A DNA stretch of 64,000 nt from a virus (Duplodnaviria > Caudoviricetes). This document shows positions 1 to 64,000 of this stretch, one piece after another (position 1 is the stretch's first letter; each line of letters begins with the position of its first letter). Both the position numbers and the translations under genes were made by a program. The stretch is taken from IMG/VR virus record IMGVR_UViG_2847680403_000002, positions 2,885 to 66,884 of that record; one strand, 5' to 3'. Below the pieces are notes generated by a model. The model saw nothing but the letters and a program-made list of their open reading frames with translations, was not told the DNA's origin and ran no database searches.

Positions 1-767
1 AGGATGGTCTCTCGCAGGCCGTCCGGCTTCGCCTCCACCGCCCCGTCTTGTGTGGGGACGGGGTTGGCGTAGAGTGGAACGCAGTCAGCGTGGAGAGTTC
101 TTGCCGCGTCGCGGGCATGCTGTTCCCGTTCTGCCGGGTAGAACCACACTGTTTTGTCATCGATGCCGCTGCGAGGCGCGTTCGACAGTCCTCGCGCTAC
201 CATGGCATTATGGACCATGAAGGCCACAGGCGCCGCGTCCGCCACCGGTTCCGGCTCACTGGCGGGGACGGGTAGTGGCGAATGCTTCGGCTTAGCTGCC
301 TGCTTAGCCCTGATCTTCTCGACTTTCGTCCAGATGCGGGCGAGTTCGGTTTCGCCGGCTTCGTGCATGTCGAGTTCATGGGCGAGGCAGTAGGCGGCGA
401 GCGTAACCATGACGCCACCCACCTCTTGCGACGGCTCGCCCTTGTCGCGAGACCACACGTAATCGCGCAGCGACAGCACGCGGGCAGGGTCATAGCCGCC
501 CGATTGCAGAAGCTCAAAAACCTCCTCAAGGAAGCGGTCGCCGCGCTCTACCCGGTCGTTGCTGATCTCCTCGCCGAAGCAAGCCGTCATCCACGGCTGA
601 ACACGCGCCTGGAATGAGGGAGCCGGCTCACTGGCGGAAGCCGTGAGGGCTGAGAGATAGGCGCGGATGGCAGGCTCCAGACTGTCAAGCGGCCAAGCCG
701 CATCACGAGCCTTGCGAGCCGCTTCTAGCGCTATTGAGTCAAGCGCCTTCACTGCTGTCCCTGTCAT
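1..767 (-). CDS. Partial phage protein running off the window, with a central MazG-like all-alpha NTP-pyrophosphatase-type domain
   Basis: Not in ORF track. ATG at 767 overlaps the upstream stop (ATGA) and the frame is open to position 1: MTGTAVKALD...ERGDRFLEEVFELLQS...EPSQEVGGVMVTLAAYC... Confidence 0.6.
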   Translation of the reverse strand, partial: MTGTAVKALDSIALEAARKARDAAWPLDSLEPAIRAYLSALTASASEPAPSFQARVQPWMTACFGEEISNDRVERGDRFLEEVFELLQSGGYDPARVLSLRDYVWSRDKGEPSQEVGGVMVTLAAYCLAHELDMHEAGETELARIWTKVEKIRAKQAAKPKHSPLPVPASEPEPVADAAPVAFMVHNAMVARGLSNAPRSGIDDKTVWFYPAEREQHARDAARTLHADCVPLYANPVPTQDGAVEAKPDGLRETI

Positions 768-949
768 TGTGCGGACCTTCCTTCGGCTTTGGCGGCCGCT
801 TCGCGAAGGAATTGAGCGGCAGCGGCCTCGCTCTTGTGAAAGGCGATGACGCCCGCCATCAAGCCGATGACAGCGGACGCCTCTCCAAGCGGATCAGCCG
901 ACTTGCTCACCCGGCGCAAGAGTTCGATGTTTTCTTCGGAGACGGCCAT
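764..949 (-). CDS. Hypothetical phage protein
   Basis: 61 aa, tightly packed in leftward operon. Confidence 0.6.
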   Translation of the reverse strand: MAVSEENIELLRRVSKSADPLGEASAVIGLMAGVIAFHKSEAAAAQFLREAAAKAEGRSAQ

Positions 950-952
950 GGC

Positions 953-1321
953 TCAAACCTCCACCACAACGATCTTGCTCGGGTCGACCATGGCCGAGAG
1001 CGTGTTTAGCGGACCCTCGCGCCTACCTTGGGTGCCTTCCTCGACGGAAATGGTGTCGCCGTAGGCGGCTACTGCCTTCGCTGCGGCGGCTACGAAATCG
1101 GCGTTGGCTTCGACCGGAGTGGGCATGTTGGGAAACTGCCGATAGCCTTCCTGGGAGAAGGCGTCATTAGTCGGGCCATGCGCAAGCTCATGCGTCCAGA
1201 TCGGCGCGCCGAAGAGATGTGAGGCGATCTCCTGCATGGCGCTGTAGTTGATGCCGTCGCAGAGACCGATGCCGGTGATGCAAGAAGCGACGTGCAGGGT
1301 AGGAAATGTCTTTGCGGTCAT
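953..1321 (-). CDS. Hypothetical phage protein
   Basis: 122 aa, ATGA-coupled to the HNH gene. Confidence 0.7.
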   Translation of the reverse strand: MTAKTFPTLHVASCITGIGLCDGINYSAMQEIASHLFGAPIWTHELAHGPTNDAFSQEGYRQFPNMPTPVEANADFVAAAAKAVAAYGDTISVEEGTQGRREGPLNTLSAMVDPSKIVVVEV

Positions 1322-1734
1322 GAGCGTGCGAGCCTCATCAGTGGCGGTAACGGCAACGGATCCAAGGCAGATTTGTCGATCCGCGGTTGTTTAGGAGATT
1401 TGGCGAAGCCGGGGCCTTGCATCTTCTTCTTCGGGCTGCCCAAGCTGAACCGCTTGTCGATGACGGCATGAACCTTTGCTCTGACCTTGGCCTCGGCTTT
1501 GGTCTTTGGCTTGTGTGCCTCTTCCTCACGCAGCGCCTGCAGATTGCTTTCCCGGTTCTCACCGCCAAGCCAGAGCGGCACCTTGTGATCGAAGCGCGGC
1601 TTGTTCTTGTCGTCGAAGGGCAGGCCAGTCAGGGCGCAGCGATAGTCCTGGCGATCGAGGATGCGCCGCTGACACGCCTTTGAAGGGCGGGTGTCATCTG
1701 TGCGACCGATCCATTCCTCTACGGAGCGCGCCAT
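1318..1734 (-). CDS. HNH endonuclease-like protein
   Basis: RQDYRCALTG...FDHKVPLWLGGENRESNLQAL...H motif. Confidence 0.8.
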   Translation of the reverse strand: MARSVEEWIGRTDDTRPSKACQRRILDRQDYRCALTGLPFDDKNKPRFDHKVPLWLGGENRESNLQALREEEAHKPKTKAEAKVRAKVHAVIDKRFSLGSPKKKMQGPGFAKSPKQPRIDKSALDPLPLPPLMRLARS

Positions 1735-2534
1735 CAGTCCAAGAACCTCGTGCTCGGCGCCACCTGCTCATTGCTGGTGATGGTGACTGCCTCGCCAGCC
1801 CTAGGAACGATGGTGATCGCGATTTCGCCAGCTACGGGCTGAAACAGCATTGAGCGGCCGTGTAGCTTCTCACCGTCCCACTCCCAAGCCGCGCTTCCGA
1901 AGACATACCGACCGGGCGCGCAAGTGGTTATGTCTGCCTTGCGTCCGACATAGCTCACCGATTTGAGCCGGGCCTTTTGGTCTTCCGGCAGGAGGTCGAA
2001 TACCTCGGGATAGTGGGTTTTGAGATCGGCGATGAACTTTGGGATTTCCTTGTTCTGGTAGTCGTGGATGGGACCGCCGAACAGCGCGTATGGAACAAAC
2101 GTACAGACGCGCTCCAGGAGTTCGGTCGTCATCTCCTCTTCGGGCACCCACTTCGATTTCAGCGGGCTTTTCCCTTCGTCAAAAAGTGCCGGCGTCATAA
2201 ACGAGTAGGGCAGGTAGAAATGCCCATGTGTCTTGAACACCCGATTGTAGGCAGTCAGGGATTTGAGGCGGTCAAGGAAACCTTCGTTCCGCTTCCGCCA
2301 CCCTTCGAGCGTCGAAAAGTAGGACCGCGAGTTTCTGGTTGGACCTTCCGTGCCCGACTTTCGACCGAACTTGCATGGCGAAACGGAGCCGCAATGCAGG
2401 CATGAGTTTTCCTTAGCCAGCAGATCGCAGGTTTCCGGCTTCTCGCAGTACAATTCGAACAGCGCTGTGCGCTTCGACTGGCCCTTGAAAAGGTTGTTCG
2501 CTGGATTGCGGATCCACGCATCGATTTTTTGCAT
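1734..2534 (-). CDS. Hypothetical phage protein (Cys-containing N-terminus)
   Basis: 266 aa, TGATG-coupled on both sides. Confidence 0.7.
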   Translation of the reverse strand: MQKIDAWIRNPANNLFKGQSKRTALFELYCEKPETCDLLAKENSCLHCGSVSPCKFGRKSGTEGPTRNSRSYFSTLEGWRKRNEGFLDRLKSLTAYNRVFKTHGHFYLPYSFMTPALFDEGKSPLKSKWVPEEEMTTELLERVCTFVPYALFGGPIHDYQNKEIPKFIADLKTHYPEVFDLLPEDQKARLKSVSYVGRKADITTCAPGRYVFGSAAWEWDGEKLHGRSMLFQPVAGEIAITIVPRAGEAVTITSNEQVAPSTRFLD

Positions 2535-3835
2535 CAGAGCAAGCCCTCCAGGTATTTGCGAGCCGCCTCGGCTCCGAGCTCGCCCTTCGCGACCTTTTCA
2601 GCAGTCGACAGGCAGGCCTTCACGAAATCCAGATCGTTCGGCAGGTCGGCCTTCCACCAGTCCTTCATTTGCTCGAGGAGGTCGCGGCGGCCGGCGACGT
2701 CCAGATCGGGATCGGTCGCCGTGGTCATGAACGCCTTGATGCAGTCGGCTCGGGTGCGAGTAGGTTCGGAGGAGGATGCTGCCGCCGAACCATTCGACGG
2801 CTTCTCCTGTTCGGACGCAGGTGCATCCTCCTCCTCATCAGCCTCATCGGCTGGTTCAGATAGGTCGGCAGCGACGGTGCTCTCGGGGGACGGGGATTTG
2901 CCGTCGCTGCCGTTGTCGTCGGCGGGGGTGTCCGACGATTGGGAATTGTCTTCGGTTTGGCCGCTGGCAGGCTCGCCGGTGAGCGCAGCGGTCTCGCGGG
3001 TCACATGCGCCGCGTCGAAGCCTTCAACGTCATCAGACGGCCCTGGAGCGGCAAGCTTCGCCACTTGCAACCGCTGTTGCAGGGATGGGCGAGGATCAGG
3101 GGCTTGCGACAGGTCATAAAGGTCGTTGTCGCGCTGGATGAGGTCGTGCATGTCGGCTGAGAGTGGAAGACGCTTGGCGAGCCGTCGGATCGCCGACTTC
3201 TTCGCCATTTCCTCCCACCATGTTGCCCACGGTCCTTTGTCCTTCGACCGCGACACACTCCGAATTTTCTCGATATCGCGAGGCGTCAGGGTTTCGACGT
3301 AGACAGCGCCGTCTTTTGTCTTTGCAAGCGCGAAAACCTGCCGGATCGTCTCGAAATCGGGATGCTCTGCCTGCTCGTAGTTGACGTGTTCACCGTCGTC
3401 ATCGACCCAAGCACGGAAGATGTCGCCGCCATAAACAACCTTGGCGGTGACCATGGCAATTTCGCCTGACTGGTGCATCTTCTTGATGATGCCGCCTATC
3501 ATTGGCATCCACTGGACCGCGTTGCCGTAGACGTCCTTTCCGCGATCGTCCTTTCCGATCTTCGTGTTGAAAACGACGAATGCACCCTCACGCTTGTCAG
3601 GCATAAGGCCGTCCTGGGCGGCGCGCATCGCCGATTCCAGAAGAGATTTGCGATCGGCCTTCAAAAGAGCAGGGTCGCTGAGCACTGCCGTCAGGACAAT
3701 GCGCTGAAACCTCTCGGGCTTGATGTGCTCGGGCAGGGCGGCGACAAACTGATCTGCCATCCGAGTGAGTTCGTCTCGGAACCTTTGCTGTGGCGAGACG
3801 CTCCGGTCAGCTTCTATGGTTGCAACATGGTTCAC
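2534..3835 (-). CDS. recT: RecT-like single-strand annealing recombinase with acidic C-terminal extension
   Basis: LPEHIKPERF...AAQDGLMPDKREG...GPWATWWEEMAKKSAIRRLAKRLP; GTG start at 3835 coupled to the upstream exonuclease. Confidence 0.88.
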   Translation of the reverse strand: MNHVATIEADRSVSPQQRFRDELTRMADQFVAALPEHIKPERFQRIVLTAVLSDPALLKADRKSLLESAMRAAQDGLMPDKREGAFVVFNTKIGKDDRGKDVYGNAVQWMPMIGGIIKKMHQSGEIAMVTAKVVYGGDIFRAWVDDDGEHVNYEQAEHPDFETIRQVFALAKTKDGAVYVETLTPRDIEKIRSVSRSKDKGPWATWWEEMAKKSAIRRLAKRLPLSADMHDLIQRDNDLYDLSQAPDPRPSLQQRLQVAKLAAPGPSDDVEGFDAAHVTRETAALTGEPASGQTEDNSQSSDTPADDNGSDGKSPSPESTVAADLSEPADEADEEEDAPASEQEKPSNGSAAASSSEPTRTRADCIKAFMTTATDPDLDVAGRRDLLEQMKDWWKADLPNDLDFVKACLSTAEKVAKGELGAEAARKYLEGLL

Positions 3836-4839
3836 GCTGCGCTCCTGGCTTCTGGAAGGGTGCTGTCGTTCTCGTGGTGATCGGTCCACCACTTCGGCGC
3901 CGACCACGTGAAGGTGCTGTCGGCGTAGGTCGGCCAATCGTTCTCGGCCAAGCAGCGGGCAAAGATGTCGATCGCCCGACGGTTCAGCCGCATCGCCGTG
4001 TAGATGTCGCCGTTATCCAGCGGCTTGATGTTGAAGGCGTAGGGATAGGTCGTCTCGACAAAGAGCAGGACGGCATCATTGACTTTGGACGAGCCGACGG
4101 CTTCCAGGCTGCTGATCGCCAGCGCCATCTGCTGCAGGTAGCCGTAGTTGATGATCGACCGGCTGATCGCGACCTGTGATGCATCGGAACACGTTTTCAG
4201 GTCAGCAATGATCGTATCGGCCGGGATGCTGTCAGGTCGGGACTTGAGATAGACGCCCGTCTTGTCTTTGGTGATGATCGACCGCTCGATGCGACCGCGC
4301 AGAAGATCGACGGCGACCTGGCTCTTGCTGATCCGGTCGGCCATGCCGTGAATATCGTCGACCTGGGATTTCAGGAGGACGGTCTTGCCTTCGGCTTTGC
4401 GCTTGGCGAGCCATTCCTTGCAGACCGTCGCGTTTCCGCTCCACGGCTTCCATTTGCCTTCATCGTCTTCGTACTTCTCGGGCCGAACGACATAGTCGTC
4501 TCGGAAGCCATCTTCTGACAGAAGCAGAGTATGAACGGCCCGGCCGAAGTCGAGCGCCGGTGTGCTATCGTCTTCCGGGCGATCTGGGTTAAGGTACGAA
4601 CTGCCCCAGTAGTGCAGGGGCGAGCGGTTCTCGATTTCCCGCAACCCACTGGAGGAGATCGACGGCGCGACAGTCAATTGGCTGTGGTAGGCGTCCATCG
4701 CGATCTTCCGGTAGATGCCCGGCTCCGAGATCGGCTTGCCATCCCACAGGCGTTCGCCGCGGAACTTGCCAGCGATGCCGGCCGCCAGGTCGCCGATGCT
4801 CTCGAACTTGTCTTTGTCGATGTCGACGTGAGTGTTCAT
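3832..4839 (-). CDS. RecE/exonuclease VIII-like PD-(D/E)XK nuclease (DUF3799-like)
   Basis: AYHS...ISSSGL...FGRAVHTLLL...KSRPD...IADLKT...YGYLQQMA; adjacent to recT. Confidence 0.85.
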   Translation of the reverse strand: MNTHVDIDKDKFESIGDLAAGIAGKFRGERLWDGKPISEPGIYRKIAMDAYHSQLTVAPSISSSGLREIENRSPLHYWGSSYLNPDRPEDDSTPALDFGRAVHTLLLSEDGFRDDYVVRPEKYEDDEGKWKPWSGNATVCKEWLAKRKAEGKTVLLKSQVDDIHGMADRISKSQVAVDLLRGRIERSIITKDKTGVYLKSRPDSIPADTIIADLKTCSDASQVAISRSIINYGYLQQMALAISSLEAVGSSKVNDAVLLFVETTYPYAFNIKPLDNGDIYTAMRLNRRAIDIFARCLAENDWPTYADSTFTWSAPKWWTDHHENDSTLPEARSAA

Positions 4840-4954
4840 CGTGACCTCACGACGAGATGAAGGGCCCAGAGGCTGACGATCCACCCGGTGCCGATGAACT
4901 GGCGGCCGATCTCGTGCTCGTAGATGCCGTTGGCGATGAGTGCGATGAGCAGGG

Positions 4955-5209
4955 TCATGCGTCACCGCCTTTCGCGCGCTCGCGGAGTAAAGCGTCAGCC
5001 ATGCGATAGGCCTGTTCGGCGCAATGGGCCTTGTAGGTCGATTTCGTGTGCCGATCAGACTGGCAGGCGGTAATGGCTGCCGGAATGATCTGACCGGCGA
5101 ACCAGTCGCGCAAGGTCATGCCCTGCCAGCCGTTGTCGCCGAACCCGGGAATGGAGACTGGGAATGCGGGGCCACCTTCGCTGGTGATTTCGGCCAGGGT
5201 CTTGCTCAT
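4955..5209 (-). CDS. Conserved phage protein (GGPAFP...GMTLRDWFA...AYRMADALL family)
   Basis: Recognisable common phage early-gene motif. Confidence 0.75.
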   Translation of the reverse strand: MSKTLAEITSEGGPAFPVSIPGFGDNGWQGMTLRDWFAGQIIPAAITACQSDRHTKSTYKAHCAEQAYRMADALLRERAKGGDA

Positions 5210-5478
5210 GGAAGGTACCTATCCAGTTGGCACGCGAGATCGATCAGGCCGAGCAGGGCGGCGCAGGTGATGCGGGGGTGGCGAACGAGGTAGTTGCAGC
5301 CCTGGGAAAGCGCTTCGTCAGCGTAGGTCAGGAATTGGGCGACCGGATCGCTCGCGTGGGGCAGCTCAATCCGGCCATTCCCTCCGAACCGATGTAAGTC
5401 GCCCACGGTTCGGGAATGCTGCTTCCGCCACGGTACGCCTGTTGTCCTGGCATAGCGAGGGAATTCGAGGACGCGCAT
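5206..5478 (-). CDS. Hypothetical phage protein
   Basis: 90 aa, coupled on both sides. Confidence 0.55.
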   Translation of the reverse strand: MRVLEFPRYARTTGVPWRKQHSRTVGDLHRFGGNGRIELPHASDPVAQFLTYADEALSQGCNYLVRHPRITCAALLGLIDLACQLDRYLP

Positions 5479-5777
5479 CAGAAGAACCCTCCGCGCTCCG
5501 ACGGCGCCGCGATCGGCTTGATCGGCTTCGCCCAGATGAAATTCTCGATGGACTGAGTACGCTCGACGCCTGGCACCGATGCTCGGAGGTCCGCTTGGCT
5601 TTCACCAAGGCAGGCGTGGACTTCGACGACTTCCCACTTGTTGGTGCGGATGAAATTGTCTTCGTCGGCAGTGCCATCTTCAGGGATGCACCACTTTGCC
5701 CAGTAGTAGCCGACGGACTGCGGAACGGTCGGCTCAGCCTTGGCCATGCGGGGCTCTGTGCGGTTTTCGTAGCGCAT
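5478..5777 (-). CDS. Hypothetical phage protein
   Basis: 99 aa, PQSVGYYWAKW motif, coupled. Confidence 0.65.
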   Translation of the reverse strand: MRYENRTEPRMAKAEPTVPQSVGYYWAKWCIPEDGTADEDNFIRTNKWEVVEVHACLGESQADLRASVPGVERTQSIENFIWAKPIKPIAAPSERGGFF

Positions 5778-5826
5778 CAGTTCGCCTCCGCTTCTTCGTC
5801 AGCGGCGCTTTCAAGGTCGGCCAGTG

Positions 5827-6165
5827 TCACCAGTGGGCTATCGACCGTGCCGGTCCATCGCAGTGCGAGCAGCGAATGTTGGTCTGGGTGGACCAAGGGC
5901 CGGTGTTCCAGTCGTTGCCGTGCTCCCAGACATAGCCGCTGCTCTCGTAGCAATGCGGGCATGGGGCTTGGCCGGGATAGCTATGCTCGGCGCTGGTGCT
6001 AGCTTTCCAAGGGCAAGGAATCTCCTCGCATTGGCTTGGCGATAAGTCGCCGCAATAGGGGAATCCATCCATCGGATGCGGCCCGTGATCCTCACCGGTC
6101 AACTGGCGAAGCTTGTCGCCGTCGACTTCAAGAGCCGCCATCATTTCGCGGTCCCAGGTCATCAC
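5827..6165 (-). CDS. Zn-finger-like hypothetical protein
   Basis: CPHC...CSHCDG pairs; coupled to upstream gene. Confidence 0.55.
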   Translation of the reverse strand: MMTWDREMMAALEVDGDKLRQLTGEDHGPHPMDGFPYCGDLSPSQCEEIPCPWKASTSAEHSYPGQAPCPHCYESSGYVWEHGNDWNTGPWSTQTNIRCSHCDGPARSIAHW

Positions 6166-6368
6166 GCAGCCCTCGCTGTGCGGCGCTCGGCCATGTCAGC
6201 CAATGCTTCGCTCAAAGCTGCGTCGAAAGTGGCACCGCTGCCGTGTGCGCAACGTCCTTCCCAGTGCAGGAAGACCGAGCAATATCTTTGCTTCCTCAGG
6301 CTGATCGACACAGAGACGTAGTCCAGCCGGTGTTCGGCGCAGAGGTCGCGGAGGGTCTGTTCCATCAT
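6162..6368 (-). CDS. Hypothetical phage protein (MMEQTLRDL...)
   Basis: C-terminal part of ORF 6162..6854 from an ATGA-coupled start. Confidence 0.55.
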   Translation of the reverse strand: MMEQTLRDLCAEHRLDYVSVSISLRKQRYCSVFLHWEGRCAHGSGATFDAALSEALADMAERRTARAA

Positions 6369-6559
6369 GCGTCCTTTCCGAGCAGCGCGTCGCACCGGTC
6401 CAAAGCCCGCTGGTAGACAGCGCTGGCGTGATCGATGCTCGTTTGCGTGGGCTTGAGATTGGCGGCGACGTCGTCGCGCCAGATGCTGATCCAGGCGCCG
6501 AGTTCGGTGATGCTTTCGCGGATAGAGCGGACCTGAGCTTGGTGTGCGGAGTGTCCCAT
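6365..6559 (-). CDS. Hypothetical phage protein (MGHSAHQAQ...)
   Basis: TGATG-coupled start within ORF 6365..6640. Confidence 0.55.
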   Translation of the reverse strand: MGHSAHQAQVRSIRESITELGAWISIWRDDVAANLKPTQTSIDHASAVYQRALDRCDALLGKDA

Positions 6560-6882
6560 CAGGAGCGCCCCTCTGCCTTGGCGATCGCCGCACGAACCTC
6601 TCGTCCAAGCTCCGTGATCTCCGTGCGAGGGAAAACCCAACCGTCTTCGCGCAGTGGCTCAAGTTCGCGGATGAGACCAAGGCTAACCATCTCGCGCCGG
6701 ACAGCAGGCCAGGTATGGGTCGTCGACCAAGTTCTTGGGCCGTCTTTCGTGAGACGAAGTTGCTCTGAAAGCAGGGGTATACTGCCCGCGCGGCGATCCC
6801 AGTTTCGAATGCCCTCCATTGCAGAGGCAACTGTGGGCGGGGCAAAGATGCCAACGCGTACAGGCTGATCGGAGGCCATCAC
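6559..6882 (-). CDS. Hypothetical phage protein
   Basis: 107 aa, coupled; EITELGR wing-like motif. Confidence 0.55.
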   Translation of the reverse strand: MMASDQPVRVGIFAPPTVASAMEGIRNWDRRAGSIPLLSEQLRLTKDGPRTWSTTHTWPAVRREMVSLGLIRELEPLREDGWVFPRTEITELGREVRAAIAKAEGRS

Positions 6883-7154
6883 GCCGCCTCCCTTTCGAGA
6901 ACCCGATCGCGCAAAGCATTGCCCTGCGTGTTGAGCTTGGTCTCGGCATCATTCGCGATACGGCCAGCGAGCGAGCGCGAAAGCGGATCGCCGCCGAACA
7001 GGCTGCAGCCGTCGACATAAACCGCGTCGATCGTGATCAGGCCGTCGCGGGCTACAGAAAGCTCAATCTCGCACTCGAAGTCGGCGATCAGGTCGATCTC
7101 ATGGATCTCGTCGCGGATGGTGGTGCAGAAGGGAAGGCGCATCGTCGTCCTCAT
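6879..7154 (-). CDS. Hypothetical protein, likely first gene of the leftward early operon
   Basis: 91 aa, just downstream of the OL-like operators. Confidence 0.6.
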   Translation of the reverse strand: MRTTMRLPFCTTIRDEIHEIDLIADFECEIELSVARDGLITIDAVYVDGCSLFGGDPLSRSLAGRIANDAETKLNTQGNALRDRVLEREAA

Positions 7155-7218
7155 CGTTTCCGGCAGATCGGCGGTCCAAGGAGGGGCGCTTCTTCGTGCT
7201 CGGCTGATGAGTTGATAT

Positions 7219-7252
7219 AAGCACAGCTTTAAAATACATGCAAGCAGTGCTT
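7219..7252. promoter_or_regulatory. OL-like operator pair (AAGC-N3-GCTT)
   Basis: AAGCACAGCTT 7219-7229 and AAGCAGTGCTT 7242-7252; same palindrome occurs three times between cI and cro. Confidence 0.8.
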
Positions 7253-7267
7253 TAAAAAATCATCAGC

Positions 7268-7600
7268 ATGGCTTACAAGGGCTGCATGCTGATCAGGAAC
7301 GACAACGGCGAAGCCGCAGCCGCCTTCTACGACAAGCGGCGGCGCTGGCTGGACTATGTGTGCGAGTTGGACGAGTTGTCGGACCGAGCGTTTCGCGTCG
7401 GCTACTGGTTGGCCAAGCGCATGAATGGCCGTGACCAGTGCTGCTGGTATCAGCACGATCAGATCGCCAAAATTCTGGGAATGTCAGTCGACAAAGTTGC
7501 TCGTGCGATCCAGGAACTGGAGGGCAGGGGCGTGTTGATCGTGGTTAGAACTCACCGCAAGCCGAACAGCTATTCGATCCGACTGCCGTTCGAGTTCTAG
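7268..7600 (+). CDS. Winged HTH protein resembling the N-terminus of phage replication initiators
   Basis: LSDRAFRVGYWLA...CWYQHDQIAKILGMSVDKVARAIQELEGRGVL...NSYSI. Confidence 0.75.
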   Translation: MAYKGCMLIRNDNGEAAAAFYDKRRRWLDYVCELDELSDRAFRVGYWLAKRMNGRDQCCWYQHDQIAKILGMSVDKVARAIQELEGRGVLIVVRTHRKPNSYSIRLPFEF

Positions 7601-7643
7601 GGCCGCAGATTTGCGGGTCAATTGGGCCGCAGAATTGCGGGTC
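7600..7643. repeat. Two iteron-like 20-bp direct repeats, each near-palindromic
   Basis: GGGCCGCAGATTTGCGGGTC 7600-7619 and GGGCCGCAGAATTGCGGGTC 7624-7643, followed by an AT-rich tract. Confidence 0.8.
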
Positions 7644-7730
7644 CAATATATAAAGCTGAATCTCTAAAGGTTAGCTCTGTAGATATCATGCTCTGAGGGG
7701 AGTCTAGATAGCTCTAGCGAGAGAGGGGCA

Positions 7731-7937
7731 ATGAAGGCAGTTGTGTTGGTGCTTCTGGTGATCATTGGGTTCATGGCGAACCAACTCGTCGTGATCGAAA
7801 ATCAGCGTTACGCATTGATGGTCGGGATGTGCAAAAGCGCAACGTTAGCGGTGCCCGATGCAAACTGCCTCTCGCAGGTTCAGACTAGAACTTCCTGGCT
7901 GTGGCACCTGTACTACGGGCTGACATACCGACCCTGA
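7731..7937 (+). CDS. Small membrane/secreted protein
   Basis: Hydrophobic N-terminus, purine-rich RBS, two Cys. Confidence 0.65.
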   Translation: MKAVVLVLLVIIGFMANQLVVIENQRYALMVGMCKSATLAVPDANCLSQVQTRTSWLWHLYYGLTYRP

Positions 7938-7941
7938 AACG

Positions 7942-7972
7942 AAAACCCCGGCCGGAGCCGGGGTCTTGCTTT
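7942..7972. terminator. Probable bidirectional intrinsic terminator
   Basis: AAAA-CCCCGGC-cgga-GCCGGGG-tcttgcttt between convergent genes. Confidence 0.7.
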
Positions 7973-8159
7973 ATTCGTTCACTTCTCGAAGCTTTCTCAA
8001 TTCAGCTTCGAACGTTCGCTTAAACGCTCTTGAGGCTAACCCCACTGTTTTCCTGGTCGCTTGTTCCAGTACGCGCTTCTGTTGAACTAACGAGTCACTT
8101 CGCTGCGATTTCGTGCGATTGCCGGTTACCGCTTCCCGGCGCTCAAGCATTGTTGACAT
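7971..8159 (-). CDS. Small basic helical protein overlapping the 3-prime end of the Ntn-hydrolase gene
   Basis: GGAGGA RBS before ATG 8159; 62 aa MSTMLERRE... Confidence 0.55.
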   Translation of the reverse strand: MSTMLERREAVTGNRTKSQRSDSLVQQKRVLEQATRKTVGLASRAFKRTFEAELRKLREVNE

Positions 8160-9429
8160 CGGGTCCTCCAGGATTTGCCTTGCGACTATGCTCATAAAAA
8201 TACCCATTCACAAAGCGGAGATTTCGATCAGGATTGAAATAGTGCTTGCGTTTGATCCACACAAAACCATCTCCCTTAGAAATCACGGCCACGTCGATCG
8301 CGCCGCCTACCGTTTCCAACTCGCGGGAGACGCGACGTTGTAAAGAGGTCAAACTCACTAGAGATTCCGCTAGGTTAGCGAGTTCGTCTTTTGGCAGGCT
8401 CATTGCCATCTCAATAATAGGTGACGCGAAGTACTCGCGGCGATGTCGTTCGTGGCCTTCCCAGAACGCATGGACGGCAGCTTGAGTTGCATTTTCGATG
8501 GCTGGAGCAACTTTGGCCAGATCCTCGTCCGAATGACCAAGTAACTTCGCGGCGTTAACTACGCTGTTGAGAATCAGTTCGCCAACGCTCTCATGGATTA
8601 GCATCGAGTAAGCTGGATCTATGCCTTGCATGAAGCGTTCAACCATGTCGGTTTGAGCGAACGGAAGAATTACCCCGCTGTCCCGACGTGTCATATCGTG
8701 CTTATGCGTTTCCGCAATTTTCAAGCGGCCGCCAAGAATGCCGTCGACGTCGAATGAAATGAGCGACGGGAGCAGATCTCGTTCCCCGAAACCGGCAATA
8801 ACCAGGCCGGTCGCCGCTGGGGATGCCAGCATTCTTCGGATTGATGTCTCGCATAATTTTCGAGCTAGTGCTTGGTGGCCCAGTGCATGTCGCATCATCC
8901 CATTCGAACATGCCGAGTCTAGAGTGCCGGAAATGCGAGCGCTGATTGGTCCCCATTCCGCTTCAGTCAGAAACTCGGGCGCCGCCTCAAGTTCCGCTAT
9001 GTACGCTAGGGCGAATTGCTCAAACTGCTTCGCGAACTCTTCTTGGTTCCTTGTCCCTTGGAACGCCTCTTGGGACACATTGATCAACGACGACTGAGCT
9101 ATGGCTACAGCTACAGCATCCTCGTCGGATTGACCAAAGGGGAAGAATTCCTTCAGGAATTTTGTGAAGTTGTCGGCCCAATCGAACACAGTTGGGAAAG
9201 AGACGTTTGGCGTCTTTCGTCTATATTCCTTGACGATCGTCTCCCAGGGAAAGCCGATAAATTCAGCGTTCCCATAAATCATCGCACCGACAGGCTCGGT
9301 TTTGGAAAGAGAGAACAGTTTATCGACAGTGTCGTAGGTTTTCTGCCTGCCGCTTTGCGTCAATGTAACTTTGCTGTCAGTAGCCAGCGCTACCGCGCTT
9401 TTGTTAAGGATAGCGATTTCGGCTGTCAT
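8143..9429 (-). CDS. Proteasome beta/HslV-like Ntn-hydrolase with a large helical insertion
   Basis: After Met removal: T1...ATD17S...DK36LF...YGNAEF, and C-terminal TVGGAIDVAVIS, matching the proteasome-beta pattern; RBS before ATG 9429. Confidence 0.7.
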   Translation of the reverse strand: MTAEIAILNKSAVALATDSKVTLTQSGRQKTYDTVDKLFSLSKTEPVGAMIYGNAEFIGFPWETIVKEYRRKTPNVSFPTVFDWADNFTKFLKEFFPFGQSDEDAVAVAIAQSSLINVSQEAFQGTRNQEEFAKQFEQFALAYIAELEAAPEFLTEAEWGPISARISGTLDSACSNGMMRHALGHQALARKLCETSIRRMLASPAATGLVIAGFGERDLLPSLISFDVDGILGGRLKIAETHKHDMTRRDSGVILPFAQTDMVERFMQGIDPAYSMLIHESVGELILNSVVNAAKLLGHSDEDLAKVAPAIENATQAAVHAFWEGHERHRREYFASPIIEMAMSLPKDELANLAESLVSLTSLQRRVSRELETVGGAIDVAVISKGDGFVWIKRKHYFNPDRNLRFVNGYFYEHSRKANPGGPDVNNA

Positions 9430-9718
9430 ACTCCCCCAAGCCCCTAATTCCCCTTGGAATGGGGTAAGCAATACTTGCTGAGTCGTCTAGTGCTGGTAGC
9501 CCAATGCACGGTTTTGGAGATAATTGACGTGCGTTCTTCGCATGTAACTTGCGGAGGAGAGATGTCGCGGGCGATTTGGAGTGGTGTTAACAACCAGCTA
9601 CTTCCTGAAGGTACTTGTCAGGAGCCTCAGCGGGCGGACACCGGCACCCCTCGTTGACTCCCTGCGGCTAGGACGCGTTTCCTATCGGCCATCAACAACG
9701 ATGCCGTGGGAGGCAACA

Positions 9719-9967
9719 ATGAGTGCAATGTTCGTAGTCCAGTCATTCTCCACCGGGAAGCGCGGCCAGCTCCAGGCCGACAGCCCGATCCAGGCTCAAA
9801 ATACCAGCCACGCTCGATCAATGGCTCAGCGCCTCGCGGTCAGGAAAGCGCTTGTCGTGGCCTTCATGCGTGAGGGTGATCCGAAAACTGGTGAATGGGA
9901 CGATGCCAAGCTGATCGATGCGTTCGGCGAGATTCCCGACGAAGTACGTGAAATGGATCGGGTCTAG
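9719..9967 (+). CDS. Hypothetical protein
   Basis: GGAGG RBS; MSAMFVVQSF...REGDPKTGEWDD...FGEIP. Confidence 0.7.
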   Translation: MSAMFVVQSFSTGKRGQLQADSPIQAQNTSHARSMAQRLAVRKALVVAFMREGDPKTGEWDDAKLIDAFGEIPDEVREMDRV

Positions 9968-9984
9968 GCAGGTGAGGGCGGGGA

Positions 9985-10206
9985 ATGGCCATAAAGGTCA
10001 AGCGGCGCCGGAGTGCGCGAGACGCGACGATTGATCAGCTACGTTCGATCGCTGAAAGCGAAGCCGCGGCAAACATTGTCATGGCAAAAGTGCAGCAGGA
10101 GGCAGAACTGATCGCCCAGCGGATGGAGAAGATCCACGGAGGAGTTTGGAGTGTGGCGATCAATCATCGCTCTTGTTTCGTCCTGATCGCCCGGGACGGC
10201 GATTGA
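9985..10206 (+). CDS. Small IHGG-W family protein (paralog of 50882..51130)
   Basis: MEKIHGGVWSVAINHRSCFVLI. Confidence 0.65.
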   Translation: MAIKVKRRRSARDATIDQLRSIAESEAAANIVMAKVQQEAELIAQRMEKIHGGVWSVAINHRSCFVLIARDGD

Positions 10207-10600
10207 TCGCCTCCACCCTTTCGGTGATCAAGTCGACTACCTGATCAATGTGTTCGGCCTTCAGCTTCAAAACTTGGCCGAGAACCGCCCAAAGTTTTAA
10301 GACGACCTCGCTGACGGGCCTCTGCAATGGCTGGCGCATTTCAGGGGCCTGGGGATCGTCGAGATAGACCAACTCGCCTTGGCTTAGGGCCCTGGCATCG
10401 ACGTTCAAAAAGTCTGCGACAGCGAAGAAGTTGTTCGCAGAGATCGAATTCTGGCCGCTTTCCCAATTGCCGACCGCGCCGACCGTTGTCCCGATCGCTT
10501 CGGCAATCTCACGCGATGACCCAATTTTGCGGTGCTCACGGGCCGCTTTGATCGCGGCACCGATCTTCACATTCAGAGGATCGCGCTCTTTGGTAGCCAT
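10160..10600 (-). CDS. CI-like XRE-family repressor without a recognisable S24 peptidase domain
   Basis: IGAAIKAAREH...SREIAEAIGTTVGAVGNWESGQN HTH; divergent from cro across three operators. Confidence 0.82.
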   Translation of the reverse strand: MATKERDPLNVKIGAAIKAAREHRKIGSSREIAEAIGTTVGAVGNWESGQNSISANNFFAVADFLNVDARALSQGELVYLDDPQAPEMRQPLQRPVSEVVLKLWAVLGQVLKLKAEHIDQVVDLITERVEAINRRPGRSGRNKSDD

Positions 10601-10614
10601 GAAACGCTTTTCGC

Positions 10615-10672
10615 AAGCGCTGCTTACATTTTCCATTTAAGTATTGCTTGCAATCTGATTAAAGCTGTGCTT
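10615..10672. promoter_or_regulatory. OR-like operator triplet
   Basis: AAGCGCTGCTT 10615-25, AAGTATTGCTT 10639-49, AAGCTGTGCTT 10662-72; 23-24 bp spacing. Confidence 0.82.
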
Positions 10673-10684
10673 ATAAACTCGGGC

Positions 10685-10903
10685 ATGAGCACGATCGATG
10701 TTCCCACTCCCCTTGATGAAGCAGTCGCAGCGGTTGGCGGTGCCAGTGCCCTTTCCAGGCATTTGCAGATCACGCCGCAGGCTGTTGTGCAGTGGAAGAA
10801 GTGCCCGGCAGATCGGGTGCTCGAAGTCGAGCGGCTGAGCGGGATTTCCCGCCATGCTCTCCGCCCCGACATCTTCGGTCCGGCACCGGAGCAGGCCGCA
10901 TGA
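10685..10903 (+). CDS. Cro-like / YdaS-family regulator
   Basis: AVGGASALSRHLQITPQAVVQWKKCPADRVLEVERLSGISRHALRPDIF. Confidence 0.88.
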   Translation: MSTIDVPTPLDEAVAAVGGASALSRHLQITPQAVVQWKKCPADRVLEVERLSGISRHALRPDIFGPAPEQAA

Positions 10904-10922
10904 GTGAGATCATCTTTCTCAT

Positions 10923-11489
10923 TCAAGCCGTGGCTTTGGCGGGATGCGCGATCAGCGTTCTGCTGATGTCGATTGTCTTGCGGCGCTGTTTCGCTTCCGT
11001 CGAGCATATTCGGAACCGCAGTTTCACCTGCATTGACGAAGACGGCGGCATGAACAGGAAGAGGGTCTCGGAATGACGGTCCGAGCTTCCCAGCCAGAGC
11101 TGATTGCCCTTCGTGCCGGCAGGAGCCACGGTGAGATATGTGGCAGCGTCGCTGGTCAGCTTTGCCGTCTCGGTCAAATCCAGCCGGACGATATCGTTTC
11201 CGGCACCGTCGTTCACCCTTGTAGCATCGAAGAAATTCACCAGTTTCGCTCCGCTCGGAGCCAACAGGGAAGCCTTGTCTGCTTTCCAGTGAACCGTCGA
11301 TTGGTTGAGAACCTTTATCTCGACCAGGTACCAGTTCGGCGTGTCTTCGGGGGTGATTTCGACCGAGATGGCCGGATAGTCTGCGTATTTTTGCTGGCGA
11401 TAGACAAGCCAAGCAATGACACCAGCCCCGAGGGCGCCCACTGCGCCTATCACGCTCGCCCCAAGCGTTCCAACCGCAATCCAGTCCAT
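10923..11489 (-). CDS. Antisense moron: N-terminally membrane-anchored protein
   Basis: GGAGG RBS, MDWIAVGTLGASVIGAVGALGAGVIAWLVY TM segment, beta-rich C-terminus. Confidence 0.7.
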   Translation of the reverse strand: MDWIAVGTLGASVIGAVGALGAGVIAWLVYRQQKYADYPAISVEITPEDTPNWYLVEIKVLNQSTVHWKADKASLLAPSGAKLVNFFDATRVNDGAGNDIVRLDLTETAKLTSDAATYLTVAPAGTKGNQLWLGSSDRHSETLFLFMPPSSSMQVKLRFRICSTEAKQRRKTIDISRTLIAHPAKATA

Positions 11490-11554
11490 CGAATCCTCCC
11501 GGCCCTCGCATATCAAACCACGGCATCGGTGCGCCTCCAAGATCGAGGTGTCGC

Positions 11555-12844
11555 ATGATCACCTACCAGGACATCAAGTCCGGTGCGGCTTCGTTCACCA
11601 GCGCCGATCAGTTCAAGGGCCGGCATTCGGAAGACGTGAAGGACTGGGACCTCGAACCCACCGATATCAAGCTCGACCAGTCGGCACAGCCACGCGAGAG
11701 CCTGAACAACGACCGTATCGCCGAATATGCGGAAGCCATGAAGGCAGGGGACCAGTTTCCGCCGCTGACTGTATTCCACGATGGATCGACCTACTGGCTC
11801 GCCGACGGCTTCCATCGCCACTACGCCGCGCAGCATGCCGGACGGAAACACATTCGCTGCTATGTCCGCCAGGGCGGCTTGCGTGACGCGATCCTCTACA
11901 GCGTCGGCGCGAACGCGAAGCATGGGCTGGCGCGGTCGGATGAGGACAAGAAGCGCGCTGTGATGCGGCTGCTGGACGATCCCGAGTGGTCGCTGTGGTC
12001 GGACCGTGAAATCGCCCGCCGCTGCCACGTCAGTGACAAGACGGTCGCCAAATACCGTCCTGCCGTATCTGCGGATGATCCGCAGATAGAGCGCAAGGTG
12101 CAGCGCGGCGGCACAGTCTACACCCAGAAGGTGCTCAATAAGCGCGCCACCGCCGCGCCAGCGTACCAAGAGGGTGGTGGCGAAAAGCAGGAAATCACCT
12201 CGCAAACCGTTGTCCAGAAAGGGGACGAGGGTGGTGCGCTGCCGGAAACACCGGTCGAGGAAATCACCCCGCGCAACATCCGTGATGAACTCGTCGCCTT
12301 GTGGAGCGAAGCTAGCGCCGAAGACCGGAGCGGCTTCATCGCTCACCTGCGCGTCCTCGGCTATCGGATCGAAGTCAACGCAGGAGGCGGCGATGTAGAC
12401 CGCAGCGCGATGCGCGCCAGCAGCGCCGTGGAAGTCGGCGCAACCAATTCGCCCGATGGGGCAGACGAGACAGGCCGGTTCGAATCCGGCTCGCTGACCG
12501 AGATCTTGGTGAAACCGCAGGTTCGAGTCCTGCCCGGCACGCCTATTCAGGGTGCTAAGGGAGGCCCCACCGGTATGGGGTGGTCTGACGGCGTGGAAAG
12601 ACACGCACCCAATTCCAATCCGCAACCGAACACCCCCTCGGAAGCGGAGAAGGCCGAGGCGGAAACCCCTCCAACCGTCTCGGCCGCCCCTTTCAACAAC
12701 CCACGCTGTCAAAATCCAGAGACCTGTCATCTCGCCCATACTCGAAACGAGTGTTTCGACTGCAATTTGGCTTGGTCTAAGCGACCGAAGGACGAGCAGG
12801 TCAGGCTCTGGGCTGAGGCGGTACAAGCGGCGAGGGCAGCATGA
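11555..12844 (+). CDS. ParB/Srx N-terminal domain protein with HTH and C-terminal Cys cluster
   Basis: FPPLTVF...LADGFHRHYA...NAKHGL...WSDREIARRCHVS. Confidence 0.8.
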   Translation: MITYQDIKSGAASFTSADQFKGRHSEDVKDWDLEPTDIKLDQSAQPRESLNNDRIAEYAEAMKAGDQFPPLTVFHDGSTYWLADGFHRHYAAQHAGRKHIRCYVRQGGLRDAILYSVGANAKHGLARSDEDKKRAVMRLLDDPEWSLWSDREIARRCHVSDKTVAKYRPAVSADDPQIERKVQRGGTVYTQKVLNKRATAAPAYQEGGGEKQEITSQTVVQKGDEGGALPETPVEEITPRNIRDELVALWSEASAEDRSGFIAHLRVLGYRIEVNAGGGDVDRSAMRASSAVEVGATNSPDGADETGRFESGSLTEILVKPQVRVLPGTPIQGAKGGPTGMGWSDGVERHAPNSNPQPNTPSEAEKAEAETPPTVSAAPFNNPRCQNPETCHLAHTRNECFDCNLAWSKRPKDEQVRLWAEAVQAARAA

Positions 12845-13308
12845 TCAAGCGGTTGTCTAGCGAGGAAAAAGCGGAAATCGCCCGCCGATATCAGGCGGGT
12901 GAGACGAGCTTGGCTCTCGGAAGCGAGTACGGCATCCATCATGCCTTCGTGCGGACGATCTTCCAGCGTTCCGGTATGGGCAGAGATCGTGCAGAACGGT
13001 GCAGCAAACGAGCGGCCATCATCGCCGCTCTTGAAGCCGACAAAACCAAGACAGACAGCCGCGTCGCGATAGAGGTCGGATGTAGCCGCCCATACGTCTA
13101 TCTGGTGCGGCAAAGCATCGGCATTTTTCGCAATCGAACCAGTAAGCATCTCTTGATCGAACTCTCCGATTGCAACGCGTTGCTGTTCCAGGAAGCGGCG
13201 CGCCGGCGCGGAATGGCTGTCACGCGACTTGCCGCCAAGATTCTCGACACAGTGGCGACAGAAGGCATGTTCGATGCCGTTCTCGATGACGTCGAGGCCG
13301 CGGCATGA
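12841..13308 (+). CDS. HTH-containing phage protein
   Basis: LSSEEKAEIARRYQAGETSLALGSEYGI; coupled. Confidence 0.65.
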   Translation: MIKRLSSEEKAEIARRYQAGETSLALGSEYGIHHAFVRTIFQRSGMGRDRAERCSKRAAIIAALEADKTKTDSRVAIEVGCSRPYVYLVRQSIGIFRNRTSKHLLIELSDCNALLFQEAARRRGMAVTRLAAKILDTVATEGMFDAVLDDVEAAA

Positions 13309-13610
13309 CCTCCCTATCCGAAACTGCAGCCGAACTGATCCGCACCGATCCTGCATTGGCGAATGAGGTTGCGAGGCAACTGGCGCCGTCGGTGGGCGGC
13401 CTGACTGAGCGCCAAGCTGAAGCATTGGCCTTCATCCGCTCATATTCGGCAGAGCGCGGTGTCACGCCGACATTCTCGGAAATCATGAACGAGCTCGGGC
13501 TGCATTCAAAAGCCGGAGTGCATCGGATCCTGACCGCTCTTGAGGAGCGCGGGTTCATCGAGCGCATGCCCAAACGGGCACGGGCTATCTCATTGAAGGC
13601 GGCAGCATGA
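13305..13610 (+). CDS. LexA DNA-binding-domain-like protein
   Basis: LTERQAEALAFIRSY...PTFSEI...LGLHSKAGVHRILTALEERGFIERMPKRARAI. Confidence 0.82.
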   Translation: MTSLSETAAELIRTDPALANEVARQLAPSVGGLTERQAEALAFIRSYSAERGVTPTFSEIMNELGLHSKAGVHRILTALEERGFIERMPKRARAISLKAAA

Positions 13611-14074
13611 CGACCTTGGTCATCACCCATCTATTGGCCGTAGCAATCGGCGCTGTCGGGGCCGGGGCCTATGCGCGCCGCCAGATCGTGAAGATCAAGC
13701 GAGACGACCTTTCGTTTCGCGTGGCGCCGGTTGTTCTGCATTCCGTTGAAGACGCTGCGCGTCGGGTAGGGGCCTGATGCGAACGGGTCATCATCATTGT
13801 GGGCCTGAGGCCTTCTCCCCATGGGGGAAGCAAATGCTTCTGCCCCGTATCGTCCAACCTCTTTCCGTATCCCTTGCCGGGGCCACGGAAATTCCAACTG
13901 CGCCGGCTTCCGACCTTCCAACTTCTGAAACTGGCGCATCGTTTACGACCTTCATTCCTGCCTTCGACTTCCAGCCTCGGCGCCTTGGCGTGCGTGCTGG
14001 CTACGTCACCAACGTAGCCAAGGAAGGAACCCAGGATCATGGGGAATCGAACCCACAAACGCGGGGAACAGCAA

Positions 14075-14485
14075 ATGTCTAGTGTCGCTGATGTCGAACG
14101 CGCCCGGGACTACGTCCGGCGCATCGGCGGACCGGGGAAGGGCGTCGCGATCATCGACGCCGCCTACCGCCTGCTCGAGGACCTGTTTCCCCATGAGAGA
14201 AGCCCAAAGGATCAATGGACGCTGCGGCGGGTCCGATCCTTTTGGGAGCGTGACGCAGCTCACGTCAAATTCCGGGAAATGCTCGAACTGCATCACGCGG
14301 CGGCGCACGTGGTGGAAGAGAAAATTCGGCTCCAACACGCGAGGAAAGAACATGCCGCATTCATCAAGGAAACCACCTCTGTTCGTTCGCTCATTGAGTT
14401 TGAAGACGAGGCTTTCCTTAGCGATGCGCTTGCGGACCGTCGCGGCCTCGCTGGCCGAATGGATCGCCCCGGAATTGAGGGCTGA
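14075..14485 (+). CDS. Hypothetical phage protein (possibly CII-like)
   Basis: WTLRRVRSFWERDA motif; position downstream of cro. Confidence 0.6.
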   Translation: MSSVADVERARDYVRRIGGPGKGVAIIDAAYRLLEDLFPHERSPKDQWTLRRVRSFWERDAAHVKFREMLELHHAAAHVVEEKIRLQHARKEHAAFIKETTSVRSLIEFEDEAFLSDALADRRGLAGRMDRPGIEG

Positions 14486-14490
14486 TCCCG

Positions 14491-14724
14491 ATGAATGATC
14501 AAGCCAAGTTCTGGATGGTCTACGGCATCGGGCAGCAGCAGCCGACCGTCCGCCACAAGACATTCGTATCTGCACGGACGGAAGCTACGCGTCTGGCTCG
14601 CTTCAATCCCGGCATCGACTTCTTCGTTCTCGAAACTGTCGGCTCCGCCCGGAAAGTCGATGTCGATTTCACCGACATGCGCCGCGCCGACGAGCGCTGC
14701 ATGGATGACGAAATCCCATTCTGA
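14491..14724 (+). CDS. Hypothetical phage protein
   Basis: 77 aa ending DDEIPF. Confidence 0.7.
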   Translation: MNDQAKFWMVYGIGQQQPTVRHKTFVSARTEATRLARFNPGIDFFVLETVGSARKVDVDFTDMRRADERCMDDEIPF

Positions 14725-14735
14725 GGAGAACACGC

Positions 14736-15290
14736 ATGGCAAAGAAACCAGCAAAGGCCGACCTTGGCCACAACAGCGAGCGCGAGCAGTGGGAGGAGCA
14801 GCAGTTCCTCAATGGCTTCCGCCAGATCAAAGAACACGAAGCCGACATGGCCGGCACGAAGGGCGAGATGGCCGGCGTCTACAAGCGGCTGGAAAAGCTC
14901 GGCTTCACCAAGGCTGATTTCAAATGGGCGAAGGAACTCGAAGACGAGGACGCGCCCAAGATCATCGAGACCATGCGGCGTCGGCTGCGCATTGCGCGAT
15001 TCTTCGGCCATGGCGTCTCGCGTCAGATCGAACTGTTTGAGAGCGATCGGACGCCTGCAGATGAACGCGCCTATGGCGAAGGTCTCGCCGCCGGCAAACT
15101 GCGCAAGGACAACGCCAATCCCTATGGCGCCGACAGCAAGCAGGGGCAGGCCTGGCAGCGCGGTTTCAACGAGGGAACGGAGTTCATCAACAAGGAACTC
15201 GCCGGCAAATTCGATGAGGACGGCGGTTCGGAACTGATCTCGGGCGCAGATCCGTTCGAGCCCGAGCCTGTCACGGAAGCTGCGGAGTAA
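14736..15290 (+). CDS. Phage protein: GapR/UPF0335-like N-terminus plus Rmf-like C-terminal motif
   Basis: GHNS...VYKRLEKLGF; AYGEGLAAG...NPY...AWQRGFNEG. Confidence 0.5.
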   Translation: MAKKPAKADLGHNSEREQWEEQQFLNGFRQIKEHEADMAGTKGEMAGVYKRLEKLGFTKADFKWAKELEDEDAPKIIETMRRRLRIARFFGHGVSRQIELFESDRTPADERAYGEGLAAGKLRKDNANPYGADSKQGQAWQRGFNEGTEFINKELAGKFDEDGGSELISGADPFEPEPVTEAAE

Positions 15291-15295
15291 CCCCC

Positions 15296-15643
15296 ATGGG
15301 CCTCATCCTCGACTTCTTTACCCGCAACTTCCCCGATGATGACATCGACGCTGGCTTTGAAGCCGAGGTCGAGAAGCATCTGACTGCGTTCCATCCGAAG
15401 TGCGAGCCGACCATGCTCGACAAGGCAGCAACCATCGTCACCGACACGCTGGAACATGCCCATACGCTGAAGGTGCGGCTGGAGCGCGAGATTGCCGAAA
15501 AGCAGGAGCTTCTGCGCCAGGCCAACGTCGTGATCGAGGTTTTCGGCCCGAACCTGATCAAGCTGGAGGAGCGGGTCGATCCGCCTGTCGCAATCGCATC
15601 GCGTGCCAAGCGCGGCAAGCCACAACTCGCAGCGGCGGAGTAG
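15296..15643 (+). CDS. Hypothetical coiled-coil protein
   Basis: 115 aa in operon. Confidence 0.6.
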   Translation: MGLILDFFTRNFPDDDIDAGFEAEVEKHLTAFHPKCEPTMLDKAATIVTDTLEHAHTLKVRLEREIAEKQELLRQANVVIEVFGPNLIKLEERVDPPVAIASRAKRGKPQLAAAE

Positions 15644-15646
15644 GGC

Positions 15647-18175
15647 GTGTCCATCCATCCCGACTATCAGCAGTTCCTTCAGGCGAAGATCAAGGTTGCG
15701 CCGGCAACCGGTTTCGAGATCGATGACGCCGAAATCAATCCCGACCTGGCGCCGCACTGCCGGGCCATCGTGAAATGGGCGCTTGCTGGCGGCCGTCGCG
15801 GCATTTTCGCCGCCTTCGGCTTGCACAAAACCTCGATCCAGCTGGAGCTTATGCGCCTGATCGGCAAGTTCGTCGGCGGCCGTCGGCTGATCGTGCTGCC
15901 GCTGGGCGTCCGACATGAATTCTTCGACGAAGCGAAGGAGCGTTTCCGGGCAGAGTTTGCCATCGAACTCCGTTTCGTCCGGCGCGACGACGAGGTGACC
16001 GATGACGATGTCATCCACGTCTGCAACTATGAGAGCGTTCGCGACGGCAAGATTGACCCCCGCCAGTTCGTCGCCGCGTCTCTCGACGAGGCAGCCATCC
16101 TTCGCGGGTACGGCACCAAGACCTATCAGACGTTCCTTCCGCTGTTCGAAGGCGTCCGCTTCAAGTTCGTTGCGACCGCAACGCCGTCACCGAACCGCAC
16201 CAAGGAATTGATCCACTACGCGGGCTTCCTGCAGGTGATGGATACGGGTCAAGCGCTGACACGCTTCTTCCAGCGCAACAGCGAGCAGGCGAACGAGCTC
16301 ACCCTCTATCCGCACAAGGAGGATGAATTCTGGCTGTGGGTAAATTCGTGGGCCGTGTTCCTTCAGTCGCCGGCAGATCTCGGCTTTTCGGATGAAGGTT
16401 ATGTGCTGCCGGCCGTTACGGTGAACTGGCACGAAGTCGAGACGGATCACGCCGCGGCGGGCGTCGATCGCGACGGGCAGGGGATCATGTTTAACGATCC
16501 AGGCGCCAGCGTCGTTCATGCCGCGCGGGAAAAGCGCGTCAGTCTCACCGCTCGCATAGCGAAGATGGTTTGCCTCATCGCCGAGGCACCCGAAGATCAT
16601 CGTATCCTCTGGCATCACCTCGAGGCTGAGCGCGAAGCAATCGAGACGGCCGTTCCGAACGTGAATTCGATCTACGGCTCGCAGGACCTGGAGAAGAACG
16701 AAGCGTTCGCCGTCGGCTTCAAGGTGGGGAAGTTCCAATTCCTGGCGACCAAGCCGGAAATGTCGGGCGCCGGGTGCAACTTCCAGAAGCATTGCCACAA
16801 GGCGATCTTCGTCGGCATCGACGCCAAGTTCCACGACTTCATTCAAGCCGTCTATCGCATTGTGCGGTTCGGCCAGACCGAAGAGTGCACCATCGACATC
16901 ATCTATTCGGAAGCTGAACGCGGTACCCGCCGCATTCTTGAAGAGAAGTGGGCCGAACACGACCGCATGATGCTCCGGATGACTGAGATCATCCGCAAGT
17001 ACGGCCTCGGCTCGTTGCCTGTGGAAAGCATTCTCAAGCGCTCCATCGGTGTCGCGCGCCGTGTCGAGACTGGCGAGCATTTCCACATCGCGCACAATGA
17101 TTGCGTCGATGAAGCCAAGCATACGGAGGCGGAAAGCGTCGGGCTCGTCGTCACTTCGATCCCTTTCAGCAACCACTACGAATACACGGCCAGCTACAAC
17201 GACTTCGGCCACACCGACAACAACCGCCATTTCTGGCAGCAGATGGATTTCCTCACTCCGGAGTTATTCCGGATCCTGAAGCCGGGTCGCATCTACGCCT
17301 GCCACGTCAAAGACCGCATTCTGTTCGGCAATGTCACCGGGGCAGGCCTGCCAACAGTTTCGCCTTTCCATGCCGAGGCGATCTTCCACGGTATCCAGCA
17401 TGGCTTCGACTATTGCGGGATGATCACCATCGACACCGATGTCGTGACGGAGAACAACGGCAACTACCGGCTCGGCTACACGGAGATGCTGAAGGACGGC
17501 TCGAAAATGGGCGTCGGCTCTCCTGAATATCTCCTGCTGTTCCACAAACCCCAGACTGACCGCACCAAGGGATACGCGGACCAGCGGATATCGAAGGATC
17601 GCGAAGAGTACAGCCTGGCGCGCTGGCAGCTGGACGCCCATGCCCATTGGCGTTCGAGCGGCAATCGCCTGCTGACGCGTGACGAATGGCTCCAGATACC
17701 ACCCAAGGCGGTACCGAAGGCCTTCAGGTCCTACAGCGAGGCCACGGTCTACGATCACGAAGATGTCGTTGCCATCGGCGAGGCTCTTCAGTCGAAAGAC
17801 CGGCTGCCGACCGAATACATGGCGCTGGCGCCGGCGTCGCATTCGCCCTGGATATGGTCGGATGTGTTGCGGATGCTGACCCTCAACGGCAGTCAGTCGC
17901 AGCGGAACGTCGAGAAGCATATCTGCCCGCTGCAGTTCGACATCGTCGACCGCTGTATCGAGCGCTTCTCGGTTGCGGGCGACATAGTCTACGACCCGTT
18001 CGGCGGCCTGATGACGGTGCCATATCGAGCGATCCTCAAAGGGCGCCGCGGAATGGCGTCAGAGCTCAATGAGGTCTCATTCAAGGATGGGCTGCACTAC
18101 TGTCGGGAAGCCGAGGCCAAACGTGCGGTGCCAGATCTCTTCGGGGCGCTGCAGGCGATTGGGGAGGCCGCCTGA
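15647..18175 (+). CDS. SF2 helicase-like / N4-N6 DNA methyltransferase fusion
   Basis: FGLHKT, LDEAA, ATATP, QAVYRIVRFGQ helicase-type motifs, then TSIPF...HICPLQ...VYDPFGGLMT methylase motifs. Confidence 0.85.
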   Translation: MSIHPDYQQFLQAKIKVAPATGFEIDDAEINPDLAPHCRAIVKWALAGGRRGIFAAFGLHKTSIQLELMRLIGKFVGGRRLIVLPLGVRHEFFDEAKERFRAEFAIELRFVRRDDEVTDDDVIHVCNYESVRDGKIDPRQFVAASLDEAAILRGYGTKTYQTFLPLFEGVRFKFVATATPSPNRTKELIHYAGFLQVMDTGQALTRFFQRNSEQANELTLYPHKEDEFWLWVNSWAVFLQSPADLGFSDEGYVLPAVTVNWHEVETDHAAAGVDRDGQGIMFNDPGASVVHAAREKRVSLTARIAKMVCLIAEAPEDHRILWHHLEAEREAIETAVPNVNSIYGSQDLEKNEAFAVGFKVGKFQFLATKPEMSGAGCNFQKHCHKAIFVGIDAKFHDFIQAVYRIVRFGQTEECTIDIIYSEAERGTRRILEEKWAEHDRMMLRMTEIIRKYGLGSLPVESILKRSIGVARRVETGEHFHIAHNDCVDEAKHTEAESVGLVVTSIPFSNHYEYTASYNDFGHTDNNRHFWQQMDFLTPELFRILKPGRIYACHVKDRILFGNVTGAGLPTVSPFHAEAIFHGIQHGFDYCGMITIDTDVVTENNGNYRLGYTEMLKDGSKMGVGSPEYLLLFHKPQTDRTKGYADQRISKDREEYSLARWQLDAHAHWRSSGNRLLTRDEWLQIPPKAVPKAFRSYSEATVYDHEDVVAIGEALQSKDRLPTEYMALAPASHSPWIWSDVLRMLTLNGSQSQRNVEKHICPLQFDIVDRCIERFSVAGDIVYDPFGGLMTVPYRAILKGRRGMASELNEVSFKDGLHYCREAEAKRAVPDLFGALQAIGEAA

Positions 18176-18765
18176 TGCTCATACTTGGCCTTGACATCGC
18201 AACGACAACCGGCTTCGCCTGGTACGAGCCGGGATCGTCCCTCGCATCCATCAAGACCGGCACGATCAAAGCCGAAGGCGACAATGCCGAAGAAAAGGCT
18301 GCGTCTCTCGCCGTTCAGCTTCGGGAGCTTTTCTACGAGACCCGCACGGTTGACGGCCGGCTCGAACGAAACCTCATCAAGCCCGACTTCGTCGCGATCG
18401 AGCAGCCGATGCGGAACGTGAAGTCGTTCCGGAAAGTGCGCCAGGATCTTGCCGGCGCCGTCGAGGAAGCGACGATCAACCCGAATGCGCTGCAGCTTGA
18501 GGGCTTGGTCTGTGCTGCCGTCGCGATCATCGCGGCCTACCGCATTCCATGGGAGACCATCCCGGCGGCAACCTGGCGCAAGCATTTCCTCGGCATGGGG
18601 CGCAATCCAGGATTCGATCGGGCGGCATGGAAGCGCGCCGCGGTTGAGCGCTGCCGGGCATTCAAGATCGCGGTGAAGAACTCAGATGCTGCCGAGGCTG
18701 TCGGCATCTCAATCGCCGGTGAAGCCACGCAGACCTACCGCATGATGATGGCGAGGGCGGCCTGA
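18175..18765 (+). CDS. RuvC-like Holliday junction resolvase
   Basis: ILGLDIATTTGFA...VAIEQP...TWRKHFLG...DAAEAVGI. Confidence 0.75.
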   Translation: MLILGLDIATTTGFAWYEPGSSLASIKTGTIKAEGDNAEEKAASLAVQLRELFYETRTVDGRLERNLIKPDFVAIEQPMRNVKSFRKVRQDLAGAVEEATINPNALQLEGLVCAAVAIIAAYRIPWETIPAATWRKHFLGMGRNPGFDRAAWKRAAVERCRAFKIAVKNSDAAEAVGISIAGEATQTYRMMMARAA

Positions 18766-18770
18766 TGCAC

Positions 18771-19427
18771 CTACACCGCAGCTGGCGCCATATTCAACTT
18801 AGCCTCCAGTGTGACGACACGAGGCATTTCAGTTGGCATGAACAGGTCGACCGCAAAGACCACGCTGATCTCTTCGTCGGCGACGCTTCGATCAACGGCG
18901 CTGACGTAGCCGAATATTTCGCCAAAGGGAGGGGCATCACTTCTGTTCTCCCATCCATCAATTCTGACTATGCCACTGATGTTTGGGTCCATGTTGATGC
19001 CGACGGTCCTGTCGCCAAGGCCCACTTCTTTGAGCCCAACCTGAACAGGCACGTTCGACCAAGCGACCCGAACCCGAAGAATGTCAGCCGAAACTCGGTT
19101 CCAGTTAACAATTCGAAGAGCGAAATCTTCAAGTCGGTCTTGCGGGTGTCTCGCTGTCAGTGTGGGCTTAGCATCGCCAAGAACAAAGTCGGTCTGTCGT
19201 CTTTGCTCACGAAGCTGGTCGTACAGCGCAAAGAGAGTAACGCCGGCTGCTACGGCAGCAGCCCAACCGCTAAGTGCGCTCACCCATTCTCGAACGCAGT
19301 GCTCCTCTCCAGCAATGCACCACGAGTACTCACCCAAGACCGAAGATGCGATCCAATAGGCAGCGAACCCGCCGACAAGCGGGCCAACGATAACGTTGAA
19401 CCAGAAAATGAAACGGCGATCCCCCAT
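18771..19427 (-). CDS. Antisense moron: two-TM membrane protein
   Basis: Two hydrophobic segments, CVREWVSALSGWAAAVAAGVTL...QLREQRRQT. Confidence 0.7.
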   Translation of the reverse strand: MGDRRFIFWFNVIVGPLVGGFAAYWIASSVLGEYSWCIAGEEHCVREWVSALSGWAAAVAAGVTLFALYDQLREQRRQTDFVLGDAKPTLTARHPQDRLEDFALRIVNWNRVSADILRVRVAWSNVPVQVGLKEVGLGDRTVGINMDPNISGIVRIDGWENRSDAPPFGEIFGYVSAVDRSVADEEISVVFAVDLFMPTEMPRVVTLEAKLNMAPAAV

Positions 19428-19498
19428 GAGCGGATGCGTAGCACGAGCTCGGCGATCTTGGCGAGGGCGGCCGCATGACTACGACCGCCCCGAATCGA

Positions 19499-19780
19499 TC
19501 AGACGTGATGATCTGGCCGGCCTTTGATGACAGGCGGCATCCATTCGTCGATGATCAGCCCCTTCTTCCTGGCAAAGGCAACAAAGAGGCCCCGCGCTGT
19601 CTCGGCGTCGACATCACCGGTCAATGCCGCTTTGCAGGCTCGAATGGCCGCACGCTGCTCAGGGCTGTTGCCGCAATACTCCATCGCGAACTGGTAGGCG
19701 TCGACAACGGAGTTGAGTTGACGCGGAAATCCCAGGCCTACCCATACGTGTATTGGTTCTTTGAAAGGCTGCGAAAGCAT
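19499..19780 (-). CDS. DUF982 family protein
   Basis: FKEPIHV...VVDAYQF...AIRACKAALTG...ARGLFVAFARKKGL. Confidence 0.8.
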   Translation of the reverse strand: MLSQPFKEPIHVWVGLGFPRQLNSVVDAYQFAMEYCGNSPEQRAAIRACKAALTGDVDAETARGLFVAFARKKGLIIDEWMPPVIKGRPDHHV

Positions 19781-19801
19781 CGGAACCTCCCAACCATCTC
19801 G

Positions 19802-20098
19802 CTACGCCGGCACACCGTCGTCAGCCATCAGCGTCAACCGAGGCCGGAGCGACGGTGCTTCTGTGAGAATGCCGACAGATGTAGCGAAGCCGACGAACGC
19901 GTTCTTCGCCGCCTGGATTGGACGGCCTTCGTCGTACGCTCCTTCGCATGCATCAACAGCGGTAGAGTGAATGGTGCTGCGATTGTCTTCTGGCCAGTCG
20001 TAGAGAAAATCGAGGGCATCCTCCAGCCGCACGATCTCCTCAACCAGCCCTTCCGCGGTCTTCACGTAGACCGGTCCGGCAAACGTTTTATCGCTCAT
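19802..20098 (-). CDS. DUF982 family protein
   Basis: FAGPVYV...EDALDFLYDWPE...ACEGAY...AKNAFVGFA. Confidence 0.8.
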   Translation of the reverse strand: MSDKTFAGPVYVKTAEGLVEEIVRLEDALDFLYDWPEDNRSTIHSTAVDACEGAYDEGRPIQAAKNAFVGFATSVGILTEAPSLRPRLTLMADDGVPA

Positions 20099-20220
20099 CG
20101 AAATCTCCAATGTTCCGAACGATTTCAGGTGTTTGAGGGATGGCCGCCCCATCGAGTGGCAGCGGCATTCGCGGAATATGTGAAAGCTCTTTTTGAGCGT
20201 CAAGACCTGACGAGGATCGC

Positions 20221-22572
20221 GTGACCGTCACCAATATTGATATCGAGTTCCGGCACTTCCATCTGTTCTGCGGCCTTGGCGGTGGTGCCAAGGGCTTCAA
20301 CAAGGGTACGGCGCGTGTCGGCAGCCTGAAGGCGCGGTTTCGCTGCATAGGCGGTATCGATGTCGACCCGGCATCCATTCGCGATTTTTCCCGCGCTGCC
20401 AAGGTCGAAGGCACCGTTAGGGACCTCTTTGACGAGGATCAATATCGAGCGTTTCATGGTGAGGCACCGCCTCCTGGATGGCGACCAGCGATGCCGGCTG
20501 ATATCCGACGCGCGGCGCACGGCGAGCGGCCGCACGTCGTTTTCCTTTCCGCGCCATGTAAAGGTTTCTCGGGACTTCTACCTGAAAAGTCCTCGATGAC
20601 CGACAAATATCAAGCACTGAACGGCCTGACACTTCGAGGCGTCTGGCTGATGCTTGAAGCTTGGAAGGACCATCCCGAGGGCTTACCCGAACTGATCATC
20701 TTCGAGAACGTCCCACGCATCATGACGCGCGGTAGGTTCCTTATCGATCAGATCGTCGCACTGCTTCGCGCTTATGGTTACGCCGTCGCCGAGACGACGC
20801 ATGATTGCGGCGAAATAGGCGGCCTTGGCCAGAGCCGGAAGCGATACCTGCTTGTTGCCCGCCACGAAGCGAAGGTTCCTCCGTTCCTGTATGAGCCAGA
20901 AAAGCGGCGCCTACGCGGCGTCGGCGAAATCCTAGAACGGCTGCCTTTGCCGGGTGATCTCCGTGCCGGCCCAATGCACCGGTTGCCAGCTCTCCAGTGG
21001 AAGACATGGGTTCGCCTAGCCTTTGTTGAAGCCGGCTCCGACTGGCGCTCGCTGAACAAACTTGCGATCGAGAATGGTTCCCTACGCGATTTCGGCATCA
21101 TGCCGGATCACGAATGGCAGGCCGGCGTTTTGGGTGTTCGCCAATGGCTAGATACCAGCGGCGTCGTCGCGGGCCGTTCCAGCCCAACAAACGGCGCTTT
21201 CAGTGTTGCAGATCCTCGGCCCGAAAATTTCCCAGCCGATCGCGGCGGACTGCTCGGGGTCGGGAAATGGGCGGAAACGGCATCCTTGATCACGTCCCAA
21301 CGATCGCCGCAGCAAGGTCGCTACTCTGTTGCCGATCCGCGCTTCGTCGGTCGGGAAAACCAACAGTACGGCGTTCGCCAGTGGGATCGCCCCTCGGGTG
21401 CCCTTACCTCACAAAGTACACCAGGCGGAGGCACGTTCTCGGTTGCCGACCCTCGTATGGAAGGCAAACCGCGCTTCAATAACGTTTTCCGGATTGTGCC
21501 CTGGGCGGGAACTTCGCCTGCGGTTGCAGGGCCTGGAGGTCCAGCTGGCGGCTTGGCTGTTGCAGATCCCCGCGCCGAGGCTGACGCCACATACCAGCAA
21601 ACGAAGTATCGTGTAACGGGGTACAAGGAGCCGGCCGGAACCGTCATCGCAGCATCCACCACAGGCAATGGCGCCTTCGCGGTCGCCGATCCAAGACCAG
21701 TCGACGATCTCCGTTCGGGTGCCCATGGCGTCCGGAAGTGGGGTGAGACTTCCGGAACAGTTCAGGGCGAAAGCCTGCCGTCGAATGGTGCCTTCGCAGT
21801 GGCCGACCCGAGGCCTGGCAAAGCGACGGAGGATTTGCAGGGCAATTGGTATGTAAACCCATTCGACCAAGCTCCTCATGCTGTCGTCGGGAATCGAAAA
21901 TCAGGTGCCAGCGCCGTCGCCGATCCTCGCCCCGGATACGGAGAAAACACCCACCAGAACATCCTATCAGTCGGCGCATGGGAGAAGCACTCAAAGGCTG
22001 CAACAGGCGCAACGCATGTAGCCGGTGGCGCGCTGTCTGTTGCAGACCCGCGCCCTGCGGCTTTCGGTGACAAGCGAGAGAACTACCAGACAGGCGGCCA
22101 CTATGGCGTGGTGCCATGGAAGGGTACGGCCTATGCCGTTCCAGGCTTCGCCAAGCATGATCGTGGCAATTGGTCCGTGGCCGATCCCCGAGAAACCGAA
22201 GCCGAGCCTCTATTTGAGCTGCCGAAACCCGATGACCGCCTCGTCGCAGTTATCCGTGCGCTCGACGGTACTTGGCACCGGCCGTTCACCACGCTCGAGC
22301 TCGCAGCGCTGCAAAGCCTGGTCGATCCAGATGAAGTTGCCGAAGGATATTCGCTCGACGGCCAGTCGGATTCGGCATGGCGTGAGCGTATTGGCAACGC
22401 GGTTCCGCCGGACGCTGCCGAAGCCATTGCTGGCGTCATGGGGACCACCCTGCTCCTGGCAATGACCGGTGAGACGTTCATGCTTTCCTCGCAGCCGATC
22501 TGGGTTCGTGAGATCGCGACGGCCTTGGCTACCGACCAGCGCGGTAACATTCCTTGGGAGGCGGCAGAGTGA
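20221..22572 (+). CDS. DNA (cytosine-5)-methyltransferase with nine VADPR repeats
   Basis: HLFCGLGG, SAPCKGFS, FENVP, QSRKR, RERIGNAVPP motifs. Confidence 0.9.
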   Translation: MTVTNIDIEFRHFHLFCGLGGGAKGFNKGTARVGSLKARFRCIGGIDVDPASIRDFSRAAKVEGTVRDLFDEDQYRAFHGEAPPPGWRPAMPADIRRAAHGERPHVVFLSAPCKGFSGLLPEKSSMTDKYQALNGLTLRGVWLMLEAWKDHPEGLPELIIFENVPRIMTRGRFLIDQIVALLRAYGYAVAETTHDCGEIGGLGQSRKRYLLVARHEAKVPPFLYEPEKRRLRGVGEILERLPLPGDLRAGPMHRLPALQWKTWVRLAFVEAGSDWRSLNKLAIENGSLRDFGIMPDHEWQAGVLGVRQWLDTSGVVAGRSSPTNGAFSVADPRPENFPADRGGLLGVGKWAETASLITSQRSPQQGRYSVADPRFVGRENQQYGVRQWDRPSGALTSQSTPGGGTFSVADPRMEGKPRFNNVFRIVPWAGTSPAVAGPGGPAGGLAVADPRAEADATYQQTKYRVTGYKEPAGTVIAASTTGNGAFAVADPRPVDDLRSGAHGVRKWGETSGTVQGESLPSNGAFAVADPRPGKATEDLQGNWYVNPFDQAPHAVVGNRKSGASAVADPRPGYGENTHQNILSVGAWEKHSKAATGATHVAGGALSVADPRPAAFGDKRENYQTGGHYGVVPWKGTAYAVPGFAKHDRGNWSVADPRETEAEPLFELPKPDDRLVAVIRALDGTWHRPFTTLELAALQSLVDPDEVAEGYSLDGQSDSAWRERIGNAVPPDAAEAIAGVMGTTLLLAMTGETFMLSSQPIWVREIATALATDQRGNIPWEAAE

Positions 22573-22643
22573 ACGCACAACTCCCAAACGTCATCGACAT
22601 GACGGAGGAGGCCGCATTAAGCGGCCCCTCCTTCAAAGGATCG

Positions 22644-22943
22644 CTAAGCAGTGACGAGTCCACCGGATCCTTGCTTGATCATCCACGGCTGGACCGCAGG
22701 TGCTTTCTCAAGGATGCCCTTTTTGACGCCAAAGGCGCGCATCGCGTCTCGGGCCACCTTGATCGGCTTAAGCCCATCATAAGCCATGAGGCACGTGCTC
22801 AGCGTGGTTTCGTAGATCGCATCACGCCTGTCTTCGGGCCATTCGTAGAGGAAGTCGATCGCGTCATCGATGCTTTCGATCTCCCTCACAAGGTGCTTAC
22901 CCTCCTTCAGATAGATGGGTCTGTCGAAGGTCGTCTTGCTCAT
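22644..22943 (-). CDS. DUF982 family protein
   Basis: FDRPIYL...IDDAIDFLYEWPE...ARDAMRAFG. Confidence 0.8.
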   Translation of the reverse strand: MSKTTFDRPIYLKEGKHLVREIESIDDAIDFLYEWPEDRRDAIYETTLSTCLMAYDGLKPIKVARDAMRAFGVKKGILEKAPAVQPWMIKQGSGGLVTA

Positions 22944-23047
22944 ATTCTCCTCACTATTTGTCAGCATTTTCAACGACTAAGCCGACTTTTCTCGCCGGCT
23001 ATAGGAGATTTGAGAAAGAGATTGCGGCATTTCAAGGGGGCATTCGC

Positions 23048-24502
23048 ATGAACGCGCACTCCCGCGATTTCACACCGGCCCGTGAGGCACCAAACAACAT
23101 TGAGGCGGAACAGGCGCTATTGGGCGCGATCCTGGTCAACAACGATGCGTTTCATCGTGTGGCCGACTTCCTCAAGGCTGCACACTTCTATGAGCCGCTG
23201 CACCGAAAAATCTATGACGTGGCATCTGAACGTATCCGGTCGGGCAACGCTGTTGATCCGATCCTGATCAAATCCTTCCTGCCGGCCGGCGAGATGGTCG
23301 GCGAGTTGACCGTGGCGCAATACCTGGCGCGGCTTGCCGTCGAGGCCGTCACAGTCATCAACGCCGCGGACTACGGGCGCGCTGTCTATGACATGGCACA
23401 GCGCCGCAGCCTGATCATCATCGGCGAGGAGATGGTGAACGTCGCCTATGACGCGCCACCAGATATGCCGGCAATGCAAATCGGCCGCGACGCTGAGGCA
23501 CAGATCATCGAGGCCTTTGCCGAAGCGCCGGATGACGACAACTGCAACGTTGAAGATATCGTCGACGACATGGTTGCGGCGTTCTCGGCCATGGCGAAGA
23601 AGCCGGTGGTTCCACTGCCACTTCCTCAACTGCGGGAGACAATAGGCGGCGATATGGAGGGGGGCATGCTCATAGGCATGCTGTCGGGCTCAGGTGAGGG
23701 CAAGACATCTCTCGCACTCCAGATCGTCGGCGAGGCGCTGGCGAATGGCCATCCCGTCATGATCCTGTCCTTCGATCAGTCGAAGCAGCAGATCATCGAT
23801 CAGATCGTCAGCCAGCGGACGGGGATTGAGAACACCCGCATTCGCGACCGGACGATGATGGACAAGGAGAAGGTTCGGTATATCGAAGCGCTCGCCGATG
23901 TCAGGACAACACCGCTGCGGATTAGGAAGTGCAATGGCTCGTACGATACCGCGGGTCATCTGGTCAGCTATGTGAAGAGGACGCTGCTTCCGCTCTGCCG
24001 GAGGCTGGGCAAGACCGGCCTTGTCGTTGTCGATCACGCCCGCAAGGTATGTCCACGCGATCCCAAAGCGCATGAGGGGCGCATCGCTGCCGAGATCAAC
24101 GGCGTCTTCAAGCACTTCGCCGATGAACATGGCCTGGTCTGGCTCAACCTTATGCAGAGATCGGCCTCAGGCGCCAAGCGCCGCAATCCTCGCCCAATCG
24201 ATACCGACATCTTCGGCGGCGAGCAGGGCAGGGAGGATTATGACGCCGTCTTCTACCTCTACCGGGCGTGGAAGTACTGGCAGAACCAGATCAAGACTTC
24301 TGAGGACGATAAGGACGAAGACCGGATCAACGCTCGCTTCAATCGCGAGAAGTGGACCGAGGACCAGGCCGAAATCGGTGTCCTGAAATGGCGGTTCGGC
24401 GATCCGAACAAGCGCTATCGCGTCCGGTTCGAGGCGCAGTTCACCCGCTATGTCTCCATGCGCGAGGAGCCAGATCCTCAGCTTTTCGAGGAAACCCTCT
24501 GA
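23048..24502 (+). CDS. DnaB-like replicative helicase (phage)
   Basis: PNNIEAEQALLGAIL N-terminus, GSGEGKT Walker A, VVVDH, LKWRFG. Confidence 0.88.
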   Translation: MNAHSRDFTPAREAPNNIEAEQALLGAILVNNDAFHRVADFLKAAHFYEPLHRKIYDVASERIRSGNAVDPILIKSFLPAGEMVGELTVAQYLARLAVEAVTVINAADYGRAVYDMAQRRSLIIIGEEMVNVAYDAPPDMPAMQIGRDAEAQIIEAFAEAPDDDNCNVEDIVDDMVAAFSAMAKKPVVPLPLPQLRETIGGDMEGGMLIGMLSGSGEGKTSLALQIVGEALANGHPVMILSFDQSKQQIIDQIVSQRTGIENTRIRDRTMMDKEKVRYIEALADVRTTPLRIRKCNGSYDTAGHLVSYVKRTLLPLCRRLGKTGLVVVDHARKVCPRDPKAHEGRIAAEINGVFKHFADEHGLVWLNLMQRSASGAKRRNPRPIDTDIFGGEQGREDYDAVFYLYRAWKYWQNQIKTSEDDKDEDRINARFNREKWTEDQAEIGVLKWRFGDPNKRYRVRFEAQFTRYVSMREEPDPQLFEETL

Positions 24503-24858
24503 TGGCCAACACACCCGACTTTCTCCCCGACTATTCGAGCATGCCGTTCAACGGCCGCTACAGGCCCCTTTTTAAGTTGTTCAGTACCGACAACTGGAAA
24601 TTCGTCCGCGAGAACGGCACGCCAGTGGAGCGCGACACGGCGCACCAAGCCATCCAGGCGGCCAAGGACTGTGTCAGGCGCATCCTTAACCCTGAAATCC
24701 GAGCCGAGCAGGCCGAGATCGTTGCTGACGTCCTAGGCGTCGAGGAATGGCGACGGGAGAGGGCGGCACTGGCTGCAGGTAATCAGGAGGCGGTGCTTGG
24801 TGCGGTGATTGTCAAAGGCCGGCAGGTGAAAGTCGAGCGGGTGCGGAGGCGGGCATGA
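24502..24858 (+). CDS. Hypothetical phage protein
   Basis: TGATG-coupled to the helicase. Confidence 0.65.
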   Translation: MANTPDFLPDYSSMPFNGRYRPLFKLFSTDNWKFVRENGTPVERDTAHQAIQAAKDCVRRILNPEIRAEQAEIVADVLGVEEWRRERAALAAGNQEAVLGAVIVKGRQVKVERVRRRA

Positions 24859-25079
24859 CGGAGCTTTCCGCACCGCAAGAGATGCTGCTTGGCGATGTCG
24901 TTCGACACGGCGCCGAAGTCGCGTCCCGCAATGCCAAGCCGGTTAGAGCCCTGCTGGCGGCAGGGCTCGTAGCCAACGGCGGACCAAATCGTAAGGGGCA
25001 GATGGTTCTGGTTCCCACGCCAAAGGGCAGGGAAGAATGGAACCGCATCGCTTCTGCCCGTTTGAGGGCGCAGGCATGA
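24855..25079 (+). CDS. Hypothetical phage protein
   Basis: 74 aa, coupled. Confidence 0.6.
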   Translation: MTELSAPQEMLLGDVVRHGAEVASRNAKPVRALLAAGLVANGGPNRKGQMVLVPTPKGREEWNRIASARLRAQA

Positions 25080-25363
25080 GCTTCGTCACTCCCGCATCCC
25101 AGATCATCGCCGGCGCTCGACCGATCGTCATCCCTCGCACCGAAGCGCAGCAGATCATCGCGGACGTGGCTCATGAGCATGGCGTGACCTATGCCGAGGT
25201 GTTGTCGGCCAGCCGCGCGCGGAAGCTCGTCGTGGCCCGTTATGACGCTATGGCCGCCGTCTACCGCGCAAAGCCGCAACTTTCGCTTATGCAGATGGGT
25301 AAGATGTTCCGGCGCGATCCGAAGACCGTCTGGCATGGCTTGATGCGACGGGGGCTGAAGTGA
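25076..25363 (+). CDS. DnaA C-terminal HTH-like protein
   Basis: [16 protein letters not shown]...[20 protein letters not shown]. Confidence 0.75.
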
Positions 25364-25542
25364 ACGTCCACCAGCCCGCAGCATCCCTACACGGCCTTGT
25401 CTGCCCGTCCTGCCAGTCGCCAGACCTGCGGACGCTGGAGACACGCCCTACCGCTGGTGGTGTCAAACGGCGCCGGGAATGCGAGACATGCGGGCATCGG
25501 TTTACGACGGTGGAAAGGCTGAAGGAGCGGCCGGCGAAATGA
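25360..25542 (+). CDS. NrdR-like zinc-ribbon protein
   Basis: CPSC...LETR...[16 protein letters not shown]. Confidence 0.8.
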
Positions 25543-25979
25543 TCGATCCCCGCGTCCAGGCCCTGTGCGAGGAGTTCGAAGTCCGGATTGTGCCGAAGTC
25601 GGTATATCCGGGCCCGGGTGAGACGCGCGCCGTCGGTGCGCTGGCCAAGATCATCAATCGCCACGGCATGGAACACGCGCGGCTCGTGATGACGACGCTG
25701 GCAGAAACCGAGAACAACAAGGCAGCGCTCGAGGCGGCTGTGTTCGGCGCTGCGTCCGATCTGATCCGGGCAAGGCCCGAGTGGGTCGAGGATACCTCCA
25801 AATGGCTGGCGGTGTGGGATCGGTGCCCGGTTGGCGAGTTGCAGGCCTTGACGCACGAATTGCGCGGCCACGTATCGATGCGCAGCGCGCTCGCCGGCCT
25901 TATCTACGAACGGCTGTGGCGTGCGTTTGGTCCGCGTTCCATTCAACCAGATCTCTATGACGACAGGCGGCGAGCATGA
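25539..25979 (+). CDS. Hypothetical phage protein
   Basis: MIDPRVQ... coupled. Confidence 0.65.
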
Positions 25980-26698
25980 ACATCGGCGATATCGCGAACA
26001 TCTTCATCCGAGCGGCCGAGATCGACCGCAACAGCCACGAGCACGTCGGGCCCCACGCTTTGCGAGCCCAACAGCTTCCCTATGTCCACGACCAGGCCGA
26101 CAAGAACGGCTGGGGCAAGGCCAGGGAAAAGCGCGTCGTGAGGCGGGGCAAGCTCATCCAAGGCGACTGGCTGGAGGAGGGCGACGATCCATTGGCGGCC
26201 GAGCGCAAAGCGTTCTTCGATCGAGTGGCGGCCATGCCGACTGCGGCTGAGATTACGCTTGTCGAAAGCCTGTTCGACTGGCTCCAGGCAACGGACGATG
26301 ATGCCGAGCGCCGCGCGCTATGGGCATGGGCTCGTGCCAAGGCTGGCGGCAAGGCATTCCGTCGCTGGTGCTTCACTGTCGAAGGCATCCATCCCGAGAC
26401 TGGTAGAAGGCGAAAAGATCGTGCCTTGGAGCGAATTTCGCGTCATCTTGCCGGGAAACAGCGTTTGCATGCACAAAACCCCGAAATCAGGGTGTTGTCA
26501 TGCGGCCATGAAATCAGGGATGTTTCGGATACGATCGCCGAAGATGCGGGCAAACGAGACAACCTCAATTCATGGCTGGCAGATGATGCCTTTGCACCGT
26601 TCATGAGCAACGAGCCACAGGCGGCTTTCTCCTGGGCGAAGAAGCGGAACGAGATGCGTCGGCAGCGCGAGGCGAAGCGCCAGAAGCAGGCGGCTTAG
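25976..26698 (+). CDS. Hypothetical protein, possible late-gene regulator
   Basis: Last early gene before packaging module; helical HTH-like segment. Confidence 0.55.
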   Translation: MNIGDIANIFIRAAEIDRNSHEHVGPHALRAQQLPYVHDQADKNGWGKAREKRVVRRGKLIQGDWLEEGDDPLAAERKAFFDRVAAMPTAAEITLVESLFDWLQATDDDAERRALWAWARAKAGGKAFRRWCFTVEGIHPETGRRRKDRALERISRHLAGKQRLHAQNPEIRVLSCGHEIRDVSDTIAEDAGKRDNLNSWLADDAFAPFMSNEPQAAFSWAKKRNEMRRQREAKRQKQAA

Positions 26699-27294
26699 CC
26701 CGGCAGCGGGGGAGTATGGACGAAAGCGTCATAAGTCCACCATGCGCCAACGCCGAAGGCGGCGAATGACGCAAGGCCGAGCAAAATCACGACGACGTTG
26801 GCGACGAGTCCTGCCATCTTTGTGGCAGGTGTGTCGTATCCATAAAGCCATTGGGACAAGTACGTGCCTCCGGAAACCAATCCGGCGAGGAGTGTTCCAA
26901 AGACGAATGGCGCGAGGCAGCCGGCGAAAGTCGGGATAGATGATGATCGGATGCTGGCTAGGTGCCCGAGAAATGCCAGCAGAGCTACTGAAGCCCCTCC
27001 GTTTATCGTTGTCATGCTGCGGATGGCGTTCTGGCCCAGTGTGATCACGGAGCGGAACATTTCCAAGTCGGTGGCGTGGGCGAGTTTGATGTTCTCAACG
27101 TGCTGCGTGAGTTCTGCCTTATATCGTTCGAGCTCGGCCGGCGACGGGTTCGGTTCCGGTGATTGTTCTACCCTGGCGAGGTAGTTGATCAGATTCTCGG
27201 TGGTCACCGCCTCTAGGCCGTTGGCCTGCAATGTTTCAATTTCGGACTTCAGTCGTCCCGCAAACTCTCTGATCCCCATGCCCATTCTCCCCAA
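26695..27294 (-). CDS. Moron: multi-TM membrane protein
   Basis: INGGASVALLAFLG plus further TM segments; true start may be slightly downstream. Confidence 0.75.
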   Translation of the reverse strand: MGRMGMGIREFAGRLKSEIETLQANGLEAVTTENLINYLARVEQSPEPNPSPAELERYKAELTQHVENIKLAHATDLEMFRSVITLGQNAIRSMTTINGGASVALLAFLGHLASIRSSSIPTFAGCLAPFVFGTLLAGLVSGGTYLSQWLYGYDTPATKMAGLVANVVVILLGLASFAAFGVGAWWTYDAFVHTPPLPG

Positions 27295-27355
27295 TGCCCG
27301 TCATGAGAGCTTCGCCCAGGCGTTGGCAAAGGGCAAGTCAGCGGGCCGGCGGTGA
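27278..27355 (+). pseudogene. Relic N-terminus of an alternative terminase small subunit
   Basis: Translates MPILPNARHESFAQALAKGKSAGRR*, resembling TerS N-termini of the MPxLxNxRHExFAQ type. Confidence 0.5.
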
Positions 27356-27365
27356 AGGGATTCGC

Positions 27366-27719
27366 CTAAAGCGCCTCGTTGAGGATCTGCTTCAGTCGCT
27401 GGGCAGAAGCTGATGGAAGATAAAACCCCATCCAACCGGCTCCTGGGTGCCTGATAGCCAGAACGACGCCATCACGATCTGGCCCGGGAGTGATCTTCCA
27501 AAACGGATTGACCAGCGCGGTGATGGCGGCGTTGGGATCAAGATCCGTGGGGACCTCGTCGGTCATATCCGCCCTTGCACGGATGAATGACGCGATGATC
27601 TCAGACAGTTCCTCGGGGCTGGTGAGGCTCCACGCTGTCATCTCTCCTGCTACATGGGTTTCAATCCGTGCCGCGCTACGATCGGGAGTGAGGCCGATGA
27701 CGTACTCAGCTTTCTGCAT
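27366..27719 (-). CDS. Moron: hypothetical protein
   Basis: 117 aa, LAIRHPGAGWMGF. Confidence 0.65.
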   Translation of the reverse strand: MQKAEYVIGLTPDRSAARIETHVAGEMTAWSLTSPEELSEIIASFIRARADMTDEVPTDLDPNAAITALVNPFWKITPGPDRDGVVLAIRHPGAGWMGFYLPSASAQRLKQILNEAL

Positions 27720-27776
27720 CGGTGACCATCCATCGTTCGATTAGCCGCAACGTCGTCGAAGCAAAGGTAATCTCAC

Positions 27777-28202
27777 GTGACGCTCACTGACAAGCAGCAG
27801 CGCTTCGTCGCCGAGTACGTCATCGACTTGAACGCCACACAGGCCGCAATCCGGGCTGGATACGCAGCAAAGACGGCAAATCGCGAAGGGTCGCGGCTGC
27901 TGTCAAATGTAGACATCGCAGATGCGATCGCCCGAAAAGCGGCAGAGAAGGCCGCAGCGCTCGATCTAAGCGCGGAGAGGGTGCTCAAAGGTCTGTTTGA
28001 GGAGGCGACCCGTACCGGCGAGGGAAGCTCCCACGGTGCCCGTGTGTCGGCCTGGGGACTACTCGGAAAATACCATTCGCTGTTCACCGATAAGATCGAG
28101 GCGAGCGTTACCGCCGATGTGACAGTGACTGACGCAAGAGGACAGCTTGAATCTCTCATCGCTCGCCAGCTTGCCGCCGGAGGTAAGAAGCCAGGCGCTT
28201 AG
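27777..28202 (+). CDS. Terminase small subunit
   Basis: LTDKQQRFVAEYVIDLNATQAAIRAGY. Confidence 0.92.
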   Translation: MTLTDKQQRFVAEYVIDLNATQAAIRAGYAAKTANREGSRLLSNVDIADAIARKAAEKAAALDLSAERVLKGLFEEATRTGEGSSHGARVSAWGLLGKYHSLFTDKIEASVTADVTVTDARGQLESLIARQLAAGGKKPGA

Positions 28203-29475
28203 CAGCCTGACCGATCAACAGTGCCGCGAACTTCTGCATGACTGGCGGTTTCTCGCCCGTCCAGAGCAACTGGAACCGGAAGGTGATTGGCAAACCTGGA
28301 TGATCCTCGCCGGCCGCGGCTTCGGCAAGACGAGAACCGGCGCGGAGTGGACCCGAGAGCAGGTGAGGGCCGGTGCTACCAGGCTGCATCTCATCGCTCC
28401 GACGGCGTCCGACGCCCGCGATGTCATGGTGGAGGGCGAAAGCGGGTTGCTGGCGGTATGTTGGTCGGGAGACCGGACTTACGCCGGCGAGCCGATAGGC
28501 CGCCCATCCTATGAGCCATCCAAGCGCCGGCTGACGTGGGCCAATGGCGCCATTGCCACCCTGTTCTCAGCGGAGGAGCCAGAACGTCTTCGCGGTCCTC
28601 AGGCCGAAGCAATGTGGTGCGACGAGCTCGCGGCATGGAAGTATCTGCGCGAGACCTGGGACATGGCCATGTTCGGTCTTCGCCTCGGCGACCGACCGCG
28701 GACCTGCATCACCACCACACCGAAGCCGCTGAAGATCCTGCGTGAGATCATGCAGGACAAGCTCACGGTGGTGACGCGGGGCTCTACCTTCGCGAATTCT
28801 GCCAACCTTGCCCCGACCTTCCTCAAGGCGATCAAGGACAAATACGAAGGCACTCGCCTCGGCCGACAGGAACTTGAAGCGGAAGTGCTGGAGGAAGCCG
28901 AGGGGGCTCTATGGAGCCGCGCCTTGGTCGAGCAGTCCCTGCTTAAGGGCGCGTTGCCCGAAATGAAGCGGATTGTCGTCGCAGTCGATCCGGCAGTGAC
29001 TGCCAAAGAGGAAAGTGCGGAGAGTGGCATCATTGCAGCCGGATTGGGGCGAGATGACCGCGGATACGTCCTGCAGGATGCATCGGGCCGCATGTCGCCA
29101 GGCAAATGGGCGGCAACCGCGGTGAGACTCTACCACGATCTCAAAGCCGACCGGATTGTGGCCGAGGGCAACCAGGGCGGTGATTTGGTCAAACATGCAA
29201 TCCACACCATCGATGCCACCGTGCCAGTGACGATCGTCCACGCTTCTCGCGGCAAAGCAGCTCGAGCCGAACCTGTGGCCGCACTCTACGAACAGGGCAA
29301 GGTCAGCCACGTGAAAGGCCTAGCCGATCTCGAAGACCAGATGGTGAATTGGGAACCCCTTTCAGGGATGCCTTCTCCCGATCGCCTCGACGCTGCAGTG
29401 TGGGCCTTAACTGCGCTGATGCTGACCCAAGTTGTGCCGACCGCGGTTGTCGGCACCTATCAAACCGCACGGTAG
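28147..29475 (+). CDS. Terminase large subunit
   Basis: AGRGFGKTR Walker A, WCDELAAW Walker B, VAVDP...SPDRLDA nuclease. Confidence 0.95.
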   Translation: MNLSSLASLPPEVRSQALSSLTDQQCRELLHDWRFLARPEQLEPEGDWQTWMILAGRGFGKTRTGAEWTREQVRAGATRLHLIAPTASDARDVMVEGESGLLAVCWSGDRTYAGEPIGRPSYEPSKRRLTWANGAIATLFSAEEPERLRGPQAEAMWCDELAAWKYLRETWDMAMFGLRLGDRPRTCITTTPKPLKILREIMQDKLTVVTRGSTFANSANLAPTFLKAIKDKYEGTRLGRQELEAEVLEEAEGALWSRALVEQSLLKGALPEMKRIVVAVDPAVTAKEESAESGIIAAGLGRDDRGYVLQDASGRMSPGKWAATAVRLYHDLKADRIVAEGNQGGDLVKHAIHTIDATVPVTIVHASRGKAARAEPVAALYEQGKVSHVKGLADLEDQMVNWEPLSGMPSPDRLDAAVWALTALMLTQVVPTAVVGTYQTAR

Positions 29476-29477
29476 CC

Positions 29478-31001
29478 ATGGCACTCGAACCAAAGAACGA
29501 TCCGTCGAACCCATCGGCGGATTACAAGGCTATGGCGCCTGATTGGGCGATGATTGCCGATATCCGCGCCGGCGCTCGCCGTGTGAAGGAGAAGGGCGAG
29601 CTCTACCTGCCTCGGTACGAGAACGAAGCTGTTTCGGCCTACAAGAAACGGCTGGAGGCGACGCCTTGGCGGCCTGAGTTTGTCGACGCGCTGCGCAATC
29701 TGTGCTCGAAGCCTTTCACTAAGGCTGTAGCGCTGCAGGGGACAGTGCCCGACGCGATCAAGGAGATTGCTGAGGATATCGACGGGGAGGGCAACGACCT
29801 TCACAGCTTCGCCCGGGCTCAGTTCGTAGAAGGCGTGGCAGCCGGCGTGGTCGGCATCTACGTCACCTATCCAGACAGCGAGCCGGCTAAGACGGTTGCC
29901 GAGGAGAAGAAGGCCGGCACGCGCCCCTATTGGGTTCCGCTCCTCGCCGAGAACATCCTCGCTCTCTACACGGTCAAGGTGAACGGGCGCGATCTGGTCC
30001 AGCATATCCGCCTTCGTGAATGCCATGTCGAGCGCGATGGCTACGCCGAGAAGGAAACGGAGCGGGTCCGCGTTATCGACATTGCGGCGCATGGCGCTTC
30101 GCCGACATGGGAGTTGTTTGAGAAGCAGGTCGACGCGACAACGAGGGATGTCACTTGGGTCTCGGTCGGCCGCGGCGCGATCACACTCGACCTGATCCCG
30201 ATCGTCCTGTTCTTCACTGGTGAGCGCTCCGGCATCTATCGAGTGAAGCCGCCGCTGATCGACTTGGCGGTCATGCAGATGGAGATCTATCGCGCACTGA
30301 GCCGCGAGGATGAGATCCTGACCTTCGCCGGATCTCCGATGCTCAAGGCGAAGGGGATGAACCCGCCTGCGCCGACCACCGCTCCGGTCGTCGTGGATGG
30401 CAGGGAACGACTGGTCGAGACACCCGCGCCCCAGATCACCGTCGGGCCGAAGACTGTGCTCTTCGCCCCGCCAAGCGAAAACAACCAGGCTGATTGGGAT
30501 TTCATCCAGCCTGATGCAGCCAACATCACAGCGGTATCGGAAAGCGTCGACAACAAGATCGACCACTTTCGACGGCTCGCGCTTCAGCCAGCCACTCGAA
30601 AGTCGGGCAATCTGGTCGCCACGGTATCCGCGATCGACGCCGCCAAGGCGCACAGCGCCGTCGAGGTCTGGGCAAACGGGCTGAAGGACGTGTTGGAGCA
30701 GGCCTTCGTCTTCACCTGCATGTGGATGAAGATCGCGACCACGGTCGAGGTCTCGGTGCATACCGACTTCGGCATTGATGCCGGCGGCACCGATGAGACG
30801 GGCAATCTGCTCGAAGCCCGGAAGAATGGCGACCTGTCCCAGCGCACCCTGTGGGACGAAATGCAGCGCCGCGGCACGCTCGGGCCTCAGTTTGATCCTG
30901 AAGTGGAAGAGCAGCGCCTGCTCGAAGAAGTGCCCGGCGAAGACAGCCCCGACGATATTGAGGCTGCAACGACGCCTCGCAAGCCGGCAAACGCGGCCTG
31001 A
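29478..31001 (+). CDS. Portal protein (DUF4055-like)
   Basis: YLPRYENE...YKKRL...PPLIDLA; follows terL. Confidence 0.85.
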   Translation: MALEPKNDPSNPSADYKAMAPDWAMIADIRAGARRVKEKGELYLPRYENEAVSAYKKRLEATPWRPEFVDALRNLCSKPFTKAVALQGTVPDAIKEIAEDIDGEGNDLHSFARAQFVEGVAAGVVGIYVTYPDSEPAKTVAEEKKAGTRPYWVPLLAENILALYTVKVNGRDLVQHIRLRECHVERDGYAEKETERVRVIDIAAHGASPTWELFEKQVDATTRDVTWVSVGRGAITLDLIPIVLFFTGERSGIYRVKPPLIDLAVMQMEIYRALSREDEILTFAGSPMLKAKGMNPPAPTTAPVVVDGRERLVETPAPQITVGPKTVLFAPPSENNQADWDFIQPDAANITAVSESVDNKIDHFRRLALQPATRKSGNLVATVSAIDAAKAHSAVEVWANGLKDVLEQAFVFTCMWMKIATTVEVSVHTDFGIDAGGTDETGNLLEARKNGDLSQRTLWDEMQRRGTLGPQFDPEVEEQRLLEEVPGEDSPDDIEAATTPRKPANAA

Positions 31002-31098
31002 TCAACACAAGTTTTGGATTTTGCCTGCCCAACGGATGTTTGGCGGGTGTTTCGGCGCGGATGCGCCATAGCCGGGCGGATGCCCAGAAAGACCAGCA

Positions 31099-31899
31099 AT
31101 GAAACTGAAACTCGTGACTGTCGAAGGGAAGACCTACGCCGAGGTGCAGGACGGCAAGCCCGTCTTTGTCCATGACGACGGCAAAGAGGTCGCATTCGAT
31201 GCTGTCGGTACCGTCGCCACGATCACAAGGCTGAATGGCGAGGCCAAGACGCACCGTGAGGCCAAGGAAGCCGCCGAGACCAAGCTGAAGGCCTTCGAAG
31301 GCATCGAGGACGGCGAGGCGGCCCGTGCTGCACTGGAAACGGTCAAGAACCTGGATGCCGGCAAGCTCATGGAAGCTGGCAAGGTCGAGGAACTGAAGGC
31401 CGGTATCAAGAAAGCAGCTGAGGAATCCGTCGCCGCTGCGAACAAGGCCAATGCCGAAGCGCTGGCCGCTGAGAAGGCGCGTGGTGACAAGCTGGAGCTC
31501 GCCCTCAACGGTGAGATGATCGGCGGCAGGTTTGCTCGCTCCCAGTATGTCGGCGACAAGCTCGTCCTGCCTGGTCCTGCCGCTCAGAAGGTCTTCGGCG
31601 ATCATTTCAAGATCGAGGATGGCAAGGTCGTGGCGTACGACGCCGCCGGCAACAAGCTGTTCTCTCGCGCTAAGCCCGGCGAAATCGCCGAGTTCGATGA
31701 AGCCATGGAGATCCTGGTCGATGCTTATCCCTACAAGGACAGCATCCTGAAGGGTACCGGCCACAAAGGCGACGGTTCGCGCGGCAGCCAGGGCAATGGG
31801 CAGGGCGGCGCTAAGACCATGTCCCGGCAGGCATTCGATGCGCTCGATCCCGCGTCCAAGTCCGCAAAGATCAAAGAGGGCTACACCCTCACTGAATAG
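31099..31899 (+). CDS. Capsid scaffolding protein
   Basis: Ala/Lys/Glu coiled coil between portal and capsid. Confidence 0.75.
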   Translation: MKLKLVTVEGKTYAEVQDGKPVFVHDDGKEVAFDAVGTVATITRLNGEAKTHREAKEAAETKLKAFEGIEDGEAARAALETVKNLDAGKLMEAGKVEELKAGIKKAAEESVAAANKANAEALAAEKARGDKLELALNGEMIGGRFARSQYVGDKLVLPGPAAQKVFGDHFKIEDGKVVAYDAAGNKLFSRAKPGEIAEFDEAMEILVDAYPYKDSILKGTGHKGDGSRGSQGNGQGGAKTMSRQAFDALDPASKSAKIKEGYTLTE

Positions 31900-32005
31900 C
31901 GTCCCCACGACGCTGTGACTGCCCCACGCGGATGCGGGACGGGGCGACCGGGCTGGATGGCCCAATTCCCCCAAACATCAATCCCAAATCTGAAAGGTAG
32001 CCACC

Positions 32006-33169
32006 ATGGGTAATACTCTGACGGGCCTCGTCCCGACTATCTACAACGCGCTGGACGTGGTTTCGCGCGAATTGGTCGGGCTCATCCCGGCTGTGACCTC
32101 GGACATGACCTATGCGCGCGCCGCAGTTGGTCAGACCGTCATGTCGCCGGTTACCCCGGCTGCAACGGCCACCGATATCACTCCGGCCGTGACGCCGCCG
32201 AACGATGGTGACCAGACCATCGGTAACGTGCCGATGACCATCACCAAAGCTCGCCGTGTCCCGATCCGCTGGAATGGCGAGGAAAAGCTCGGCCTCGACA
32301 ACAACGGCGCCAGCTACAACACCATCCTTTCCAACCAGTTCCAGCAGGGCATGCGTACCTTGGTGAACGAGGTGGAAGGCGATTTGGCCGCACTGCACAC
32401 CAAGGCCTCTCGCGCTTACGGTACCCCGGGCACCGCGCCTTTCGGCACCCCTGCTGACCTGAGCGATTCCGCAGGCGCTCTTCGCATCCTGGAGGAGAAC
32501 GGTGCTCAGGGCCTCGACTTCCAGCTTGCCCTTGGCACCGCCGCCATGGCCAATCTGCGCGGCAAGCAGTCGGTACTGTTCAAGGTGAACGAAGCCGGCC
32601 GCGAAGACATGCTGCGAAACGGCATCACCGATCGCCTGCAGAACCTTGCGCTGCGCCAGTCGGCTCAGATCAAGACCTTCACGGCGGGTACCGGCGCAGC
32701 GGCCACCACCAACGCCACGGGCTATGCCGTCGGCGCCACTGCGATCACCCTGGCTTCGGCCGGCACCGGTACCATCCTCGCGGGCGATGTGATCAGCTTC
32801 GCTGGTGATACCAACAAGTACGTTGTAGCCGCAGGGGACACGGATGTGTCCAATGGCGGCGTCATCACCATTGCAGCCCCTGGCCTGCAGAAGGCAATCC
32901 CGGCTGCGGCCACGGCGATTACGGTGTCTGCAACGGGCGCGCGCAACATGTTCTTCGCTCGCTCTGCCATCGCTCTGGCCACTCGCGCTCCGGCGCTGCC
33001 GCCGCAGGGTGACTCGGCCATCGATCGCATGATCGTGACCGATGCGCTGACCGGCCTGAGCTTCGAAGTCTCGATGTACGCCCAGTACCGCCAGATGCAG
33101 TACGAAGTCGCGCTGGCGTGGGGCTGCGCCGCAATCAAGCCTGAACATATCGGCCTGCTGCTCGGCTAA
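32006..33169 (+). CDS. Major capsid protein (P22 coat-like)
   Basis: NTLTGLVPTIYNALDVVSRELVG...YRQMQYEVALAWG; followed by terminator. Confidence 0.85.
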   Translation: MGNTLTGLVPTIYNALDVVSRELVGLIPAVTSDMTYARAAVGQTVMSPVTPAATATDITPAVTPPNDGDQTIGNVPMTITKARRVPIRWNGEEKLGLDNNGASYNTILSNQFQQGMRTLVNEVEGDLAALHTKASRAYGTPGTAPFGTPADLSDSAGALRILEENGAQGLDFQLALGTAAMANLRGKQSVLFKVNEAGREDMLRNGITDRLQNLALRQSAQIKTFTAGTGAAATTNATGYAVGATAITLASAGTGTILAGDVISFAGDTNKYVVAAGDTDVSNGGVITIAAPGLQKAIPAAATAITVSATGARNMFFARSAIALATRAPALPPQGDSAIDRMIVTDALTGLSFEVSMYAQYRQMQYEVALAWGCAAIKPEHIGLLLG

Positions 33170-33183
33170 GCCTTCCGTCATCG

Positions 33184-33215
33184 ACGGGCGCGCTTCGGTG
33201 CGCCCGTTCCTCTTT
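33184..33215 (+). terminator. Hairpin terminator after capsid gene
   Basis: ACGGGCGCGC-ttcg-GTGCGCCCGT followed by tcctcttt. Confidence 0.6.
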
Positions 33216-33232
33216 CAATCAGGATCAACGAC

Positions 33233-33517
33233 ATGAAAACGATCAAGGTTCAGCCTTGGGGCGAAGATCAGGGCGAGTACGTGCTGATCAACGAGGAAGA
33301 CTTCGACGCCAAGTTCCACGAGCCCTTCGATGAAGGTGCGCAGCCGACCGACGCGCCGAAAATCGAACTCGGTACCGACAGCGGCGAGGAGTTCAGCGAC
33401 GAGCAGCTTCGCGACGCCATCGAAGCAGCTAGCGGTCAGCGTCCCCACCACATGACGGGTCGCGCCAAGCTGATTGCGCAATTCAACGAACTCAATGCAG
33501 AGGCGGCGGCCGAGTAG
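33233..33517 (+). CDS. Small acidic head-associated protein
   Basis: 94 aa after capsid gene. Confidence 0.65.
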   Translation: MKTIKVQPWGEDQGEYVLINEEDFDAKFHEPFDEGAQPTDAPKIELGTDSGEEFSDEQLRDAIEAASGQRPHHMTGRAKLIAQFNELNAEAAAE

Positions 33518-33530
33518 GGCCGAGTGAACT

Positions 33531-34055
33531 ATGCTCATCGTCGAGGATGGCTCCGGCCTTGCCAATGCAGAAAGCTACGTCAGCGTGAGCGATGCCGTGG
33601 CGTATGCCGCTGCGCGCGCGCTCACGTTCCCTGCAAGCCCCACCGACAAGGCTGAAGCAGCGCTGCGCCGTGCAACAGCCTACATCGACAACACCTATCG
33701 CACGCGGTTCCCAGGCCAGCGGAAGGAGTTCCGCCTGCAGGCTTTGGAATGGCCTCGCGTCGGCGTTGTCGACATGAACGGGTTTCCGGTCACGAGCGAC
33801 GAGATCCCGGTCGAGATCGTCCGGGCCGCTTGTGAAGCAGCGGTACGTGAACTGGCAGCGCCTGGTTCGCTCACGCCAGACGTAACGCCCGGCAAGGTGA
33901 AGAAACGCGCCAAGGTTGGAGACATCGAGGTCGAATATGCGGTGGGTGGCGGTGGCGTTGCGAGCCAGCAGCCGATCTCGCCGATTATCGACGGGATACT
34001 CGCTGCGCTGATCGGCATAGGGCAACCGTTCACAGCTTCGGCGGTGCGCGGATGA
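33531..34055 (+). CDS. Head-tail adaptor (DnaT-like family)
   Basis: LIVEDGSGLANAESYVS...QALEWPR. Confidence 0.8.
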   Translation: MLIVEDGSGLANAESYVSVSDAVAYAAARALTFPASPTDKAEAALRRATAYIDNTYRTRFPGQRKEFRLQALEWPRVGVVDMNGFPVTSDEIPVEIVRAACEAAVRELAAPGSLTPDVTPGKVKKRAKVGDIEVEYAVGGGGVASQQPISPIIDGILAALIGIGQPFTASAVRG

Positions 34056-34411
34056 CCGGCTTCTACGAAGAACTCCGCGGCGTGGCCGACGAACTGTTTG
34101 GCGAGTTCAAGCAGGGGAGCGTGCAACTCCGCCGCGTCACCACAACGCCGGGCCCGAACGAATGGGACCCGCCGACTGAGACGACTGAGACGTGGGAACT
34201 GGGCGCAGCGGTGAAGCGTGTCGACCAGCGTTACGAGAATGGCATCTTGATCGTGCAGACCGGCGACATCGTGACGTTTGCCGTGCCGCCAGTGGCGCCG
34301 ATCCTGAGCGACGGACTCGTCATCGACGGCACTCTTCGGGCGATCACCAGCCTGCGCCCTACGCCGTCAGCGGGCACTGTAGTGGCCTGGGAGGTGTTCT
34401 GTGCCGCCTAA
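34052..34411 (+). CDS. Head closure/completion protein
   Basis: Position and size. Confidence 0.65.
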   Translation: MTGFYEELRGVADELFGEFKQGSVQLRRVTTTPGPNEWDPPTETTETWELGAAVKRVDQRYENGILIVQTGDIVTFAVPPVAPILSDGLVIDGTLRAITSLRPTPSAGTVVAWEVFCAA

Positions 34412-34513
34412 GTAAGTGTGTAAAAGATGGCTTAGAATAGAGCCGATGATATTGCGGACTCACTTGGATTTTGTTTACGTTACTGCGCGGAGAAAATTGC
34501 CAAGGGGGATTAG

Positions 34514-35242
34514 ATGTGTCGAGCGCTGGCTATTTGCTTAACTGTGGTAGTCGCTGGGTGTACAACTGGTGGAGATATGAATGATTTAACTCCGGTTGGG
34601 TACACAGCGCTTAACCCGACAAGCACTGGTGTTAAAGTTGGCCACCTTTATTTTGAAGGACCTGGTAAACGTCCAGCCTTCAAGACGGCAAACGGTAGGC
34701 TTTACAGTTCCCTATGCTACATAGATTTTGAAAAGACACCGCCGCTTATCGATATTGGAAAACACGTAGTTGATGAGGGTGTGAGCGTTTCCAAACTAGA
34801 TACGAGCGACTCGGGTAACCTTAGCGGTTCCGGGTCAATACCAACTCTGGGCGCTGCAGCGGCCGGCGCTAGTGCGGGGGCCAAGAAAGGCTACGTTGTC
34901 GAGAACTTGCATGTATTCACTCTTGCCGGCGACGGCGACGTAGTGGTGCGCAAATCCATTAAGCCGAATTGTCGTGATCAAATCCGAACCCTCAAAAGAG
35001 CAAACAAGAACGTTGTTCTCGCAACCGGTGCCACGCGTGCGGAAACGCTCTCTGAAACAAAGAGCTACAGCCTGCAAGGGAACATAGGTGGGGAATTCAA
35101 GGTCAAGATCGGGAACGAAAAAAAGGCAGCTACCTTTCAAGTGGACACCGGGGAAAAACAAGGCGGAGGGTTCACACACGCAAAAACCCTGACCAGAAAA
35201 AATGTCTATCTTTCAGTTAAGCTAGACCGGTTTCAACAATAG
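34514..35242 (+). CDS. Moron lipoprotein
   Basis: Lipobox VVAGC; visibly lower GC; own AT-rich upstream region. Confidence 0.75.
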   Translation: MCRALAICLTVVVAGCTTGGDMNDLTPVGYTALNPTSTGVKVGHLYFEGPGKRPAFKTANGRLYSSLCYIDFEKTPPLIDIGKHVVDEGVSVSKLDTSDSGNLSGSGSIPTLGAAAAGASAGAKKGYVVENLHVFTLAGDGDVVVRKSIKPNCRDQIRTLKRANKNVVLATGATRAETLSETKSYSLQGNIGGEFKVKIGNEKKAATFQVDTGEKQGGGFTHAKTLTRKNVYLSVKLDRFQQ

Positions 35243-35271
35243 CGGGCAAAAGGCCTGCGCATGGCGGGCTC

Positions 35272-36312
35272 ATGCTCAAACGCTTATCACCTCGCGAGCG
35301 CTTCGAACAGCTTGTCGCGACATGGGAGCCGCTGCTTCGCGCCGCGTTCATTGAGGCGATCGACGACATTCGGTCGAACATCGTCTTGCGACGGATTGTA
35401 GAGCGGCTGGAACGCGCTGACATTGCCGGTGCAATCCGAGCCCTCAACCTCGAGGAGGCGGCATTCCGGCCGCTGGAAGAGGCCATCCGGCAGGCATTCA
35501 ACGGTGGTGGCATTGCTGCGGTCGAGCAGATGCCTCAACTGCGTGAGCCCGATGGGCATCAGGTCGTAGTACGCTGGGATGCTCGCAACCTGGCAGCCGA
35601 GAATTGGCTGCGTGAGCACAGCGCCACGCTGGTCACGAACATCGTCGAGGATCAAAAGGTTGCGATCCTATCCGCTTTGGAGGAGGGGCTGTCCCGCGGC
35701 GATAACCCAACCAAGACAGCGCTGCAGGTCGTCGGACGGGTCAACCGGGTCACAGGGAAGCGCGAGGGCGGCGTGATCGGGCTCACCACAGCCCAAGCGG
35801 AGTATGTCGCCACAGCCCGACAGGAACTGTCCCTCGGTGAGCCCGATCAGCTGAGAAACTACCTATCGAGGAACCGCAGGGACAAGAGGTACGATCGCAC
35901 TATCCTTGCGGCAATGAAGACGGGCGAGCCGCTGCCGACCGAGACCATCGATCGGATCACATCGAGGTACGCTGACGGGCTGTTGAAGCTTCGCGCCGAC
36001 ACGATCGCGTTGCATGAGACATTCGAAGCTCTGAACACCTCCAAAGAGATCGCGTTCCGCCAGCAGATCGACAAGGGCAGGGTGCAGGCTCAGAACGTCA
36101 CCAAGACATGGCGCCACACACCACAAGAGCATCCCCGAGCGCACCATGTGGCGATGAACGGCCAGAAAGTGCGGTTTGATCAGCCGTTCATGGCGCCGGA
36201 TGGAACCGCAATCCCATATCCACATGCTCCCGGCGTTCCGGCGCGGCATACTCTCGGATGCAAGTGCTACTGCGATTTCCGAATTGATTTCGTCGCTGAA
36301 CTGGTGCGCTGA
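35272..36312 (+). CDS. Minor head morphogenesis protein (SPP1 gp7/Mu gpF-like)
   Basis: KTWRH...RAHHVAMNGQ...YPH...GCKC. Confidence 0.8.
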   Translation: MLKRLSPRERFEQLVATWEPLLRAAFIEAIDDIRSNIVLRRIVERLERADIAGAIRALNLEEAAFRPLEEAIRQAFNGGGIAAVEQMPQLREPDGHQVVVRWDARNLAAENWLREHSATLVTNIVEDQKVAILSALEEGLSRGDNPTKTALQVVGRVNRVTGKREGGVIGLTTAQAEYVATARQELSLGEPDQLRNYLSRNRRDKRYDRTILAAMKTGEPLPTETIDRITSRYADGLLKLRADTIALHETFEALNTSKEIAFRQQIDKGRVQAQNVTKTWRHTPQEHPRAHHVAMNGQKVRFDQPFMAPDGTAIPYPHAPGVPARHTLGCKCYCDFRIDFVAELVR

Positions 36313-36485
36313 TGGCTGAAATTGAAATCGTGTCGATCGATATCGACAGTCTTGATCTGGACGAGGAAACCAAGGCGCTTTTCATCTCTTGCCTTCCAAA
36401 AGAGCCGGTCGACTGGTCGAAGATACTCACCGAGGAGAGGATAGCTGAGGCGATGATCGCCGCTGATCTGGTGAGGGTGCAGTAG
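36312..36485 (+). CDS. Small acidic hypothetical protein (57 aa)
   Basis: Below ORF-track cutoff; MAEIEIVSID...; overlaps both neighbours by 1 nt. Confidence 0.55.
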   Translation: MAEIEIVSIDIDSLDLDEETKALFISCLPKEPVDWSKILTEERIAEAMIAADLVRVQ

Positions 36486-36934
36486 TGGCCTCGTTCAGCG
36501 CGCAAGTTGGAGCATGGGCGGCCAAGGTCGACGGGGCCCTGGAGGCTGTTTTCAAGGAGAGCGCTCAGGAACTGGTCAACACCATGGATCAGCTTCTCGT
36601 GGACATGGTCTACAAGGGGCCGCCGTCTCCAAACTACAACCGAACCGGATTCCTACGGGCTTCGCTGATGGCGTCGACTACCGCGATGCCTCAACTGACG
36701 CGGGACAATCCTGGTGTACCCGTCCCGGCTGACCTTGGCGACGTGATCTTGGTAATTGCTGGCGCTGATCTGGGCGATACCATCTACCTGGGCGTCACCG
36801 CCTCCTATGGCGCGATGGTGCACTATGGCGCGAGAGGACAGGCCCCACGTCCGTGGGTCACTCTCGCCGCGCAACGCTGGACGGCAATCGTTGCGACGAA
36901 GGCCTCGGAGGTTAGATCAAGGCTTGGCTTGTAG
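36485..36934 (+). CDS. HK97 gp10-like tail completion protein
   Basis: RTGFLRAS...YGAMVHYG...APRPWV. Confidence 0.75.
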   Translation: MASFSAQVGAWAAKVDGALEAVFKESAQELVNTMDQLLVDMVYKGPPSPNYNRTGFLRASLMASTTAMPQLTRDNPGVPVPADLGDVILVIAGADLGDTIYLGVTASYGAMVHYGARGQAPRPWVTLAAQRWTAIVATKASEVRSRLGL

Positions 36935-37372
36935 CTCGGCTGCGTTTCCTCGGAGGTATTTCTCGAAATGCTCCCGTTGTGATGCTTTACCGTTGCAAAC
37001 TTTGAGCATTATCGGATTGACGAGCCTAAGCACCTTCCCGATGGTAACCTTGTCGGCCTGGTTGTTCTTCTTGTTGTGTACGTCAGCCCAAAAAATCCGT
37101 TCCCATTTCGTCGCTGAGGCTCCTAATTCGTAATATTCGATGGCGTTGATCGTCGAATTCCTGCTCGCATCTTTAAACACTGCCACCAACTTGGTTTTTC
37201 GACCCGCCGAGTTTTGAGCGAGCAATTCGAAAACTCCACTGTTGGTGTGAGGGCACTTCAGGTCGAACGGCTTGAGTTTTTCGGCGGGATCGACCCACTC
37301 CTTGGACTCTGCTCGTGCGTTGGTGCCAACGGTAGCAATGGCCACCAACAGAGCCGTGAGAATTTTTCTCAT
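36917..37372 (-). CDS. Antisense moron: secreted protein
   Basis: Signal peptide MRKILTALLVAIATVGTNARA; lower GC. Confidence 0.7.
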   Translation of the reverse strand: MRKILTALLVAIATVGTNARAESKEWVDPAEKLKPFDLKCPHTNSGVFELLAQNSAGRKTKLVAVFKDASRNSTINAIEYYELGASATKWERIFWADVHNKKNNQADKVTIGKVLRLVNPIMLKVCNGKASQREHFEKYLRGNAAELQAKP

Positions 37373-37437
37373 AATCGCATGCCCCCGAAATCCCGTCCCT
37401 AACTCGGGAAATTATCAAACCTCGTAGGTCTCACAAC

Positions 37438-37851
37438 GTGCCATCCATCGAAACATCGATCTGGCTCGCTCTGAAGGCGAGGGTGGAAGCGCTTGTGCTA
37501 TCGCCTACGCTCCCCATCGCATGGCCGAACCTGAGCTTCACCAAGCCGGCCACGGGCTATCTCCGCGTCACCCACGTCTCAAACGTCAACCGGCGGCTGT
37601 TTCTCGGATCGACGGACCCGCATCAGCGGCTTGGCCTCCTGCAGGTCGACGTATTCGGCAAGAAAAACGAGAACATAGCCGTTGCGGTTGAAGTGGCGGG
37701 TAAGGTGGCTGCGCACTTCCCAACTGATCTCCGGATGCGCTTCGGTGACGTCACAGTTCGCGTCACCACCGCGCCGACGGTTGCCCAGTCGCTCGATGAT
37801 GACACGCACGTTATGCTGCCGGTGACCGTGCCCTATGAGTGCTTCGCTTAG
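37438..37851 (+). CDS. Tail terminator protein (DUF4128-like)
   Basis: IAWPN...YLRV...GLLQVDV; precedes tail tube gene. Confidence 0.75.
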   Translation: MPSIETSIWLALKARVEALVLSPTLPIAWPNLSFTKPATGYLRVTHVSNVNRRLFLGSTDPHQRLGLLQVDVFGKKNENIAVAVEVAGKVAAHFPTDLRMRFGDVTVRVTTAPTVAQSLDDDTHVMLPVTVPYECFA

Positions 37852-38096
37852 CCTCGGGAGCGGGACTTCCACCAACAAAAGACACCCCAAATTGTCGTAA
37901 GCGCCAGAACCAAACAGGCGGCGAGTAGGACCAAACCGGTGACTGCGAGGCTGCTGCCCCACCCAATGAAGGGGGCGTTGCACTGGAAGCCGCCGAACCC
38001 GAAGGCGCAGTAGCTGCTGGTTATCTCGTCCATCCAGATCGCCCCCAGCAGGGCGACAGCAAGCAAAGACAGACTGATGGACGGGAAGCGGCGCAT
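37848..38096 (-). CDS. Antisense moron: small two-TM protein
   Basis: MRRFPSISLSLLAVALLG... Confidence 0.5.
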   Translation of the reverse strand: MRRFPSISLSLLAVALLGAIWMDEITSSYCAFGFGGFQCNAPFIGWGSSLAVTGLVLLAACLVLALTTIWGVFCWWKSRSRG

Positions 38097-38200
38097 CTCC
38101 CGCTCATAGCACCACAAAGCAGTGCCCGGCCATCAGGACGGCAACTTCACGCCTAACCGCCCTTCGGCAAGGCAATCCCACAACTTGAAAGGAGACCGCC

Positions 38201-38931
38201 ATGAGCGACTTGTTCGCCGTTGCTGGCGCGAAATTCTACATCGGCGCTGCCGCCATGGCTGCGCCTTCGACTGATGTTGCGGCGGCGGATTTTGCTGCCG
38301 TGACCTGGACTGAAGTTGTCGACTGGACCCAGTGCGGCCAGATCGGCGACACCGCTGCACTCATCACGACCCAGGTGATCAGCCGTGGCCGTGACGTGAA
38401 GCAGAAGGGCACGCGCAATGCGGGCTCGATGCAGAACGTCTTCGCGATCAACTCCAGCGATCCGGGCCAAATCGCTCTGATCGCAGCGGAAAAGACCCGC
38501 AACAACTATCCCTTCAAGATCCAGTGGGATGACGCACCGGGTGCCGTGCCGTTCGCCGCCACGATCACGATCGCGAGCCCGGGTGTCATCACCAAGGTTG
38601 CGCACGGCCTGACTGCGGTCGTGAGGTCGTTTTCTCGACCACTGGTGCCCTGCCGACCGGCCTTGTCGCCGGCACCAAGTACTACGTGAAGACGACGCCC
38701 GACGCCGACACCTTCACAGTCTCGGCGACGCTCGGCGGCGCTGCAATCGCCACTACCGGCACCCAGAGCGGCACCCATACGGTGACACCGACGCCGCTCG
38801 GCACAGTGAACTACTGGATCGGTCTCGTGATGTCGGCACAGCAGGCCGGTGGCGGCCCGAACACCGTGCGCAGCCTCAACGCCAACGTCGAGGTGAACAC
38901 CAACGTCGTGACCGTCAACCCGACCGTCTGA
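38201..38931 (+). pseudogene. Major tail tube protein with an inserted beta domain, frameshifted at ~38615-38618 (mutation or sequencing error)
   Basis: Adding one G at GCGG gives continuous HGLTAGREVVFSTTGALPTGLVAGTKYYVKTTPDADTF... joining ORFs 38201..38689 and 38686..38931. Confidence 0.75.
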
Positions 38932-38943
38932 GGATAGCCAAGC

Positions 38944-39300
38944 ATGAGCAAGAAGACACACATCGGCGCCGGTAATGTCGAGATCGAGCTCGACGGCGAA
39001 ACCTGCACGCTGAAGCCGTCGTTGCAGGCCTGTCAGGCGCTGTCACGGATGCGAGGCGGCATCAACAACACGGTGCGCGCTGTTGGCGATCTCGACTTCG
39101 ACGCGATGGTCACCGTGATCGGTCTCGGCCTCGGCCTTTCCAGCAAAGAACTCAAAGACTTGCCGGAGAGAGTTTACGAGACGGGTTTGCCTGAACTCTC
39201 TGGTCCGCTGATCCGATATCTCTCCAATGTCGCCAACGGGGGCAAGCCGTTCGACAATGGAGGGTCGGACAAAGACCAGGGAAACGCGGAGAGCCGCTGA
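38944..39300 (+). CDS. Tail assembly chaperone (gpG-like)
   Basis: Between tail tube and tape measure; slippery G-GGA-AAC near its end. Confidence 0.75.
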   Translation: MSKKTHIGAGNVEIELDGETCTLKPSLQACQALSRMRGGINNTVRAVGDLDFDAMVTVIGLGLGLSSKELKDLPERVYETGLPELSGPLIRYLSNVANGGKPFDNGGSDKDQGNAESR

Positions 39301-39530
39301 GCCCTGCGGAATACTATGACCATCTGGCCGAGATAGCGCTCGGCTGGATGGGCTGGACCGAAGAGCAGGCGCTCCGCACCGATGTGAACGCGATTGTCGT
39401 AGCCCATGACGGCCGCAAGGCGATGCTCGCTGCCATCTTCGGTGGCGGGGAAGAGGAAGACGTGCCTCCCGAGCCCGAAAAGCTTCCCGAAATGACGCCG
39501 GCTCTTTTCCGGGCAATGTTTGCGAGATGA
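39279..39530 (+). CDS. -1 frameshift extension of the tail chaperone (gpGT-like)
   Basis: -1 frame from 39279 reads GKRGEPLSPAEYYDHLAEIALGWMGWTEEQ... to 39530. Confidence 0.7.
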   Translation, partial: GKRGEPLSPAEYYDHLAEIALGWMGWTEEQALRTDVNAIVVAHDGRKAMLAAIFGGGEEEDVPPEPEKLPEMTPALFRAMFAR

Positions 39531-39533
39531 TCC

Positions 39534-42500
39534 ATGCCCATTGCTGATCTTGGCATTTCGGTACGGTCCGGTGAGGTAAAACAGGCCACAGGTGACCTCG
39601 ACCGCCTGACCTCCTCGTCGACTAAGGCGGATGCGGCTATCGAACGTCTTGGCCGCTCGTCGGCAACGGCCAATGCGGACTTCGGCAGGGTCTCGGCCGG
39701 CGTAGAGCAGGCCAATGCGGCCCTGACCCGTCTCGTAGCACTCGGCGAGCAGAGCAACGCAGCACTGTCTCGCATCGCCTCTGGCAGCGTCGTCGCTCGG
39801 GACGGACTGCGCCAGGTCGCGCGTGAGGCCGACAACACCATCACCCGCGTCCGCGCCATGAACGACAACATGGCTCAGTTCCGCCGTCAGAACTTGACCT
39901 ATCAGTTGTTCGATGTCGGGCAGATGGCAGCGCTTGGCCAGAACCCAGCGATGACGCTGATGCAGCAGGGTCCGCAGATTGCGCAGCTCTATGCCGGGCA
40001 GGGAGGTGTCAACGCTGCGCTCAGGGACGCCGGCACGCTCGCAGGCGGACTTATCACCAAGCTTTGGCCCGTCGGCATCGCGGCGGCGGCTGGTGGCCTC
40101 GCTATTCGTGGCCTGCAAAGCGACATCGAGAAGGCGACTGGCAAGACGATCGAGTTTGGCGACGCGGCGGCCGGCGCTTTCCGCGCAATCAAGGAGGATA
40201 TCACCGCCCAACTGAAGCCCGTGATCGACGACGTCTCACCTTGGTTCAGTGCGGCTTGGGATACGGTCGGCGGTGGCGCGGTAACCGCGGCGGAAACGAT
40301 CATCAACAGCTTCCACGCAGCCTATGTCGACGTCGAATATCTCTGGAGCCAATTCCCCAACATGATGGGCTCGCTCGTCACCAAAGGTCTGAACGCCATG
40401 GTTGGCGGCATCCAGACCATGATCCAGACCGGCGCGACCTACATCGATGCGTTCCTGGAGAAGATCAACGCTGCACTGGAAAAGGCGGATGCGCTGTTCC
40501 CCGGTGGTGGGTATCGGCTCGGTACGATCGGCAAGATCGACTTCGGTCCGCCACTGCCAGATCCGTATTCGGACAGCCTGAGCAAGGCCACCGAGGAGCG
40601 GAACCGGCGCGTCAACGAGATCATGACCAGCACACCGCTGCGCGACTATTACAGGACGCTGCGTGATCGTGTTGGCGGGGATTTGCACTTCAACCTGCCC
40701 ACGGGTGGCACAGGCAGTCCAATCCCGCTGCCCAACTTCCGCGGCGTCGACGACATCCCAGGTGATCAGGAATACCTGCAGGACTTCCAGAAGAAGAACG
40801 AGGTCAGGATCAGGCAGCTTGAAGACCAGAAGAATGCACTCGGCCTGACCGGTGCCGCGCTTGAGGCCTTCCGCGTCCAGCAGGAGGCAGTGAACTCGGC
40901 TCTCTCGGCCAACATCGAGTTGACGCCGGAACAGCTTGAACTGATCAAGAAGCAGGCCGCTGCCTATGGCGAGATGGCCGAGGCATTGGCGAAGGCGAAG
41001 CTGGCGAAGGATCTCGCCTTTGAGCGTGATCAACTCGGCCGTAGCGATGTCGAACAGGCGGTTGCGGCCACACTGAAGCAGTACGGACTTGGCGAAGATC
41101 TCAACGGCCCGGAAGCTGCGATCATCCGTTCCAACGAGTTGCTGAAGAAGCAGGTCGATCTCTGGAAGGATGTCCGCAAGGGCGGCATGGACGCCTATTC
41201 CGACATCTTCGACCTGGCATTCGACGGCTTCGACAACTGGCAGGAACGTCTCAGCGACATCGCCAAGGACATGGCGAAGAACATCTTCGACTTGTCGGTC
41301 AAGAACCCGTTCCTGAACGAGCAGTATGGCGCCAACCTCCCGACGATGAACCAGACCGGTGGCATTGGCGGCTTCTTCGCTACCATGCTCGGGATGACGC
41401 CGAACCCGGCCATCAATGCCCTTGGAACGCAGAGCGTTGGCGCGATGACTGTCAATGCGGCCTCGGTGGTCGTGATGGGTTCTATCGGGGTCGGCGGCGC
41501 CGATGGTGTTTTGAACCGCGTCTTCTCGCCGGCAAACAGCAATGGCCTGAAGGCGTCCGACTATGCGCCGATGTCGTTGTCAGGCATCGGTTCGCCAGGC
41601 TCGCTAGGAAGCAATGCGCCATACAACGTCGCGAACGCTACCAGCTTCATCAAGCAGTACGCCTCTGCGATCGGCATAGATCCGGATATCGCGCTCAAGG
41701 TGGCGCGGTCCGAGGGGCTTGGCGCCGGCATTTGGCAGAGCAACTACAGCAAGGGTGGTTTCCGCGAGCCTTCGTTCGGACCGTTCCAGCTTTTGAAGGG
41801 CGGGCAGGGCACCGGCTTCGGAACAGGTCTCGGCAACCGGTTCATGCAACAAACCGGCCTTGACCCGGCTGATCCGGCGAATTGGCAAAAGTCGACGGCG
41901 TTCGCGCTAGATCAGGCCAAGGCTGGCGGCTGGGGACCTTGGTATGGTGCCAAGAACCAGGGCATCACCGGCTTCATGGGGATTGATCGCAGTGCCGAGA
42001 AGGCAACTGCTGCCCTCGACAATCTGAGCACGGGCACGGTTGATGCCGGGAAGGGCCTCAATGCCTTTGGTGGCGGCATGGGCAAGCTAGGCAACGCGCT
42101 GAGCCAGTTCCCAGGAGCTCCGGGAGGCGGCGGAGGTGGTTTTCTTGGCGGCCTCGGCAAGATGCTCGGTGGCGGCCTGAACTCGCTCTTCAGCGGCACT
42201 AAAGCGTTCAGCTGGCTCTCGGCCAATCCGGGCGGATCAATCGGCCTCTTTGCCGACGGCACCGAGAATGCTCCTGCAGGTTGGGCATGGGTAGGTGAGG
42301 AAGGCCCGGAATTGCGCAAGCTTCGTGCCGGCGATGTCATCCGGTCTAATCCGCGCTCTATGGAGATGATGGCCAACGCTCGAGGCATCGGTCCATCAAA
42401 GACCGAGATGCACTTCCACAACGCTCCGCCTGTGCTTCACCAGCAGGAGGAAGATGACGGCGAAGGTGGAAAGCGCATGGACATCTGGTTTGAGCAGCAG

Positions 42501-42587
42501 ACCGCCAAGGCGACCTCGCGTCGAGGCAGTGCGGCGAACAAGGCCTTGGCTAGCATGGGCCTCACCCGGCCAATGAAGGTGCGCTGA
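39534..42587 (+). CDS. Tail tape measure protein with C-terminal lysozyme-like domain
   Basis: NLTYQLFDV...LMQQGPQIAQ lambda-type TMP motif; ARSEG...FGPFQL...GWGPWYG. Confidence 0.88.
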   Translation: MPIADLGISVRSGEVKQATGDLDRLTSSSTKADAAIERLGRSSATANADFGRVSAGVEQANAALTRLVALGEQSNAALSRIASGSVVARDGLRQVAREADNTITRVRAMNDNMAQFRRQNLTYQLFDVGQMAALGQNPAMTLMQQGPQIAQLYAGQGGVNAALRDAGTLAGGLITKLWPVGIAAAAGGLAIRGLQSDIEKATGKTIEFGDAAAGAFRAIKEDITAQLKPVIDDVSPWFSAAWDTVGGGAVTAAETIINSFHAAYVDVEYLWSQFPNMMGSLVTKGLNAMVGGIQTMIQTGATYIDAFLEKINAALEKADALFPGGGYRLGTIGKIDFGPPLPDPYSDSLSKATEERNRRVNEIMTSTPLRDYYRTLRDRVGGDLHFNLPTGGTGSPIPLPNFRGVDDIPGDQEYLQDFQKKNEVRIRQLEDQKNALGLTGAALEAFRVQQEAVNSALSANIELTPEQLELIKKQAAAYGEMAEALAKAKLAKDLAFERDQLGRSDVEQAVAATLKQYGLGEDLNGPEAAIIRSNELLKKQVDLWKDVRKGGMDAYSDIFDLAFDGFDNWQERLSDIAKDMAKNIFDLSVKNPFLNEQYGANLPTMNQTGGIGGFFATMLGMTPNPAINALGTQSVGAMTVNAASVVVMGSIGVGGADGVLNRVFSPANSNGLKASDYAPMSLSGIGSPGSLGSNAPYNVANATSFIKQYASAIGIDPDIALKVARSEGLGAGIWQSNYSKGGFREPSFGPFQLLKGGQGTGFGTGLGNRFMQQTGLDPADPANWQKSTAFALDQAKAGGWGPWYGAKNQGITGFMGIDRSAEKATAALDNLSTGTVDAGKGLNAFGGGMGKLGNALSQFPGAPGGGGGGFLGGLGKMLGGGLNSLFSGTKAFSWLSANPGGSIGLFADGTENAPAGWAWVGEEGPELRKLRAGDVIRSNPRSMEMMANARGIGPSKTEMHFHNAPPVLHQQEEDDGEGGKRMDIWFEQQTAKATSRRGSAANKALASMGLTRPMKVR

Positions 42588-43006
42588 TGGCTTTGCCTGT
42601 CTATCCTGCCGAACTGCCAATCCCCTTGCGTGACGACTATCGCATCGCGCGCGGCGAGGGGCGGTTCAATTCCAAGACCGATGCCGGTCCCGGCAACATC
42701 CGGGGTCGGTTTTCATCCGTTGTCGACAACGTCAACTTTTCAACGATGCTGGACGCCACCCAGCGCGGCCGCTTCGACTGGTTCTACACCCAGGAGACGA
42801 AGAAGGGCGCGTTTCCCTTCCTCATGGCGAACCATTCCGAAGACGCCATGTGCTGGCTCGATGAAAACGAGCAGCCGCTGCTATTTGAGGACGGAACGCC
42901 CGTGCTGCTCACCGAGACGTGGTTGGTGCAGTTCAATGGCCTGCCGAACTATCTGCCGCACGATATCTATTGGAACGTGTCGTTCACGCTGATGGTGATG
43001 CCATGA
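42587..43006 (+). CDS. Distal tail protein-like
   Basis: Follows TMP; YPAELP...DAGPG...RGRF. Confidence 0.65.
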   Translation: MALPVYPAELPIPLRDDYRIARGEGRFNSKTDAGPGNIRGRFSSVVDNVNFSTMLDATQRGRFDWFYTQETKKGAFPFLMANHSEDAMCWLDENEQPLLFEDGTPVLLTETWLVQFNGLPNYLPHDIYWNVSFTLMVMP

Positions 43007-43530
43007 GCCGCACGATATCGCTAAATGCGGCAAAGCAGATCGATGCGATGGCGACTGATGCCGTTGCGGTCTTTCTGGTCATCATCGAACACATCGACCT
43101 TGAGGCGCCGCTGCGGATCTCGTCGGACGATGCGGTGAGGCTGTCTGTGGAGCCGCTGACCTACGGCACGCTGTCGACCTATGGCTCGATCGATGGCTCG
43201 GCCAAGCCGTTTTATTTCACCGGCATGCAGGTGATCCCGCCTGACGACGAGGAAGACGTCGAGCCAACAGCAACGCTCGTCGTCGATGTGCTGGACGCGG
43301 ATATCGTCGGTCTCCTTACTTCTACGACGATCGCTGCGACGGGGCGCATAGCCATCGTTATGGCCGACACGCCAAACCTGGTCGAGATCGAAACTGTCAA
43401 TTTGACGCTGAAGAGCGCGAACGGCGACTGGGGGCAGGTGGCTCTGAAGCTGTCGATGAAAGACCTCTATGACGAGCCATATCCGGCAACGCGGATGTCG
43501 AAGGAACGCTTTCCGGGGCTGCATCGATGA
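43003..43530 (+). CDS. Tail tip protein (DUF1833-like)
   Basis: Ends EPYPATRMSKERFPGL. Confidence 0.65.
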   Translation: MSRTISLNAAKQIDAMATDAVAVFLVIIEHIDLEAPLRISSDDAVRLSVEPLTYGTLSTYGSIDGSAKPFYFTGMQVIPPDDEEDVEPTATLVVDVLDADIVGLLTSTTIAATGRIAIVMADTPNLVEIETVNLTLKSANGDWGQVALKLSMKDLYDEPYPATRMSKERFPGLHR

Positions 43531-43925
43531 ATTGGGCCGCTCCGTATGTTGGCATTCCCGATCTGGCTAAGGGCCGGTCATCGGTGGGCGCGGACTGCTG
43601 GGGGCTTGCGATGCTCGTGTATCAGGGCGTGCTCGGCATCGAATTGCCCGACTATGCCGCTGAATATCTGGACGATCGCGACCATGCCGAGATCGGTGCG
43701 ATCGCACGCCGAGAGAAGGTCGCGGCGCGCTGGCGCTTGGTCGCAAAGCCGAAGGAATTCGACCTCCTGCTGTTCTCCGTCGCTCGCCATGACAGTCATG
43801 TCGGCATCCATGTAGGGCCGGGCCAGATGCTTCACGTCGTCAAAGACGACTATTCCAAAATTGGTCGCTTCGACACCGCGCCATGGGCCGGTCGCTTCGT
43901 CGGCGCTTACCGCTGGGTCGGATAG
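43527..43925 (+). CDS. NlpC/P60 tail-tip peptidase
   Basis: GADCWGL...HVGI...MLH. Confidence 0.88.
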   Translation: MNWAAPYVGIPDLAKGRSSVGADCWGLAMLVYQGVLGIELPDYAAEYLDDRDHAEIGAIARREKVAARWRLVAKPKEFDLLLFSVARHDSHVGIHVGPGQMLHVVKDDYSKIGRFDTAPWAGRFVGAYRWVG

Positions 43926-43931
43926 GAATTC

Positions 43932-46900
43932 ATGATCGATCTGACGAATTCGGCAGGCGTGCCAGTCACGCTGGCCCCCTTTGCCATGGACCTAGACAGA
44001 GGGCGCGAGGAGATCGTCGTGCCGGCCGGCCTGACAGTGGCAGAGATCGTCGCATTGGTGCTGCCAGAATTTCCCGAGGCAGCGCTTCCGCGAGTTCGCG
44101 TCACGCTTGTAGCTTCGACTGGCAAGGCATTCATTCGACAAGCCAATTGGCGCTTGGTTAGGCCTTATCCCAGCACCAATGTGGTCATCACCATCGGGGC
44201 CGGGGCGGGCGCTCTGACGCTGCTGGTGCAGGTCGCGGCCTCCGCTATCTCGAATGCCCTTGGCGGCGCTCTGGCGGGCACGCTGGGCCTAAGCGCGGCT
44301 ACCTGGGCCTCCATCATCGGCTTCGGCATCACGGCGATCGGCGGCATCCTGATCAACGCGTTGTTCCAGCCGAAAAAGCAGAGCAACAAGGACAAGGATA
44401 GCTTCGTCATCGACAGCTGGCAGAACGAGTACCGCCAGGACGAGCCGATCCCTGTGCCTCTTGGCGAAATCAGGCATTCGCCGCCCTTCGCCGCGTCGTC
44501 CTATATCGAGGTGGTCGGCGATGTTCTCTACAACCGGGCCATCTTCTGCCACGGCCTTGGCCAACAGGAGCTTTGGGATCACCGTATCGGCGATACCTCG
44601 ATTAACGATTACGACGAGTTCCAGATCGAACACCGCGGCGCGGTTGGATATCCGGATAGCTCTGTGCCGTTCACGCTCTACACCCAGCAGGTGATCGAGG
44701 ATTCGATCGGTACCGATCTCGTCTGGGAGTGGGCCCGCGACGATGCCGGCACCATGCTGCCCGACGAGTCGATGCAGCCTCAGAAGACGATCAAGCGAAC
44801 GACAGGCCTCAACGCCACGCACGCAATCGTCATCCTTCAGTTCCCGCAAGGGCTGGGAAAGATCACGAAGAAAGGAAAGCGCCAGGAAGAGACCGCAACT
44901 TTCAACGTGGCAATCCGGAAGGCGGGCACTGCCACGGTCATACCGCAGCCAGCCATTTCGATCACGAACAGGAAGTTCGCAGGCTTCTATCGAGCGGTTC
45001 GTATCGATTTCCCATCGCGAGGTGCATGGGAAGTCCAGATCACGCGGACCAGCATTTCGGAACCTCGAGATGACTGGGACGATTCCTTCGCCCTGACCTG
45101 CACATGGGTGGTCTTGCAGACGTTCCGGCCGGAGTACCCGTGCAATACTTCGACGCCGCTGTGCCTCACTGCAATGCGGGTCAAGGCGACGCACCAGATG
45201 AATGGCCAGGTGCAGACCTACAACTGCATGTCGCGCCGTGTCACCGATGGCTTCGGGCAGGGCTGGCCAACCAACATCCCGCGCAACCCGGCGATATCCG
45301 CCCTTTACGCGTTGACCGGACCAGGCCTCACCAAGCCGGAACCGTCGAGCAGGATCAACTGGGCCGCCTTTACTGAATGGCGCGACTATTGCAGCCTCAA
45401 AGGGCTGAAGTTCGATCTGGTCATCGGCAACCGGCAATCTCTTGAAGACACGTTGAAGATGATCGGCGCTGCCGGTCGCGCCTCGATCTATTTCGACGGG
45501 ACATGGTGGACCGTCATCGTCGACAAGCCGCGCACCGTTCCGATTGATGTCATCACACCGAGGAATGCCTCAAACATCAAATTCGAGGTGGCCTACGCCG
45601 ATCTCCCCGACGCGCTGCGCATCAAGTTCCAGGACAGCACCAACAACTTCCAGCCGGCCGAGCGTGTTGTGAGGCGCCCTGGTTTCGCTGGCACGGTCAT
45701 GACGACGGAAGCCATGGAGATGCCGGGAAAGACCGATCCTGACGAGATCTATCGCGAGGCGGTTCGCCGCTTCTACGAACTGCAGTTCCGAAACGTCGCA
45801 TACAGCGCCACACAGGATGGCATCGCGCGCTCGGCGACACGCGGGGACCTTGTCCAAGCCTCGAAGGACATCTTGCGTAGGACGATGGCCTCGGCCCGGG
45901 TGAAGGCGGTTCGCGGCAACCTGATCGAAGTCGACGAGGTCTGGCAGATCAAGGCTGGTGTATCCTACGCCGTTGGTTTCCGCGTGCTTGGAGACGAAGG
46001 CAATCCGCTCGGTCAACATGTCGTGCGCCAGATCACGTCAGTTCCAGGCGATGTTCGCACATTCGTTCTGACTGGTGACGGCCTCGCACCCGAAACCGGC
46101 ACGATCATCATGCTCGGCGAGTATGGTTCGGAAAGCATTCCGCTTATCCTCACCGGCATCCAGCGCCGCGACGACGGTGGATCTGATCTGACCCTCCTGC
46201 CATCGGCGCCAGAGATCGATGAGCTCACGGATGCCATCGTCATCCCCGCATGGGATAGCAAGGTCGGCGATGTGGTCGACCAGTCGGGCATTGTCCCCGA
46301 CGCTCCGAAGATCGTCTGGGTTCGCTACGATGCAGGCACATCGAAGACGCTTGTTCGGCTGGAGCCGGCGCCGACCAACGTCGTGGAACTGGCGAGCTTC
46401 ACCCTTCGACATCGACTGGCCGGATCGCCCACATGGTTGACGGCGTCCTCGTCGGTGTCCAGCGCCAGCGTGGAGCTTACCGGATATTCAACCGGCTCTC
46501 ATATCGAACTGCAGGCACAGGCAACGTCAGCTTGGGGAACACCTGGGACGTGGGGGGTGATCATATCTGTGATCATTGACGGAACGTCTCTGCCATCGTC
46601 TCTCCCGGCAGCCAGCATCCAGATCATTGGCAAGCTCGGTCAGGCTGAAATCACTTTCGCAACCGGGCCTGACCCGAACACGGAAGAAGTCAGGATCTAT
46701 CGGGATGGCGTCGCATTGTCGGCTACAGTTCCAGTTTCGCCCAACGGAACTTTCGGGCGCATCGACGGAGATTCCACGCGCGTCACGCTGGTGACCAACG
46801 GCACATTCGACGCTGACGCGAATTGGACCAAGGGAACGGGCTGGGCGATCGCGGCTGGTAAAGCCACAAAGACCGCAGGAACAGCATCCGACCTCAGCCA

Positions 46901-47243
46901 GGCCGTTACGATGACAGCCGGCAAGGTATACCGCGGCGCTGCGACTGTGTCCGGTAGAACAGCAGGCACCGTCACGCCGAAGCTGACCGGCGGCGCAACT
47001 GTATCTGGGTTGGCCGTCTCTGCGAACGGGCAGTTCCTGTTCCGGCTGACCGCCGGCACATCGCCAACGACACTTGTGTTCTCAGCCGACAGCACGTTCA
47101 ACGGCTCGATCGACGACGTCGTTCTTTTCGAAGAGACGGCGGCGTGCCTTTCACAAGGCGGCCATACCTACAAGCTCGAGCCGTTGAACGCTGACGGCTT
47201 GGCCGGCCCGCAGTCAGCCGACATCACCCGCACGGTCATCTGA
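43932..47243 (+). CDS. Host-specificity / TipJ-like central tail protein with C-terminal carbohydrate-binding-like domain
   Basis: 1103 aa; EPIPVPLG, RNPA; LVTNGTFDADANWTKGTGW... Confidence 0.82.
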   Translation: MIDLTNSAGVPVTLAPFAMDLDRGREEIVVPAGLTVAEIVALVLPEFPEAALPRVRVTLVASTGKAFIRQANWRLVRPYPSTNVVITIGAGAGALTLLVQVAASAISNALGGALAGTLGLSAATWASIIGFGITAIGGILINALFQPKKQSNKDKDSFVIDSWQNEYRQDEPIPVPLGEIRHSPPFAASSYIEVVGDVLYNRAIFCHGLGQQELWDHRIGDTSINDYDEFQIEHRGAVGYPDSSVPFTLYTQQVIEDSIGTDLVWEWARDDAGTMLPDESMQPQKTIKRTTGLNATHAIVILQFPQGLGKITKKGKRQEETATFNVAIRKAGTATVIPQPAISITNRKFAGFYRAVRIDFPSRGAWEVQITRTSISEPRDDWDDSFALTCTWVVLQTFRPEYPCNTSTPLCLTAMRVKATHQMNGQVQTYNCMSRRVTDGFGQGWPTNIPRNPAISALYALTGPGLTKPEPSSRINWAAFTEWRDYCSLKGLKFDLVIGNRQSLEDTLKMIGAAGRASIYFDGTWWTVIVDKPRTVPIDVITPRNASNIKFEVAYADLPDALRIKFQDSTNNFQPAERVVRRPGFAGTVMTTEAMEMPGKTDPDEIYREAVRRFYELQFRNVAYSATQDGIARSATRGDLVQASKDILRRTMASARVKAVRGNLIEVDEVWQIKAGVSYAVGFRVLGDEGNPLGQHVVRQITSVPGDVRTFVLTGDGLAPETGTIIMLGEYGSESIPLILTGIQRRDDGGSDLTLLPSAPEIDELTDAIVIPAWDSKVGDVVDQSGIVPDAPKIVWVRYDAGTSKTLVRLEPAPTNVVELASFTLRHRLAGSPTWLTASSSVSSASVELTGYSTGSHIELQAQATSAWGTPGTWGVIISVIIDGTSLPSSLPAASIQIIGKLGQAEITFATGPDPNTEEVRIYRDGVALSATVPVSPNGTFGRIDGDSTRVTLVTNGTFDADANWTKGTGWAIAAGKATKTAGTASDLSQAVTMTAGKVYRGAATVSGRTAGTVTPKLTGGATVSGLAVSANGQFLFRLTAGTSPTTLVFSADSTFNGSIDDVVLFEETAACLSQGGHTYKLEPLNADGLAGPQSADITRTVI

Positions 47244-47269
47244 CCAGCTTCTGAACATCGAGGATCATC

Positions 47270-49564
47270 ATGAGCATTGATGGCATTCGCGCCGTCGATA
47301 AGGAGCCTTTGGCTGCTTTCGACTTCCTCTTCGGCATGTCCATTGCCAATGGACAGCGTGTCGGTCCGCGACCAGTCGGCGCGCAGGACGTTGCTGTCCA
47401 GATTGGAAGTGCTTTGCCACTTGGCGCGGTGAAAGCCTACCCATCTGTGGCCGCGATGAATGCGGATACTGCCCCGGCCGCTGGTACGCTGGCTTATGCC
47501 GAGGGCAAGACTTACCGCAAGACGGCAGCATCGGGTTCCGCGGGGTGGGAAGTCTTCCTGGACTTCATTCCGGGGGCGCAGCTGATCAGTGCCCCTGTGA
47601 CGGGTGGCACCTCAAACGCGGTTCTTGCTACTTCGGCATCGCCAGTGTCAGCTGTGGCCTACAAGCAACTGATCCTTGTCGGTCCGTTTTCGGCTGCCAA
47701 CCCGACTGCGGGCATGACGGTATCGATCAATGGCGAAGCGCCGCGCGCCTTGGTGACAAACACGGGTGATCCCATACCGCCGAACTATGTTCGCACCAAA
47801 ATGTCCGCGCTTGTGGTGCTCGACGCCGACGGCAAGTACCGCCTGTTCAGCTACGGCGATGCGTCTGCGATTCAGGCGGCGGCAGAAGCGGCAAAGCTCG
47901 CTGCTGAAGCTGCGCGGGACACAACGCTGGCGGCGCTTTCATCGGTGTTGGCTCCGAGGGCGACACGTGCGTTGGCTATTGCTGACAATCCGGGCGCTTC
48001 GCCCGATCCGGAATATTATGATGTTGCATACTACGATGCGACCTATCAGCCAGGATCCGGCGCCCGATATCGGAAACGCGCTTCAACCCCCGGCACCCCG
48101 GATGCGTTTCGCAATCGTGGCGGAACTGGTTCGTGGTACAGCATCGACACAGCGGAAAAGACCCCGCAAATGTTCGGTGTTTGTGGGGTCGGCGGCGATG
48201 ACAGCGCGGTGTTTTCCGCGCTCAACACTTCTGGCCTCACCGGTACCATTTACATTCCCGATGGCACCTACATTCTGGAGAATGTCACATTCCGACGTTC
48301 CGTTTGTGGTGCAGGCCCCGGGCGTACCATCCTGAAACATAAGGCGAATTCTACCACGGTAGCCTTCCAGATAATCGGAAGTTCGCCAACCATTTCGAAT
48401 TTGACGATTGACGGCGACAAGGCAAATCAGCCGAACAGACCAACACTCATGACTGCCAATGGTGGTGACTTCACATTTGAAAATGTGAATTTTCTGAACA
48501 GCGTCTATACCGCAATCCATCTCCAGAACTTTGTTACTGCTATCTTCCGTGGCTGCATCTGGCGTGGAATGGCTTATCACGGTGGCACAACTGGACAACA
48601 AACCATGTGTGCGTTGCTGGAGGCAACAGACAAGGCGCTGGCCATCTTCGATGGATGCAAGTTCATCAATGTCGGTTCTCCTAGCCTCAGCGCTCCGGGC
48701 GGCGTCCTCGCTACGCACAAAAGCGTATCCCTGATTTTTCGAGGGAATTACTTTTACCGGATTGGACAAGGGGCCGCGTCAAATTTCATTGGGTGCATCG
48801 ATGCCTATCAAGAGGGTATCGACAACGTGATCGTCGGAAACATCTTCGAGGAGATTTGCTACTCAGCGGTCAAGCTGTCCTCTTCGAAGCAAAATCTCGT
48901 GGCCGACAATATCATTGATGGCTTTGACAGCGGCGGGAGTACCGCGATCCCTGCCATCGTTGTCGCCTTCCGACCAACCGACCAAATAACTCAGAAAGTC
49001 TCCGTAAAGGGGAACGTGATCGGCGGCACAATTGGTGCCGGCAAGTCCGGCATCGAGGTCTACGGCGCTAGCGGCAACAGCATTCAGAACGTGCAGATCG
49101 AAGGCAACATTGTTACGACGCCGGGCACTTCGATACTCGTACAGTTTGCGAACGTCGTTAAAATCTTGAACAATGATGTCAAATCAACGACTGCAACCAA
49201 TCCAATTCGCATGGCAAATTTGGCCAGCGCGTCGATCGATATCAACGGAAATACCATCCGGGATTCGGTCGGCATCCCTATCGACGTAACTGCCGCCGAC
49301 GGCTGTGCTGGGTCGATCGTGTCAGCATGTGGAAACACATTGATTGGTGGATCTTTGGCTGTTCCAATCCGCATGGACGGGATCGCCCGTGCGAAGGTCA
49401 ACGATAACACGATGACCGGATTTGGAACCGCATCGGTGCGTCTTTATAATATCGTCGGGAATGGTGTAGTGGTGGGCAATATGACCGATGGGGCCATTAC
49501 CCTAGACACAGCTGGGACTACGGCCGGGAAGATCAAAGACTTAGGTAACACTTGGAATGCGTAG
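47270..49564 (+). CDS. Tail spike/fibre with right-handed beta-helix (pectate-lyase-like)
   Basis: TPQMFG...DDSAVF...IYIPDGTY, many IxGN repeats. Confidence 0.82.
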   Translation: MSIDGIRAVDKEPLAAFDFLFGMSIANGQRVGPRPVGAQDVAVQIGSALPLGAVKAYPSVAAMNADTAPAAGTLAYAEGKTYRKTAASGSAGWEVFLDFIPGAQLISAPVTGGTSNAVLATSASPVSAVAYKQLILVGPFSAANPTAGMTVSINGEAPRALVTNTGDPIPPNYVRTKMSALVVLDADGKYRLFSYGDASAIQAAAEAAKLAAEAARDTTLAALSSVLAPRATRALAIADNPGASPDPEYYDVAYYDATYQPGSGARYRKRASTPGTPDAFRNRGGTGSWYSIDTAEKTPQMFGVCGVGGDDSAVFSALNTSGLTGTIYIPDGTYILENVTFRRSVCGAGPGRTILKHKANSTTVAFQIIGSSPTISNLTIDGDKANQPNRPTLMTANGGDFTFENVNFLNSVYTAIHLQNFVTAIFRGCIWRGMAYHGGTTGQQTMCALLEATDKALAIFDGCKFINVGSPSLSAPGGVLATHKSVSLIFRGNYFYRIGQGAASNFIGCIDAYQEGIDNVIVGNIFEEICYSAVKLSSSKQNLVADNIIDGFDSGGSTAIPAIVVAFRPTDQITQKVSVKGNVIGGTIGAGKSGIEVYGASGNSIQNVQIEGNIVTTPGTSILVQFANVVKILNNDVKSTTATNPIRMANLASASIDINGNTIRDSVGIPIDVTAADGCAGSIVSACGNTLIGGSLAVPIRMDGIARAKVNDNTMTGFGTASVRLYNIVGNGVVVGNMTDGAITLDTAGTTAGKIKDLGNTWNA

Positions 49565-49774
49565 GCCGGCAAAATCGAGGAATTCGACTGTTTAGTACGC
49601 AGAAGTCGTTTTGACGGTATGCGTTGCCTTACCGTCAATCTGCGAAACCAAATGCGGCTCTTCTCGGAGCATCGAAGTCAAAATCGTCGCGCCGAGCGCG
49701 AGTGTGATGGCCAGAAAAACAAACAGAGTGTGCCTGAGCATAGCTATTCGTCTCGGTGGAGATGATGCCGCATT

Positions 49775-49936
49775 TTAGCCCTTGTGAGGCGTTGGGTCTT
49801 TTGGCTTCATCGACGCAGGAGGTTGAGGGCGTGACGTTACTTTCGACGTTGCAGTGTTCACGCCGGCCTTTTCCTGGAAACCTCCAGAAATTGGTCGGAT
49901 AGAGATATGTGTGCTTTGTTTAACGGCGCTGCTCAC
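49775..49936 (-). CDS. Small Pro/Lys-rich peptide (53 aa) coupled to the DUF6338-like gene
   Basis: GTGA overlap, GGAG RBS; ...GGFQEKAGVNTATSKVTSRPQPPASMKPKD... Confidence 0.5.
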   Translation of the reverse strand: MSSAVKQSTHISIRPISGGFQEKAGVNTATSKVTSRPQPPASMKPKDPTPHKG

Positions 49937-50583
49937 GATTTTGCTCCGTTGGTTATGTTCTCGCTGGTCGCAGGGAACTCGATATGAAGTCCCTCCGTCT
50001 TACGAGATATATAAACCCGAGGCGTCTCGAAAAGAAGATCACCCTCGAAGTTGAAAACTTGCACACGTACAAGAGCGAGTTCGCGTAGTCGTCCGGACTC
50101 GGAGAATGCATTTACCCATCCTGCGTAGACGATCTTGTTCTCAAAATCGCGGACGTGGACATACTCCGCAGCCGCGTCGCCAGAGTTGAAAACGAAATCC
50201 CAGACGTCCTCGTCGCCGTATGATTTCGTCGCCTTTATGGTCTGAAGGATGCGCGCCATCAATTTCCAGTTTATGGCGTACATCCAAAGAACGCTCAGTA
50301 CCAGGCCGATGCATGTGGCGACGGCAATTTGGATGGCTATTGCGCGGGTGATAACATTCGCTTTGTCGACTTGTGTAAAATCGACGAACGTAAACTCGTG
50401 GCCGACCGCCCAGAACACCACATACGTCACCACGTAGCTGGCAAGTCCGAATAGCAGTGTCCTCGCAAGGTATTCGACTTGGGTTGGCTTGGTCTTGGAT
50501 GCGAACTTCGTTTCAAGGTGCGTCCAGAGAACGCCAGGGAGCAACAAAATCGCCAATTGGATCAGGAATGGGCTAGGGGTCAT
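49933..50583 (-). CDS. DUF6338-like membrane protein
   Basis: ILLLPG...three TMs...DVWDFVF...YAGWV...S...REL. Confidence 0.7.
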   Translation of the reverse strand: MTPSPFLIQLAILLLPGVLWTHLETKFASKTKPTQVEYLARTLLFGLASYVVTYVVFWAVGHEFTFVDFTQVDKANVITRAIAIQIAVATCIGLVLSVLWMYAINWKLMARILQTIKATKSYGDEDVWDFVFNSGDAAAEYVHVRDFENKIVYAGWVNAFSESGRLRELALVRVQVFNFEGDLLFETPRVYISRKTEGLHIEFPATSENITNGAKS

Positions 50584-50765
50584 TCGCCAGCCTTGAGATA
50601 TCCGTGGCTGATGAGCCAATCCCGCAAGATACGGCGTATTACTTCCGGCCGAGATTCTTCTTTGAGATCGCGCGCGGCGTCTTCAAGCGGGACCATCAAC
50701 TCCGGCTGCAGCCTTACCATTATAGGGAGGCCGGTGGCACTTGGGCGCTTGCGTGGCGTTTTCAT
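50580..50765 (-). CDS. Ribbon-helix-helix regulator
   Basis: RPSATG...IMVRLQPE...SRPEVIRRIL. Confidence 0.8.
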   Translation of the reverse strand: MKTPRKRPSATGLPIMVRLQPELMVPLEDAARDLKEESRPEVIRRILRDWLISHGYLKAGE

Positions 50766-50807
50766 GATATCACGAGTTGACTGACTGATTGTTTGGTGAT
50801 ATCACGA
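50765..50807. promoter_or_regulatory. Divergent promoter with two TGATATCA(CGA) operator copies
   Basis: TGATATCACGA at 50765-75 and 50797-807 flanking a TTGACT -35-like hexamer. Confidence 0.7.
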
Positions 50808-50881
50808 AATAGTCGGGCCGGAAAGAGGTTGCAGCCTCAATCCAGCCCTAACCGAAACGAAGATCTCTGGAGGATCATCGA

Positions 50882-51130
50882 ATGGCTGCGAACGCCAATA
50901 GCACAACTGCGCCCGCGATTGCGACACTGGCAATTCAGGCTAACGCGGTTTCTGAAACCAAGACAAAGACCGTCCTGAAACTGGCCGATACCGTTGCCGC
51001 GTTGATGCAGGAAATCCACGGGGGAACTTGGCGAGCGTTCGTCGAACACGGCGCAAACTCCGAGTTTGTGCTGATCCGTCCTCTCAATGAGAAGGCGATC
51101 TCCAAGCCCAAGCGCGGCGAGGTGGCGTGA
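50882..51130 (+). CDS. Small IHGG-W family protein
   Basis: MQEIHGGTWRAFVEH...FVLI; GGAGG RBS. Confidence 0.7.
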   Translation: MAANANSTTAPAIATLAIQANAVSETKTKTVLKLADTVAALMQEIHGGTWRAFVEHGANSEFVLIRPLNEKAISKPKRGEVA

Positions 51131-51444
51131 TGGGCGACCTTACTCGTCGGCTCTTTCTTCGCCATTCCCTCGCTGTCGGCGCAACTGCATCCGTTGCCGT
51201 GCCTGCATCGAGCGGAGCAACAGCACCGAGACCGGTGCGAGACGTTATCGAAGAACTGGAGGGCCTAATCGCCCAACAGACCGGTGTGCGCTGGTCGGTG
51301 TTTCTCGCTGCCAACGAAGCGATTGTTATAGACGACCACCCGAGGATGCCGACGATCGCTTTTGGTCGCCGGGATGACGCCGAATTCTGGAGCAACAAGT
51401 ACGGCGTGCTCGGGCTTCCGAACTACGGTTGGAGGGTGTTGTGA
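51127..51444 (+). CDS. Protein with twin-arginine-like N-terminus
   Basis: LTRRLFLRHSLAVGATASVA. Confidence 0.7.
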   Translation: MMGDLTRRLFLRHSLAVGATASVAVPASSGATAPRPVRDVIEELEGLIAQQTGVRWSVFLAANEAIVIDDHPRMPTIAFGRRDDAEFWSNKYGVLGLPNYGWRVL

Positions 51445-51764
51445 TGAACAAACTCACTCGCCGTTCCATGGTGAAAGCCATTCCGGCCTGCGGCATGGCG
51501 GCTATCGTGCCGAGTGCAGCAACAGCTATTGGTCCCGACAACTCTGTTTTGGAGGCGATCTCAGAATGGCGCGCCGCCTACCGCCTCGCTGAAACGACGA
51601 ATGCGGCGTGGCGAAAGAGCGAGAAATCCAGAAAGATTTTCCCTGGCTTTTCTACGCCCGAGGGTGACGTCGCTTACGACGCGGCCGTCGCAGAAAGCAA
51701 GGCACGCAACAAACTGCTTTGGGCCATTCTAGGCGAACAACCCGCCTTTGTGATCTCGGCGTGA
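51444..51764 (+). CDS. Protein with twin-arginine-like N-terminus
   Basis: MNKLTRRSMVKAIPACGMAAIVPSAATA. Confidence 0.7.
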   Translation: MNKLTRRSMVKAIPACGMAAIVPSAATAIGPDNSVLEAISEWRAAYRLAETTNAAWRKSEKSRKIFPGFSTPEGDVAYDAAVAESKARNKLLWAILGEQPAFVISA

Positions 51765-51773
51765 TTGGAGGCG

Positions 51774-52199
51774 ATGATGGCAAAAATCACCCGTCGCACT
51801 ATCATGAAATCGATCCCCACCTACGGGTTGGCGGCTGTCGTTCCGGCCACTGCTGCGGCCATGGATAGTCCAGATCGCCAGTTGCTGGCCCTCGGCGTCG
51901 AATTCGAAGCGAGGTGGAGCGCGGAACGCGCTGTCTATGAGGCGGAAAAGGGACAGGACACTCACGAATCGGACGAGCGTTGCAACGCAGCCGCTAGGCA
52001 GACGCGGGAAGTTGTCGAGTTGATGACTGGCCATACCGCAAAGACGTTGGCCGGCTATCGTTTGCTGGCGCGCGCCTACGTTTGGTGTCGTGGCGAAAAT
52101 CCCGATCAACCGATGGCTGTCTCTTTGGATGGCCCTTACGACACAACCGACAAAGCCATCAGATCCAATCTGATCAACAGCCTGCTCGGCCACATCTGA
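51774..52199 (+). CDS. Protein with twin-arginine-like N-terminus
   Basis: MAKITRRTIMKSIPTYGLAAVVPATAAA...DRQLLALG. Confidence 0.7.
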   Translation: MMAKITRRTIMKSIPTYGLAAVVPATAAAMDSPDRQLLALGVEFEARWSAERAVYEAEKGQDTHESDERCNAAARQTREVVELMTGHTAKTLAGYRLLARAYVWCRGENPDQPMAVSLDGPYDTTDKAIRSNLINSLLGHI

Positions 52200-52325
52200 A
52201 CAACTGAATTCCCCGCTGCCATGGGGATGTAACGCGAACGACGAGCTTCTTCGGCTCCGGCGTTCGTGAAAGCGAACCCCAGTGCGTTACCGGGCTTGGC
52301 AGGCCGGACGCCGAAGGAGACCAAA

Positions 52326-52994
52326 ATGCCAATCGCAAAAAAGAATGCGGCACCGCTGTCCGATGCGGGGATAGAGTTGCCACCGCTGATGATCGACCTC
52401 CTGCAGGTAACCCTGATCGGGGATAGCCCACTCATTGTTCATGCTTGGTCCGCCAAGGCCAAGAAGGAAATGCTCGACAAGCAGATGAAGGTGGCCAAGC
52501 CGGCGAAAGAGGCCAAGGACCCGCGTGCCGACTTTGAGGCAAGCATGTACCGTCTGGCTGACGGCGGCTACGGTTTCCCATCGGTAGCGTTCAAGAACGC
52601 CGCTGTCACGGCCGGCACTTCAGTTGCCGGGCTCACTAAGATCCAGGCACGGCAGGCATTTCACATTCTCGGAGAGGACGCCGATATCGAAGGTGCTTTC
52701 GAGGGGGCAATCTCTCGGGTCAATCTCGTTCGTATCGAAGGCGGTGAGCCGACGATGCGCGAAGATATGGTTCGAGTTGGTATGGGAACTGCGGATCTCA
52801 GGTATCGACCCGAGTTCACAAACTGGAAAACCACCATTCTGGTGCGCTTCAATCGCAACGTGTTGAGCGAGGCGCAAATCCTCAACCTTCTCAATGTCGC
52901 TGGTTTCGCCGTCGGCGTAGGTGAGTGGCGGCCGGAGAAAGACGGTCAGTATGGAATGTTCCATGTGGCCACCGAAAAGGATCTGGCCCCATGA
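52326..52994 (+). CDS. Solo Cas7/RAMP-like protein (222 aa)
   Basis: VTLIGDSPLIVH (RAMP beta1), YGFPSVAFKNAA (IPGSSxKG-like), C-terminal Gly-rich loop GFAVGVGEWRPEKDGQYGMFHV; AAGGAG RBS. Confidence 0.75.
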   Translation: MPIAKKNAAPLSDAGIELPPLMIDLLQVTLIGDSPLIVHAWSAKAKKEMLDKQMKVAKPAKEAKDPRADFEASMYRLADGGYGFPSVAFKNAAVTAGTSVAGLTKIQARQAFHILGEDADIEGAFEGAISRVNLVRIEGGEPTMREDMVRVGMGTADLRYRPEFTNWKTTILVRFNRNVLSEAQILNLLNVAGFAVGVGEWRPEKDGQYGMFHVATEKDLAP

Positions 52995-53515
52995 CCGCAA
53001 AGGCAAAGAATGCACCGAAAATAATCGGCTTTGAGTTTGCGCCAGGAGCTAGGTTCCAATCTGGCGATCATCCCGACGCCAACGAAGTCGGGCGGCATAT
53101 GGAGATGCTGCGGGAGACGTATAGGGGAGAGTTGACCCCCGACGACGTTCTGACGGATGCGGCCAATCCAAATAGCCCACTTCATTCCTTCTTCGAGTGG
53201 GATGACACGGAGGCGGCTCGGCTTCATCGTTTGGCACAAGCTCGCGGCCTCATTCGGGCAGTGGTTGCCGTCTATAAACAGCCGGAACAACCTGTGCGGC
53301 GCATGCGAGCGTACGTTCATATCAACGAACCCGGAACCCCTCACTATCGAGAGGTTGGGCACGCAATGTCGGTCAAATCGACCCGCGATATCGTCCTGAA
53401 AACTGCGTGGCGAGAATTCCAGCAATGGCGCCAACGCTATAAGGACCTGAAAGAGTTCGCCGACCTCTTTGAGGTTGCGGATGAAATCGGCCAAAAGCTG
53501 CTTCAAAAGCAGTGA
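52991..53515 (+). CDS. Helical partner protein coupled to the RAMP-like gene
   Basis: ATGA overlap; LTPDDVLTDAANPNSPLHSFFEWDDTEAARLHRLAQARGLI. Confidence 0.8.
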   Translation: MTAKAKNAPKIIGFEFAPGARFQSGDHPDANEVGRHMEMLRETYRGELTPDDVLTDAANPNSPLHSFFEWDDTEAARLHRLAQARGLIRAVVAVYKQPEQPVRRMRAYVHINEPGTPHYREVGHAMSVKSTRDIVLKTAWREFQQWRQRYKDLKEFADLFEVADEIGQKLLQKQ

Positions 53516-53540
53516 AATGCGCGGAGCCGGATGCCCGTCC

Positions 53541-53640
53541 GGCTGGCGAGGATCAAGGTATGGCAGGCAAGGCAAGTAATGGTTGGGTAAGTCAAGTCTA
53601 GGTTAGGCCCGGCGAGACTCTCTTCGGCAGGAATAGGGCC
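53541..53640 (+). ncRNA. Candidate guide-like RNA of GGY-NN pentamer repeats
   Basis: 5-nt periodic G from 53566: GGC-AA GGC-AA GTA-AT GGT-TG GGT-AA GTC-AA GTC-TA GGT-TA GGC-CC GGC-GA GAC-TC TCT-TC GGC-AG; bounded by GGCAGG. Confidence 0.65.
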
Positions 53641-53651
53641 AACTGCAATTT

Positions 53652-53676
53652 AGGCGGCTTTCAGGCCGCCTTTTTC
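53652..53676 (+). terminator. Intrinsic terminator closing the RAMP cassette
   Basis: AGGCGGC-tttcag-GCCGCCT then TTTTC. Confidence 0.85.
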
Positions 53677-53696
53677 TTATCTTGAAAGGACAATCC

Positions 53697-54527
53697 ATGA
53701 CGAACGTGCTCCCAGGCACGGCGACTGCTGCCGTGCGCGACAAATTCTGGGTCTACCGCCCGATGCTCGATCTCATCGGCCGCTCTGAGGGCACCGACAA
53801 GGGGCGGGGCTATAACGAGACCCTTGGCTATGGCGCCTACACCGGCGGCGACGTGGATCTCGTGAGCATGACGCTCGACCAGATCGACGCGTTGCAGACG
53901 AAGATGCTGGCGAACCGGAGGAACAAGCTGAAGTCTTCGGCGCTCGGCCGGTACCAGATCATCCGCACCACGCTCCGCACGATGCGTCAGCAGCTTGGGC
54001 TCACCGGCCGGGAGAAGTTCGACGCCGACATGCAGGACCGTCTGGCCTGCTATCTCCTCGGCCAGCGCGGCATCGACAAGTGGCTCGCTGACCGGCTGAA
54101 GCTGGAAACCCTCATCGGCAATCTGGCGCAGGAGTGGGCATCAATCCCGAAGCCGAACGGAAAGGGGCATTACGAGGGGCAGAACGCCGGCGTGTCCGTG
54201 TCCATGGTCAAGGCTGCACTCGCTGAGGTCGCACGCCGTCACGCCGAGGGTCTGCCGAAGGTCGTCGAGAAGGTGCCTGTCACGGTCGAAACGCCAGTCG
54301 TGCCGAAGGAGGTCGACAAGGAGGTGAAGAAGAAGACCGGGCTGTGGGGCTGGCTGACTACGATCTTCGGCAGCGGCGGCGCTGGTCTCGCCGGGTTCCT
54401 CGGCGCCGACTGGCAGACCGTCCTCGCTATCGGTGCGGTCGCCCTGGGCGTGCTTCTCCTCCTCATCCTGCTTCGCCGACAGATCATCGGGGCGGTGCAG
54501 GACATCCGCGGCGCAGTCGAGGGCTGA
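53697..54527 (+). CDS. Endolysin (lambda R-like lysozyme fold) with C-terminal hydrophobic segments
   Basis: LDLIGRSEGT...Y...SSALGRYQI...QEWASIP. Confidence 0.85.
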   Translation: MTNVLPGTATAAVRDKFWVYRPMLDLIGRSEGTDKGRGYNETLGYGAYTGGDVDLVSMTLDQIDALQTKMLANRRNKLKSSALGRYQIIRTTLRTMRQQLGLTGREKFDADMQDRLACYLLGQRGIDKWLADRLKLETLIGNLAQEWASIPKPNGKGHYEGQNAGVSVSMVKAALAEVARRHAEGLPKVVEKVPVTVETPVVPKEVDKEVKKKTGLWGWLTTIFGSGGAGLAGFLGADWQTVLAIGAVALGVLLLLILLRRQIIGAVQDIRGAVEG

Positions 54528-54529
54528 CC

Positions 54530-54781
54530 ATGTGGGCCTTCCTCACCTCCAGGCTCGGGGTGTCCATCATTTGCGGATTGGCCGTTACCGCCATCCTCGG
54601 CTGGACCCACTACGAGATGTACGAGACAGGCCGAGCCTATGAGCGCTCGGCCATGCTCAACCGATCCGTGATCATTCTCCGCGAAAGGAGCAAAACCGAT
54701 GCCGCAGTTTCTGCGATGGATGATGCTGGGCTGTGCGCTGCTCTCGGTGGCCGCATGTCAGACGCCGGCTCCTGTGAGTGA
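54530..54781 (+). CDS. Putative inner-membrane spanin (Rz-like)
   Basis: N-terminal TM; overlaps the lipoprotein gene. Confidence 0.6.
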   Translation: MWAFLTSRLGVSIICGLAVTAILGWTHYEMYETGRAYERSAMLNRSVIILRERSKTDAAVSAMDDAGLCAALGGRMSDAGSCE

Positions 54782-54911
54782 GTGCGACGGTTGGGCAAAG
54801 CTGAAGCCGAGCGCCGATACCCGTCGCGAGATCATCGCCAAGGATCGGCCGTTCGCTGAGCAGGTGGCGAGCCACAATCAATTCGGCGCTAAGCGCGGGT
54901 GCTGGAAATAG
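54699..54911 (+). CDS. Putative outer-membrane spanin lipoprotein (Rz1-like)
   Basis: Lipobox LSVAAC. Confidence 0.65.
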   Translation: MPQFLRWMMLGCALLSVAACQTPAPVSECDGWAKLKPSADTRREIIAKDRPFAEQVASHNQFGAKRGCWK

Positions 54912-54917
54912 GGGCAC

Positions 54918-55352
54918 ATGGTGAGCGACATGACCAGATCAGAGCAGATCGTAAATAGCGTCATCATCACGGCTATAGCCAGGGTGGCAATGGTGTTCGC
55001 CTTGCCGGCGATCTATGCGGCGTTCCAACTCTATTCGAGCCTACAGGCGGCCACGCTCGACCGCATGAAAACCGACCTCACCAGCCAGATCCTGGCCGCT
55101 CAGGCCGTGGCTTCAAGTGCGCAGTCCTCGGCATCGGACGCGTCGACAGCGACGGTTGGTCTATCTACGCGCCTCACTGCAGTAGAGACCAAGCAGTCGG
55201 AAGCGGCGACGTCGAATGAGAAGTTCCAGACGGCCACGCTCAATCGCCTGGATAGAGTTCAGGATTCGATTGTCGGGCTCTCCAACACAGTGGCTGCTCT
55301 GACGGCTACCCTTCAAGCCGTTGTTGACGAGAAGCGTCGGCGGCCACCGTGA
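54918..55352 (+). CDS. Membrane-anchored coiled-coil protein (possible holin/lysis accessory)
   Basis: One TM plus coiled coil, last gene of lysis operon. Confidence 0.55.
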   Translation: MVSDMTRSEQIVNSVIITAIARVAMVFALPAIYAAFQLYSSLQAATLDRMKTDLTSQILAAQAVASSAQSSASDASTATVGLSTRLTAVETKQSEAATSNEKFQTATLNRLDRVQDSIVGLSNTVAALTATLQAVVDEKRRRPP

Positions 55353-55424
55353 CACTTGCGCTCGCCACATTGGCCTCCTATCTCGCTTGCCGCACTCGCT
55401 TTCGTCGAGCGCGCCTCAGGTAAC

Positions 55425-55458
55425 GCCCGCTCCGGTTCGCCGGGGCGGGCTTTTTTTG
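55425..55458 (+). terminator. Intrinsic terminator
   Basis: GCCCGCTCCGG-ttcg-CCGGGGCGGGC followed by a T tract. Confidence 0.85.
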
Positions 55459-55518
55459 CGTTAGGCTGGCGCTTCATGCTCAGCCTTTCTCGCAGTCTTA
55501 TGGGGTCGAAATATTCGG

Positions 55519-56013
55519 CTATTGGCCTCTAGAATCATCAGTGAGGGCGTCTAATGGCTTTCCGTTCAAAGTTGCGCCCTCAAAACGGCAGTTCGTGAAC
55601 GCGACGCCTGCCAGGTCAATATTGTCGAAGCGGCTCCCAGAGAGGTTCACGTCATTGACATTCCAATTACGCATGTCGACGTCGTTGAATGTTGCGGCTG
55701 AGAGATTCACTTGATCAAACATCGCTCTTGAGAAGTTGACGTCGAGGAACTTGGACTCCGATAGGTTGGCGTCGCTCGCGTCCAATTTTTCGGCCGTCTT
55801 GTGAAGTTCGATTACGTCGCCCAGCACTGAAAATGACAAGCGCTTGTCCGTGCTGTCTCTACCGATCGTTGCGGATAATCTGTTCCAATCTTTCATACCG
55901 AATTGCTTTGCGATGAGTTCGAGACACTCGCTGTGGGACAGGTCAATTTGGCGAGCGCTGAGGTTCTCGCGCAAGGATTTTGCCATGCTCTTGATGCTTG
56001 CAGAGCTAAACAT
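55519..56013 (-). CDS. Glyoxalase_8-type N-terminal domain fused to pentapeptide repeats
   Basis: KSMAKSLR...SHSECLELIAKQFG..DWNRLSA, then ANLSESKFLDVNFSRAMFDQVNLSAATF... Confidence 0.8.
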   Translation of the reverse strand: MFSSASIKSMAKSLRENLSARQIDLSHSECLELIAKQFGMKDWNRLSATIGRDSTDKRLSFSVLGDVIELHKTAEKLDASDANLSESKFLDVNFSRAMFDQVNLSAATFNDVDMRNWNVNDVNLSGSRFDNIDLAGVAFTNCRFEGATLNGKPLDALTDDSRGQ

Positions 56014-56688
56014 TCCAGTTCCTCAAGGACAATCTGAACGTCAGGGCTCGCGTTGCTGACTGATTGTCTCAGGCTGGATGTTGGCCGAGATCAAATGTGC
56101 ATTCACCAATCCGAATTCGGTGCGAGCAGCGGGCTGCACAGCCCTTCCGCCAAGATACACATCCAAAACACATCTTCAACTGGAAAAAGACCAGGTAACC
56201 ACTTGTGGAGATGGCCGGCGAGCCCAAATTGATTGAGTTATCACGGGGAGCGTTCGGCCGTTGAGCCTCTGGAACCGGCCCGGCATGCGTTGCAGACACA
56301 CCAGACCGGCCCGGATCGCCAATGGAGAGAGTCGATCAGCGTCATAAAAACCGGGAAGGCGGGTTGCCGTTCCAAATTGATGCTGCAAAAAAAGCGCCGC
56401 CCGGGAGAATGGAGCGGCGCAAGTCACAGGTTGGAGCGTCTATAGAAACGGACTGCGCGGCTCGCGGTTCGAAAAATCCACTCGGCAGAAACGTAATACC
56501 CGGCCGTTGCGGCCAGATGCGAACATTTAGTCGCTTGATGATTTCGGCCCCGAATTAGTGCGGCCGGCTGGTGTTTACTAACTCACCCGGAGGCAAATTC
56601 CAGCCGACCGCAGCGCCGAAGCGCCCTGAGACGATATCAGGGCGAAACACGGTTGGCGACTCAGCCGAAACGGACTTAGACCGGCGAC

Positions 56689-56910
56689 ATGAAAGCGACC
56701 GTTGATCCCGAAACCCGCACGTTCACTCTCTTAGCCGACGGCAAGGGTAGTAGGTGGATTGGACAATATCCGATCGCGGACTATGAAAAGTGGGTGAGGT
56801 TCTACGCAGAACAACAGGAACGCTATGCGCCGCACGCGCAGTCTTATCAGCCTGCCGTTGATGCCTTGGCGAGCATTGCTGACCAGATTCGCCTTTTGCG
56901 AGGCTGCTAG
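56689..56910 (+). CDS. Hypothetical protein
   Basis: 73 aa ATG ORF. Confidence 0.55.
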   Translation: MKATVDPETRTFTLLADGKGSRWIGQYPIADYEKWVRFYAEQQERYAPHAQSYQPAVDALASIADQIRLLRGC

Positions 56911-56911
56911 C

Positions 56912-57106
56912 CTATCGCACGTCCAAGTAGGCCGCTTTCGGATCGTATGGCACGACCTTCGTAATGCGATCCCAATCGCAGGGGATCTTGGTTCGCTGGC
57001 CGTTTATGTCGACCGTGAATATCCCCATGTCATCCCACACGTCGATGACGGATACCTCGATCGTAACCTTGTCGCCCGTTTTGAGCTTGCGTGCTTTCTT
57101 GGCCAT
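56912..57106 (-). CDS. Small SH3-like hypothetical protein
   Basis: LKTGDKVTIEV; RBS present. Confidence 0.6.
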   Translation of the reverse strand: MAKKARKLKTGDKVTIEVSVIDVWDDMGIFTVDINGQRTKIPCDWDRITKVVPYDPKAAYLDVR

Positions 57107-57136
57107 GTTCCCCCTTATGCTGGCCTGAGTTATTCA

Positions 57137-57382
57137 TCACGGCGGCGGAAGGCGCATGCGCGCCCGCATGATAGCTAACTCTGTCTCGAGCTCGGCGTTG
57201 GCTTCATTGGTCAGATCATTGGCAGAGAGCAGGGCTACGAAAGCGGCGCGGATTTCCTCGCGCGTCCAGCCTACCGCCGTCAGTTCGTCGAAGAGAATTT
57301 CAAACCCGGGCGTAAGCGCTTCCTGGCAGTCGATCTGCCTGTCTGGATATGGATCCTGGCGCTTTGGCGGATTGAACCACAT
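57137..57382 (-). CDS. Hypothetical protein
   Basis: PDRQIDCQEAL...GWTREE. Confidence 0.65.
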   Translation of the reverse strand: MWFNPPKRQDPYPDRQIDCQEALTPGFEILFDELTAVGWTREEIRAAFVALLSANDLTNEANAELETELAIMRARMRLPPP

Positions 57383-57422
57383 GGCGGCACTGTATCGCCA
57401 ATTGTAAGCCGGTCAACGGATG

Positions 57423-57860
57423 CTAGTGACCCTTGGTCTTATAGACGTTCCAGAAATGCTCTCGCTTGTCTTCGTTGGGTTCCAGGCAGAATTTCATGTG
57501 AGGTTCCTGGATCAGATTCAAGACGTTTTTTGCCACATCTGCCTTGTCGGGATCGCTCGAACCGACTGGCGCTTCATAGAAATCCTGAAAGGCGCCATCG
57601 GCTTCGGCCGCTCCTAAAAACACCGTTTGGGGTCGGGTCTCATTGTAGACGACCTTCAATCGTTCGCGAGCGCCGAGCGCATTTTTACTGATAAGTTCAA
57701 ACACAGCCCGCTCAGACGTTGGGCAAGTTATCTTTTCTGGAAAAAAGTCAGGAGCTTGGCTTTCAGCGCGCACATCGCCATCGAACCACGCCAACAGCAG
57801 GCTTGTGCAGAGCGAAGTGCCGATTAGTCGCCATTTTTCGGCAACACCTGCGCTACTCAT
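57423..57860 (-). CDS. Putative exported protein
   Basis: Coupled to upstream gene; hydrophobic N-terminus. Confidence 0.55.
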   Translation of the reverse strand: MSSAGVAEKWRLIGTSLCTSLLLAWFDGDVRAESQAPDFFPEKITCPTSERAVFELISKNALGARERLKVVYNETRPQTVFLGAAEADGAFQDFYEAPVGSSDPDKADVAKNVLNLIQEPHMKFCLEPNEDKREHFWNVYKTKGH

Positions 57861-58054
57861 TGATATGCTCGCCCGCGAACGAGATGGATAGGACTGTCTC
57901 CAATATCCTCGAGCCGCTGTTGCAGTTCGCTGTTAAGGACGATCATCTCTTTCAGCGCCTTCATGACGTCGCCTTTGTGATAGGCCACAAACTTGTCAGC
58001 CACACGCTGCAGTTCGGCTTCCTGCCTGGCATCGAGGCGAACTATCCGGTTCAT
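57857..58054 (-). CDS. Hypothetical protein
   Basis: GGAGG RBS; HKGDVMKALKEMIVLNSEL. Confidence 0.65.
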   Translation of the reverse strand: MNRIVRLDARQEAELQRVADKFVAYHKGDVMKALKEMIVLNSELQQRLEDIGDSPIHLVRGRAYQ

Positions 58055-58063
58055 GCGAACCTC

Positions 58064-58765
58064 CTAGAACAGCGATCCTTGCGCCGCTGATTGCGGGTAT
58101 TTGATCTGGGTTGCAGGCTTGTCGACGATGACCAGGGCGTCGTCTGGCGCCGGCCGCTGCAAGCCCTTGGCTTCCGACCACTGCGCATTCATCCAGACGT
58201 CTGCTTCCTCGGGCGTCGTGATGATGACGGGCATGGCCTTCTCGTGGATAGGCTTGATGAGCGCATTCGGGTTGGTGGTGAGAAAGCCGAAAAGCTCGAA
58301 GTCCTGCGGGCCATCCTTGACCTTCCTGACCCCATGCCAAGGCGTCCAGACGCCTGCGAAGAAGAACAGCGGGCGATCCTCGCCGTGGGCGAACCAGAAA
58401 TTGCGCTGGATGCCTGTTTCCGGATCCTTGTCGCCAGGGGTGGGGCTCGGCTCGGCAAAGCTCGTCACCGGGACAAGGCAGCGGTTCTCCACGCCTAGAT
58501 ACTGCTGCCAGTGCTTGTAGCTCGTGCTGCGAACGTTTGTGGTGCCGTAATCGGCTTTGCCCGTCACGCGCTCTGGCGGGGTCGGCATGCCCCATTGCAT
58601 CGGAACCACTTCGCGTCCGCCATCGGCGTCTTTGCGAACCACTGGTGCAAGGAAATTAGGATAGACGTCACGCGACGGCTCATTGAAGCCCGTGAGGTCG
58701 CGCAGCGCCCGCGTCCAATCGAGCACCGCCTGTTGTGTCGTTGTCAGGTTGTAGAGATTGCACAT
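58064..58765 (-). CDS. SOS response-associated peptidase (SRAP/HMCES family)
   Basis: MCNLY N-terminal Cys, RCLVPVTSFAEP, IHEKAMPVI. Confidence 0.92.
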   Translation of the reverse strand: MCNLYNLTTTQQAVLDWTRALRDLTGFNEPSRDVYPNFLAPVVRKDADGGREVVPMQWGMPTPPERVTGKADYGTTNVRSTSYKHWQQYLGVENRCLVPVTSFAEPSPTPGDKDPETGIQRNFWFAHGEDRPLFFFAGVWTPWHGVRKVKDGPQDFELFGFLTTNPNALIKPIHEKAMPVIITTPEEADVWMNAQWSEAKGLQRPAPDDALVIVDKPATQIKYPQSAAQGSLF

Positions 58766-58770
58766 TCAGT

Positions 58771-59193
58771 TCACGGCTTTCCGGCTCTCAGCCAGTTTTC
58801 ATAAGCGACCTGCTGTTCTGGCGTGAACTCTAGATCATCATCGTCGTCGTCGCCATGCGCGGCGTAGAGCGCGGCCTTGGCCTCGTCATCCATGACAAAT
58901 TCAAGCTCGACCTCCGGGCGAAGGCGATCTGCTGGCCAATCTGCGCAGCATGCCTCAATTGCGGCTTGCTCGGCCTGATCCCATAGCGCAGCGTTCTTCG
59001 CGTCCTCGTCGGTGAAGTCAGGGTCATTTTCAGGGAAGCCGCGCATGTCCCAGCCCTCACGCGCAAAGTGTCCATCTGCTGCGTCGCTGGGATGGACACC
59101 CGCTTTGATCAAAACTGCTGCTGCCGCCTCCAGGCCGCGCATCTCTTCAGCTTCGGTCGCGCCTTCCACATGGAGTTGCAGGAACATCTTCAT
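58771..59193 (-). CDS. Acidic hypothetical protein
   Basis: GGAGG RBS; between LexA box and SRAP gene. Confidence 0.65.
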   Translation of the reverse strand: MKMFLQLHVEGATEAEEMRGLEAAAAVLIKAGVHPSDAADGHFAREGWDMRGFPENDPDFTDEDAKNAALWDQAEQAAIEACCADWPADRLRPEVELEFVMDDEAKAALYAAHGDDDDDDLEFTPEQQVAYENWLRAGKP

Positions 59194-59226
59194 TGCAGCC
59201 TCCTTTGTACCCGCTATTCACACAGT

Positions 59227-59241
59227 GAACAAAAAAGGAAC
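59227..59241. promoter_or_regulatory. Alphaproteobacterial LexA box (GAAC-N7-GAAC)
   Basis: GAAC-AAAAAAG-GAAC between divergent operons, upstream of SRAP. Confidence 0.8.
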
Positions 59242-59297
59242 AAAAGAGTCAAGCCAACCCTTGACGACGTAGGAATTTGGTCCTTTTTCATAGGGTC

Positions 59298-59624
59298 ATG
59301 CCCGAACCATATTGGCCGAAACGCAAGGGTGCTTACAGCCTTTCGCACGCGCGAGAGCACTATGAGGTTGCCCGGATATGGTGCCGGTACTGCCAGACGG
59401 AACGACACTTCCTGCTTGAGGATTTGAAGCAGCTATTTGGGGATGTGGAGTGCGACGACGTGGTTCTTCAACCTGGTTGGCGATGCGTTCAGTGCCGCAA
59501 GGAAGGAACCCTGAAGTTCGAATTGGTTCAGCCGTCGGCGCAGGACCGGCAGAAACTCGTTCTCAGGCGGATCAAGCACATCTGGTATGTACGCAAGGTC
59601 GAATGGTGGGACGAGCAGCCATGA
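59298..59624 (+). CDS. Zn-binding hypothetical protein
   Basis: CRYC...CVQC. Confidence 0.7.
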   Translation: MPEPYWPKRKGAYSLSHAREHYEVARIWCRYCQTERHFLLEDLKQLFGDVECDDVVLQPGWRCVQCRKEGTLKFELVQPSAQDRQKLVLRRIKHIWYVRKVEWWDEQP

Positions 59625-59968
59625 AGTTCCATCTGCCGGAAATCACGTACCCTCTGTCGATTGGCACCATCGGCATCATCCTGGCCACCGGGCACGAGAT
59701 CATGGCTCATTGTTGCACGAACGGTTGCCGACATGATGGTCGGCTCAATCTGGTCCGGATAGCCAAGAAGTCTCCGCTCGGACTGGGGCAGGGCACGTTA
59801 CGGCATGAGATCCTGCCGTATGTTTTCTGCCCGGTCTGCCGTGAAGCCGGGCGAGATGATAAGAACCTGACATTCACGCTATGCACACCAGAGGCGCATT
59901 GCAGGTGGCCGAAGGCGGAACACGATCGGAACGAGGCAGCCAAGAGAGCGCGAGGCGGAGAGAACTGA
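59621..59968 (+). CDS. Zn-binding hypothetical protein
   Basis: CCTNGCRH...CPVC; coupled. Confidence 0.7.
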   Translation: MKFHLPEITYPLSIGTIGIILATGHEIMAHCCTNGCRHDGRLNLVRIAKKSPLGLGQGTLRHEILPYVFCPVCREAGRDDKNLTFTLCTPEAHCRWPKAEHDRNEAAKRARGGEN

Positions 59969-60255
59969 TGGTCGACCTGCAAACCGCGATGCTGTCTGCA
60001 TACCCGGAAGCCAAGGTCATCGTCGACTGCGATCAGTGCGTCGTCCACGCGAAATACGACAAGCTCGAGATGTTGGAAGTTGGCGGAGATCGACCGTTGT
60101 CGGTGCTGCTCGCAGAGATTGTCAGGCGCAAGGGCTGCACACTGAAGGAACTAATCCCTGCCTACGACAAGTGCCGTGCCATCTATTCCAATCTGCCGGC
60201 GGATAAACCGGCCGCGCCGCCGAATGCCTACGCCAAAGCCAAGGGGCAGTTCTGA
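59968..60255 (+). CDS. Zn-binding hypothetical protein
   Basis: CDQC...GC...KC; coupled. Confidence 0.65.
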   Translation: MVDLQTAMLSAYPEAKVIVDCDQCVVHAKYDKLEMLEVGGDRPLSVLLAEIVRRKGCTLKELIPAYDKCRAIYSNLPADKPAAPPNAYAKAKGQF

Positions 60256-60536
60256 TGAAATCTCCTATCAAAATCTCTGCCGCAGCAAGGGCGCGATTAG
60301 TCATCGATATGCAGCCATGGAGAGCCAAAGCGGGTGTGGAGCTAATTCCCGCAATTGTTTGGGAAAAATCTGAGGTCTCAATCGGAGCGTTCAAAGAGAC
60401 TGAACGACACGAGATCCTTGCGAGAATACGAAGCGACAACGGATACGAGTATGTGCTTTGCACCGCGGATGAGGATGCCGAGGGGGTTGTCGGCAAGACG
60501 CTGGACTACCAGGACGGGAAGTACGTTCTTGTCTGA
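60255..60536 (+). CDS. Hypothetical protein
   Basis: TGATG-coupled. Confidence 0.55.
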   Translation: MKSPIKISAAARARLVIDMQPWRAKAGVELIPAIVWEKSEVSIGAFKETERHEILARIRSDNGYEYVLCTADEDAEGVVGKTLDYQDGKYVLV

Positions 60537-60659
60537 TGGTGAGGATTTTTGCGCCACGTATCTGCTGCCGGAGAAGCTGGCCGCGTCGCCTAGATAGCGC
60601 CTCCAATTTATATTTCGACTTCAATTCCACCAAAAATCCAACTCCTATGGAGAACAGGC

Positions 60660-62462
60660 ATGCTTATGGTTGCGAGTGTTTCGACGCTTACCGATTTGCA
60701 GGCGCTTAATCCGTCAACATACACTTCCGCGATAGTGACGGGGGCGGTCGCTCGAAACGGCACGTTTGTGTGGAATTCGTCGAACCTATCCGCCTCTGTG
60801 TCTCAAGACACCATGCAAGGCATCTTCGTTCCACCTTCGACGGACACCACCGGAGCAAGCGGCGCATGGGTTCGCCAGTTTCACGACGAGATTTTTGCGG
60901 CCTGGTTTGGCGCTATTGGCGACGATGTCACCAACGACACCGCAGCTTGGCAGTGCGCCCTCAAATTTGCTGCGGGCAGAACACTTTGTGGAGAGCAGGG
61001 TAAGACATACAACCTAACCGCCGAGTTGGAGTTGCCAGACGGATGCACGTTGGCCCTGTGCAAGTCGCGGTTGAATTTCCGTATTTCGGGATCGGTGCGA
61101 TGCGTTGTTCCTGGAAACAACTGCCGCGTCTACAATGGCACCATCAAGAATTTTGGAACGACACCGGGCATCCCAGGCGACTTTCAGTGCCCGATCGCGA
61201 TCGGCAAGTTCACCGCGAACGTCTCGGTGGCAAACGTCCATGTCTTCAACATGACGATTGAGAGTGACTGGGTTGAAGGCAACGGCATCATCATCACCGC
61301 TGCGTCGAACAATATCCTGATCGAGAACATCAAATTCCCAAACAGCCCAATGTTCTGCCCGGTGCTAGCTCACTGGGGAGGAACGGCCGCGGGTACCGGG
61401 CACCCATATGACGTCATCATCAGGAACATAACTTGCGGCAACATAAACCCGGCGGGATATCTGATTTCTCTCGCGGCTGCTTACAACGTGCTCGTTGAGA
61501 ACGTGAAGGGTGGCACCTGCTACTATGGCTTCCACAACTATGCCGGCGACTTCACCAACATGTATGCGTCGGCTGATGTTAAACCCCTTGTCGGCAAGAG
61601 CATCGTCGCACGCAATATCGTAGCCATGGATGTGCAAAACGCAGGAATTTGGGTCGACGGGCAGAGCTTCAATCCCAACCTGACCAACCCGCCGGCTGTC
61701 CCTCTGGAAATGGATGGCATCATTGAAAGCTGTCGTTTCTATGGAGCCGGGGCGGTAAACCAGTCACCTGAACCAACGGCAGTCTGGGGCGCTAAACTTG
61801 CGAACTGCAGAGATCTCGAAATTAGAAACAATCATTTCGAGTGGTTTCAATATGGGGTTGTCCCTGCTGGTCCTACCGAGCGCGTCTACCTCATTGGCAA
61901 TCTGATCCGGTCATGTAAGTCAAACGGTATTGCAGTCGGCCATTCGACCTATCCGCCTGTCGACTGGGTGATCGAGAGGAACGCTCTGCAAGGAAACAAC
62001 CGCGCGGGCTACACAACTGACGACGGCGCGGCCATTTTGGTTACGTCTTCCTACAACACCAAAATCCTGGGCAACCGGATCGGCTTTGCCGGCTCCGAGT
62101 TCTCGTATTTTGGAATTCGGGTCGCTGCCTCTGCCGTTTCGCCAGTGCTTTGCGACAACTGGGTCAACAAGCTGGCTGCAAACGGTGTTGCCTATTCGAT
62201 CGGGGTGTTGACGTCTTACGATATCAACGCGAGCGGCAGTAATAACAGAGCCGCCGCAGGTATCGCTCTCTGGGGAGGTACAACATTGTTCAACAGCCTT
62301 GCAGGCCCGAGAGAAGGCGTTGCGGTCCAGGGGGCGGCGCCAACTGCCGGCACGTGGAACGCTGGAGACCGGCTGTACAGCCGAACGCCGACCTCCACTC
62401 TTATCGGGTACGTTTGCACAACAGGAGGCTCGCCTGGCACTTGGCGGTCATTTGGTAGCTGA
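60660..62462 (+). CDS. Second beta-helix tailspike/depolymerase-like protein
   Basis: GASGAWVR...WFGAIGDDVTNDTAAWQ, IxxN repeats, C-terminal PTAGTWNAGD...YVCTTGGSPGTW. Confidence 0.82.
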   Translation: MLMVASVSTLTDLQALNPSTYTSAIVTGAVARNGTFVWNSSNLSASVSQDTMQGIFVPPSTDTTGASGAWVRQFHDEIFAAWFGAIGDDVTNDTAAWQCALKFAAGRTLCGEQGKTYNLTAELELPDGCTLALCKSRLNFRISGSVRCVVPGNNCRVYNGTIKNFGTTPGIPGDFQCPIAIGKFTANVSVANVHVFNMTIESDWVEGNGIIITAASNNILIENIKFPNSPMFCPVLAHWGGTAAGTGHPYDVIIRNITCGNINPAGYLISLAAAYNVLVENVKGGTCYYGFHNYAGDFTNMYASADVKPLVGKSIVARNIVAMDVQNAGIWVDGQSFNPNLTNPPAVPLEMDGIIESCRFYGAGAVNQSPEPTAVWGAKLANCRDLEIRNNHFEWFQYGVVPAGPTERVYLIGNLIRSCKSNGIAVGHSTYPPVDWVIERNALQGNNRAGYTTDDGAAILVTSSYNTKILGNRIGFAGSEFSYFGIRVAASAVSPVLCDNWVNKLAANGVAYSIGVLTSYDINASGSNNRAAAGIALWGGTTLFNSLAGPREGVAVQGAAPTAGTWNAGDRLYSRTPTSTLIGYVCTTGGSPGTWRSFGS

Positions 62463-62730
62463 GCGTCTCCAAATGGACCGGCAGACACCTTGAGGTCGAA
62501 GGCCGGCTAAAACAGTCCCCACACCCATTCGCCCGCCAGGAATAGCGCGAACGCAACCAGCCATAGCGGGAGCATCCATAGTCCGTTGGTGAAGCTGCGG
62601 GGCAGGCGCATGACGGTATTTCAGACCAAAAACTGCGACGATGCAAAATCTGCCACGGAAATTACCACGGCACATCAACCCTGTTAGGGTAAGCGATTGT
62701 GAAGTTTGCAGAAATCTCGGCTGGAACCTT

Positions 62731-62772
62731 TGATCCCAAATCAGGTGCGCTACCAGGCTGCGCTACACTCCG
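62731..62772 (-). pseudogene. 5-prime half of tRNA-Pro(UGG); probable prophage attachment junction
   Basis: Minus strand CGGAGTGTAGCGCAGCCTGGTAGCGCACCTGATTTGGGATCA, then non-tRNA sequence with no T arm or acceptor 3-prime strand. Confidence 0.82.
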
Positions 62773-62899
62773 AGGCCGCGTGTTGCCTAGTGGGTCGCAC
62801 GCCGCAAAGCAAGCCCTAAAACCATTGGTCTTGCGGTTATTTCCATTGCGCAGTAAGCACCGGGGAGGAAACGGCGCGCAGCCGAGCAACGAGGTCTCC

Positions 62900-63205
62900 A
62901 TGTCCGCACGCATATTCAGCCCAGCCAAGACAGCGATGCAGTCGGGCAAGGCCAGAACCGGCAACTGGGTGCTTGAATTCGATCCGGAAAAGCCGCGCAA
63001 GATCGATCCGCTGATGGGTTACACCACCTCCGGTGACATGAAGAGCCAGATTCGGCTCTCCTTTGAGACGCGCGAAGAAGCGGTCGCCTATGCCGAGAAG
63101 CAGGGGCTGGCGTTCCGCGTCGAGGAACCGAAGGAAAGCAAGCGCCGGCAGATTTCCTATTCGGACAATTTCCGCTATGACCGCCGCACGCCTTGGACAC
63201 ATTGA
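62900..63205 (+). CDS. ETC complex I subunit (NDUFS4-like) host protein
   Basis: ARIFSPAKTAMQSG...DPLMGYTTSGD...F...EEAVAYA. Confidence 0.92.
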   Translation: MSARIFSPAKTAMQSGKARTGNWVLEFDPEKPRKIDPLMGYTTSGDMKSQIRLSFETREEAVAYAEKQGLAFRVEEPKESKRRQISYSDNFRYDRRTPWTH

Positions 63206-63278
63206 CTGATGATTGTTGGCTGCGAACGCAGTCGACTGCCGTTTTTTGATTCTGCTGCCCCAATCCGGGGCAGCCTGC

Positions 63279-63355
63279 GGTCCCGTAGCTCAGCTGGATA
63301 GAGCACCGGCCTTCTAAGCCGATGGTCACAGGTTCGAATCCTGTCGGGATCGCCA
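63279..63355 (+). tRNA. tRNA-Arg(UCU)
   Basis: Complete cloverleaf, anticodon loop CTTCTAA, GGTTCGAATCC, CCA end. Confidence 0.96.
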
Positions 63356-63405
63356 ATAATTTCAAAACATTACGTGCTGCTTTGAGGTTTTAGAGGCCCC
63401 CAGCC

Positions 63406-63627
63406 TTAGGGCCACTTTTTCCCTTTCAGCCCCTTCGGCTTCATCCCGTCCGCGGTCTCCATGAACTGAGCCACGGTATCGACCCATGCCGCCGTCTTCG
63501 GAGGTATTTCCGCTTCCTCGGTCAGCCATGCCTCGACCAGCGACACATCACAGCCCAGCGCCTGCGCCAGGGTTTCAGGCGACCAGCGGACAATCGACAG
63601 ACATTCTTCGAGCCGTTCAGGTGTCAT
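63406..63627 (-). CDS. Small HTH-like protein
   Basis: MTPERLEECLSIVRWSPETLAQALGC...W. Confidence 0.65.
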   Translation of the reverse strand: MTPERLEECLSIVRWSPETLAQALGCDVSLVEAWLTEEAEIPPKTAAWVDTVAQFMETADGMKPKGLKGKKWP

Positions 63628-63661
63628 CGCAAGGTGTCGTCCTGTTTCATCCGTGGCTTCC

Positions 63662-64000
63662 TCAATTCGAAACCGCCTGCAGTTCCTTCGGCAGGGGCTG
63701 ACTGGAGCATCGCATATGCATGTCGCGGGCAATCTGCTTGCGCTGCTTGTCCTGATGTTCCTTGATGGCGAGCGCAATCCCGATTCCGTACGGGCCAAGC
63801 AAGAGGCCAGGTGCCAGCTTACGGGTCTCTTTCTCCTTGGCTTCAAAAGCCACAGCAGTCGCTCGAACCTGTTGACACTGCTTCGATCGCCATTTGGGAT
63901 CTTTGGTCGAGAGCGTGGCTGCGTAATTGGTCGGGGATGTCGCGCAGGCGGAAACGAGTGCCATCAGCAGGACTGCTGTTCCCGTCCATATTCGATCCAT
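63662..64000 (-). CDS. Putative lipoprotein
   Basis: Lipobox LVSAC. Confidence 0.65.
   Translation of the reverse strand: MDRIWTGTAVLLMALVSACATSPTNYAATLSTKDPKWRSKQCQQVRATAVAFEAKEKETRKLAPGLLLGPYGIGIALAIKEHQDKQRKQIARDMHMRCSSQPLPKELQAVSN

What the first reader, a model, noticed from the sequence alone, without database searches (positions are those of the whole stretch)
53541..53640. Pentamer array may encode a gapped target sequence
Seen: between two GGCAGG boxes (53562-67, 53626-31) lie 12 pentamers, 11 starting with G and 7 with GGY. Their dinucleotides read AA AA AT TG AA AA TA TA CC GA TC TC, unusually AT-rich for this phage. A shorter unit (GGCTGGC-GA-GGA-TC-AA-GGT-AT) precedes it. Inference: the dinucleotides could be a discontinuous guide, e.g. 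AAnAAnATnTGnAAnAAnTAnTAnCCnGAnTCnTC or its complement. Skipping every third base would tolerate codon wobble. I found no match in this window by eye, which would fit an external target.
Basis: partly seen in the sequence, partly recalled or inferred. Interest (0 to 1): 0.8.

Follow-up and report, generated by a model that had tools for sequence, protein, structure and literature searches.

The report
Single-guide VIPR RNA in rhizobial prophage

Summary
The 12 pentamers (53566-53625) lie between two GGCAGG boxes, after a conserved hairpin leader and before an intrinsic terminator. They sit directly downstream of two co-oriented genes.

The first gene (52326-52994) is a Vipr protein. Its family profile hits PDB 36pp "SUSP1 Vipr protein" at E=4e-14. 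Its AlphaFold model (pLDDT 95) matches Csm3/Cas7 RAMPs.

In 80 related viral contigs the same gene is followed by same-strand G-[G/T]-Y-N-N arrays. I found 385 chains on that strand against 4 on the opposite strand. Units overlap by 1 nt at GGCAG|G, which is the "staggered" VIPR array of bioRxiv 10.64898/2026.04.26.720920.

[quoted passage not shown] Hits are mostly in codon phase with the skipped base at wobble.

It is the published VIPR code.

No target was found for this window's own single, AT-rich guide. I searched its own genome, 401 family genomes, 121 genus genomes, IMG/VR, GTDB representatives and metagenomes.

Rival guides do hit this prophage's vap gene and its major-tail-protein gene.

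This scan had met the same kind of array before on other DNA (note e1-5939464). Verdict: new member of a known kind.

The parts
52326..52994 (+). vipr gene: a minimal RAMP / Cas7-like protein of 222 aa. An alternative GTG start lies at 52266.
   Evidence: Family profile A1 hits PDB 36pp_D 'SUSP1 Vipr protein' at E=4e-14, covering profile positions 25-204 of 210. The AF2 model has pLDDT 95.4. Foldseek top hits are Csm3/Cas7 chains, with 8do6_E at E=3.1e-6. In the alignment, H39, R161, E200, W201 and R202 align with SUSP1 H17, R138, D177, W178 and R179, the GGY-contacting residues named. PHROG match is phrog_4652, function unknown.
52991..53515 (+). Candidate vap (vipr-accessory) gene, 174 aa, ATGA-coupled to vipr.
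   Evidence: ORF. It matches phrog_15946 at 4.7e-22, function unknown, and no Pfam family. In one search the ORF that ends just upstream of the first array chain was extracted from the related loci: 58 distinct ORFs. Most are relatives of this protein. In at least 4 loci (L097, L100, L114, L120) that ORF is vipr itself, so no vap lies between vipr and the array. 28 of the relatives were aligned as A4. There is no solved relative; the best PDB hit has E=0.89. Atlas neighbours are viral hypothetical proteins.
53525..53544 (+). Leader hairpin, AGCCGGAT-GCCC-GTCCGGCT.
   Evidence: RNAfold gives -13.7 kcal/mol for this hairpin. 19 of 19 leaders that carry the motif (16 distinct sequences) fold to a 6-9 bp hairpin at the same place, although the stem letters differ.
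53545..53561 (+). Conserved leader spacer, GGCGAGGATCAAGGTAT.
   Evidence: These columns are invariant or at least 90% conserved in the alignment of 20 leaders, A3. It is not a variable guide.
53562..53567 (+). 5' boundary box GGCAG|G. Its last G of GGCAG is shared with the first pentamer of the guide.
   Evidence: In related arrays 211 of 224 junctions between successive units are 1-nt overlaps.
53566..53625 (+). The single vrRNA guide unit. It has 12 pentamers with NN = AA AA AT TG AA AA TA TA CC GA TC TC. The last two pentamers (GACTC, TCTTC) lack GGY.
   Evidence: Unit length falls within the 7-19 pentamers seen in 350 related units and within the 9-16 repeats reported for vrRNAs.
53626..53631 (+). 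3' boundary box GGCAG|G.
   Evidence: The spacing to the first box is 64 nt, which is 13x5-1, following the same 5k-1 rule as in related arrays.
53632..53651 (+). Short non-periodic trailer.
   Evidence: Unlike most related arrays, no further pentamer unit follows the last box.
53652..53677 (+). Intrinsic terminator: an 8-bp stem with 6 G-C pairs, then a T-run.

Best explanation
The array is the guide-RNA (vrRNA) gene of a prophage-borne VIPR system of the 'staggered array' kind, reduced here to one guide.

Inferred course of events:
1. The region is transcribed on the + strand, probably together with vipr and vap, and ends at the terminator at 53652-53677.
2. Vipr protomers bind one per pentamer. 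They hold G-G/T-Y and expose the two N bases.
3. The filament pairs those dinucleotides with double-stranded DNA that carries the same dinucleotides separated by one skipped base (AAnAAnATnTGnAAnAAnTAnTAnCCnGA...).
4. Binding silences transcription of a competing mobile element.

Shown here: the Vipr homology, the array grammar, the strand and position, NN hypervariability, and the 1-nt-skip, codon-phased match rule at clade level.

Taken from the papers, not shown here: filament formation, DNA binding and repression.

Not shown: expression, processing at GGCAG|G, the role of the leader hairpin and of vap, and the target of this guide.
For: (1) Neighbour gene is a Vipr. The profile hits the solved SUSP1 Vipr at E=4e-14 over nearly its full length. 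The model has a RAMP fold, with 68 Foldseek hits at E<=1e-3 led by Csm3/Cas7. Residues that contact GGY in SUSP1 are conserved in the alignment.

(2) Grammar. When 23 units from 9 loci are cut only at GGCAG boxes, position 1 is G in 93%, position 2 is G 75% / T 20%, position 3 is C 59% / T 35%, and positions 4-5 are variable. In 350 unique chains, positions 4-5 have 1.94 and 1.96 bits of entropy.

(3) Placement. Among 83 sequences carrying the gene, there are 385 chains on the vipr strand against 4 on the other strand. Most lie about 550 nt downstream of vipr, after vap.

(4) Staggering. Box spacings are 39, 44, 49, 54, 59 and 64 nt. 211 of 224 junctions overlap by 1 nt. This matches the legend of fig. 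S18.

(5) Skip rule. 314 guides were scanned against 1.25 Mb of array-masked related DNA. Counts below are guides whose best hit has <=0 / <=1 / <=2 mismatches.
- skip 1: 3/12/45 for real guides, 0/2/14 for reversed guides, 0/0/19 for order-shuffled guides
- skip 0: 0/2/13
- skip 2: 0/0/13
- skip 3: 0/0/18

(6) Phase. 22 of the 24 hits at <=1 mismatch lie on the sense strand with the skipped base at codon position 3 of the longest frame.

(7) No self-target. The best match in the organism's own 6.6-Mb genome is 17/24. The paper likewise reports no self-targets.
Against: - No target was found for this guide anywhere I could search.
- In the 1.25-Mb viral set its best 1-nt-skip match has 7 mismatches, the same as its controls.
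- The last two pentamers lack GGY.
- The array has one unit, where most relatives have 2-20.
- No sigma-70-like promoter was found in 52800-54200.
- The region as a whole folds no better than shuffles, z = -0.65.
- A first small test with 23 guides showed no skip-1 enrichment.
- I could not assign the system to one of the seven published types, because supplements are closed and figures are not held.
Confidence: 0.9

Rival explanations
1. The locus is a VIPR system, but this single guide is a decaying remnant. On this view the array has shrunk to one unit, its 3' pentamers have degenerated, and its target is extinct or never existed. The RNA would then do nothing now.
For: It has one unit, against a usual 2-20. 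Two of the 12 pentamers lack GGY. No further unit follows the last box. No target was found in any collection searched.
Against: vipr and vap are full length and well conserved: 100% query coverage at 77-87% identity to many relatives. Leader, both boxes and terminator are intact. 7 of 78 loci also show one chain, and the paper describes systems with a single vrRNA. Degenerate pentamers occur inside many related units. In the paper itself a share of guides had no hit: 19 of 63 type III guides and 16 of 39 type V guides.
Confidence: 0.2
2. The RNA is a protein-binding decoy or regulatory RNA unrelated to DNA guiding. Examples would be a TRAP-like array of NAG triplets with 2-nt spacers, or an antitermination element ahead of the lysis genes.
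For: In another register the array reads as 11 NAG-like triplets with 2-nt spacers (my reading). It lies between a gene pair and a terminator just upstream of the endolysin gene.
Against: The neighbouring protein is a Vipr by sequence and by fold. The variable positions match foreign coding DNA under one specific gap rule, which a decoy would not need. The genes downstream of related arrays vary, and in some loci they are on the opposite strand. No Rfam family matches; the best hits have E of 5.8 or worse and fall below the gathering score.
Confidence: 0.03
3. It acts as DNA rather than RNA: a G-rich strand forming two-tier G-quadruplexes or R-loops, or a packaging or replication protein-binding array.
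For: GG runs spaced every 5 nt on one strand could form GG-N3-GG quadruplexes. This is inference from the sequence only.
Against: This does not explain strict linkage to a RAMP gene on the same strand (385 chains against 4), the 1-nt register slips, or the skip-1 matches to other phages' genes. Published work shows such arrays are transcribed and bound by Vipr in the SUSP1 and P. fulva systems.
Confidence: 0.03

Closest known systems
VIPR systems with 'staggered' vrRNA arrays (bioRxiv 10.64898/2026.04.26.720920, fig. S18 legend; Results, three Methods sections and legends read; figures and supplements not seen)
   Same: A Vipr homologue next to GGY/NN pentamers on the same strand. Units meet with a 1-nt overlap. 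The element is phage-borne. Guides in the clade hit rival phages' genes and rival VIPR loci.
   Different: This locus carries one unit only, so nothing is actually staggered here. According to the paper's text, staggered arrays were not among the architectures confirmed by small-RNA sequencing. I could not tell which of types I-VII this clade belongs to.
Type II VIPR of Escherichia phage SUSP1 (PDB 36pp; bioRxiv 10.64898/2026.04.26.720927)
   Same: Homologous Vipr (E=4e-14). Conserved H, R and W-R residues that hold GGY. 12 repeats per guide. The 1-nt-skip rule with the skipped base at wobble.
   Different: The SUSP1 protein aligns only at profile level. SUSP1 vrRNAs are separate ~100-nt RNAs, each capped by a conserved 3' tail with a pseudoknot. 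Here there is no per-unit tail. Instead there is one 5' leader hairpin, GGCAG|G boxes and one terminator. Position 2 is T in about 17-20% of pentamers. The accessory protein family has no recognisable relative among solved structures.
Class 1 CRISPR-Cas backbone (Cas7 / Csm3 / Cmr4 filaments on crRNA)
   Same: RAMP fold. According to the papers, there is one protomer per RNA repeat interval, with a thumb that flips bases out.
   Different: Among the seven ORFs of 51429-56013 scanned against Pfam and PHROGs, none matched a cas family. I did not run a dedicated scan for a CRISPR repeat-spacer array or for other cas genes across the window. The period is 5 nt with 2 pairing bases, rather than 6 nt with 5. 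The target is double-stranded DNA read with gaps.
TRAP-binding (G/U)AG-NN repeats of Bacillus trp leader (recalled, not searched)
   Same: An RNA with a 5-nt period made of a 3-nt protein-held motif plus a 2-nt spacer.
   Different: In TRAP sites the spacer carries no information. Here the 2-nt positions carry the specificity. The partner protein is a RAMP, not a TRAP ring.

Membership tests
VIPR system | A Vipr protein: a minimal RAMP with RRM core, G-loop and thumb | tested here: met
   The profile hits PDB 36pp_D SUSP1 Vipr at E=4e-14. The AF2 model has pLDDT 95.4. Foldseek top hits are Csm3/Cas7, with probability 1.00 and TM 0.4-0.5. The G-loop GVGEWRP aligns with SUSP1 GVGDWRP.
VIPR system | A vrRNA of tandem YNNGG (GGY/NN) repeats, about 9-16 per guide, next to vipr | tested here: met
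   There are 12 pentamers plus a terminal GGCAG at 53566-53630, 50 nt after the vap stop and on the same strand. 7 of the 12 are strict GGY, and 10 of 12 fit G[GT]Y.
VIPR system | GGY conserved and NN hypervariable across homologous arrays | tested here: met
   Units cut at boxes only give G 93%, G/T 95% and Y 94% at positions 1-3, with positions 4-5 mixed. In 3427 pentamers, positions 4-5 carry 1.94 and 1.96 bits of entropy. In one search, positions 1-3 lean on the detector used to find the chains.
VIPR system | NN bases match natural targets under the 1-nt-skip rule, with the skipped base mostly at wobble | tested here: inconclusive
   Met for the clade: skip 1 gives 12 guides at <=1 mismatch against 2 and 0 in controls, and 22 of 24 hits are in phase. 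Not met for this window's guide, for which no credible target was found.
VIPR system | A vipr-accessory (vap) gene | tested here: inconclusive
   A conserved 174-aa partner gene is present. Whether it is one of the published vap1-6 could not be checked: the supplements are closed and it has no Pfam or PDB relative.
VIPR system | The vrRNA is expressed, bound by Vipr, and represses target DNA | not testable with these tools
   No RNA run was listed for this DNA. This needs bench work.
Staggered vrRNA array | Successive vrRNAs overlap by 1 nt | tested here: inconclusive
   In relatives, 211 of 224 junctions overlap by 1 nt. The window has both GGCAG|G boxes, 64 nt apart (13x5-1), but only one unit, so no second guide is staggered against it.
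CRISPR-Cas | A repeat-spacer array with further cas genes (cas1, cas2, a large subunit or a nuclease) | not tested
   I did not scan the window for CRISPR repeats or cas genes. Among the seven ORFs of 51429-56013 scanned, none matched a cas family in Pfam or PHROGs. The first-stage note e1-6201547 says none is present.

The most novel reading that the evidence does not exclude
In this rhizobial clade, guide boundaries may be set by the 1-nt register slip at GGCAG|G rather than by a per-guide structured tail. A single 5' leader hairpin would then serve as the loading or capping signal for the whole transcript.

Guides also appear to be drawn almost only from the sense strand in codon phase. By the longest-frame criterion this holds for 23 of the 45 best hits at <=2 mismatches. 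In 11 more, the longest frame is one I take to be the antisense shadow of that same phase. Only 5 are antisense in phase.

Together these would point to a guide-making or guide-selecting process tied to coding sequence. That process would be an unknown 'adaptation' route for VIPR. The one-guide locus in this window would be the minimal natural substrate on which to test it.
Probability: 0.12. Interest if true: 0.75.

Novelty: new member of a known kind. Interest (0 to 1): 0.35.

Why it matters
This places a working-looking VIPR locus in a rhizobial prophage. It is only two genes, one leader, one guide and one terminator in about 1.4 kb. That makes it a compact natural test case for the staggered-array clade, which by the paper's own text has not been confirmed by RNA sequencing.

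The clade-level test here extends the 1-nt-skip, wobble-tolerant code to this group using independent controls.

It also shows an arms race. Rival guides hit the conserved vap gene and the major-tail-protein gene of this very prophage.

It does not change the concept, which 2026 preprints already establish.

Tried and rejected
Before I learned of VIPR, I considered a TRAP-like ring-binding RNA, a lambda-Q-like late antitermination layout, a G-quadruplex or R-loop element, a rut or anti-Rho site, and a pac site (notes 1-2). I dropped these once the neighbouring gene proved to be a Vipr.

Searches around the element that gave nothing useful:
- Rfam returned nothing at gathering score. The best hit was ar9 at 18.5 bits against a threshold of 45.
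- ARAGORN found only a tRNA-Arg at 63279-63355.
- Whole-region folds on both strands are no better than shuffles, z = -0.65 and -0.69.
- blastn of the intergenic DNA found nothing in plasmids. In phages only the lysozyme gene matched.
- Tandem Repeats Finder does not see the array.
- Single-sequence AlphaFold failed, with pLDDT 35.
- Papers 10.64898/2026.10.15.759431 and 10.64898/2026.10.21.760802 were searched by terms only. They hold nothing on rhizobial or staggered arrays.

Target hunt for the window's guide:
- Own genome: best 17/24 at skip 1. The only 24/24 is the array itself at skip 3.
- 401 family genomes at <=3 mismatches of 24: 0 hits, and 0 for the control.
- 121 genomes of the genus at <=2 mismatches of 20: 0 hits, and 0 for the control.
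- IMG/VR, exact match to the first 10 NN: 0 hits.
- Four further IMG/VR patterns, each leaving two NN free: 0, 1, 3 and 0 hits. All hits are in contigs of 28-36% GC and out of phase.
- GTDB representatives, exact first 10 NN: 10 hits, none in Rhizobiales, in loci of 32-56% GC. Two of them (L039, L041) extend to 25/26, but the NNx frame carries stop codons. I regard these as chance.
- Metagenomes: 13 exact hits at 24-54% GC, none extending beyond 23/26. L134 lies in phase inside a 450-aa ORF of a polysaccharide-gene neighbourhood. I could not show that it is more than chance.

Other points:
- A first local test with 23 guides against 6.75 Mb showed no skip-1 enrichment. The larger test did.
- For expression, no RNA holder was listed.
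- The VIPR type could not be assigned. Figures are not held and supplements are closed; data S4 and tables S2-S3 of the first paper may settle it.

Full report
THE OBSERVATION

GGCAGG stands at 53562-53567 and 53626-53631. From 53566 there are twelve pentamers: GGCAA GGCAA GTAAT GGTTG GGTAA GTCAA GTCTA GGTTA GGCCC GGCGA GACTC TCTTC. Eleven begin with G and seven begin with GGY. The last two bases of each read AA AA AT TG AA AA TA TA CC GA TC TC.

A simple scorer for G[GT][CT]NN chains gives this stretch 8.5. None of 100 first-order Markov simulations of the window exceeded 6.0. It is the only chain of seven or more pentamers on either strand of the 64 kb.

The NN bases are 75% A+T. The window is 59% G+C, and codon positions 1-2 of its genes are 44-47% A+T.

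SETTING

The array is intergenic. Upstream on the same strand are a 222-aa ORF (52326-52994) and a 174-aa ORF (52991-53515) that overlaps it by ATGA. Downstream are a strong intrinsic terminator (53652-53677) and an endolysin-like gene (phrog_90).

The surrounding DNA is a prophage late region. It carries portal, head morphogenesis, tail terminator and major tail protein matches, and three ORFs of 1017, 1103 and 764 aa downstream of them that I did not scan.

Neither upstream ORF has a Pfam family. Both belong to PHROGs of unknown function. Rfam, tRNA scanning and whole-region folding gave nothing.

HOMOLOGOUS LOCI

A DNA search of 401 genomes of the family found two places where the 3' end of the 174-aa gene and the first 50 nt after it are conserved. 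Reading them showed the same hairpin followed by long pentamer arrays. Six IMG/VR contigs found through the 174-aa protein or the hairpin showed the same layout: the gene, then the hairpin, then GGTAGGGCAGGC, then 100-450 nt of five-base rhythm, then a G+C-rich hairpin. The genes that follow vary between contigs.

HOW I LEARNED WHAT IT IS

A look-up of this scan's earlier notes returned a follow-up on another genome (e1-5939464). It named VIPR systems and gave a preprint. I treated that as a lead and checked it.

I read the Results, three Methods sections and the figure legends of bioRxiv 10.64898/2026.04.26.720920. I also read two Results sections of 10.64898/2026.04.26.720927. According to these papers:
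- VIPR consists of a minimal RAMP protein (Vipr), an accessory gene (vap), and vrRNAs of 9-16 YNNGG repeats.
- GGY is held by the protein, and the NN pairs with double-stranded DNA.
- Every third target base is skipped, mostly at codon wobble.
- Natural targets are rival phages, satellites and other VIPR loci.
- One array form is 'staggered', with vrRNAs overlapping by 1 nt.

TESTING MEMBERSHIP

Protein. A whole-library HMMER search found 3841 clusters at 50% identity related to the 222-aa ORF. A word-seeded search found at least 7753 clusters at 90% identity, all unnamed or 'hypothetical', from Devosia, Mesorhizobium, Labrys, Agrobacterium and Rhizobium among others.

A profile of 103 of these sequences (A1) hits PDB 36pp_D, 'SUSP1 Vipr protein', at E=4e-14. 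The match covers profile positions 25-204 of 210 and chain residues 3-189 of 202. The next hit has E=0.48.

With that alignment AlphaFold gives pLDDT 95.4. Foldseek against the PDB returns Csm3/Cas7, Cmr and type VII Cas7 chains, with 68 hits at E<=1e-3 and a best of 3.1e-6.

In the alignment, window residues H39, R161, E200, W201 and R202 stand opposite SUSP1 H17, R138, D177, W178 and R179. The structural paper names these as the residues that hold G1, G2 and Y3.

Array grammar. I first cut nine loci at GGCAG only. The box spacings were 39, 44, 49, 54, 59 and 64 nt, always 5k-1. The 23 in-register units gave these compositions:
- position 1: G 93%
- position 2: G 75%, T 20%
- position 3: C 59%, T 35%
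- positions 4-5: mixed

I then fetched 80 more viral contigs through a close alignment of the protein. In the 83 sequences scanned for chains, 385 chains of seven or more pentamers lie on the vipr strand and 4 on the other. Of 224 junctions between successive units, 211 are 1-nt overlaps. Units have 7-19 pentamers, most often 10 or 11. Loci carry 1-20 units, and 7 of 78 carry one.

The window's array is therefore a minimal, single-unit member of a staggered-array clade.

Leader. It consists of a hairpin at 53525-53544 in the window, a conserved spacer, and the first GGCAG box. All 19 leaders that carry the motif (16 distinct sequences) fold to a 6-9 bp hairpin although the stem letters differ. 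This was not a formal covariation test. A second leader type, and arrays with no leader, also occur.

The skip rule in this clade. I took 314 unique guides of at least eight NN. I scanned them against 1.25 Mb of the same contigs plus the window, with the arrays masked, for gaps of 0-3 nt. Controls were the guides read backwards and the guides with their dinucleotide order shuffled. The table gives the number of guides whose best hit has at most 0, 1 or 2 mismatches.

| Gap | Real guides | Read backwards | Order shuffled |
|---|---|---|---|
| 1 nt | 3 / 12 / 45 | 0 / 2 / 14 | 0 / 0 / 19 |
| 0 nt | 0 / 2 / 13 | 0 / 0 / 17 | 0 / 0 / 16 |
| 2 nt | 0 / 0 / 13 | 0 / 1 / 9 | 1 / 1 / 17 |
| 3 nt | 0 / 0 / 18 | 0 / 2 / 12 | 0 / 0 / 16 |

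Only the 1-nt gap is enriched.

Of the 24 hits at <=1 mismatch, which come from 12 guides, 23 are on the + strand. In 22 the frame with the skipped base at codon position 3 is the longest open frame.

Among the 45 best hits at <=2 mismatches, 23 are sense and in phase by the longest-frame criterion. Another 11 have as their longest frame an antisense frame that I take to be the shadow of that same phase. The corresponding control counts are 2 and 1 of 14. The database is small and contains near-duplicate contigs, so these counts are not independent events.

WHAT THE GUIDES HIT

Several first-unit guides hit the accessory gene of other loci, at the conserved peptides GLIR(A/S)VVA(I/V)Y and AYVHINEP.

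Three guides from other contigs hit this window:
- 53246-53277 in vap, 1 mismatch of 22, in frame
- 53441-53469 in vap, 2 mismatches of 20, in frame
- 38396-38421, 0 mismatches of 18, in frame in the major-tail-protein gene (phrog_158)

Against the window alone, the hit count at <=2 mismatches was 4 for real guides at skip 1 and 1 for reversed guides. This single-window count is weak taken by itself.

THE WINDOW'S OWN GUIDE

I found no target. The searches, their controls and their chance-like hits are listed under Tried and rejected. In brief:
- Own genome: best 17/24.
- 401 family genomes and 121 genus genomes: none at <=3 of 24 and <=2 of 20 mismatches respectively.
- IMG/VR: none credible in five pattern scans.
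- GTDB representatives and metagenomes: only hits in loci of lower G+C than the window (24-56%), none in Rhizobiales where a name is given, and none extending in phase.

This fits an external target that is absent from these collections. It fits a decayed guide equally well.

The guide is in the most AT-rich 6% of guides (18 of 314). Its last two pentamers lack GGY.

MECHANISM AND WHAT REMAINS INFERRED

Shown here: the homology, the grammar, the placement, the variability pattern and the clade-level code.

Taken from the papers on SUSP1 and P. fulva systems: Vipr filaments form on the RNA, they bind gapped double-stranded DNA, and they repress transcription.

Inferred for this locus:
- co-transcription with vipr-vap, since no promoter-like site lies in 52800-54200;
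- delimitation or processing at GGCAG|G;
- a loading or capping role for the leader hairpin;
- any role of the 174-aa protein, which has no relative among solved structures and only viral hypothetical neighbours in the Atlas.

Expression could not be examined.

VERDICT

The locus is a new member of a known kind, with one guide, in a clade whose staggered arrays have not yet been confirmed by RNA sequencing according to the paper's text.

This scan had already met the same kind of array on other DNA (e1-5939464).

Noticed in passing
window 38396-38421 (+), inside ORF 38201-38689: [quoted passage not shown] The same guide also hits L076. This prophage looks like a target of a rival VIPR.
   Followed up: partly
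window 53246-53277 and 53441-53469 (+), inside vap 52991-53515: Guides from L065 (21 of 22) and L068 (18 of 20) match the accessory gene in frame, at peptides GLIRAVVAVY and KDLKEFADL. Similar first-unit guides from L066 and L089 hit vap genes of eight other loci. Anti-VIPR guides aimed at vap seem common in this clade.
   Followed up: partly
L048-L127, hits listed: Near-perfect 1-nt-skip hits are strongly biased to the sense strand in codon phase: 22 of 24 hits at <=1 mismatch. At <=2 mismatches the counts are 23 sense in phase, 11 in the frame I take to be its shadow, and 5 antisense in phase, out of 45. The paper reports targets on both strands for SUSP1. Many genes in these loci share the vipr strand, which may account for part of the bias.
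   Followed up: partly
L056, L057, L059-L061, L063, L067, L072-L075, L077, L088, L093 (70 nt before the first unit): A second conserved leader type, unlike the window's, precedes many arrays. It reads roughly GGTTAYGSCGAGAGTTCC...AACCTCG followed by a small GC hairpin, and it ends in CATGGCAGGC. Some arrays have no leader, and some follow vipr directly with no vap between (L097, L100, L114, L120).
   Followed up: no
L071 9715-9857 and 10722-10805; L099 9715-9857; L110 9650-9939: In a few loci pentamer chains also lie upstream of vipr, or between vipr and the next gene. This recalls the upstream vrRNA reported for SUSP1.
   Followed up: no
L039 1334-1371 (+) and L041 (minus strand, position 1145 of the reverse complement): Two of the ten exact 10-NN hits in GTDB representatives extend to 25 of 26 bases of the window's guide, counting the boundary AG. 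One is a Ruminococcus MAG and the other a Gammaproteobacteria MAG. The NNx frame has stop codons in both. I take them as chance in A-rich sequence, but no reversed-pattern control could be run.
   Followed up: partly
window 55519-56013 (-): A 164-aa ORF combines a Glyoxalase_8 N-terminal match (2.9e-14) with pentapeptide repeats (1.1e-12). It lies on the opposite strand just after the lysis genes and is possibly a moron.
   Followed up: no
window 53682/53698-54527 (+): The endolysin-like ORF (phrog_90, 5e-27) ends in a hydrophobic stretch (residues about 230-265 in the translation). It has a second copy elsewhere in the genome at 86% identity over 147 nt (G000:C1:6054158-6054304).
   Followed up: no
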